Positions 1 through 28,269 of a stretch of 28,269 nt of DNA are shown here, in pieces. The translations under genes were made by a program, and so were the position numbers. The DNA is from an uncultured archaeon. Its GTDB lineage: Archaea > Asgardarchaeota > Thorarchaeia > Thorarchaeales > Thorarchaeaceae. The notes beneath the pieces are model-generated. The model made no database searches. It worked only from the letters and a program-made list of their open reading frames with translations, and had not been told where the DNA came from. The stretch is taken from the NCBI GenBank assembly GCA_964610875.1, contig CAZSWP010000028.1, positions 28,364-56,632 of the forward strand, in the 5' to 3' direction. The stretch's first letter is position 1, and every line of letters begins with the position of its first letter.

Positions 1-2
1 TA

Positions 3-899
3 GCAAAGAAAATGGGAAAGACCCGAATTATCGCCGAAACCGGAGCTGGTCAGCACGGAGTTGCAACTGCAGCTGCCGCTGCAAAATTAGGTATCAAATG
101 TGTAGTATATATGGGAGCTAAAGACATTGCGAGACAGTCACTCAACGTATTTAGAATGAAGTTGTTTGGTACAGAAGTCATTCCCGTCACAACAGGTTCG
201 AATACTCTCAAGGATGCAATCAATGAAGCACTAAGAGACTATTCAGCCACTAGTGAGATAACACATTATGTGATAGGGTCCGTTGTCGGTCCACATCCTT
301 ACCCAACGATTGTACGAAATCTACAGTCAATAATAGGAAAAGAGGCGAGGGCCCAGATTTTGGAAAAGGAGAAAATGCTGCCAACACATGTCGTTGCCTG
401 TGTAGGGGGAGGTAGCAATGCTATAGGTATATTTAATGCATTCAGAGATGACCCCATCCAACTAATTGGAGTTGAAGCTGCAGGACATGGTATTAGAACT
501 GGAAAACATGGCGCTTCTATCTGCGGTGGAAGACCTGGTGTTCTTCATGGGAAGAAAAGCTATTTCCTCCAAGATAAGCATGGCCAGATTTGTGAAACAC
601 ATTCAATTTCAGCAGGTTTAGATTATCCTGGTGTTGGACCTGAACATGCATACCTACACTGTACAGGTAGAGCCAAGTATGTGTCAGTTACTGATGATGA
701 AGCTCTCAAAGCTTTCCATCAGCTTGCGGAACTCGAAGGGATAATTCCTGCATTAGAAAGTGCTCATGCAATTGCGTATCTTAACAATTTAGCACCAAAT
801 CTAGATAGAGATAGTATTGTCGTGGTTAATCTATCAGGCAGAGGCGATAAGGATGTCAATACTGTACATGATATGGAGAACTCATTCAGAGGAGAATAG
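3..899 (+). CDS. trpB: Tryptophan synthase beta chain (TrpB1 type), 5' part outside the window
   Basis: Motifs [63 protein letters not shown]. The frame is open to the window edge (GCA AAG AAA ATG), so the ATG at 12 is internal. Confidence 0.97.
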
Positions 900-904
900 G
901 TGGA

Positions 905-1738
905 ATGCTACTAACAGAAACTAACAGGCTTGATGACATTTTGTCTACGAAGAAACCACTCTATATGGCACATGTATACTATGGAGACCCTAATGAAGAA
1001 TTCTCAATCAAGCTAATCGAAACTCTCTGCAAGAATGATATTGATATTATTGAATTTGGAATTCCATTCTCAGACCCAACTTCTGATGGACCAGTATTTC
1101 AGAGATCTTGTTTTCGAGCACTTAACAACGGAATGACGCCATTGAAAGCTATAGATGGCATATCAAGACTTAGAAAGATTGGATTGAATCAACCCATTGT
1201 AGTCACCTGTTATTACAACACTATCTTCAATATGGGCTTGGAGGAGTTTGTCAGCCAAATTCATGCCGCAGGTGCAGATGCTGTACTTGTACCTAATTTA
1301 CCAATTGAAGAAAATAATCTTTTGGAAACTATGTGTGAACAATATAATCTACGAAATCTACTAATGATTAGTCTTAGAACACCAGTTGACAGAATCAGAA
1401 GAATTGTTTCTAAAGCAAACGGGTTTGTGTATGTTACAGCGGTGCAGGGAGTCACTGGAGTTCGTAATGAGATTGAAAATCAGACACTGAAACTGATTAG
1501 GTATATGAAACAGGAGTACGATATTCCCATTCTAGTAGGTTTTGGGATTTCGAGAGGTTCGCATGCATTCCGAATTGTAGAGGCAGGGTCAGATGGCGTG
1601 ATAACTGGTAGTGCAATAAGCACTCTTTACGAAAACGAATTGGAAAATCCTCAAAATGCGCTTTATAAAATAGCTGCATTTGCTAAGGAGATTAAGAGTG
1701 GTTGCGACGGGGGATATGAGAGGAGGAAATCAAAGTGA
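905..1738 (+). CDS. trpA: Tryptophan synthase alpha chain
   Basis: Motifs GDP, IIEFGIPFSDPTSDGPVFQ, YYN, GVTG, VGFGIS, DGVITGSA; directly follows trpB. Confidence 0.96.
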   Translation: MLLTETNRLDDILSTKKPLYMAHVYYGDPNEEFSIKLIETLCKNDIDIIEFGIPFSDPTSDGPVFQRSCFRALNNGMTPLKAIDGISRLRKIGLNQPIVVTCYYNTIFNMGLEEFVSQIHAAGADAVLVPNLPIEENNLLETMCEQYNLRNLLMISLRTPVDRIRRIVSKANGFVYVTAVQGVTGVRNEIENQTLKLIRYMKQEYDIPILVGFGISRGSHAFRIVEAGSDGVITGSAISTLYENELENPQNALYKIAAFAKEIKSGCDGGYERRKSK

Positions 1739-2406
1739 AATTGTGTGTATCATTGACAGAGAAATCAGTGGATAAATGCATAGAATACATAGCAGAAACA
1801 AAGGCAGATATGATTGAAATTAGAATGGATTATCTAGAGGATGGAGAAAGAATAGCAGATATTATTCATTTCTCCCCAATTCCAGTTATTGTTACAAATC
1901 GTTCAGAACTGATGGGGGGTAGATTTCGTGGTTCCGAAAAGGAGAGAATAGAATTACTATCTGAAGCAATCTCATCAAATGCAGACTACGTAGATATAGA
2001 ACTCGATTCTCGAGAGGAATCATTGAACCGTATTATTGAGGAAGCTTTTGGACAACAATGTGAGATAATAATTTCAAAACATTATTTTGATTCTAGTCCA
2101 AACATTGTTGCCCTAATGAATGATGTAACAGAAATGGAATTTCTGAGGGCAAACTTTCTCAAAGTTGTTACAACCCCTGCATCAATTACGGAGTGTTGCA
2201 GAATCCTGAATCTGTATTCTATGCCACTTGAGGTTCATAACCGTTTGATAGCATTTGCAATGGGAGAAATAGGGAAATTCACTAGACTTGCATCTCTCTG
2301 TCTTGGTGCGCCTTTCATGTATGTATCTGCATCAGATGCATCAAAAGCTGCAGCAGGTCAAATTGACCTCAATAGAATGAGAGAGCTCATTGAGGTCTTC
2401 ATATGA
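1735..2406 (+). CDS. aroD: Type I 3-dehydroquinate dehydratase
   Basis: Motifs DMIEIRMDY, VIVTNR...GG, DYVDIEL, ISKHYF, LKVV, AFAMGEIGKFTR, AAGQ; GTG start overlaps the trpA stop (GTGA). Confidence 0.92.
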   Translation: MKLCVSLTEKSVDKCIEYIAETKADMIEIRMDYLEDGERIADIIHFSPIPVIVTNRSELMGGRFRGSEKERIELLSEAISSNADYVDIELDSREESLNRIIEEAFGQQCEIIISKHYFDSSPNIVALMNDVTEMEFLRANFLKVVTTPASITECCRILNLYSMPLEVHNRLIAFAMGEIGKFTRLASLCLGAPFMYVSASDASKAAAGQIDLNRMRELIEVFI

Positions 2407-3251
2407 ATAAGAAGATTGTTTTAGTAGGATCTCAGCTTGATCATTCAATGAGTCCTATAATGCAGAATACAGCATTTGAAGCGATTGGACTGGATGATAT
2501 CTTTCGATATGAATTAATGCCATTGCATCAAGATGAGTTGCATTCTTTCATAGGAAAAATCTCAAAACAGGAGATTTGGGGAGCAAACATCACAATCCCT
2601 TTCAAAGAAAGAATTGTTGAATCACTTTCTAATATTTCTGGAGATAGTAGGTATTCGGGCTCAGTAAACACAATACACCAGAATAATGGAGAGATTGTTG
2701 GGTGCTCCACTGACGGAATAGGTTTCCTTAGAGCAATGGCAGATGCGGATGTGACTGTCGACCATTCTGAGTGTGTTCTTCTTGGCGCAGGAGGTGCTGC
2801 AAAAGCAGTAGCGTTTGCTCTTGCAGGTGAGGGGGCAGATAAAATATCAATCTTCAATAGAACAAAAAAACGTGCCACAAATCTAGCTGATATTCTTAGC
2901 CAGCATTTTTCATTAGACATTGAACTCACATCTGAAACCAATCTCGAAGCTGTGATAGAAAACTCTTCAATTCTTGTCAACTGTACTCCTATTGGCATGT
3001 ATGAATTTGCAGTGGACCAAACACCAGTGAATCTAGATACTAGACATAAAGGAGTAGTTATTGTTGATTTGGTATATAATCCAATCAAAACACTGTTGCT
3101 TCAACGAGCTGAGAAAATTGGCTGTAAGATTATCAATGGAGTATCAATTCTAATCTATCAGGGAGCTGAATCATTCAAGCTTTGGACAGGAAAGGAACCG
3201 CCGATAGACGTAATGAAAAATGCCGTAATTTCCGCATTGGACGGCTATTAG
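2403..3251 (+). CDS. aroE: Shikimate dehydrogenase
   Basis: Motifs HSMSP, GANITIPFKE, SVNT, TDGIGF, LGAGGAAKA, NRT, NCTPIGM, DLVYNP; ATGA overlap with aroD. Confidence 0.95.
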   Translation: MNKKIVLVGSQLDHSMSPIMQNTAFEAIGLDDIFRYELMPLHQDELHSFIGKISKQEIWGANITIPFKERIVESLSNISGDSRYSGSVNTIHQNNGEIVGCSTDGIGFLRAMADADVTVDHSECVLLGAGGAAKAVAFALAGEGADKISIFNRTKKRATNLADILSQHFSLDIELTSETNLEAVIENSSILVNCTPIGMYEFAVDQTPVNLDTRHKGVVIVDLVYNPIKTLLLQRAEKIGCKIINGVSILIYQGAESFKLWTGKEPPIDVMKNAVISALDGY

Positions 3252-3264
3252 GAGATAAGTCGTA

Positions 3265-3786
3265 ATGAAGAATATTGCGCTAATAGGATTCATGGGCTCA
3301 GGTAAAACAACTGTTGGAAAACTGGTTGCAGATATAATGAAAATCAATTTTGTGGATACAGATCAAAGAATTGAGGATAGTAGTGGATTAACAGTATCAG
3401 AGATATTCGAGTCCCAAGGAGAACAAGCATTTCGGGATTTAGAAACTCAAGTAGTATTGACACTTAGTAACAGGAACAATTTGGTGATAAGTTATGGAGG
3501 AGGTGCAGTAATTAGAGAAGAAAATAGACTAGCTATTAAGAAATCCTCCAAAGTATTCCTCCTTATAGCGAATCCCGACACCATTCTTTCACGAATCAAT
3601 GGAACACATTCGCGACCACTAATTACCTCCAATAAGCAATTTAGAGATCAAATCATCGAATTGCTGGATAAGAGAAAGGAATTCTACAAAGCAACAATGG
3701 ATTATGGAATACAGACCGATGAAAGAACACCAGAGGATATTGCTAGTGATATAGTAAGGGTGATGAAAGATGGAAGCCATAGTTAG
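3265..3786 (+). CDS. aroK: Shikimate kinase, bacterial P-loop (NMP-kinase fold) type
   Basis: Motifs LIGFMGSGKTTVG, DTD, GEQAFRDLE, GGGAV, RPL, R...Y. Confidence 0.94.
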   Translation: MKNIALIGFMGSGKTTVGKLVADIMKINFVDTDQRIEDSSGLTVSEIFESQGEQAFRDLETQVVLTLSNRNNLVISYGGGAVIREENRLAIKKSSKVFLLIANPDTILSRINGTHSRPLITSNKQFRDQIIELLDKRKEFYKATMDYGIQTDERTPEDIASDIVRVMKDGSHS

Positions 3787-5062
3787 AAGATCAGAGGTCT
3801 ACGGAACAGTTAGAGCTCCTTCTTCCAAAAGCTATACACACAGATCAATCGTCTGTGGACTTTTGGCAAATGGAACAACCCGAATCCATGATGCACTACT
3901 ATGTGACGATACATTAGCAAGTATCGGAGCCTCCCAAATGCTTGGAGCTGAGATTAGAAATAACGGTTATCTCGAGATTGTAAGCGATGGAGAAGTCCAC
4001 GCACCCATAGAACCTATTGATTGCGGGGGTTCTGGAACTACTATAAGACTATTTACAGCAATATCTGCTTTATCACCAGACAAAATAACTCTTACAGGAG
4101 ATAGGTCCCTCTGTCAGAGACCTATGAGTGAACTTGTAATCTCTTTGAGAAGATTAGGTGCAGAAGTATTTTCAAGTAACATCAATGGAAACCCACCTGT
4201 TGTAGTTAGGGGAGGAAGAATGAATGGAACGGATATTTCTCTTAGAGGTGATATTAGTTCACAGTATTTTTCTGCGCTTCTCTTTGTAACCCCGAGAGCT
4301 GCTTCTTCATCCCGGATCATTTCCACAACGAGGATTGAGTCCAAGCCATACTTAGAACTCACGGTTGATTTCTTAGAACACTGTGGCATTTCAATAGATT
4401 GGAATAGGGATTCAAATAGAATAGTGATAGAAGGCAACCAACAATACTACCCTTCTACATTTGTTATACCAGGAGACTATTCATCTGCAGCATTCCTTAT
4501 CGCCGCTGGAATACTGACGGGAGAATTGAGAATTTCTAATCTAAAGAAAGAATCAGTACAAGGAGATTCGAAATTTCTTCAAATACTTGCATCTATGGGG
4601 TATTGTATTCAACAGACTTCAAAAGACGTAACAGTAGAATCTACCAAGGGAAGCGGACTTGAAGTAAATGTTTGTGATACTCCAGACATTACGCCAATTC
4701 TTGCTGTGGTGGCATCTCAAGCAAAGGGAAGAACTATAATCAGAGGTATAGAACGATTGAGGTACAAGGAAAGCAATCGTATAGAAACAACTGTTAAAGA
4801 ACTTTCAAAGATGAATGTGGATATCACAATAGATGATGATTGTATTATTGTCAATGGACCCACTAATCTGACCGGTGCAATTATTGATCCTCATGATGAT
4901 CATAGGATAGCAATGGCCTGTGCAATAGCTGGACTTGTTGCTAGTGGTCCAACATTGATAAAGAACATTGACTGCATCAGTAAAAGCTACCCGAATTATG
5001 TTCAAGATTTGAAATCTGTAGGGGCTGAAATTAAATTGAATAAGACTAGGAGGAAGGATTGA
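3770..5062 (+). CDS. aroA: 3-phosphoshikimate 1-carboxyvinyltransferase (EPSP synthase)
   Basis: Motifs PSSKSYTHR, SGTTIR, RPM, SSQY, PGDYSSAAF, RYKESNR, DHRIAMA, SKSYP. Confidence 0.96.
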   Translation: MEAIVRRSEVYGTVRAPSSKSYTHRSIVCGLLANGTTRIHDALLCDDTLASIGASQMLGAEIRNNGYLEIVSDGEVHAPIEPIDCGGSGTTIRLFTAISALSPDKITLTGDRSLCQRPMSELVISLRRLGAEVFSSNINGNPPVVVRGGRMNGTDISLRGDISSQYFSALLFVTPRAASSSRIISTTRIESKPYLELTVDFLEHCGISIDWNRDSNRIVIEGNQQYYPSTFVIPGDYSSAAFLIAAGILTGELRISNLKKESVQGDSKFLQILASMGYCIQQTSKDVTVESTKGSGLEVNVCDTPDITPILAVVASQAKGRTIIRGIERLRYKESNRIETTVKELSKMNVDITIDDDCIIVNGPTNLTGAIIDPHDDHRIAMACAIAGLVASGPTLIKNIDCISKSYPNYVQDLKSVGAEIKLNKTRRKD

Positions 5063-5063
5063 C

Positions 5064-6149
5064 ATGACATTTACTTTCGGAAAGTCATTTCAAATTCATG
5101 TCTTTGGTGCAAGTCATTCCAACATTCTAGGTGTGAGTATTGAAGGGTGTCCCCCAGGAATAAATATTGACATTGACTATATTCAACATGAAATGGATAG
5201 AAGAAGTCCTGGAAAAGGAAAACTTTCCTCTGGACGGAGAGAACCAGATAAGGTTGAGATACAAAGTGGGATTTTTCAACATGTTACAACAGGTGCACCT
5301 ATACATCTAGTCATTGAAAATAAGGATATAGATTCAAACCCGTATGAGAAAGTAAAGGATACTCCAAGACCTGGCCATGCTGATTATACAGCTCGAATCA
5401 AATACCTAGGACATAATGATTACAGAGGAGGAGGCATATTTTCAGGAAGGATGACAGCAGCTTTTGTGATGGCAGGTGCAGTGGCAAAAATTATTCTTCG
5501 AAAGTACGGAATAAAAGTCATTGCACACACAATTCAGATTGGAAAAATCTCGCTTCAGAAGAAAGTCACTTCAGAAGAGATTGAGAAGGATGCCAGGAGT
5601 AATCCTCTATCTTGTGTGGATTTGCAAATAGCAAAACAAATGGAATATGAAATAAAATCTGCAAAGGAACTACATGATTCAATTGGAGGTGTCATTGAAT
5701 GTAGAGTCTTAAATATGCCACCAGGTGTTGGCGAGCCAATCTTTGATTCAGTTGAAAGCTGCATTAGCCATGCTATGTTTAGCATTCCTGCTGTGAAAGG
5801 AATTGAATTCGGTGTAGGATTTGAAGCCACAAGAATGATGGGTTCTGAACATAACGATGAACTAGCTGTAGAGAATAAAGAGATATTTTGGAAGACAAAC
5901 AATGCGGGAGGTGTTTTGGGAGGATTGACAAATGGAGCTGAAATCCAATTTCGTGTAGCTGTCAAGCCAACTCCAAGCATTTCTAAGACTCAAAAAACAG
6001 TTAATCTGGTTAGTATGAATGAAGAGGAAATAGAAGTTTATGGAAGACATGACCCTTGTATTGTACCTAGAGCTATTCCTGTTGTCGAATCTTTAACTGC
6101 TATCATTATGCTAGATCTACTGAAGAGGAATGCAAACATCACTTTATGA
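5064..6149 (+). CDS. aroC: Chorismate synthase
   Basis: Motifs TTGAPI, PRPGHAD, RGGGIFSGRMTA, SIPAVKGIEFG, NNAGGVLGGLTNG, KPTPSI, GRHDPC. Confidence 0.96.
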   Translation: MTFTFGKSFQIHVFGASHSNILGVSIEGCPPGINIDIDYIQHEMDRRSPGKGKLSSGRREPDKVEIQSGIFQHVTTGAPIHLVIENKDIDSNPYEKVKDTPRPGHADYTARIKYLGHNDYRGGGIFSGRMTAAFVMAGAVAKIILRKYGIKVIAHTIQIGKISLQKKVTSEEIEKDARSNPLSCVDLQIAKQMEYEIKSAKELHDSIGGVIECRVLNMPPGVGEPIFDSVESCISHAMFSIPAVKGIEFGVGFEATRMMGSEHNDELAVENKEIFWKTNNAGGVLGGLTNGAEIQFRVAVKPTPSISKTQKTVNLVSMNEEEIEVYGRHDPCIVPRAIPVVESLTAIIMLDLLKRNANITL

Positions 6150-6384
6150 AATTGAATACTCAAGAAGTGAATTTTTTGTTCATTTATACAGATAGTAAAT
6201 ACTCCGCCACCAATTCCAAAAAGAGGTGTACACCCCAATACTCTTCGTTTTAGGAAGCCCTATTTCCAAATTATCCACCAGATTACCAATAGTCATGAGT
6301 AGTAATGGATTTACTTTCTTTCAAGAATATTTACCATATTGAGAGGTGTTTTGTTAGTTGAACGCACAAAACACCGCTCTAGAA

Positions 6385-8361
6385 TTACTTTCCAATTCCA
6401 AGAGATCTAAGAAAAGCTCGACTATTCGCTTTACGCCCAAGGAAGTCTTCCACAAGAACATTGGCATCTATACTTCCTCCTGGTGCGAGAATCTTCTCTC
6501 TATACTCCAATCCAGTCTTTTCATCCATGAAACCGTTCTCTTCAAACTTTGTAAAGAGATCTTGAGCATATACGCGAGACCAGAGATAGCTATAGTATCC
6601 TGCTGCATAATAGCTGCTCATCAAGTGTCCAAATCCAGCATCAGGACGCGTATCATCAGGGAAATCAAAACCTGTTATTTCTTTGAATATCTTAACGAAA
6701 TCCTCTGTTGTATTCTTCGCACCTCTTGTATGATAGAACATGTCAATAAGAGAGTAGAAGACTTGGCGAAGTTGTAGGATTCCGACATCAAGCAACTTCG
6801 CATCAATCATGCCTTTAACTAAATTGTCAGGCAATTTCTCTTCAGGATTCTCATAGTGTCCGGATAGATTTGACAGTACCTCTTTCTGCCAAGCCCAGTT
6901 TTCTAACATAATAGATGGAACTTCTATGAAATCGGGTAGTACACCATCCAGACTAAAACGTGCATACTTGGTTCTATTCGTTACAACATGCATCAGATGA
7001 CCAAACTCATGGAAAAAAGTCACTACTTCGTTATGTGTCAACAAAGATGGTTGTTTCTTACTTGGTATTTGAAAGTTTGCTACCATAGATGTAATAGGAA
7101 GTAGTATTTTACCATCCTTCTCACGTCTACTTAGAAAATCAAAGACAGCGTAGTGTTTGTATTTACCTTCTCGTGGAAAGAGGTCCAAATAGAATGTACC
7201 CATTAAATTTCCAGTTATCTTATCAAATACGCGAAATTCTCTAACGTCAGTGTGCCAGACATTCTTGTCTTCAATCTCTTGGAAATCTAGATTCAATATT
7301 TTCTGATAGACATCCAAGACACCTTCAACTATTCTCTCCATAGGGAAGTATTCCTTGATCTTATTCTGATCAACTGCATACTTCTCACGCATCATCATCT
7401 CATGATAGTAGAACAAATCGTGTAAAGGTAATGGATCATCAGAATCTGCACCCTCATCTCTTGTTCTTAATTCTTTCAAAGCTGCCAATTCATCCTTACT
7501 CAGAGGTGTGAGCTTTTCCTTTAGGTCCTCCATGAATTCAATTACTCGTTCAGGTTTCTTTGCCATTTTTCGACTAATCATATATTCTGCAAAATTACTA
7601 TGACCGAGTAGTTTTGCCTGCCTTTCACGAAGTGCTATCGCATCCTCTAAACGCTCGCTGTTTTTCGTCCCTCCACGTTGATAATATGCAATTGTCATTC
7701 GTTTTCTTGTTTCCGGATTTTTTGCATATTGAACGACAGGATTGTAGACAGGATAATCAAGTGTAATGAGGTATTTGTCATCATCTTTCTCCAAGTCCTC
7801 ATATACTTGTGGTGGAACTCCCTCCAAATCCTCCACTGTACAAGGAACAGTGGTTGTGATTTCGTTCAAGGTTCTGCCAAACTCAGATTCAAGTACTGTG
7901 ATATTATTGGCAATCTCCAAAAACTCCATTCTTTCATCTTTTGCAAGTGCTGCCCCGCGATGTCTAAACTCATCTAGAGTCTTTTTGAGCAGAGTTTTTT
8001 CTTGGGGGTCAAGTGAATTCATATGCGGCTCTAATCTGACCAGGACATTGAAGATGTCATTTCTACTCCATATTTCATTCTCGAACTTTTCTCCTTCTTT
8101 CTCAACCTCATCTGCAGCGTCTCGTTGTGTTTTGTCAGTCGATACATACTTCAAGAATGTAAGAGGACCAATGACCTCACTACAGGAAGCAAGAGCTTCT
8201 TCAAATATTAATAGAGTAGCCAGGCTCTCTTCTCCTTCAGGAGTCTTGGCAATTTCATCCAGAGTAACCTTAGTAGTTTCAATAATCTTTTCTGCTTTGG
8301 ATTGGATTTTTTCAGGAGATATACTCCAATCCATTTCTCGCAGTAAACCATTGTCTGTCAT
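6385..8361 (-). CDS. M3 family zinc metallopeptidase (thimet oligopeptidase/oligopeptidase A-like)
   Basis: Motifs YLDLFPREGKYKH, FHEFGHLMH (HExxH), DFIEVPS, FGHL..YAAGYYSYLW, FLGR; 658 aa. Confidence 0.94.
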   Translation of the reverse strand: MTDNGLLREMDWSISPEKIQSKAEKIIETTKVTLDEIAKTPEGEESLATLLIFEEALASCSEVIGPLTFLKYVSTDKTQRDAADEVEKEGEKFENEIWSRNDIFNVLVRLEPHMNSLDPQEKTLLKKTLDEFRHRGAALAKDERMEFLEIANNITVLESEFGRTLNEITTTVPCTVEDLEGVPPQVYEDLEKDDDKYLITLDYPVYNPVVQYAKNPETRKRMTIAYYQRGGTKNSERLEDAIALRERQAKLLGHSNFAEYMISRKMAKKPERVIEFMEDLKEKLTPLSKDELAALKELRTRDEGADSDDPLPLHDLFYYHEMMMREKYAVDQNKIKEYFPMERIVEGVLDVYQKILNLDFQEIEDKNVWHTDVREFRVFDKITGNLMGTFYLDLFPREGKYKHYAVFDFLSRREKDGKILLPITSMVANFQIPSKKQPSLLTHNEVVTFFHEFGHLMHVVTNRTKYARFSLDGVLPDFIEVPSIMLENWAWQKEVLSNLSGHYENPEEKLPDNLVKGMIDAKLLDVGILQLRQVFYSLIDMFYHTRGAKNTTEDFVKIFKEITGFDFPDDTRPDAGFGHLMSSYYAAGYYSYLWSRVYAQDLFTKFEENGFMDEKTGLEYREKILAPGGSIDANVLVEDFLGRKANSRAFLRSLGIGK

Positions 8362-8448
8362 GAGTATTCAAGGATTAGTTTCATGTATAAAAAATGCACC
8401 AGTCACGCATTTTGATAAAATTGACTTGAAGGATAATAGGAGTGCATT

Positions 8449-8898
8449 TCATAAAAGCTGTAATTCAAATTTACTAAGACGCATCTCCAATGTTTTCGAA
8501 TGCTTTATGAGATCATTAGCAGACTTTTCAACCACCAATTTTGGCCTTTGAGATAGCACTTGTTTTCTTTCTTCAATAATGCGTTCTGATAATTTTGGAG
8601 CTAGAGGACAGCGGACAAGATAGATACCTCTCTCATACATCTGAAGTACTGGAAAGGATCTACAGCCAAAAGGTCTGACTTCGTAAACACTACACTTGTT
8701 TCCAATAAGGTAAGGACAAATTCCATCATTCTTCCAGATAGTATGGAATACACCTTTTCCAACCTTCTTGAAGTAATCAGGATAACCAGCTTCTATGATT
8801 GCTTTGTACTCCAATTCTGATGCGACCGCACCACCTAGTTTGCAGCAAGATGCTCCGCATTTGTCACATATTTCAACAATAGATTCGTTTTCTTTCAT
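8449..8898 (-). CDS. YkgJ-family Cys-cluster (putative Zn/Fe-S) protein
   Basis: CDKCGASCC ... CPYL...CSVYEVRPFGCRSFP ... CP signature. Confidence 0.85.
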   Translation of the reverse strand: MKENESIVEICDKCGASCCKLGGAVASELEYKAIIEAGYPDYFKKVGKGVFHTIWKNDGICPYLIGNKCSVYEVRPFGCRSFPVLQMYERGIYLVRCPLAPKLSERIIEERKQVLSQRPKLVVEKSANDLIKHSKTLEMRLSKFELQLL

Positions 8899-9003
8899 CT
8901 AATAACCTGCATTAGTCACTCAATCGAAATTATGATTCATTTTAACCTATACTTCTCTTGAGTTTTGGGATGTGTACAGCGTAGATTGGTTTCCCATTAT
9001 GGT

Positions 9004-9258
9004 TCATGTTTCTAAGAAACCTACTAAGTAGCTAATCATGATATTTGCGACCATAATTACTCCTACCAACAAATTCGTGATTGCAAATAGCTGCTTGAGA
9101 TATTTTGGTTTGGTCTCAAGAGCATATTTACCTCCAATAATACTGCCAATCATTGGTATGGTACTCGAATTGAAGATTCGGAAATAGATGTGATTGGCAA
9201 TCAGTTCTAAACCATACCTCCAGCCCAAATTAGGAATTTCTTGGAAATGGAGAGACAC
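9004..9258 (-). pseudogene. Probable C-terminal remnant of a TauE/SafE-type membrane protein
   Basis: IGSIIGGKYALETKPKYLKQLFAITNLLVGVIM resembles the last two helices of TauE/SafE proteins. No continuous upstream frame. Confidence 0.4.
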
Positions 9259-9586
9259 ATCATCTTGGTATTGAGGGATGATAATAAGAATCCCGTTGGA
9301 ATCTGCAGATTTACACCATAGTTTCCTGAATGCTTCCCTTTTACAATTGAATCAATTGATTGCTTTGATGATTTTGTTAAAGGTATCAGTAATTATGGTG
9401 AAGCAGATTATGATTATGTAGGCTCACATTCGCCGACTTGCCATAACTAGCGGATTTAGTGATAAGAGAGGGCATAAGCTTCATCATCGACTGTTTCGGA
9501 TGACACGAGAGTTATAATAATTCTTGAATGCATCATATGTAATTTCTCAAAACGAATAAGTGTAAAAGAATGAAATCAACTGAAAC

Positions 9587-10117
9587 TTATTCTTTGGTGA
9601 CATGTTTCTCCAGAAGATTTTGCGTGATGAGTTCAAACATCTCATTTACCCCTTCACCGGTCTTTGCTGAAACTTCTACACAAGGTGCATTATATTTTGA
9701 AGCAAATGCTCGTGCATCTGCAAGAGATACTCCGGTTCCCTCCTCACGCAGGTCGATTTTGTTTCCAGCAAAGATCAAGTCACAATCAGGAGCATTTGAC
9801 TTCACACGATCAATCCAATCAGTGAGTCGTTCCAGTGTGATGTAACGACTAGCATCATAGACTGCAATGGCAATTTTAGAACCCTTGAAGTAATCAGACA
9901 CAACTTCTCTGAATCTCGGTTGACCTCCTAGGTCCCAGATCATCAAAGTTGCATCAACACCCTTCACAGTTACTTTCTTGGTTGCTAGATTTACTCCAAT
10001 TGTGATTTTCATATCGTCATCGAAGGAGTCTTCTGTATATCGTAGAGTGATTGAAGTCTTACCAACTCCACCTTCTCCAATGAGGACTGTTTTAAAGACG
10101 GGGGCTCTTGATGCCAA
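9587..10117 (-). CDS. Rab/Ras-like small GTPase (Asgard eukaryotic signature protein)
   Basis: G1 GEGGVGKTS, G2 TIGVN, G3 WDLGGQ, G4 NKID, G5 SAK. TTG start preceded by AGGAGGT. No C-terminal Cys prenylation motif. Confidence 0.93.
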   Translation of the reverse strand: MASRAPVFKTVLIGEGGVGKTSITLRYTEDSFDDDMKITIGVNLATKKVTVKGVDATLMIWDLGGQPRFREVVSDYFKGSKIAIAVYDASRYITLERLTDWIDRVKSNAPDCDLIFAGNKIDLREEGTGVSLADARAFASKYNAPCVEVSAKTGEGVNEMFELITQNLLEKHVTKE

Positions 10118-10288
10118 TGATGTACCTCCTATGTGATCTAAGCGGTTCCTAGTATCTTATCGCCACGACCAGTTACTCTCAACTACCATAAGATAAAGGC
10201 TATTGTGATAGATATTGCTTGAAACAAATTTGTTACACAAGAGTCGCATAATCTTTTATAATGAGCAATGGCAATAAAATGGCAACCA

Positions 10289-10648
10289 TTAAGAAACCAC
10301 TTCTCCCTGCACATTAGCAACTTCTCTAATCAAAGCGATGGTATCATCAGTGACAATTTCACCCATAATTCCACTCAGAATCTCAACTATCTTCTTATTA
10401 TCAGAAGTAGCTTCTGGGTCATTCTTGTCATGGGAAGTCACAACAAAACCTCTATCTGTGTTTGATATTATAATTCTATATTTATCCAGGGTAATCTCAC
10501 TAACATTTGTACCTGAAGCCTTTTGGCTATACATTTGGATGGCAGATACAAAACCACCAAACATGATTTCATTTATTTTGAAATCACCGAATTCAATTGA
10601 ACCGATTGTTTCTCCTGCATCATTAATGATGTAGACACCTTGTAACAT
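10289..10648 (-). CDS. Longin/roadblock-like small domain protein
   Basis: Pattern VYIIND.G..I ... MFGGFVSAIQMYSQ ... VSEITLDKYRIII, typical of the longin beta-beta-alpha-beta-beta-beta-alpha layout; 119 aa; next to the GTPase. Confidence 0.65.
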   Translation of the reverse strand: MLQGVYIINDAGETIGSIEFGDFKINEIMFGGFVSAIQMYSQKASGTNVSEITLDKYRIIISNTDRGFVVTSHDKNDPEATSDNKKIVEILSGIMGEIVTDDTIALIREVANVQGEVVS

Positions 10649-10660
10649 CAGTAGAGTCTC

Positions 10661-10921
10661 CTAAAAACTGTCCATCCATTTTTGGGTATCATCTACAGCA
10701 GAATCACCTTCGTCTTCTAGGGTAGCTGCCGCATCTTCAACATCTGTAATTGTGAAAATCTTTTCAGCAAAAAGAATAGTAGAATGAACACTCTTGCAAT
10801 TTGCGAGAATGAGTATGTGTACTCTTTCTACTTCGGTTATTGGTTTCTCTTGAACACTGATTCCCTTAATAAGCTCCTTACATACAGAGCAGGGAATCGT
10901 ATTGAGAGTGACTTTCCCCAT
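10661..10921 (-). CDS. Small CxxC...CxxxH putative Zn-binding protein with acidic tail
   Basis: CSVC ... CKSVH-STILF...I.DVE; GGTGA RBS-like motif upstream; ends 12 nt before the longin-like gene; resembles the N-terminus of the ORF at 27800. Confidence 0.6.
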   Translation of the reverse strand: MGKVTLNTIPCSVCKELIKGISVQEKPITEVERVHILILANCKSVHSTILFAEKIFTITDVEDAAATLEDEGDSAVDDTQKWMDSF

Positions 10922-11547
10922 CAGATGTCACCTTTGTTCATTCATGAATGGTCTAGTTTTAACGCATCCCATTATCACTTGACGCATGTGAATGGGATGT
11001 AGTCTAGATGAAACGAACTATATTAACAAATCTTGAATATCCAAGTTCAAAATATTTACAAAAAATGAACTGAAATCTCGATATTTGGTAAAGAAAATCA
11101 AGATTGTTAGTGCCATTGGAATATATCACGATTATGAAACAATCTTCTGTATGTTCATTGACATAACTAGATAATCCAGACCTCTCTAGATAGTATGCTT
11201 TTCGACCAGTTGTAACGTGATGAAAATATGATTCAACATATAATCATCAGAACGTTTGTATTCAATTTTTACACTCCATCTGTTTATTGCTATAAACGAC
11301 TGGAAATCAAAAATATGCAAATGTACTATTAATCTTATTTTAGTCATCCAATTTTTTTATCAAATAGTGTGTACCTTCAAATTCATTACTTTAGTAAGTT
11401 TGTCGACAATATAGGTTATCTTTCATTTATTGAAGGTCTGATAGGGATTCTTATTATAATGCTACCTTTACTTCTTGTAGCAGTACTCTATATTCTAAAA
11501 ATGAGGTATGGATTTGTTGACTATTTAGATGATACTTCTTTGGGGAT

Positions 11548-11880
11548 TCAACTTCGTTCTTTGGGAAATATTGATTCTTGACTAGGCCAGATTTCAGTTC
11601 GTTGACATACACCTAAGATATGACTGCAAATCCTCCTATGTCTAAAGAAGGGACAATTGCAATGATAGCTACCACGGTCATATGTTACATTGTAACGCCC
11701 ATATTTTTGAGATTGGACAACATAATGGAATGCTATGATGTTCTCATCCGAATCTTCTTCACTACTCACAAGTTGTATTCTCTTTGATTGCCGCAGGTAC
11801 TTGCGACTTATTCTGAACTTATTGGCGACCAGTCTATCCTTCGATATCCAATCAGCAATCCAATCAGGAATCTTACTCAT
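11548..11880 (-). CDS. SWIM zinc-finger protein
   Basis: Y.V ... CNCPFFRHRRICSHIL (CxC-xn-CxH). ATG at 11880 chosen; the GTG at 11892 is an alternative start. Confidence 0.8.
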   Translation of the reverse strand: MSKIPDWIADWISKDRLVANKFRISRKYLRQSKRIQLVSSEEDSDENIIAFHYVVQSQKYGRYNVTYDRGSYHCNCPFFRHRRICSHILGVCQRTEIWPSQESIFPKERS

Positions 11881-11916
11881 ATACTTACACAATCACATAA
11901 CTGTTGTATCCAAACT

Positions 11917-12246
11917 TTATCTCAAGTCAAGCAGCTCAACTTCAAATACTAGTGTCGAATTTGCAGGGATTAGACCGTCACCGACTTCACGGTTACCATA
12001 AGCCAATTCCGGGGGGATAATCAACTTCCTCTTGCCGCCAATCTTCATTGTCATGACTCCTTCGTCCCATCCCTTAATGACTTGACCAACACCAATTTTG
12101 AATTCGAAAGGTTCTTCTCTATCACGAGAACTATCGAATTTTGTCCCATCAGTTAACCAACCAGTGTAATGAACTACCACTATTTGTCCTTTCTCAGGAC
12201 AGTTGCCAGTCCCAACAATCTGATCTTCTATCTGCAGTTCTGTCAT
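11917..12246 (-). CDS. FKBP-type peptidyl-prolyl cis-trans isomerase (single FKBP12-like domain)
   Basis: VHYTGWLTDGTKFDSSRDR, GQVIKGWDEG, IPPELAYG, IPANSTLVFEVELL. Confidence 0.96.
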   Translation of the reverse strand: MTELQIEDQIVGTGNCPEKGQIVVVHYTGWLTDGTKFDSSRDREEPFEFKIGVGQVIKGWDEGVMTMKIGGKRKLIIPPELAYGNREVGDGLIPANSTLVFEVELLDLR

Positions 12247-12332
12247 GATTCTTCAAACCCATCACTATCTAAAAAATTATGGCTTACAAATTGGAATGAA
12301 CAATGGTAACCCAATTTTATTGGTAGTTTCAT

Positions 12333-13856
12333 CTACAATTTCGAAGTCTTAAACCACAATTTTAGGATATTCTTCATTACACCATCGTCTCGAACGTATT
12401 CCAGTTGACTATCATAACGATGTAATAGCATGTGAATAGTAAAGAATTCCAATCCAATTGACCTACTGGGTGAAACAGTATCAAAATCGTAGTACAATAG
12501 TGTTGTATCAATCGGTTTACCACTATATTCAATTTCTACAAGGATGATTTGATCTATAGATTCTGTATGAATTGAGATATCCAAAATATCAGTGGGACAC
12601 TCTCCAATAGCTCGTAAAACTATGCTAGTGAATACAAGATCCAATAATTCATCAGCCATGACCATTGCATTTTCATGTACATGGACATCAGCTTCGATTT
12701 GAACATGAGGAACTAATTCAGATGCATTTTTTATCCCCAAATCAATATATTTTAGAAGCTGTACTTTTTTGATGAATTGCTCACTCTCCTTCTTGATTCT
12801 TGAAAGATTTGTTACTTGTCGATTCACAAGAATGGCTTCATTTGTAAGTCGAAGAGCCACTTCGTGTACATCATCCTCTATGGCATCTTTTACGGCATCT
12901 TTGAGGATTTCTAGATACGTAAGTAGACCTTGGAGTAGATTTCCAACTTTATGACTCCACATATCGAGATAGAACTCACTCTCTCTTTGGGAGAGCTGCA
13001 ATTCTTTCGTTCTAGTTGTCACCAAATCTTCAAGAGCTCTATGTGGGTCAATTACGGAAGTGATTATCATTGAAATTCCTATTAATACGAACCCTTCAAT
13101 GACCAAACTGAACCAAATCAGTTCTGCGACTTGAAAAGGACTTGTAAGAACGGATACTAATATTAACGCAGATAACCAAGTTACAAGAGCTATTGCAGAC
13201 GAAAAGGCTACTCGATTTCTAGTATTATACCACTCCCTTGCATACCTGAAAAAGGATATCACCCAAGAAACTCCAATAACTAAAACAAATAGAATAGCTA
13301 TAGGAGTCAGTCCCTTTAAACCACCACTTGGATCAGTGCTGATGAAAACCGGTTGAGGACTCAGGAAGAACCACAGGCTAAGAATGGGCATTATAATTCC
13401 ACCCCACACAGTGTATAAGTTTCGATTTCTTTTGGAAACAGGTGCCTGTCCTGCAAAGGACCCGAGTAAGACACCAGGCATAATTGCTAACCCGATTGCA
13501 ATAGCAATAGACCGATTTCGCTGTCTATCAGCAAATAAGGGAGCCCAGCTTTCAAATGAAGGATGTGTGATGAGAAACAGGAATGAGAGTAACACAACAT
13601 CCAATGCCATGAAAACAGTCACGAGATTCCGGAGCTCGTGATTCTGTGTATAATGTACAAAAGAATAAGTTGCAACAGCACCTGCAGTTGTAGTCAAAAT
13701 TGGTGCTATGATAACCAGCCATGAGGCGATGAATTCGGCACTGTATTCAATCCACATTCTGCCATTTAGAATATACACTAAAGTGATGATCATCATAAAG
13801 CCAAAGATGATCAATAAAAATACCTCGACTTGAGCATTCCTGATTCGTTCTTCCAA
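12333..13856 (-). CDS. Polytopic membrane sensor with degenerate histidine-kinase core
   Basis: About 8 hydrophobic segments, a coiled-coil linker (LEDLVTTRTKEL), H-box-like MWSHKVGNLLQG, and a HATPase-like C-terminus (VMADELLDLVF) with eroded N/G boxes. Confidence 0.7.
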   Translation of the reverse strand: MEERIRNAQVEVFLLIIFGFMMIITLVYILNGRMWIEYSAEFIASWLVIIAPILTTTAGAVATYSFVHYTQNHELRNLVTVFMALDVVLLSFLFLITHPSFESWAPLFADRQRNRSIAIAIGLAIMPGVLLGSFAGQAPVSKRNRNLYTVWGGIIMPILSLWFFLSPQPVFISTDPSGGLKGLTPIAILFVLVIGVSWVISFFRYAREWYNTRNRVAFSSAIALVTWLSALILVSVLTSPFQVAELIWFSLVIEGFVLIGISMIITSVIDPHRALEDLVTTRTKELQLSQRESEFYLDMWSHKVGNLLQGLLTYLEILKDAVKDAIEDDVHEVALRLTNEAILVNRQVTNLSRIKKESEQFIKKVQLLKYIDLGIKNASELVPHVQIEADVHVHENAMVMADELLDLVFTSIVLRAIGECPTDILDISIHTESIDQIILVEIEYSGKPIDTTLLYYDFDTVSPSRSIGLEFFTIHMLLHRYDSQLEYVRDDGVMKNILKLWFKTSKL

Positions 13857-14092
13857 AGTCTATTCCGATCCTTCGAATGGGAGAGAAATCAAATTTGGAC
13901 ATATCAAAAATCTCTGATATATGTATCTCTTAGGTATTTTATGTTCTACTCCAACAAACATAAAACGATGGAACTTTCATGCATAGCATCTTTTGGGTTT
14001 GCTAGTTCTGTTTCAACTCTACGATCTTGCGAGATTACCTAAAACTTGAAAACTATAGATTTTTCAGAAACTGCGGATGATAGTATATCGCT

Positions 14093-14899
14093 ATGACAGA
14101 GGAATTACCAAATACGAGCGATACTGCAAATGCGATCTGGGCAATAAGGAATGAAATCCAAGAACTAGAAAATTCAAAGGATGAGATTATCTCATATCTT
14201 AGAAAAGAGCTAGAGCTAGCAGAATCTGAAGACCATGTATGGATAGGTGATGCGAAGGAAGTATACTACAACATCGTAGCTGCTTGGCAGTTCCTTAATT
14301 CATGCCTGCGACAGGAATCTGAAAAACAAAAGGAGAAAGCAAATTCCAGTTTGAAATTTCTCGAAAAGGCAAAAAGTTACCTAGGTCAATCAGCTAGTGA
14401 ACTGAAAGCACTAAAGAAAGATCAAGCGGCAAAACTGGAGAAGAAATGGAAAGACACTTTCGACACATGCTTTGAGAGTATCTCATTACAACTGGAGAAA
14501 TTCCTAGGTTCACAGAAAGGCAATGTACCTTCTGAATTAATTGAGATGGTTGAGAAGGATGCGTATACTCTTTCCTGTACGGTCTGTGGAAAGGTCACTA
14601 CTGTTTTTATTAGGAGAAAGAAACATTTCGTATATTCAGGGATGCTGATTGAAACACCTCTACGGTATGACTTGGCAGACAAAGTTTTCGAATTCCTGAA
14701 GAAAAAAGATCTGAAGGGTCTACAACAATTTCTTCTGAAAAAATCAAAACTTGAAGAAGGGATGGATGCCTACTGTCCAGAGTGTGATTCAATCTACTGT
14801 CCACTTCATTATGATTTTGAAGAAGAATGGGATGAAGGGTTCTATGACTGTACATATGGAACATGCCCTGAAGGTCATAGAAGAATGGTTCACGATTAG
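14093..14899 (+). CDS. Hypothetical protein: helical N-terminal half, Cys/His-rich C-terminal domain
   Basis: 268 aa ORF with CTVCG ... YCPECDSIYCPLH ... GFYDCTYGTCPEGH. Confidence 0.75.
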   Translation: MTEELPNTSDTANAIWAIRNEIQELENSKDEIISYLRKELELAESEDHVWIGDAKEVYYNIVAAWQFLNSCLRQESEKQKEKANSSLKFLEKAKSYLGQSASELKALKKDQAAKLEKKWKDTFDTCFESISLQLEKFLGSQKGNVPSELIEMVEKDAYTLSCTVCGKVTTVFIRRKKHFVYSGMLIETPLRYDLADKVFEFLKKKDLKGLQQFLLKKSKLEEGMDAYCPECDSIYCPLHYDFEEEWDEGFYDCTYGTCPEGHRRMVHD

Positions 14900-14952
14900 T
14901 CAATAGAGATTTGAGTTTCACATGCCAGAAAAATATAAGACAGAAATTTTTA

Positions 14953-14970
14953 GGAAAAGAAAAGAAGGAA
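14953..14970 (-). terminator. Pyrimidine/U-rich tract after the second SECIS-like copy, putative archaeal terminator
   Basis: Minus strand TTCCTTCTTTTCTTTTCC, in the same position as the tract following the first copy; lies between convergent genes. Confidence 0.45.
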
Positions 14971-14973
14971 TAA

Positions 14974-15042
14974 GCGAGCAACTCTTGCAGGGTCGTCCAG
15001 CTCACCCAAATTTCGGTTGAGCGTTCATCCACCACCCAGCAC
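14974..15042 (-). repeat. Second, diverged copy of the vhuU 3' end plus SECIS-like element
   Basis: Aligns to 16237-16306 at 60/70 positions (9 transitions, 1 gap). Minus strand GUGCUGGGUGGUGG-AUGAA-C-GCUCAACC-GAAAUUU-GGGUGAGC-U-GGAC. Confidence 0.9.
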
Positions 15043-15134
15043 TAGGTCACTTCTGGATGTTTCACACATCCCTCAACCAACAACCGATGAATCATTATTT
15101 CTTACAAAGAAATAAACTGGTTGTGAATGGATAA

Positions 15135-15695
15135 TCAATCCCTACTACTTCGTAGATAGCCTTTCTTGAATTCTAACCACACATCAAGAATACCGAGCGA
15201 GTTACATACTTCTTGAATGTATGCTTCATCCAATTCATCTTCATGTCTAGCAAGGATTCCAAGTGCATCCCGCATATCCTGCTCACCTTGAAAGAACAAT
15301 TTGTTGATGAGAGTGTCTTCAGGAGAACCAAGGTTCAGTGTAATCCCCAAATGGTGAACCTTAATTGCTCTCTCAAGAGTCCTCCTATCGAAGTGCGAAT
15401 TCGCATTTTGTAGGTCAAGTCGTAGAAGGCTATCATCCACAAAAACAGTACAGTGACTTCCTTCTTGTAGTAAGTTCTTCATGGTTTTAGGTTCAACATC
15501 AAAATGGTTTTTATGCAGATAAGAAAACAATGCATCAATTTGTGAATCATTCAAATCAAGAATGAAATCAATATCTACAGTTGTACGAGGAACACCGTGA
15601 TACATTACAGCAATCCCTCCTACAATGACATATTTCATATCATTTTCATTGAGATAGCTGCATACGATCCGCAGTGTTTCTTCAATGTCCGTCAT
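15135..15695 (-). CDS. Nucleotidyltransferase (Pol-beta superfamily; AbiEii/MenT1/DUF6036-like), putative toxin
   Basis: IVGGIAV...PRTTVDIDF (GG + RxTxDxD) and SPEDTLINKL....QDMRD. The ATG at 15695 overlaps the upstream small ORF and is preferred over the GTG at 15707. Confidence 0.8.
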   Translation of the reverse strand: MTDIEETLRIVCSYLNENDMKYVIVGGIAVMYHGVPRTTVDIDFILDLNDSQIDALFSYLHKNHFDVEPKTMKNLLQEGSHCTVFVDDSLLRLDLQNANSHFDRRTLERAIKVHHLGITLNLGSPEDTLINKLFFQGEQDMRDALGILARHEDELDEAYIQEVCNSLGILDVWLEFKKGYLRSSRD

Positions 15696-15846
15696 CTTTC
15701 CTTGCACCTGCCGTTTCTAATGCGATCTTGGAGAGCTCTAACCCCATGATCAATGTATCAATTCCGGTGAACCCTCTTGCTCTAATCGCAGTCATAATCT
15801 GCTCCCTATCTCGACGCTTTCGGACTAGCTCTTTCTGAGTTGACAT
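15682..15846 (-). CDS. 54-aa helical protein, putative cognate antitoxin (not in the ORF track)
   Basis: Manual translation MSTQKELVRKRRDREQIMTAIRARGFTGIDTLIMGLELSKIALETAGARKDDGH*. Overlaps the nucleotidyltransferase start by 14 nt; GTGA RBS-like motif upstream. Confidence 0.65.
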   Translation of the reverse strand: MSTQKELVRKRRDREQIMTAIRARGFTGIDTLIMGLELSKIALETAGARKDDGH

Positions 15847-16215
15847 CAAATCACACATTCTAGATGTTACTATTGCTGATATATTCTCCTTTTCAAAAAA
15901 ATTGTTTCTGATGGTGGGAGCGATTCTTTCTGGTGTGTTTTAATCTACTATCAAATTGAGTATGCTCAGAAAAGTATGTCTGTGAGATTAAATAAGATAT
16001 CCAATGAAACTATCGATTTATCGATATAGATTATGGGCCAGCAATTGCAGAAATCGTTGAATGGTGACCAGTTACTCATGTACATCCATAGTCCCAGATT
16101 TCTGAATTTGATAATTAAACCTCATCAATATCCCTTAGTCAAATTCACTCTGTAAAAAAACAACTACAACAGGTATTAAGAATATTCAAGAATATAATCA
16201 AATGAGTACTTTGAT

Positions 16216-16234
16216 AAAAAAAGAAGGAAGGAAA
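16216..16234 (-). terminator. Oligo-U/pyrimidine tract ending the hdr-mvh-vhuU operon
   Basis: Minus strand TTTCCTTCCTTCTTTTTTT immediately after the GC-rich SECIS structure. Confidence 0.6.
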
Positions 16235-16236
16235 GC

Positions 16237-16306
16237 GCGGGCGACCCTTGCGAGGTCGTCTAGCTCAACCCAAGTTTCGGTTAAGCGTTCATCCACCGCC
16301 CAGCAC
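16237..16306 (-). promoter_or_regulatory. Eukaryote-like SECIS element of vhuU
   Basis: Minus strand AUGAA-C-GCUUAACC-GAAACUUG-GGUUGAGC-U-AGAC: UGAN/NGAN core with tandem G.A pairs, an 8-bp upper helix and apical AAA. A lower helix GGGCGG/UCGCCC is possible. Lies about 84 nt downstream of the in-frame UGA. Confidence 0.85.
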
Positions 16307-16438
16307 AAGTTCCTTCGTTGCTATCTCGCGACCCTCATCGTCCACAATCGTTAGATGAGCGCCGCAGGATAGTCAGCAGTCATAGCACCGCACAACCATC
16401 TCGAGGAGGTTGAGCAGTCCTTCGGGTATTTCTTTCAT
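16289..16438 (-). CDS. vhuU: Selenocysteine-containing small subunit of F420-non-reducing [NiFeSe] hydrogenase (VhuU-like), 49 aa, Sec22 (not in the ORF track)
   Basis: MKEIPEGLLNLLEMVVRCYDC-U-LSCGAHLTIVDDEGREIATKELVLGGG*. The in-frame TGA at 16373-16375 occupies the first Cys of the DPCxSCxxH Ni-binding motif. GAGGT RBS at 16448-16452. The upstream MvhA lacks this motif. Confidence 0.93.
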
Positions 16439-16453
16439 TTTGATATTACCTCT

Positions 16454-17773
16454 CTAGTCTACTTTTACCATTGGTTCAGGTAGGGTGAGGGATTCATGGA
16501 CTTTATCCTCAAAGACTTGCTTTGCGGCATCCATGACTGATTTCTCAATACCTGCAATGTTGTTGTTCGTCGCTACAATGAGATTAGCATGAGTCAGAAT
16601 GCCATCCTCATCGCACTCGTAGTTATGAAGGAGGGTTCCACGTGGTGCTTCTACGATACCAACACCTTCACCAGCCTTCGGTTCAACGTCTGCCAGCTTC
16701 ACATCAGTACTAACAATATCTGGATCTTCTAACAATATCTTAATCCATTCTACCGCTTGCACAGTTTCAACTATTCGTGCGTAATGATATGCGAAGGTAT
16801 GATGTGAAGGTCTCCCAACTAATTCGCGCATCTCCTTTAGAGCAGCATCAGCTAATGGGGTAGCCATCTTATCAGCTACGTTACATCTTGCCAATGTGTT
16901 AGCTCGCCAGATACCGTCAGGGTAACCAGCAGGTTTGTAATAGATGTGTGTCGCGTAGGAATGATTGGGTATATGTTCGCCATAGTACTTGGTGTAGTCC
17001 TTTGGCTCAAAGTCAGCAACAATCTTTCCATCAGGGTCCATAACACGGACATTCCCATCATAGATGTCCAGTACACCGTTGTTTGTAAGACCAAGATAGT
17101 ACGTAGGAGTGACTGCCACTTTTGTGACAACGTCAATGTAATCCGTTACTACCTTCTTTGCCAAGTCAACAGTTGCATGAGTCAGATCAAGCAGTTCAGG
17201 CACCTGTTTCAACCATTTGTCTCTGTCCTCTTCAGGAAGAGCATGTAGTTGACCACCAGGAATTGCGGTCACTGGATGAATCGCTTTTGCACCGATGTCA
17301 CGAATTAATTCCTGTCCAAATTGCATCATCTTGATAGCTTGCACAGCAACATCAGGGAGATGCTTCAAGACAGCAGCAACATTTCTCAAAGATGGATCTG
17401 CAAAGGGTCCAAACACAAAGTCAGGAGCAGCTAGTGCATAGAAGTGAATCATGTGTGAGGAGAGTTGCTTCGCCTCTATCATGAGTCTTCTCAATTTCAC
17501 TGCAGCAGGAGGTGGAGTAATGTCCCAAGCATCCTCAACCGCTTTCACTGAAGCAAGATGATGAGGAATAGGACAGATACCACAGATTCGTGGAGCGATG
17601 CGTATAGCTTCCTCCATCGGTCTTCCAACTAGAAATTTCTCAAAGAATCTAGTACTTCCAACGTTGAACTGTACATCTTTGACCTTACCGTCCTTGCCAA
17701 GTTTCACAGTCAGTGCACCATGGCCTTCAAGGCGTGTCACTGGATCAATTCGGATTGTCTTTTCCTCAGTCAT
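16454..17773 (-). CDS. vhuA: F420-non-reducing (group 3c) [NiFe] hydrogenase large subunit, split VhuA form
   Basis: IDPVTRLEGHG, RFFEKF, RICGICPIPH (L1 motif), VEAPRGTLLH, NLIVAT. No C-terminal DPCxxC motif. Confidence 0.93.
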   Translation of the reverse strand: MTEEKTIRIDPVTRLEGHGALTVKLGKDGKVKDVQFNVGSTRFFEKFLVGRPMEEAIRIAPRICGICPIPHHLASVKAVEDAWDITPPPAAVKLRRLMIEAKQLSSHMIHFYALAAPDFVFGPFADPSLRNVAAVLKHLPDVAVQAIKMMQFGQELIRDIGAKAIHPVTAIPGGQLHALPEEDRDKWLKQVPELLDLTHATVDLAKKVVTDYIDVVTKVAVTPTYYLGLTNNGVLDIYDGNVRVMDPDGKIVADFEPKDYTKYYGEHIPNHSYATHIYYKPAGYPDGIWRANTLARCNVADKMATPLADAALKEMRELVGRPSHHTFAYHYARIVETVQAVEWIKILLEDPDIVSTDVKLADVEPKAGEGVGIVEAPRGTLLHNYECDEDGILTHANLIVATNNNIAGIEKSVMDAAKQVFEDKVHESLTLPEPMVKVD

Positions 17774-18699
17774 TTCTTAGCCTCCTTTGCCTCTTCACGC
17801 TTTATCCGTATTCTGCCCAGATGGCTTGTTGGATAGTCAAATCTGTAGAAGAGACCGAGTGGGTCTTTCACTTGGTCTACCAGTTCATCCGGGTCAATGG
17901 GAGCATATGTTCCAAGCATGGACATCGCCGCAGCACCATGGTCTGACATGATTGGTGGGGGTGGACCAAAACATCCACGACAGGTTGCACCTTTATTCAC
18001 ACACTGGCCTTCGCAAAGACCCCATGTAGATGAACCTGCACAATAGTAACCCTGCTCCAATAGACATCGGTCAGGGTCTGCTATCCCCTCATAGGGTCGC
18101 AGCACCCTCTCGATGGGAGTTTCCTTTTTCTCCCTAGCACAATAATGGCATACTGTGTGAGGAGGTAAGTCAAGAGCCTCTCCAGTGAGAAGGGAATTGA
18201 TTGCGGTAGCAATTAGCTTTGACGTTGGAGGACACCCTGGAATGTAAATATCAAAATCAACATAGTCAGAGTTAGGTCTCACAACTTTCTCAAGAGGAGG
18301 AAGATTCTCTGATGGAACCTCACCGCCGCTGAAAGTCTTGTTCTCCCTGAACTTTGTGTCGACAAGTTCTTCATAGTCATAGAAGTTTGCCAGACCCGCA
18401 ACAGAACCAAAACAAGCACAGGAGCCCAATGCAACCAATATCTTGCTTTTCTGTCGAATTAGCTTGAGGAGATGGACATCCTCTTCCGTCCTTGCCATTC
18501 CTTCATAGAAGCCAACCACGATTGATTTGTCTTCATAGGACTCAAGGTCCTCCAGTTTGTAATCTACTACTGCTTGCCAGTATTTGATTTCCAATTTTGG
18601 AAGTATTTCTGCAAGTCCGAGATGAATATCAACGAGACTCTGGAAACAACCCCAACAGGAACTACCTTGACCCATTACAACTGGTACTGGATCGCTCAT
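17770..18699 (-). CDS. mvhG: F420-non-reducing hydrogenase small (Fe-S) subunit MvhG/VhuG
   Basis: SCWGC, EG, ALGSCACFG, IPGCPP, VCHYC, CLLEQGYYCAG, CRGCFGP. Confidence 0.92.
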   Translation of the reverse strand: MSDPVPVVMGQGSSCWGCFQSLVDIHLGLAEILPKLEIKYWQAVVDYKLEDLESYEDKSIVVGFYEGMARTEEDVHLLKLIRQKSKILVALGSCACFGSVAGLANFYDYEELVDTKFRENKTFSGGEVPSENLPPLEKVVRPNSDYVDFDIYIPGCPPTSKLIATAINSLLTGEALDLPPHTVCHYCAREKKETPIERVLRPYEGIADPDRCLLEQGYYCAGSSTWGLCEGQCVNKGATCRGCFGPPPPIMSDHGAAAMSMLGTYAPIDPDELVDQVKDPLGLFYRFDYPTSHLGRIRIKREEAKEAKK

Positions 18700-18938
18700 C
18701 AATGACCACCCTCCTTGAGACTATAACAGAGTTCTTCTTCCTTGTGTCCAGATACCTCAACTTCTGCCCACCTTAGCATGGCCATGATATTCCAAATCAC
18801 TTGTTCTTTCGGAATACCAGTCATCTTAGCTAACATGGAAACAGTCCGGGCTCCATCTTCAAGAACATGTTTGATTTCCTTGCGCTGTCGCAATGTTATT
18901 GACCGTGGTTTTTCAAATAGAGTTGCAAATTGATTCAT
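18699..18938 (-). CDS. Small winged-helix-like protein inside the mvh operon
   Basis: IKHVLEDGARTVSMLAKMTGIPKEQVIWNIMAMLRWAEVEV...LCYSL fits a wHTH pattern. ATGA overlap with mvhD and TGATG overlap with mvhG. Confidence 0.7.
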   Translation of the reverse strand: MNQFATLFEKPRSITLRQRKEIKHVLEDGARTVSMLAKMTGIPKEQVIWNIMAMLRWAEVEVSGHKEEELCYSLKEGGH

Positions 18939-19381
18939 TTCCACTCCTCCGAGATAGGACCAAGTTCTCGTACTTGTTCGACGAGTGTTCGGACACCATC
19001 AGCGAAGATCTGAGCTTCTGATGCGCTTGCCCATTGTAGTCGTATTCTTCGTGGGTCAACTCCAGCCTGCTCAATTGCTTTCGCCATCAATGCCCATCTG
19101 GCTCTCGCTTTCAAGTTGCCACTGGTATAATGGCAATCGCCGGGGTGACATCCAGAAACAAGAACACCATCCGCACCCATCTCCAATGCCGCAAGAATGA
19201 ACTCAGGGTGAATTCGCCCTGTACAGTTCACTCGTAAAATTCTTGCATTGGTGGGGTATTGGATACGACTTGTCCCAGCTAAATCAGCTCCCGCATAGGA
19301 ACACCAATTACAGCAATAAGCAAGTATCCTAGGTTCCCACTCTTCATCATTCTTTGTCTTAGTTTTAGTTGTGGCAGCCAT
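18935..19381 (-). CDS. mvhD: MvhD [2Fe-2S] subunit (Cys form)
   Basis: CCNWCSYAGADLAGTSR, CTGRI, GADGVLVSGCHPGDCHY, WASASE. Confidence 0.96.
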   Translation of the reverse strand: MAATTKTKTKNDEEWEPRILAYCCNWCSYAGADLAGTSRIQYPTNARILRVNCTGRIHPEFILAALEMGADGVLVSGCHPGDCHYTSGNLKARARWALMAKAIEQAGVDPRRIRLQWASASEAQIFADGVRTLVEQVRELGPISEEWK

Positions 19382-21129
19382 TACGCTTTACCTCCTGTTG
19401 CACTCTCAGTAGGACAGAGATATGCTTCCACCATAGATAGTATCTGGTCATTCGTTGAGTGATACATTATGATGGCATTACTTGGACAAGCCGCTGCACA
19501 TGTGCCGCATCCGTGGCATTTTGCCTCGGTAACAAGAGCCACCGGAGGATCTTGTGTTTCATCCATGGCAATAGCACCGTATGGACATGCTGATACACAG
19601 GTGTGACAAGATGAGCACAGCTCGGAAAGAACGTGAGAAACTGTGGATTCAATCTCAACTTTCCCTTGTGCCATCAGTGCAACAGCTTTTGCAGCTGCAC
19701 CACTCGCATCCACAACAGCTTCAAAGGCATTCTTAGGTGCCTGAGCAGCACCAGCAATCATGACTCCCGCAGTATGTGTTGTCAAAGGTGCAAGTTTGAT
19801 ATGTTCCGGATTGAAGAAACCATCACCGCTTCTTGTCAATGAGAACATCTTGGCAGTTTCAGCAGTCTCTGCAGGGGGCATCATTGCTGTTGAGAGTACT
19901 AGGATGTCTGGTTCGAAGACCAGTTCCTCATCAGCTAGAACATCGTGCCATTTTACCTGCACTTGATTCTTCTCCACTGTAACTTCAGGTTTTGCGTCCT
20001 CTGGGAATTTACTGAAGATAACGTGGTTTGCTCTAGCCATTCTGTGAAATTCTTCATGACCTGCACCATATGTGCGGATGTCTTGATATAATACAAGAAC
20101 TTCGTCAACACTCTGACGCATATCACCAGCAGCTTTTGCTGTTGCTGAACAACAGTAACGAGAACAGTGTTCATGACCCTTGAGATCAGGTTCTCTGGAA
20201 CCGACACATCCAACGAATACAATCGATTTGACCGGTTCACCTGTGCTTGGTCGAATGAACTGTTCCTTCTCTGGTTTCTCCTGTAATTCAGCAAGTGTCA
20301 TGATATCTGGAGATTCACCGTATCCATAGTAACCAACTGGTTTGAATGGGTCGAATCCTGTTGTTACTATGACCGTACCAACCTTGGCTTTCTTTGTCTT
20401 TCCAGTATCAGTCTTCTCAATGGTGATATCGAAGTTGCCAATATAACCATCGAATTCAGATACAACACTACCAGTCATAACTTTGACTCGAGGATGCTTC
20501 TTTGCCGCTATGATAAGCGGTTTGACGACATCCATTCCAGATTGGTCAGTTGGGAACATGTGGCTCCACTTTGCTACATTACCACCCAATTCATCATCCT
20601 TCTCAACCAGAATAACCTCAAAGCCTCGGTCTGCAATATCTAAAGCAGCACGAAGGCCAGCTATTCCACCTCCAACAACAAGAGTCTTCTGAGTCACTTC
20701 TACCGTTTTGATAGGCAATGACTCAAGATTCGCTGCTCTTGCAACAGACATCTTCACAAGGTCCTTTGCTTTCTCTGTAGCTTTCTCAGGTTCACGCATG
20801 TGACACCATGAAACATGTTCTCTGAGATTCACCTGTTCGAAGAGATATCTGTTAAGATCAGCATCTTCAACCACTCTTCTAAAAGTGGGTTCGTGCATTC
20901 TCGGAGAACAACTTGCGACTACAACACGGTTGAGCTTGTGCTCTTTGATCTTGTCCTTGATGAGTTGTTGTCCTGCATCTGCACACATGAACATCTCATC
21001 AGTTGCATAGGTGACTCCTGGCAACTTTGCTGCCATCTGTGCGACGCTTTCGACATCGACAGTTCCAGCAATATTGTGTCCACAGTGGCAAACAAATACA
21101 CCGATTCTTGGTTCCTCTTTCGCACTCAT
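19381..21129 (-). CDS. hdrA: Heterodisulfide reductase A-like flavoprotein (N-terminal domain + FAD domain + C-terminal 2x[4Fe-4S])
   Basis: IGVFVCHCG.NI, SCSPRMHE, NLREHVSW, GGGIAG, CVGSR...CSRYCC, CSSCHTCVSACP, CHGCGTCAAACP. Confidence 0.9.
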   Translation of the reverse strand: MSAKEEPRIGVFVCHCGHNIAGTVDVESVAQMAAKLPGVTYATDEMFMCADAGQQLIKDKIKEHKLNRVVVASCSPRMHEPTFRRVVEDADLNRYLFEQVNLREHVSWCHMREPEKATEKAKDLVKMSVARAANLESLPIKTVEVTQKTLVVGGGIAGLRAALDIADRGFEVILVEKDDELGGNVAKWSHMFPTDQSGMDVVKPLIIAAKKHPRVKVMTGSVVSEFDGYIGNFDITIEKTDTGKTKKAKVGTVIVTTGFDPFKPVGYYGYGESPDIMTLAELQEKPEKEQFIRPSTGEPVKSIVFVGCVGSREPDLKGHEHCSRYCCSATAKAAGDMRQSVDEVLVLYQDIRTYGAGHEEFHRMARANHVIFSKFPEDAKPEVTVEKNQVQVKWHDVLADEELVFEPDILVLSTAMMPPAETAETAKMFSLTRSGDGFFNPEHIKLAPLTTHTAGVMIAGAAQAPKNAFEAVVDASGAAAKAVALMAQGKVEIESTVSHVLSELCSSCHTCVSACPYGAIAMDETQDPPVALVTEAKCHGCGTCAAACPSNAIIMYHSTNDQILSMVEAYLCPTESATGGKA

Positions 21130-22007
21130 TAGCGAACACCTCCTGAGATTGTTTCAAATAATGGATTTGGTGAGATCTTGTTGAGCTCAATACCCAGTTT
21201 TTCAAGTTCAATTCCCATTGCAGGACCTAGGAACTGTGGTATCGGAATGATCGGGATCTTTGCCTCATCACTACCTTCACCAAATTGAACCTGAGTCAAT
21301 TGAATATCACAAAAGACACAGGCAGTTACAATTCCATCAGCTCCTACATGTCGTACGTTCTCTATCTTGTCACGTCCGATTTTTGTTGCAATCTCTTCAT
21401 CCATTGCCAACATTGGACCTCCACAGCAACGAGTCTTTCCTGTATAATCAACAGGAGTTGCTCCAGCAATCTCAACCAAATGGTCTAGAATAACTGGATT
21501 CTCTGGATCATCCACTTGGACGATATCATATGGGCGAGTAACATGACAACCATAGTGAGCAGCGAGTTTTACGCCACTGTAGGGTTTTACGATATTTCTT
21601 CTAATCTTTTCAAAGCCAATATCTTCAGCTAGAACCTGTAGAAGATGTCGTACTCTAACCTTACCAGTATACTTGAGTCCCTCTTCAGCAAGGAGTTCAT
21701 TGACTTCATCTCTTGCTTCATAATTCTCATCTAGATAGTGCTGATTATGCTTCAGTGAACCTGAGCATGCTCCGCACACTGCCAGAATATCTAACTCCTC
21801 ACGTTCAGCAAGAGCTAATATCCGACCACTCATAGCTGCAAAAGCATTACGGTTGATTGACTCTATGTACTGTGCACCACAACAATTTGCATCTTGCATT
21901 GGAGTCACTTTGACACCGAGATGCTCTAGCACAGCGATAGTAGCAGCCTCATACGCTGGGAGTCGTACGGGGGTGGTACACCCTCGATACAACAATATTT
22001 CGTTCAT
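21129..22007 (-). CDS. hdrB: Heterodisulfide reductase subunit B (two CCG domains)
   Basis: YRGC, CCG, CGAC, HYGCH..RP, CCGG, ACVFC. Confidence 0.93.
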   Translation of the reverse strand: MNEILLYRGCTTPVRLPAYEAATIAVLEHLGVKVTPMQDANCCGAQYIESINRNAFAAMSGRILALAEREELDILAVCGACSGSLKHNQHYLDENYEARDEVNELLAEEGLKYTGKVRVRHLLQVLAEDIGFEKIRRNIVKPYSGVKLAAHYGCHVTRPYDIVQVDDPENPVILDHLVEIAGATPVDYTGKTRCCGGPMLAMDEEIATKIGRDKIENVRHVGADGIVTACVFCDIQLTQVQFGEGSDEAKIPIIPIPQFLGPAMGIELEKLGIELNKISPNPLFETISGGVR

Positions 22008-22501
22008 TCGGAAACCTCCTCAGAAAAATACGTACGTTTAATTTTGTTTGAAAATTCTTTATTCCATTCAAGATTCGGATTGAGACCCAAGTCATCACGT
22101 TCGTCTTCAGTGAAGTCGGAATATGCATCCTCTAACATCCATCCATCCTCCAGGACGGTATCGGTGGTCTTCTTGAAGACATTTGGAATGTGACCCTCTC
22201 TTGCTGCTATAGTTCTGACAGCTTGGAAAATCTCTGCGGGGCTCACTCCCTCTTGACATCGTTCTTCACAAAGCCTGCAGGTCATACAGAACCAAGCAAG
22301 CTCGTCATTCAATACTTCCTCTCGTTTGCCTAAGACAATCTTCTGGATTATCTTTCTGGGACGATACTTGTCTGTGGCTTTTGATATCACACAACTAGCT
22401 GTACAGATTCCACACTGTACACATTTGCTAATACCTTCACCACCAGGAATTTTTGATAGCTCCTCTGCAAAGTCAGAATTTGGTGTATGTGGTTTACTCA
22501 T
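22004..22501 (-). CDS. hdrC: Heterodisulfide reductase subunit C
   Basis: CVQCGICTASC and WFCMTCRLCEERC; between hdrA-like and hdrB genes. Confidence 0.92.
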   Translation of the reverse strand: MSKPHTPNSDFAEELSKIPGGEGISKCVQCGICTASCVISKATDKYRPRKIIQKIVLGKREEVLNDELAWFCMTCRLCEERCQEGVSPAEIFQAVRTIAAREGHIPNVFKKTTDTVLEDGWMLEDAYSDFTEDERDDLGLNPNLEWNKEFSNKIKRTYFSEEVSE

Positions 22502-22513
22502 TTGATAAACCTC

Positions 22514-25267
22514 CTATTTCTCCTTTAACTCTGGGTCACCCTCAAGGAGTATAGAAGCACGCATTGCAGCTGCACTTCCTGCTGTGACACTATCAGGAAT
22601 GTCTTTTGGTGAATCAGCACAACCACAGACAAACATTCCAGGAACGCTTGTATCTACAGGAGTAGCGAGGTTATCACGGGTCTTCACATATCCGTCCTCA
22701 GAAAGTTTCAATCCAAGTTCGCTAGATAATTCATCCAAACCCTTTGGAGGTAGTAATCCGGGGCTGATAATGATAAGATCATGTTCTGCCACGTACATTC
22801 GTGACGTTTCGGTGTCTTCAACGGTGCATCTAAGATTACCTGTTTCTGACACTTCATTGACCTCACCAATTCTGCCTCGAACAAACTTTACACCAAAACG
22901 TGTTTTAGCTCTCTCATAGAATTGTTCAAAGTCCTTTCCAAATGCACGTATGTCAGCATAGTAAATGGTAACATCGGCATCAGGATCATGTTCCTTCGCC
23001 ATAACCGCATTCTTGATTCCGTACATACAACATACTCTTGAACAATTAGGTACACCTTTCTCAGTATCTCTCGCTCCAACACATTGGATGAAACCAATAC
23101 TCTTTGGAATCTTTCCATCACTGAACCGTATTAGGTGACCCTGAGTTGGTCCAGCTGCATTGATGAGACGCTCATATTCCATAGCATTGATTACATTGGC
23201 ATATTTTCCATATCCAAGACGAGGATAATCAGAAACATCATACATTTCAAAACCGGTTGCAACAATAATCGCACCAGGATTGAGTTCTACTATTTCCTCT
23301 TGCATGCTATGGTCAATGGCATCCCTCTCACATTTTTCTACACACTGCAAACATTCACAACACACTGAACAACCTAAACAACGTCCAGATTCCTCAATTG
23401 CAGTGTCAGCATCAAAACCAGTTTCGACCTCTGAGAAGTTTTCTCGACGTTTAGAGATAGTCTGCTTTGGCATCTCAGCACGAGGAGCTCGTTCAAAATT
23501 AGCTTCATCAACTCGTGGTTCAGCAATCTTATAGTGAATGCCTTCTCGACCCTTCTTTAGGTCTTCGCCTTTCAGATATCTATCTATTGAGATGGCAGCC
23601 TCCTTGCCCATTCCTACTGCTTTTACTGCAGTAGCAGGACCAAGTACTACATCACCACCAGCAAAGACACCTTTCTTACTAGTTTCAAGAGAAACAGGGT
23701 CTGCGACAATTGTGCCCCATTCATCAATGTCTAATCCCTTGTGAATTTCAGCTGGATCTACACTCTGACCGATAGCAATTATGATTGAATCAACAGAGAG
23801 TGAGAGTTCTGAGTCAGGAACAGGTACTGGTCTGCGTCGCCCTGATCTATCTTCTTCACCCAGTTTCATCCGGATGCATTTCAATCCAGATACAGCACCG
23901 CCTTTTGTAAGAATCTGAGTGGGCTGGGTGAGCATCATCATTCTGACACCCTCTTGTCGGGCATCTTCTACCTCACTTGGAATGGCGGGTAATTCTACTT
24001 GTGATCTTCTATAGACCAATGTGACTTCCTTTGCACCAAGTCTCATGGCTACACGAGCGGAGTCAATAGCGGCATCACCGCCACCAATTACAGCCACATG
24101 TTCGCCCACTGATACTGTTTCACCAGATGCTGTTTTATCCAGAAAGTCAATAGCATGAAAGACTCCTTTGGCATCTTCGCCTTTAATCTTCAGTTGATTA
24201 CTCTTAGATGCACCTGTAGCCAGAAAGACTGCTTTGTATCCTTCTTTAAGCAAATAATCTGATGAGAAGACTATTGTGTGAGGTTTGAACTCAACACCCA
24301 TCTTACGTACAAAGTCAATCTCTTCATCTAGAATTTCACGTGGGAGTCTGTATTCAGGAATGGCGTATCTTAAGAGACCACCAAGTTCCTTTCGCTTTTC
24401 ATAGACGGTAACAGGGTATCCCATTTTAGCTAGGTGATATGCACAACCTATTCCCGCTGGACCTGAACCTACAACTGCAACCTTTTCGCCATGGGTGATA
24501 TTAGGTGTCACTTCAGGAGTAGTACCATTCTCTCGTTCATGATCAGCAAGGAATCGGTGCAAGTTACGGATGCTTAAACTTTCATCATATTCTCCACGAG
24601 CACAACCAGTTTCACAAAAGCTAACACATACTCTTCCCAATACACCTGGGAATGGTATAGCTCTCCTTACAATTTCTATAGCTTCATCATAACGCTCATG
24701 CATTGTCATAGCAATGAAAGCTTGAGCATTGACTCCTGCAGGGCAATTCACCGTACAAGCGGCATGGTCCCGTTTGTCAATTGTATAAACATTGGGTGTT
24801 GCTTGCGGGAAAGGCGCATATATTGCCTTTCTAAAACCGATATTCTGGTCAAACTCATTGGGTACCTCTATTGGGCACACAGAAACACAGTCGCCACAGC
24901 CAGAACACTTGTCTTCTAGAATATATCTAGGTTTCCTTAACACTTCAACTCTGAAATTACCAGATTTTCCGGTCACTCTTCGAACTTCTGAATAAGTCAA
25001 GAGCTCTATATTCGGATGTCTAGAAACTTCACTCAATCGAGGTGTCAGGATACAAGCAGAACAGTCCAGAGTTGGGAACGTCTTGTCAATCATAGCCATC
25101 CTTCCACCGATAGAAGGAGTCTTTTCGACAAGATGGACCTTTATTCCTTGATTTGCCAAGTCGAGGGCCGCTTGCATTCCTGCAACTCCTCCACCTATTA
25201 CCAAGGCACTCTTGTGATCATTCTTATCTGACGCCGTGGAGACATCTTTACTAGACTCAACTGTCAT
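22514..25267 (-). CDS. HdrA-like flavoprotein with inserted GltD/NfnB-like NAD(P)H oxidoreductase module (HdrL-like)
   Basis: HdrA part: GGGVAG, KTFPTLDCSAC, CSGCGDCVSVCP. Insert: CTVNCP, GRVC..FCE..C, GSGPAG, GGLLRYAIPEYRLP, GGGDAAID, VYRR, FAGGD. HdrA resumes at IQCVGAR..CSRVCC and PKDIPDSV. GGAGG RBS. Confidence 0.9.
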   Translation of the reverse strand: MTVESSKDVSTASDKNDHKSALVIGGGVAGMQAALDLANQGIKVHLVEKTPSIGGRMAMIDKTFPTLDCSACILTPRLSEVSRHPNIELLTYSEVRRVTGKSGNFRVEVLRKPRYILEDKCSGCGDCVSVCPIEVPNEFDQNIGFRKAIYAPFPQATPNVYTIDKRDHAACTVNCPAGVNAQAFIAMTMHERYDEAIEIVRRAIPFPGVLGRVCVSFCETGCARGEYDESLSIRNLHRFLADHERENGTTPEVTPNITHGEKVAVVGSGPAGIGCAYHLAKMGYPVTVYEKRKELGGLLRYAIPEYRLPREILDEEIDFVRKMGVEFKPHTIVFSSDYLLKEGYKAVFLATGASKSNQLKIKGEDAKGVFHAIDFLDKTASGETVSVGEHVAVIGGGDAAIDSARVAMRLGAKEVTLVYRRSQVELPAIPSEVEDARQEGVRMMMLTQPTQILTKGGAVSGLKCIRMKLGEEDRSGRRRPVPVPDSELSLSVDSIIIAIGQSVDPAEIHKGLDIDEWGTIVADPVSLETSKKGVFAGGDVVLGPATAVKAVGMGKEAAISIDRYLKGEDLKKGREGIHYKIAEPRVDEANFERAPRAEMPKQTISKRRENFSEVETGFDADTAIEESGRCLGCSVCCECLQCVEKCERDAIDHSMQEEIVELNPGAIIVATGFEMYDVSDYPRLGYGKYANVINAMEYERLINAAGPTQGHLIRFSDGKIPKSIGFIQCVGARDTEKGVPNCSRVCCMYGIKNAVMAKEHDPDADVTIYYADIRAFGKDFEQFYERAKTRFGVKFVRGRIGEVNEVSETGNLRCTVEDTETSRMYVAEHDLIIISPGLLPPKGLDELSSELGLKLSEDGYVKTRDNLATPVDTSVPGMFVCGCADSPKDIPDSVTAGSAAAMRASILLEGDPELKEK

Positions 25268-25777
25268 TTAATTTCCTCCACAAACCACCGATATGGTTAG
25301 AAACCTCTTAGCATTAGACATTCTTCTTGTCGATAACAAAATCGACACTTTTTCTCGAAGGGATGCACAACTTCGAGCGAATTTTGTCTTGAGTATGTAT
25401 GTAATCGAACATATCGATTTCGTAAAAAAGTCAAGCGCACATTGACATAATGCTGCATTCCTTTGGCGGAAAGATCTCAATTGAAAGTGGAATATTCCAT
25501 CCATATTGCTTCACCATGCCTCTACGTACGGTTTCGCTGTAGTTGATGAAGAAAAGGTATTTTACCTCATCTTCTTAGTTTTCGATGTTCAAATGCATGT
25601 TTAGAGGTTACAAATTGTTATGCAAATGTAATGATAACCTTAACGAGTCGGATTCCAATACCAAATAGTCACTTAATGAACCTTTTGAGACATATTATTA
25701 GACCCAATGATGCAAAAAGAAAGGAAAGAATGCATTTCATGACAGCTCATTATTGAAAACGATAGTGCAACTAACAA

Positions 25778-26292
25778 TCATGTACGTAATTGAATGCATA
25801 TGCAAGATTTGTGTCGAAAATCAACATTGATTGATTGGACATGTATGATTACTAACATGAATGCAACATTCTGCGAATAGCTAAGCCTCTGCTCGATTTG
25901 CCTATCACCAAAGTCACCAAAGAGAAAAGCGAAGAAAATTGCGAAGTTAGCTACTCCGATGATTGAGAATGATTTGGGGCTCTGTTTTTCTTTTGAATTA
26001 GAACAGCTACAGTCCATACAAGAACCATGATCACACCACTAAAAAAGAATGAGAGGGCAGCAAAACCATGTTCGGTAATGTAGTTCATTGGGTAGATTCC
26101 TACAAAGAGGATTGAGATAGAAGTAAAGACACCAATCAAAGAGGCAACCTTTGCGGCAATGTTCTCCATGTATAGACCCAGACCTATCATGAAAGGTATG
26201 TATAGAATTCCAGCTAGTATGATACCAATGTTGAAAAGAAATGCCAACTCAGATACACCGATTTCACCTAACTCAGAAATGAAACGATTGAA
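25778..26292 (-). pseudogene. DUF998-like membrane protein pseudogene (5'-truncated, frameshifted)
   Basis: FNRFISELGEIGVSELAFLFNIGIILAG ... FVGIYP...H...A..FF. No start codon (in-frame TGA at 26293-26295). The hydrophobic sequence continues in another frame (PKSFSIIGVANFAIFFAFLF) after about 25990. Confidence 0.65.
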
Positions 26293-26357
26293 TCACTCCA
26301 GTAAAATAATATCCTTTCAGAAACCCTTTTCTCAGTCAATTAAATCCACAGCTAGCG

Positions 26358-27254
26358 ATGCAACTGACTGGAGACATAATACTCGGGATAGCAATTGGCC
26401 TAATCACTTCATTTCTCTGGGGAATATCTACTAATGTATACAAATCACAAAGCAAACAAGCTACACCACTAGCTATCTCGTCTCTAAAGATGTGGCTCTC
26501 GGGGTTGTTCATGAGCATCATTGTCATTCTTCCTTTTAGAACAAATCCGTTCTATGTCCCTTTTGAGGCAGTGCTCTATCTTATTGCATCTGTATCAATT
26601 GGAATAGTAGTGGGAGACCTCGCATACCTGATTGCACAAGAGAGAATTGGGGTTTCCTATGCATTTCCTATTTCGAGTATCTATCCCATAACGACCTATA
26701 TTTTAGCAGCTCTAATTATTGGGGAAGAACTAGACCCCTTACGATTGATAGGTGTAGTCATTGCAATCATAGGTATAAGCTTACTATCAAGAGCACAGAA
26801 TAGGAAGAAAATGAATCCTGAAGAAAAGAGTATAGTAGGAATTATTCTTGCCTTGTTTGCAGCTTTATGTTGGTCATTGGGAAGTATCTTTCTCCAAATC
26901 GGTGTAACCGGAATCGATCCTATTGATGCCAATTTTGTGAGAATGCTTTTCGGTTCAGCTATTTTCATTCCTCTCTTCTTGACCGCAAGACATGTGGGAA
27001 TGCCATCACCTTCAAGAAAGGCAACTCGTATCATTCTTGCTGGAGGTTTTCTTGGGATGACTCTGGGGTCTCTCCTCTATACATATGCTGTTCAATTGAT
27101 TGGTGCATCAGTTGCAGCATTACTAGGTTCAACAGCCCCACTCTTTGCATTGCCTATTTCCATTTTCATTTTGAAAGAGAATTATTCACTGCAGTCGATA
27201 CTCGGTGCACTACTAACAGTATTTGGTGTCATCTTAGTTGTGATTGCATTATAA
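26358..27254 (+). CDS. DMT/EamA family transporter
   Basis: About 10 TM helices in two repeats: LWG, IGVS.A.P...YP...GE and CWSLG...IGAS.A...PLFA...LKE. Confidence 0.9.
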   Translation: MQLTGDIILGIAIGLITSFLWGISTNVYKSQSKQATPLAISSLKMWLSGLFMSIIVILPFRTNPFYVPFEAVLYLIASVSIGIVVGDLAYLIAQERIGVSYAFPISSIYPITTYILAALIIGEELDPLRLIGVVIAIIGISLLSRAQNRKKMNPEEKSIVGIILALFAALCWSLGSIFLQIGVTGIDPIDANFVRMLFGSAIFIPLFLTARHVGMPSPSRKATRIILAGGFLGMTLGSLLYTYAVQLIGASVAALLGSTAPLFALPISIFILKENYSLQSILGALLTVFGVILVVIAL

Positions 27255-27482
27255 TATCTCATTGTCCATCCATTGGGTTTTCTATGTGAACTATCTCTTT
27301 CGATTCTAAATCAGCTTGTCTTTTCGCCCTACCAATCAACCCAATTTCTACAGAAGAAATGCTTCCCTCGTTGTGGAATATCATAAGAAATATCCGTGAA
27401 GCATATGGTACAATATCAATAGCTCCACACTAAGAAAAATAAATAATCTTATTTCTTTAGAAGAATATAGAGTGAAGTCACA

Positions 27483-27701
27483 TTGACAGAGGAAGAATGT
27501 CCATACTGCGGGAGTACAAGTAGAAGAACAATGTACAATAAGTGGCATGTTCGCGAGGTTTACTGTGGCGAGTGTTTTAGATGCCTTAATCCAGAACATG
27601 TTAGAGAGAAGACAAGGTTAGCTGAAATGGCTTCAAAGGAGGGTAAAATGGTTGAATTCTATATGGGCACCTACTCTCCTTCAGATGACCATACTGAATA
27701 G
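27483..27701 (+). CDS. Small zinc-ribbon protein
   Basis: CPYCGS ... YCGECFRC; TTG start; 72 aa. Confidence 0.65.
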   Translation: MTEEECPYCGSTSRRTMYNKWHVREVYCGECFRCLNPEHVREKTRLAEMASKEGKMVEFYMGTYSPSDDHTE

Positions 27702-27799
27702 TATATTTTCCATTATATACACTCAATGAATATTTATCTTATAGTACATGGCTTTAACCCAAGAATTAAACTATCGTTTCGTTTCGTGGTAGAATCACA

Positions 27800-28269
27800 A
27801 TGGTATCTAAGGAACAAAAGGAAGTATATACCTTTTGCAAAATATGTCAGCAAAATGTACCAATTGATATTGAAAATATCGATCTTGAGAAAGCAAAGGG
27901 GGGGATTACTACAATTCTTTCAGTACACGGTGACCCACAACATGCAATTCTTATTTATCTCGATAAGCAACGAAAAGTTCGATGTGTTGAATACCCATCA
28001 AAGATGCAAGTTAGTTCAACAACTGAACTAGAAAAGGGTCCATTACCAATAGAAGACCAAGGATATGATTTGAAATCAGTGATAAGTTCCTTTGGTGAAC
28101 GATTGGATGGGGCAATCCCAGTCTTTTCTGAAATACTTGCGCAGATTGTAGCAGGAAATACAATCTATATAGTACATACAAATGCAAGCTTAGCGAAGGT
28201 TGTGAAGGAACAGCTTGAAACGCTTTTTCCTAATCATAAGAACCCAGTATTTGTAATCAGCTACGATGA
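27800..28269 (+). CDS. Hypothetical protein with N-terminal CxxC...H...H domain, runs off the window (not in the ORF track)
   Basis: Manual translation MVSKEQKEVYTFCKICQQNVPIDIENIDLEKAKGGITTILSVHGDPQHAILIYLDKQRKVRCVEYP...; open for 156 codons to the window end. Confidence 0.75.
   Translation, partial: MVSKEQKEVYTFCKICQQNVPIDIENIDLEKAKGGITTILSVHGDPQHAILIYLDKQRKVRCVEYPSKMQVSSTTELEKGPLPIEDQGYDLKSVISSFGERLDGAIPVFSEILAQIVAGNTIYIVHTNASLAKVVKEQLETLFPNHKNPVFVISYD

Follow-up and report, generated by a model that had tools for sequence, protein, structure and literature searches.

The 3' end of the selenoprotein gene vhuU as a possible recombinational cargo slot in Thorarchaeota

The window analysed here, a stretch of 28,269 nt from a thorarchaeotal genome, contains a direct repeat of the 3' end of the selenoprotein gene vhuU, and the two copies of this repeat (copies A and B) enclose a small two-gene cassette. 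We propose, with moderate confidence, that the vhuU 3' end in Thorarchaeota is a recombinational cargo slot and that copy B is its scar. The recombining unit would extend from the last ~10-20 codons of vhuU through the SECIS element and a second hairpin to a pyrimidine/T tract. We infer that DNA bearing such a unit would enter by a single crossover within the unit (Campbell-type); the vhuU-proximal copy would stay intact, so that selenocysteine insertion is preserved, and a second, useless copy would be left behind the cargo. Further crossovers between copies would then excise, re-insert and permute modules. In the window the cargo would be 1.26 kb of AT-rich DNA with a MenAT1-like gene pair, copy B would be the decaying scar of its entry, and the agent may have been either host homologous recombination or a trans-acting recombinase.

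The relevant genes (vhuA, vhuU and the cassette) are all located on the minus strand. The vhuA gene (16454..17773), a 439-aa ORF with a match to Pfam NiFeSe_Hases (3.9e-28), encodes a vhuA/mvhA-type [NiFe(Se)] hydrogenase large subunit that lacks the C-terminal Ni-binding motif, and orthologs with 80-86% identity occupy the same position in relatives. The vhuU gene (16289..16438), read from the sequence as a selenoprotein gene of 49 codons, has an in-frame Sec TGA (16373-16375) at the nickel-ligand position, in the context ...RCYDC-U-LSCGAH..., and the same in-frame TGA is present in vhuU at 15 related loci. The vhuU stop TGA (16289-16291) doubles as the UGA in the AUGA core of a SECIS element; in Loki VhuU.1, too, the stop codon is the core UGA of the SECIS AUGA (PMC4989117).

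This element is part of copy A of the repeat unit (16219..16316, minus strand), which is composed of vhuU tail codons, a Loki-type SECIS (hairpin 1), a second hairpin (hairpin 2) and a pyrimidine tract. The Loki-type SECIS has been described by Mariotti et al. 2016 as AUGA, a stem of ~9 bp, an A-rich loop ending in G, and GA (PMC4989117). The flanks in copy A read GGA-TGA-A...stem...A-GA-C, with AUGA just 5' and GA 3' of the stem, and these positions around the stem are invariant in sets of 16 and of 33 aligned elements; the apical loop, GAAACUUG, is 8 nt long, A-rich and ends in G. When 16 vhuU SECIS regions from relatives were aligned, double changes were found in seven of the eight pairs of hairpin 1, and in 8 of 11 pairs for both hairpins together, while ~98% of the alignment cells were paired in the proper register, compared to 11-55% in slid registers. 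Hairpin 2 (NCC-YYGCAAG-GGN) covaries at its closing pair in the same alignment. A candidate closing helix, between the tail GGAAGGAG and CTCCTTCC after the SECIS, is 87% paired (56-74% in slid registers), with weak covariation. Copy A is a working, normal Lokiarchaeota-type SECIS, and the gene directly in front of it has an in-frame UGA where Sec is known to occur. It has in common with the Lokiarchaeota-type elements (PMC4989117) the AUGA with the stop codon as its UGA, a covarying stem of 8-9 bp, the A-rich loop and the GA, but its loop has 8 rather than 11 nt in the source genus and its nearest relatives, and it is followed by a second conserved hairpin and a conserved CTCCTTCC block. No earlier report of truncated extra copies of this type of SECIS was found.

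The repeat unit is ~97 nt long and includes the last ~9 vhuU codons, the stop codon, the SECIS, the second hairpin and the pyrimidine tract. Local alignment of the two copies (16219-16316 versus 14955-15053) gave 82 identical positions out of 97, with a start-to-start distance of 1263-1264 nt, and the similarity spans from 27 nt before the end of the stop codon to 70 nt after it. When copy A was used as BLAST query against the genome, copy B was retrieved at 85% identity over 72-73 nt (E 3.1e-16). A first-pass annotation of this DNA had described direct repeats ~1263 bp apart, each consisting of vhuU tail codons, a SECIS and a pyrimidine tract, and the alignment and BLAST results agree with it: ...VLGGG-TGA, AUGA-stem-loop-GA, the second small hairpin and the pyrimidine tract were seen in both copies. 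That annotation had also named a dispersed element or generic terminator as a possible identity of the repeat, and had suggested a genome-wide search for more copies. Both BLAST and a covariance model retrieved, beyond A and B, only one more copy, the SECIS of another vhuU gene located on the same contig at a distance of ~36 kb; with three unit copies in the 3.75-Mb assembly, the repeat is neither dispersed nor a generic terminator. The window had no match to any Rfam family. The insert is flanked by direct repeats of the 3' end of its target gene, vhuU, which is itself intact.

Copy B (14955..15053, minus strand) consists of ~9 vhuU tail codons (SDLVLGGG-stop), a degraded SECIS and a pyrimidine tract. 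Only these tail codons, and no vhuU body, are found upstream of its SECIS, and its similarity to vhuU upstream of position -27 is not significant (p=0.16). The covariance model of the unit, R1, was built from 16 genuine vhuU SECIS elements, which themselves score 77.4-91.4 bits; copy A scores 78.7 bits and copy B 61.7 bits, i.e. 17 bits under A and under all 16 model-building elements, while weaker genuine elements in other genomes of the family go down to 63.9 bits. Copy B has suffered a 1-nt deletion in the 3' strand of hairpin 1, the loss of one base pair in each helix, and a G to A change that turns the invariant GGG into GAG, and its MFE fold no longer forms hairpin 1. It keeps AUGA, GA and seven of the eight pairs of hairpin 1, one of them changed from U.G to C-G. 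Viewed as a SECIS, its stem and conserved positions are not intact. No upstream gene with an in-frame Sec UGA was found for copy B, and the enzyme ORF of the cassette has no internal TGA, TGA being its stop codon only. From its sequence, copy B is unlikely to be a functional second SECIS. Two states that depart from the g8 consensus are common to copies A and B, and private changes are ~3x as numerous in B as in A, which is compatible with relaxed constraint on B following a duplication more recent than the split of the genus.

The DNA between the two copies was correctly seen in the first-pass annotation as AT-rich DNA with a small ORF and an overlapping nucleotidyltransferase ORF. The AT-rich spacer (15895..16218, minus strand) is absent in most relatives, where the cassette starts ~90 nt after the vhuU stop; the region 15859-16236 (378 nt) has a GC content of 31.7%. 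Except for a conserved 5' motif, GAAAAGGAGAATATA (15876..15894, minus strand), located ~25 nt before the ATG, the spacer has no homolog in any of the relative loci compared. This motif is the sole part of the spacer common to the cassettes of L018 and L022, and similar ATAGTAGAATATA motifs precede the cassette in L016, L017, L012 and L015. The GAAAAGGAGAATATA motif is likely to be the cassette's own TATA-type promoter for a leaderless transcript.

The first gene of the cassette (15682..15858, minus strand) encodes a small protein, a putative antitoxin, of 58 aa from the first ATG or 54 aa from the second (50-58 aa in relatives), and extends into the start of the second gene. All cassette loci keep this gene upstream of the enzyme gene; its product has no match in Pfam, PADLOC, NCBIfam or PDB, and no relatives are detectable outside these cassettes. 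The second gene (15135..15707, minus strand, stop TGA), which overlaps the small ORF, encodes a DUF6036 nucleotidyltransferase with a MenT1-like fold, a putative toxin of 190 aa from a GTG or 186 aa from an ATG. The enzyme matches Pfam DUF6036 (1.3e-8, 35.2 bits versus a cut-off of 23.6), stays under the cut-off of AbiEii PF08843 (18.5 versus 22.5 bits), and has no PADLOC or NCBIfam match. An AF2 model made from 12 homologs has a pLDDT of 91, and its top Foldseek matches in the PDB are 8AN5/8AN4 (MenAT1/MenT1; for 8AN5_B E 2.4e-8, TM 0.70-0.72, full length); the match to 8AN4 at the sequence level is weak (E ~0.02). The motif GG...PRTTxDID is intact, VGGIAVMYHGVPRTTVDIDF, and is invariant or nearly so except for D47, which is absent in three homologs. 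The predicted complex of the small protein with the enzyme has an ipSAE of 0.91, compared to 0.01 for the best control, a mark that 58 of 80 solved complexes attain, as do 2 of 110 mismatched pairs; the contact agreement between runs is at least 93% and the pLDDT of the partner at least 81. The predicted position of the partner is over enzyme residues 32-44, the catalytic loop. Since the MenAT1 complex has been solved (8AN5), this prediction indicates likeness to MenAT1 rather than binding of the pair.

Together, the fold match and the predicted binding of the small protein support the MenA1/MenT1-type layout that had been recognized from the sequence, and by these models the two-gene cassette is MenAT1-like. 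As in MenAT1 of Mycobacterium tuberculosis (Rv0078B-Rv0078A; 8AN4, 8AN5), a small upstream gene overlaps the gene of a ~190-aa minimal nucleotidyltransferase, the enzyme has a GG...R-x-T-x-D-x-D motif, and the small partner is placed, here by prediction, on the catalytic loop. In contrast to MenAT1, with which sequence identity is only 17-20%, the enzyme belongs to Pfam DUF6036 with AbiEii/DUF1814 under cut-off, the small protein has no detectable similarity to MenA1, and the host is archaeal. The small protein would cap the catalytic loop of the MenT1-like nucleotidyltransferase, and the enzyme, by analogy with MenT1, would modify tRNA 3' ends and might act as a toxin. The cassette extends MenT1-like nucleotidyltransferase modules to Asgard archaea.

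The arrangement in the window is not a single case. Among 23 Thorarchaeota loci found by the enzyme alone, 14 lie 230-450 nt behind a vhuU SECIS unit, and the remaining loci include toxin-antitoxin islands with VapBC-like pairs, far from vhu. A scan with R1 found the unit in 66 of the 86 genomes of the family, and in 12 of the 86, including the source genome, two or three same-strand copies are found 0.15-4.8 kb apart; local scans added weaker distal copies in L016, L018, L050, L055, L056, L065 and L078. Distal copies are always 3' fragments of vhuU that never include the Sec codon. On the right they always stop where the pyrimidine tract does (+70 to +99), and on the left they begin anywhere from -65 to +16. 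A DUF6036 cassette is located between copies in the window, G052, G076 and G056, and the architecture of the window is found again in G052, on a 916-kb contig of an independent MAG. Other cargo includes HepT+MNT, DUF433+DUF5615, an alpha/beta hydrolase, an 806-aa protein, AsnC-type regulators and a saccharopine dehydrogenase. Like copy B, most distal copies elsewhere bear SECIS-breaking changes: some have AUAA or ACAA in place of AUGA, others have broken stems or share the G to A change of copy B. In all distal copies, conservation is highest in the pyrimidine block. Some of them, in G061 and G085, reach the scores of genuine SECIS elements, and in these cases selection rather than recent arrival could be involved. 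Seen against the whole family, the arrangement in the window reads as part of a recurrent process and not as a one-off.

The evidence for recombination between copies has to be weighed against a local duplication without mobility, in which the cassette would be an old vertical neighbour of vhuU and copy B would have been generated by template switching, unequal crossing-over or gene conversion; we give this alternative a limited chance. It is in line with the occurrence of the cassette behind vhuU in many genera with conserved spacing, and with the two states off the g8 consensus that A and B share. Copy B is nearest to its own copy A (identity 0.83), followed by the best foreign SECIS (0.80), and because these distances are about equal the event in the window could be a local duplication. 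Other loci speak against it. Several distal copies are nearer to foreign genuine SECIS elements than to their own (0.78 vs 0.92, 0.60 vs 0.72 and 0.67 vs 0.85), which is not predicted by simple local duplication but is predicted by single-crossover integration, where the unit that arrives takes the proximal place and the one already present becomes distal. Cargo is heterogeneous and permuted between congeners: in G085 and G087, which are congeneric species, the hydrolase and 806-aa modules behind vhuU are the same but stand in opposite order, with blocks that are 93-97% identical and boundaries that overlap exactly in the units. The cassette is also found in the toxin-antitoxin islands far from vhu. 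Finally, the enzyme and VhuA trees disagree, as far as can be judged from quick SH-aLRT trees and bearing in mind that vhuA paralogs can mimic incongruence. The enzyme of the window has as its sister a copy without vhu as a neighbour (96 SH-aLRT), the VhuA of the window is sister to that of L065 (95), whose adjacent enzyme sits in the other deep clade (99), and the label 'next to vhu' requires at least six changes on the enzyme tree. The proposal in the first-pass annotation that the vhuU end with its SECIS served as an attachment site is therefore upheld in part: it gains from the family-wide recurrence, the permutation and the foreign-like copies, whereas the window by itself fits insertion and local duplication alike.

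The same annotation had suggested looking in related genomes for an empty site, i.e. one SECIS directly followed by the ortholog of the gene at 14093-14899, and none was found in the genomes searched; a circular form was not seen either. This convergent gene on the right flank (14093..14899, plus strand), whose stop abuts the T-rich tract of copy B, encodes a protein of 268 aa that, like a 507-aa protein, has no family in Pfam, PADLOC, NCBIfam or PDB; only 5 of 85 relatives have this gene, in no case beside the unit. On its right side the slot is bordered by variable sequence that is not conserved among relatives. The orthologous vhu loci of the nearest genus (L026, L077, L079 and L080) have a single unit and no cassette, and their right flanks are not conserved either. 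In genus g4, L013 is without the cassette that L017 holds between the same flanks. A search of same-species contigs in JGI metagenomes gave no exact match to two patterns.

A second alternative, which we consider unlikely, is that copy B has been kept as a working element, either as a terminator or 3'-end structure that serves the cassette together with the convergent 268-aa gene, or as a second SECIS that recodes the enzyme UGA into an 11-residue Sec-containing extension. The retained AUGA, GA and hairpin 1 pairs of copy B and its U.G to C-G change would be consistent with this, as would the enzyme stop TGA ~93 nt before B, the ORF of the G056 enzyme, which ends on the UGA of the distal copy, the hairpin and T-tract after the enzyme of L016, maintained through a compensatory change, and the preservation of the pyrimidine block. 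Against it stand the low R1 score of copy B, the loss of the stem base, of the invariant G and of the hairpin 1 fold, the distal copies elsewhere that have lost AUGA itself, and the lack of conservation of the putative enzyme extension. Sec recoding of the enzyme stop was rejected, as the 12 homologs are divided evenly between TGA and TAG stop codons (six each), independently of whether a copy lies downstream. A SECIS-linked regulatory cassette, the other reading offered in the first-pass annotation, is not supported, given the SECIS-breaking changes in copy B and most distal copies.

Decay of copy B is what would be expected of a scar left in a cargo slot, and a stronger version of this proposal is that Asgard archaea have a cassette system without an integrase, for which the vhuU-tail/SECIS unit would be the dedicated attachment site. 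A trans-acting enzyme, or host recombination guided by the folded SECIS hairpins, would in this case capture, excise and shuffle short cassettes, mostly toxin-antitoxin modules, behind a selenoprotein operon with high expression. We consider such a dedicated system improbable. If true, it would be an archaeal analogue of the integron, based on a signal for translational recoding. No recombinase was found in or near any array examined, and only two ORFs lie between copies A and B. As had been noted from the sequence, there is no integrase in the window; the single tyrosine recombinase of the source genome, which is XerA-like, is located on another contig. An actual integron was also considered, because of ~90-nt inter-cassette repeats (G011:C2 and G016:C4) and a SECIS stem resembling RYYYAAC/GTTRRRY, and was rejected: no IntI-type integrase (TIGR02249) was found in G000, G011, G016, G020 and G022, while matches were obtained in 14 of 14 control genomes. 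The loci G011:C2 and G016:C4 are VapBC/NTase toxin-antitoxin islands with repeated intergenic regions and no copy of the unit. A virus or plasmid carrying the unit was discarded as well, the one pattern match in IMG/VR being a chance match in a high-GC phage (7 bits with R1).

An assembly artefact in which the vhuU 3' regions of two strain variants were assembled one behind the other would suit a 124-contig MAG with 5.8% contamination, but is very improbable. Between the copies, 15 of 97 positions are mismatched, and on its left B borders on unique sequence that is contiguous with the enzyme gene. The lack of any shared sequence or k-mer at this edge, together with the same unit-cassette-unit layout in independent assemblies, including the 916-kb contig, makes a repeat-induced misjoin unlikely.

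The proposed slot resembles known insertion sites in several respects. Insertion hot spots at structured RNA genes (tRNA, tmRNA, selC) are textbook cases, and repeats of the target 3' end in direct orientation are left, for example, by the islands at the tRNA-Sec gene selC of Enterobacteria. In the slot, as in elements integrated at tRNA/tmRNA 3' ends, cargo lies between direct repeats of the 3' part of a gene with conserved RNA structure, the proximal copy keeps the gene working, modules can be found in tandem at one site, and toxin-antitoxin genes are among the cargo. In contrast to those elements, the target is the end of a protein-coding selenoprotein gene with its SECIS instead of an RNA gene, and the modules are only 0.5-4.8 kb in size with 1-5 genes, and never carry an integrase. 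The variable left edge of the repeats fits homologous rather than strictly site-specific exchange.

Integron gene cassettes are bounded by attC sites, and have been reported in Archaea too. Integron arrays have in common with the slot short, promoter-poor or self-contained cassettes separated by a repeated hairpin-forming element, a richness in toxin-antitoxin genes, and a cassette order that can be permuted; the SECIS stem of the window even fits the attC pattern RYYYAAC...GTTRRRY, which is probably a coincidence. The slot differs from integrons in that no IntI-type integrase was found in the five genomes, in its repeat, which is a copy of a gene end and not an attC site, and in having cargo on either strand.

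In the literature searched, on the Asgard selenoproteome and more widely, we found neither duplicated vhuU SECIS copies nor an insertion site linked to a SECIS described. The mobile elements of Asgard archaea are poorly known, and the slot, if confirmed, would provide a tractable example of the movement of small cassettes, especially toxin-antitoxin, in these organisms. It would also mean that SECIS-based prediction of selenoproteins in Asgard genomes will encounter orphan, non-functional SECIS copies, and that a recoding signal can double as a recombination site.

The unit, which comprises the vhuU tail codons, the Loki-type SECIS, a second hairpin and a pyrimidine tract, includes a non-coding block 3' of the SECIS, CTCCTTCC, that is kept across genera (unit at 16219–16316 in the window; columns 12–19 / 104–111 of A8, our alignment of unit regions). 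This block is complementary to GGAAGGAG within the vhuU tail codons (RKE), and the window carries a matching variant pair, GAAGGAA/TTCCTTC, at the GGAAGGAG/CTCCTTCC positions. The pairing is a candidate for a closing helix around the whole element. The SECIS stem itself (GCTTAAC...GTTGAGC, window 16255–16285) agrees with the integron attC core consensus RYYYAAC/GTTRRRY, a fit that is probably coincidental because no IntI was found.

A degraded unit copy can also lie on the vhuU side of a cassette, i.e. the small-protein gene with its overlapping DUF6036 nucleotidyltransferase. At locus L044 (G060:C164) the cassette is separated from the genuine SECIS by a badly degraded copy (oriented positions 2274–2341), just 80 nt 3' of that SECIS, and scars are therefore possible on either side of the cargo. 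At L038 (G056:C152, 23–2228) a saccharopine dehydrogenase gene and a cassette are enclosed by two unit copies, scoring 65 and 57 bits and 94% alike, and the UGA of the distal copy is also the stop codon of the nucleotidyltransferase ORF. The module lies directly 3' of a gene for a 659-residue protein, which we take from the start of its sequence to be PEP carboxykinase, and neither vhuA nor vhuU was found near it. It is either a translocated module, or the contig is rearranged or chimeric.

Toxin-antitoxin islands are found at L020 (G011:C2, 1735–4529) and L022 (G016:C4, 1012–3883), where VapBC-like pairs and a small protein-DUF6036 cassette are interleaved with copies of an intergenic repeat about 90 nt long, at spacings of 0.9–1.9 kb. 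Neither a unit copy nor an integron integrase was identified for these two islands. Alignment of the nucleotidyltransferase homologs (A4) shows that one catalytic aspartate of the D-x-D motif is missing in three of them (DIV in L022, DIN in L038 and GID in L020), which may be inactivated toxins.

At L039 (G052:C3, 828–2145), the vhuA of this relative is read as a pair of overlapping ORFs (101 and 341 aa), which suggests that the large-subunit gene is frameshifted or contains a sequencing error. The genome of the window encodes a second vhuU (G000:C28, 8184–8393; locus L003, 1480–2100), on the window's contig but outside the window, at a distance of about 36 kb, which is intact, with its Sec TGA and its own SECIS of 87 bits. 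It is isolated: all that precedes it is the beginning of a vhuG (about 35 codons) and the last part of a small wHTH-like gene. It looks like the remnant of a paralogous vhu operon that lost G and A by deletion but kept its selenopeptide gene.

Follow-up and report, generated by a model that had tools for sequence, protein, structure and literature searches.

How can two UGA codons of one short reading frame be given opposite meanings? Distinguishing UGA as selenocysteine (Sec) from UGA as stop is the central problem of selenoprotein synthesis, and the vhuU gene analysed here poses it in a compact form. The gene lies on a 28,269-nt stretch of DNA (the window) from a metagenome-assembled genome of Thorarchaeota (3.75 Mb in 124 contigs, 40.7% GC). 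The genome shares its GTDB family with MAGs named Candidatus Thorarchaeota and is not one of Lokiarchaeota. A sequence-only reading of the window proposed that the vhuU stop codon is at the same time the UGA of a SECIS core, that a ribosome reaching it must melt the SECIS and so terminate, and that this overlap is a Sec/stop discrimination device with a layout intermediate between those of bacteria and eukaryotes. Below we consider the gene, the structure and conservation of the element, its relation to known SECIS elements, and the possible explanations of the overlap.

The vhuU gene and its genomic context

The vhuU frame starts with ATG at 16438-16436 on the minus strand and ends at codon 50, TGA (16291-16289), preceded by Gly-Gly-Gly. 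The encoded peptide contains the motif R-C-Y-D-C-U-L-S-C-G-A-H. It matches the extreme C-termini of MvhA/FrhA chains and the 27-residue solved VhuU chain 9sfi_M. The ORF of about 50 amino acids is situated directly 3' of a motif-less large subunit gene and itself carries D-x-U-x-x-C-x-x-H. Because of these peptide matches and the upstream NiFeSe_Hases large subunit lacking the C-terminal motif, vhuU is identified as encoding the C-terminal piece that was split off the [NiFeSe] hydrogenase large subunit. A Pfam search with the 50-residue VhuU alone gave no family, since the protein is too short. The motif of the nickel site reads R-C-Y-D-C-U (16373-16390, minus strand) against the usual R-A-Y-D-P-C, and its Asp-Cys-Sec triplet shows no variation among ten aligned Asgard vhuU sequences or in a larger set.

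The stop codon of vhuA is UAG and lies 15 nt upstream of vhuU. Further upstream are genes for the small subunit, a small winged-helix-like ORF, a Cys-type MvhD and an HdrA-like protein. An 81-residue ORF at 18699-18944 (minus strand) overlaps mvhD and vhuG and has a weak match, below the cut-off (E 0.0025), to a PF0610-like N-terminal (winged-helix) domain. The mvhD and hdrA-like genes of the window are Cys forms and have no in-frame UGA. The genome encodes the Sec machinery: tRNA-Sec, SepSecS (473 bits), EFSec (276 bits) and a Sec-type SelD, whose gene has an in-frame UGA.

Table 1. Features of the vhuU region and of the downstream repeat (window coordinates)
Feature	Position	Strand	Comment
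vhuA	16454..17773	minus	Pfam NiFeSe_Hases, 99 bits; large subunit without C-terminal Ni-binding motif
vhuU CDS	16289..16438	minus	49 sense codons and stop; translated with TGA as U
vhuU Sec codon UGA	16373..16375	minus	codon 22; aligns with Ni-ligating Cys of DPCxxC
Candidate CDS hairpin from G of Sec codon	16319..16374	minus	22 pairs in the Thorarchaeota consensus; 16/22 here
Lower helix, 5' strand GUGC-U-GGGC	16298..16306	minus	in CDS; labelled Val46, Leu47, Gly48
SECIS core AUGA	16289..16292	minus	vhuU stop at U16291-A16289, preceded by A16292, wobble base of the last Gly codon
SECIS upper helix and apical loop	16263..16286	minus	MFE fold and covariation
SECIS 3' core GA	16259..16260	minus	partner of GA in AUGA; invariant G-A-C columns in alignment A1
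Side hairpin 3, GACCU-CGCAA-GGGUC	16243..16257	minus	between core GA and lower-helix 3' strand
Lower helix, 3' strand GCCC-GCGC	16235..16242	minus	in 3' UTR; fold and covariation
Pyrimidine tract UUCCUUC, then T run	16216..16233	minus	can pair with GAAGGAA, 16316-16310
Orphan vhuU tail and SECIS	14963..15045	minus	alignment; direct repeat 1264 nt downstream

Structure of the SECIS element

The predicted element extends from the coding region into the 3' UTR (Table 1). It was initially delimited as 16237-16306; the true span is wider, approximately 16226-16316. The region 16320-16215 has a minimum free energy of -40.2 kcal/mol (z = -3.2).

The upper helix consists of eight Watson-Crick or GU pairs (16286-16279 with 16270-16263). 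It is capped by an apical loop of 8 nt, GAAACUUG (16278-16271), which reads CGAAACUUGG when the closing C-G pair is opened. At the base of this helix, the window copy has two non-standard pairs, A16288.A16261 and C16287.U16262. All three glycine codons before the stop had been assigned to the 5' strand of the lower helix. This holds for the first of them; the helix takes at most the first G of the second one, and the last two codons (GGU GGA) form a mostly unpaired junction before the UGA. Among the aligned loci, this 5' strand is made up of Val-Leu/Thr-Gly codons and one further G. An outer helix may be formed by GAAGGAA and UUCCUUC (16233-16227). The pyrimidine tract and the following T run are likely the transcript end, with a putative role as terminator. 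In some Thorarchaeota loci, part of the lower helix falls within an alternative local hairpin (GGGUGYG...CRCACYC).

The structure was assessed by covariation. Alignment A1 comprises 30 members of the family and covers the outer helix, a 10-bp lower helix (helix I), an 8-bp upper helix (helix II) and the side hairpin. In A1, 89.5% of cells are paired, compared to 37-48% in slid controls, and there are 82 double-change cells, compared to 12-26. The upper helix has 93% of cells paired and compensatory changes at 7/8 pairs; in the lower helix such changes occur at 5/10 pairs. The outer helix is paired in 87% of cells and shows little covariation. R2, a covariance model built on the three inner helices, gives 73.7 bits at the vhuU site of the window, and matches the Loki-like and Atabeyarchaeia loci over the full length; locus L023, discussed below, is matched as well. 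The cross-class alignment A6 was fitted to R2 and thus leans towards the structure; in it 88% of cells are paired against 32-43% in slid controls, and compensatory changes occur at 19/22 pairs, including 8/8 in the upper and 9/10 in the lower helix. Thus the hairpin is a genuine, conserved Asgard element of the eukaryote-like SECIS kind, as the sequence-only reading had supposed, and its AUGA provides the stop codon of vhuU.

The side hairpin is a recurrent part of the element. In 60 of the 73 loci described in the next section, compared to 4% of shuffled sequences, the core is followed by a YGCHH loop with a closing stem of at least 3 bp. These 60 loci have 22 distinct stems, and most of the remaining loci contain loop-size variants. 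The CC/GG pairs of the stem are near-invariant in A6, and the arm is found in vhuU of Thorarchaeota, Loki-like archaea and Atabeyarchaeia. The covariation pattern identifies the vhuU SECIS as a candidate three-helix junction of the lower helix, the upper helix and the side hairpin.

Conservation of the overlap between the stop codon and the core

A protein search in 41 related genomes gave a vhuU match in 35 of them, and the genes are of Sec type in most of the family. A scan of one genome per species added 70 loci, mostly from Thorarchaeota, but also from Loki-like 'Promethearchaeota' and Atabeyarchaeia, as well as Cys-type genes from Sigyn- and Odinarchaeota. After removal of duplicates, 73 distinct Sec-type vhuU loci remained, belonging to Thorarchaeota, Loki-like archaea and Atabeyarchaeia. 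The orthologues are related, so counts of loci overstate the independence of the observations.

The Sec codon is TGA in all 73 loci, and the core UGA coincides with the vhuU stop codon in 71 of them. The spacing between the two UGAs is an uninterrupted 28 codons, with TGA at +84, in 62 loci; nine more form one clade with a four-codon insert and TGA at +96. A stop codon independent of the core was found in two lineages only. In L023, UAA is the stop at +84, and AUGA follows 18 nt later. In L020 (Loki-like, relative G032), a premature in-frame UAA occurs 13 codons after Sec, whereas the tail codons and the in-frame core UGA at +84 are kept; possible reasons are a nonsense mutation that arose recently, a truncation that is tolerated in a cleaved tail, or a mistake in the assembly. 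The overlap is therefore not obligatory.

Cys-type loci (L041, L104, L106, L111) have TGY at the Sec position. No SECIS element was found at the Cys-type vhuU homologues, and R2 matches none of them.

Constraint on synonymous positions had been suggested as a further sign of conservation, and it was observed at two sites among the 62 loci that have the 84-nt spacing. In 60 of these, A immediately precedes the stop codon, the exceptions being one GUGA and one UUGA, while the last residue varies (Gly in 53, Glu in 8, Gln in 1). Codon 25 ends with C in 57 loci, its residue being Gly in 48 and Ser in 11 of the 62, and GGC accounts for just 13% of glycine codons in this genome. This C pairs in the lower helix; the next glycine codon, which is unpaired, varies freely.

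A candidate hairpin at the Sec codon

The coding region of vhuU contains another candidate structure, which starts at the Sec codon (Table 1). Its positions are paired at 90% in rows of the Thorarchaeota type and at 73% in the window copy. In other classes pairing falls to 36-68%, and in Cys-type genes to 36-59%. Thus the predicted hairpin is specific to Thorarchaeota and absent from Loki-like, Atabeyarchaeia and Cys-type vhuU. Several double changes from C-G to U-A couple a synonymous change of a cysteine codon with a change from Arg to His. The hairpin may be analogous to the eukaryotic SRE. Its bases can alternatively pair with the upstream segment GAUGGUUG.

Comparison with known SECIS elements

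To our knowledge, Asgard archaea are the only prokaryotes with eukaryote-like SECIS elements. The overlap of the vhuU stop codon with the SECIS core is already known: it was published in 2016 for Lokiarchaeota, and the Thorarchaeota locus is a further member of the same group rather than a case of a new principle. According to Mariotti et al. 2016 (Mol Biol Evol, PMC4989117), the overlap in VhuU.1 is extensive enough for AUGA to double as the stop codon. These authors also proposed that structural constraints preclude SECIS function at nearby UGAs, invoking proximity and a minimal distance, and noted in support that HdrA never ends in UGA. Huang, Xiao and Zhang 2024 (ISME J, PMC11227280) reported that UGA stops in Lokiarchaeia often overlap AUGA, and for that reason searched for SECIS elements from 30 nt upstream of the stop codon; SECISearch3 gave no significant results. 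A paper on Atabeyarchaeia mentions VhuU and does not mention the overlap.

The features of the window element agree with the type I (lokiSECIS) model, given in PMC11227280 as a core GA_[G/A]A, a stem of 7-15 bp with at most two mismatches, and a loop of 8-20 nt. As in the model, which rarely has GUGA in place of AUGA and also allows AA as the 3' core, AUGA immediately precedes the upper stem and GA immediately follows it. The stem comprises eight standard and two non-standard basal pairs, and it covaries. The loop has unpaired adenines near its 5' end, and two adenines of the apical loop are invariant in A1. Finally, the gene at whose 3' end the element lies has an in-frame UGA aligned to Cys, and the genome encodes the Sec machinery. 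Judged by these features, it is the known eukaryote-like (kink-turn type) SECIS of Asgard vhuU, here predicted in Thorarchaeota.

Searches against Rfam gave no SECIS family, either at the gathering score for the whole window or at E up to 10 for 16050-16450, and hence the assignment is based on the published Asgard models and on covariation. The sole Rfam match listed, CRISPR-DR, was rejected as a chance match. The side hairpin was also considered as a SECIS of the euryarchaeal GAA_A type and rejected, as its flanks read GAC(A/G).

The window element and lokiSECIS of VhuU.1 share the AUGA core, a nine-position stem and an A-rich loop ending in G, and both are situated at the end of vhuU. The published 11-nt loop, and 3' AA in place of GA, recur in the Loki-like loci L088, L090 and L091. 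The window copy differs in having 3' GA, a shorter loop (8-10 nt, CGAAA type) and the two non-standard basal pairs. The type I elements of frhA and vhuU described by Huang et al. for Thorarchaeia have the same core, ranges of stem and loop length, and lower stem; for Thorarchaeia frhA, PMC11227280 gives G[U/G]AAA-type loops and the lower stem [U/C]GG_C[C/U][A/G]. In the main text of PMC4989117 we found no mention of a lower helix within the coding region, and in that of PMC11227280 no mention of the fixed 84-nt spacing. Both main texts contain no mention of the side hairpin that we could find.

Like eukaryotic SECIS elements, which are kink turns bound by SBP2 in the 3' UTR, the vhuU element has an AUGA...GA quartet and unpaired loop adenines, would act at a distance, and is separated from the recoded UGA by a minimal interval. 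Work of Martin and co-workers from 1996 reportedly set this minimal UGA-to-SECIS distance at 51-111 nt. The differences from the eukaryotic elements are a shorter upper helix in the window, the hairpin inserted on the 3' side, the 18 nt within the coding region, and the lack of an Rfam match. We know of no SBP2 in Asgard archaea.

Bacterial SECIS elements are bound by SelB and lie directly after the Sec UGA. The likeness is that the signal is partly coding, and Thorarchaeota have in addition the separate conserved hairpin starting at the Sec codon. However, the AUGA/GA element is 84 nt away and has no SelB-type apical G/U motif. An intermediate position between the bacterial and eukaryotic layouts is thus not borne out: the distance from the Sec codon to the core is that of a UTR-type element, and only the 5' 18 nt of the SECIS are coding. 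The euryarchaeal SECIS (Methanococcus; GAA_A bulge, three G-C pairs, 3' UTR) serves an orthologous vhuU and is likewise near the stop codon; by contrast, the Asgard element has no GAA_A internal loop, and the CC/GG stem of its side hairpin is not flanked by GAA_A. A SECIS placed directly after the coding region still functioned in M. maripaludis (PMC9622424).

The presence of the third helix invites a comparison with the k-junction. Wang and co-workers are said to have described it (NAR, 2014) as a kink turn whose non-bulged strand carries a third helix. Hairpin 3 is similarly positioned, on the GA strand between an NC-like upper and a C-like lower helix. The sequence allows G.A/A.G pairs and the third helix covaries, but the 5' junction strand, of about 6 nt, is longer than the classical 3-nt bulge, and the likeness is one of secondary structure. 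With this qualification, the vhuU SECIS with its side hairpin resembles a k-junction-like three-way element.

Other elements in the same genome

The second vhuU gene (L033, L112) is situated at 8210-8393 of contig C28, 36 kb from the window copy on the same contig. Its stop codon overlaps the core in the same way. Its SECIS is consensus-like, with a fully covaried upper helix, and scores 59.4 bits with the vhuU-based model R1. Compared to it, the SECIS of the window looks slightly degraded.

A further copy of the vhuU tail and SECIS is found without a gene of its own downstream of vhuU (Table 1). This orphan scores 41 bits with R1 and 55.6 bits with R2, and one U is deleted in its upper helix. 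The direct repeat formed by the two copies encloses a gene for a DUF6036/AbiEii-like nucleotidyltransferase and a 58-residue ORF (15135-15858). The arrangement looks like a small cassette inserted into the 3' end of vhuU with target duplication. Among sequencing runs, none of RNA was listed as containing the locus. In two DNA runs of one microbial-mat study, fewer than half of the sampled words matched, and the short contigs, at about 4x, gave no joint.

A strict pattern scan of the genome detected only the two vhuU elements, and the scan with R1 these two and the orphan copy. As R1 is derived from vhuU and detected vhuU-type elements exclusively, no inference about other selenoprotein families is drawn from it. 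A looser scan anchored on the side hairpin added one convincing match, selD. Its final codons, CGA-UGA, provide the AUGA of a SECIS (L121:2519-2522; contig C1, position 103666). This candidate SECIS is of type II, with an AAAAA bulge and a CCG/CGG ministem, and is followed by a side hairpin, GCUGC-CGCAA-GCAGC, at L121:2547-2561.

One may go further and suggest that the SECIS elements of Asgard vhuU and of selD in this genome form a k-junction-like three-way element, whose third arm would be an unrecognised determinant, for example docking a SECIS-binding factor. The hairpin at the Sec codon in Thorarchaeota would then be SRE-like, and the first UGA would be marked by two signals, the second by none once the ribosome has unfolded the SECIS. 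This suggestion is tentative, and we consider it somewhat improbable as a whole.

Proposed meanings of the two UGA codons

The best overall explanation, which we consider quite probable, is that the Asgard SECIS recodes codon 22 and is unfolded when the ribosome reaches codon 50, whereas the overlap itself stems from the end of the tail being set by the protein. We infer recoding, the immunity of the second UGA through unfolding, and cleavage of the tail.

The geometry follows from the established ribosome footprint. With UGA-22 in the A site, the whole SECIS would be folded, its first helix 59-69 nt downstream, and could deliver EFSec with Sec-tRNA to the ribosome. Once UGA-50 occupies the A site, the ribosome would already have unwound the lower helix, and its mRNA channel would contain the core together with the 5' strand of the upper helix. 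At codon 50 there would then be no SECIS, and aRF1 would terminate. As to the origin of the overlap, the SECIS would abut the end of a 21-residue tail, where AUGA happens to be in frame. The proposal that melting of the SECIS enforces termination is plausible on this account; the same model was proposed by Mariotti et al. 2016.

The stop codons of vhuA bear on this point. Among 67 loci, vhuA ends with UAG in 39, UAA in 26 and UGA in 2, although UGA is the commonest stop codon genome-wide (36% of long ORFs). The naive binomial probability of this deficit, 6e-11, is overstated because the loci are related. The vhuA stop is about 165 nt upstream of the SECIS core on the same strand. Avoidance of UGA in vhuA combined with a near-obligatory UGA inside the SECIS is what the model of position-dependent immunity predicts. 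The contrast fits a SECIS that recodes in-frame UGAs sufficiently far upstream, and not the one inside itself. It provides a new gene pair that parallels the published argument from HdrA and VhuD. The two vhuA genes that end with UGA are those of L002 (relative G016) and L032 (relative G001). In L002 this UGA and vhuU share one frame, so that a ribosome reading through it would make a full-length large subunit from VhuA joined to VhuU; in L032 the two genes are put out of frame by a 1-nt difference.

An alternative is that the SECIS is real, but its overlap with the stop codon is a neutral by-product with no selected role in Sec/stop discrimination. A hydrogenase maturation protease would remove the tail, a tail of ancestral length would simply run into AUGA as its first in-frame stop, and inheritance and genome compaction would preserve the layout. 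The 21-residue tail after His28 is similar in length and sequence to that of Cys-type FrhA (3zfs: VVDDE...EMV), and in the solved VhuU chain a single residue follows the conserved histidine; hence the position of the stop is largely set by the protein, and the tail following His28 is probably cleaved off. Processing of VhuU is reported for M. voltae. The tolerance of a premature UAA in L020 with the core kept at +84, and the combination of UAA with a downstream SECIS in L023, point in the same direction, and since all loci descend from a single common ancestor, conservation could be inertia.

However, the overlap persists in Thorarchaeota, Loki-like and Atabeyarchaeia lineages despite complete turnover of the helix sequences, and A is retained before UGA where the amino acid changes. 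The selD gene of the same genome has the same overlap. Moreover, vhuA strongly avoids UGA, and therefore read-through in the vhu operon is evidently selected against. On balance, a purely neutral overlap seems unlikely. Nevertheless, part of the same evidence weighs against selection of the overlap for discriminating Sec from stop: the stop position is largely set by the protein, the overlap has been lost in L020 and L023, and, if the tail is cleaved, the accuracy of termination may be of little consequence. The unfolding of the SECIS at codon 50 remains the preferred explanation of how the second UGA acts as a stop.

Another possibility is that the second UGA, too, is decoded as Sec at an appreciable rate, yielding an extended VhuU precursor. 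A further in-frame UGA does occur eight codons on, and an extension may be harmless if the tail is cleaved; nothing positive was found in favour of this possibility. On the other hand, conservation of the protein ends at codon 49, the later frame is not conserved, and the distance to the next stop after UGA-50 ranges from 8 to more than 25 codons. By the footprint, the core and the 5' strand of the upper helix would also be inside the ribosome at UGA-50. We regard such double decoding as very improbable.

That the element is not a SECIS at all, but a hairpin forming or stabilising the 3' end or an attachment site of the duplicating cassette, would agree with the T-rich tract 3' of it, the lack of a SECIS match in Rfam and its duplication as a direct repeat around the 1.26-kb nucleotidyltransferase cassette, yet is hardly credible. 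The stems covary around an unchanging AUGA, GA and A-rich loop, the element follows Sec-type vhuU only and never Cys-type vhuU, it fits the published Asgard type I model, and the same core is present after the Sec-type selD. Any use of the element for integration would come second to its role as a SECIS.

Implications

Two UGAs of opposite meaning within 84 nt make vhuU a compact natural test of the minimal-distance rule. To what was published, the present analysis makes a modest addition: the occurrence of the overlap and of the 84-nt spacing across several Asgard classes, the avoidance of UGA at the end of vhuA, the conserved third hairpin of the predicted SECIS, and the candidate hairpin at the Sec codon of Thorarchaeota. 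These features could guide the search for the missing SECIS-binding protein of Asgard archaea.
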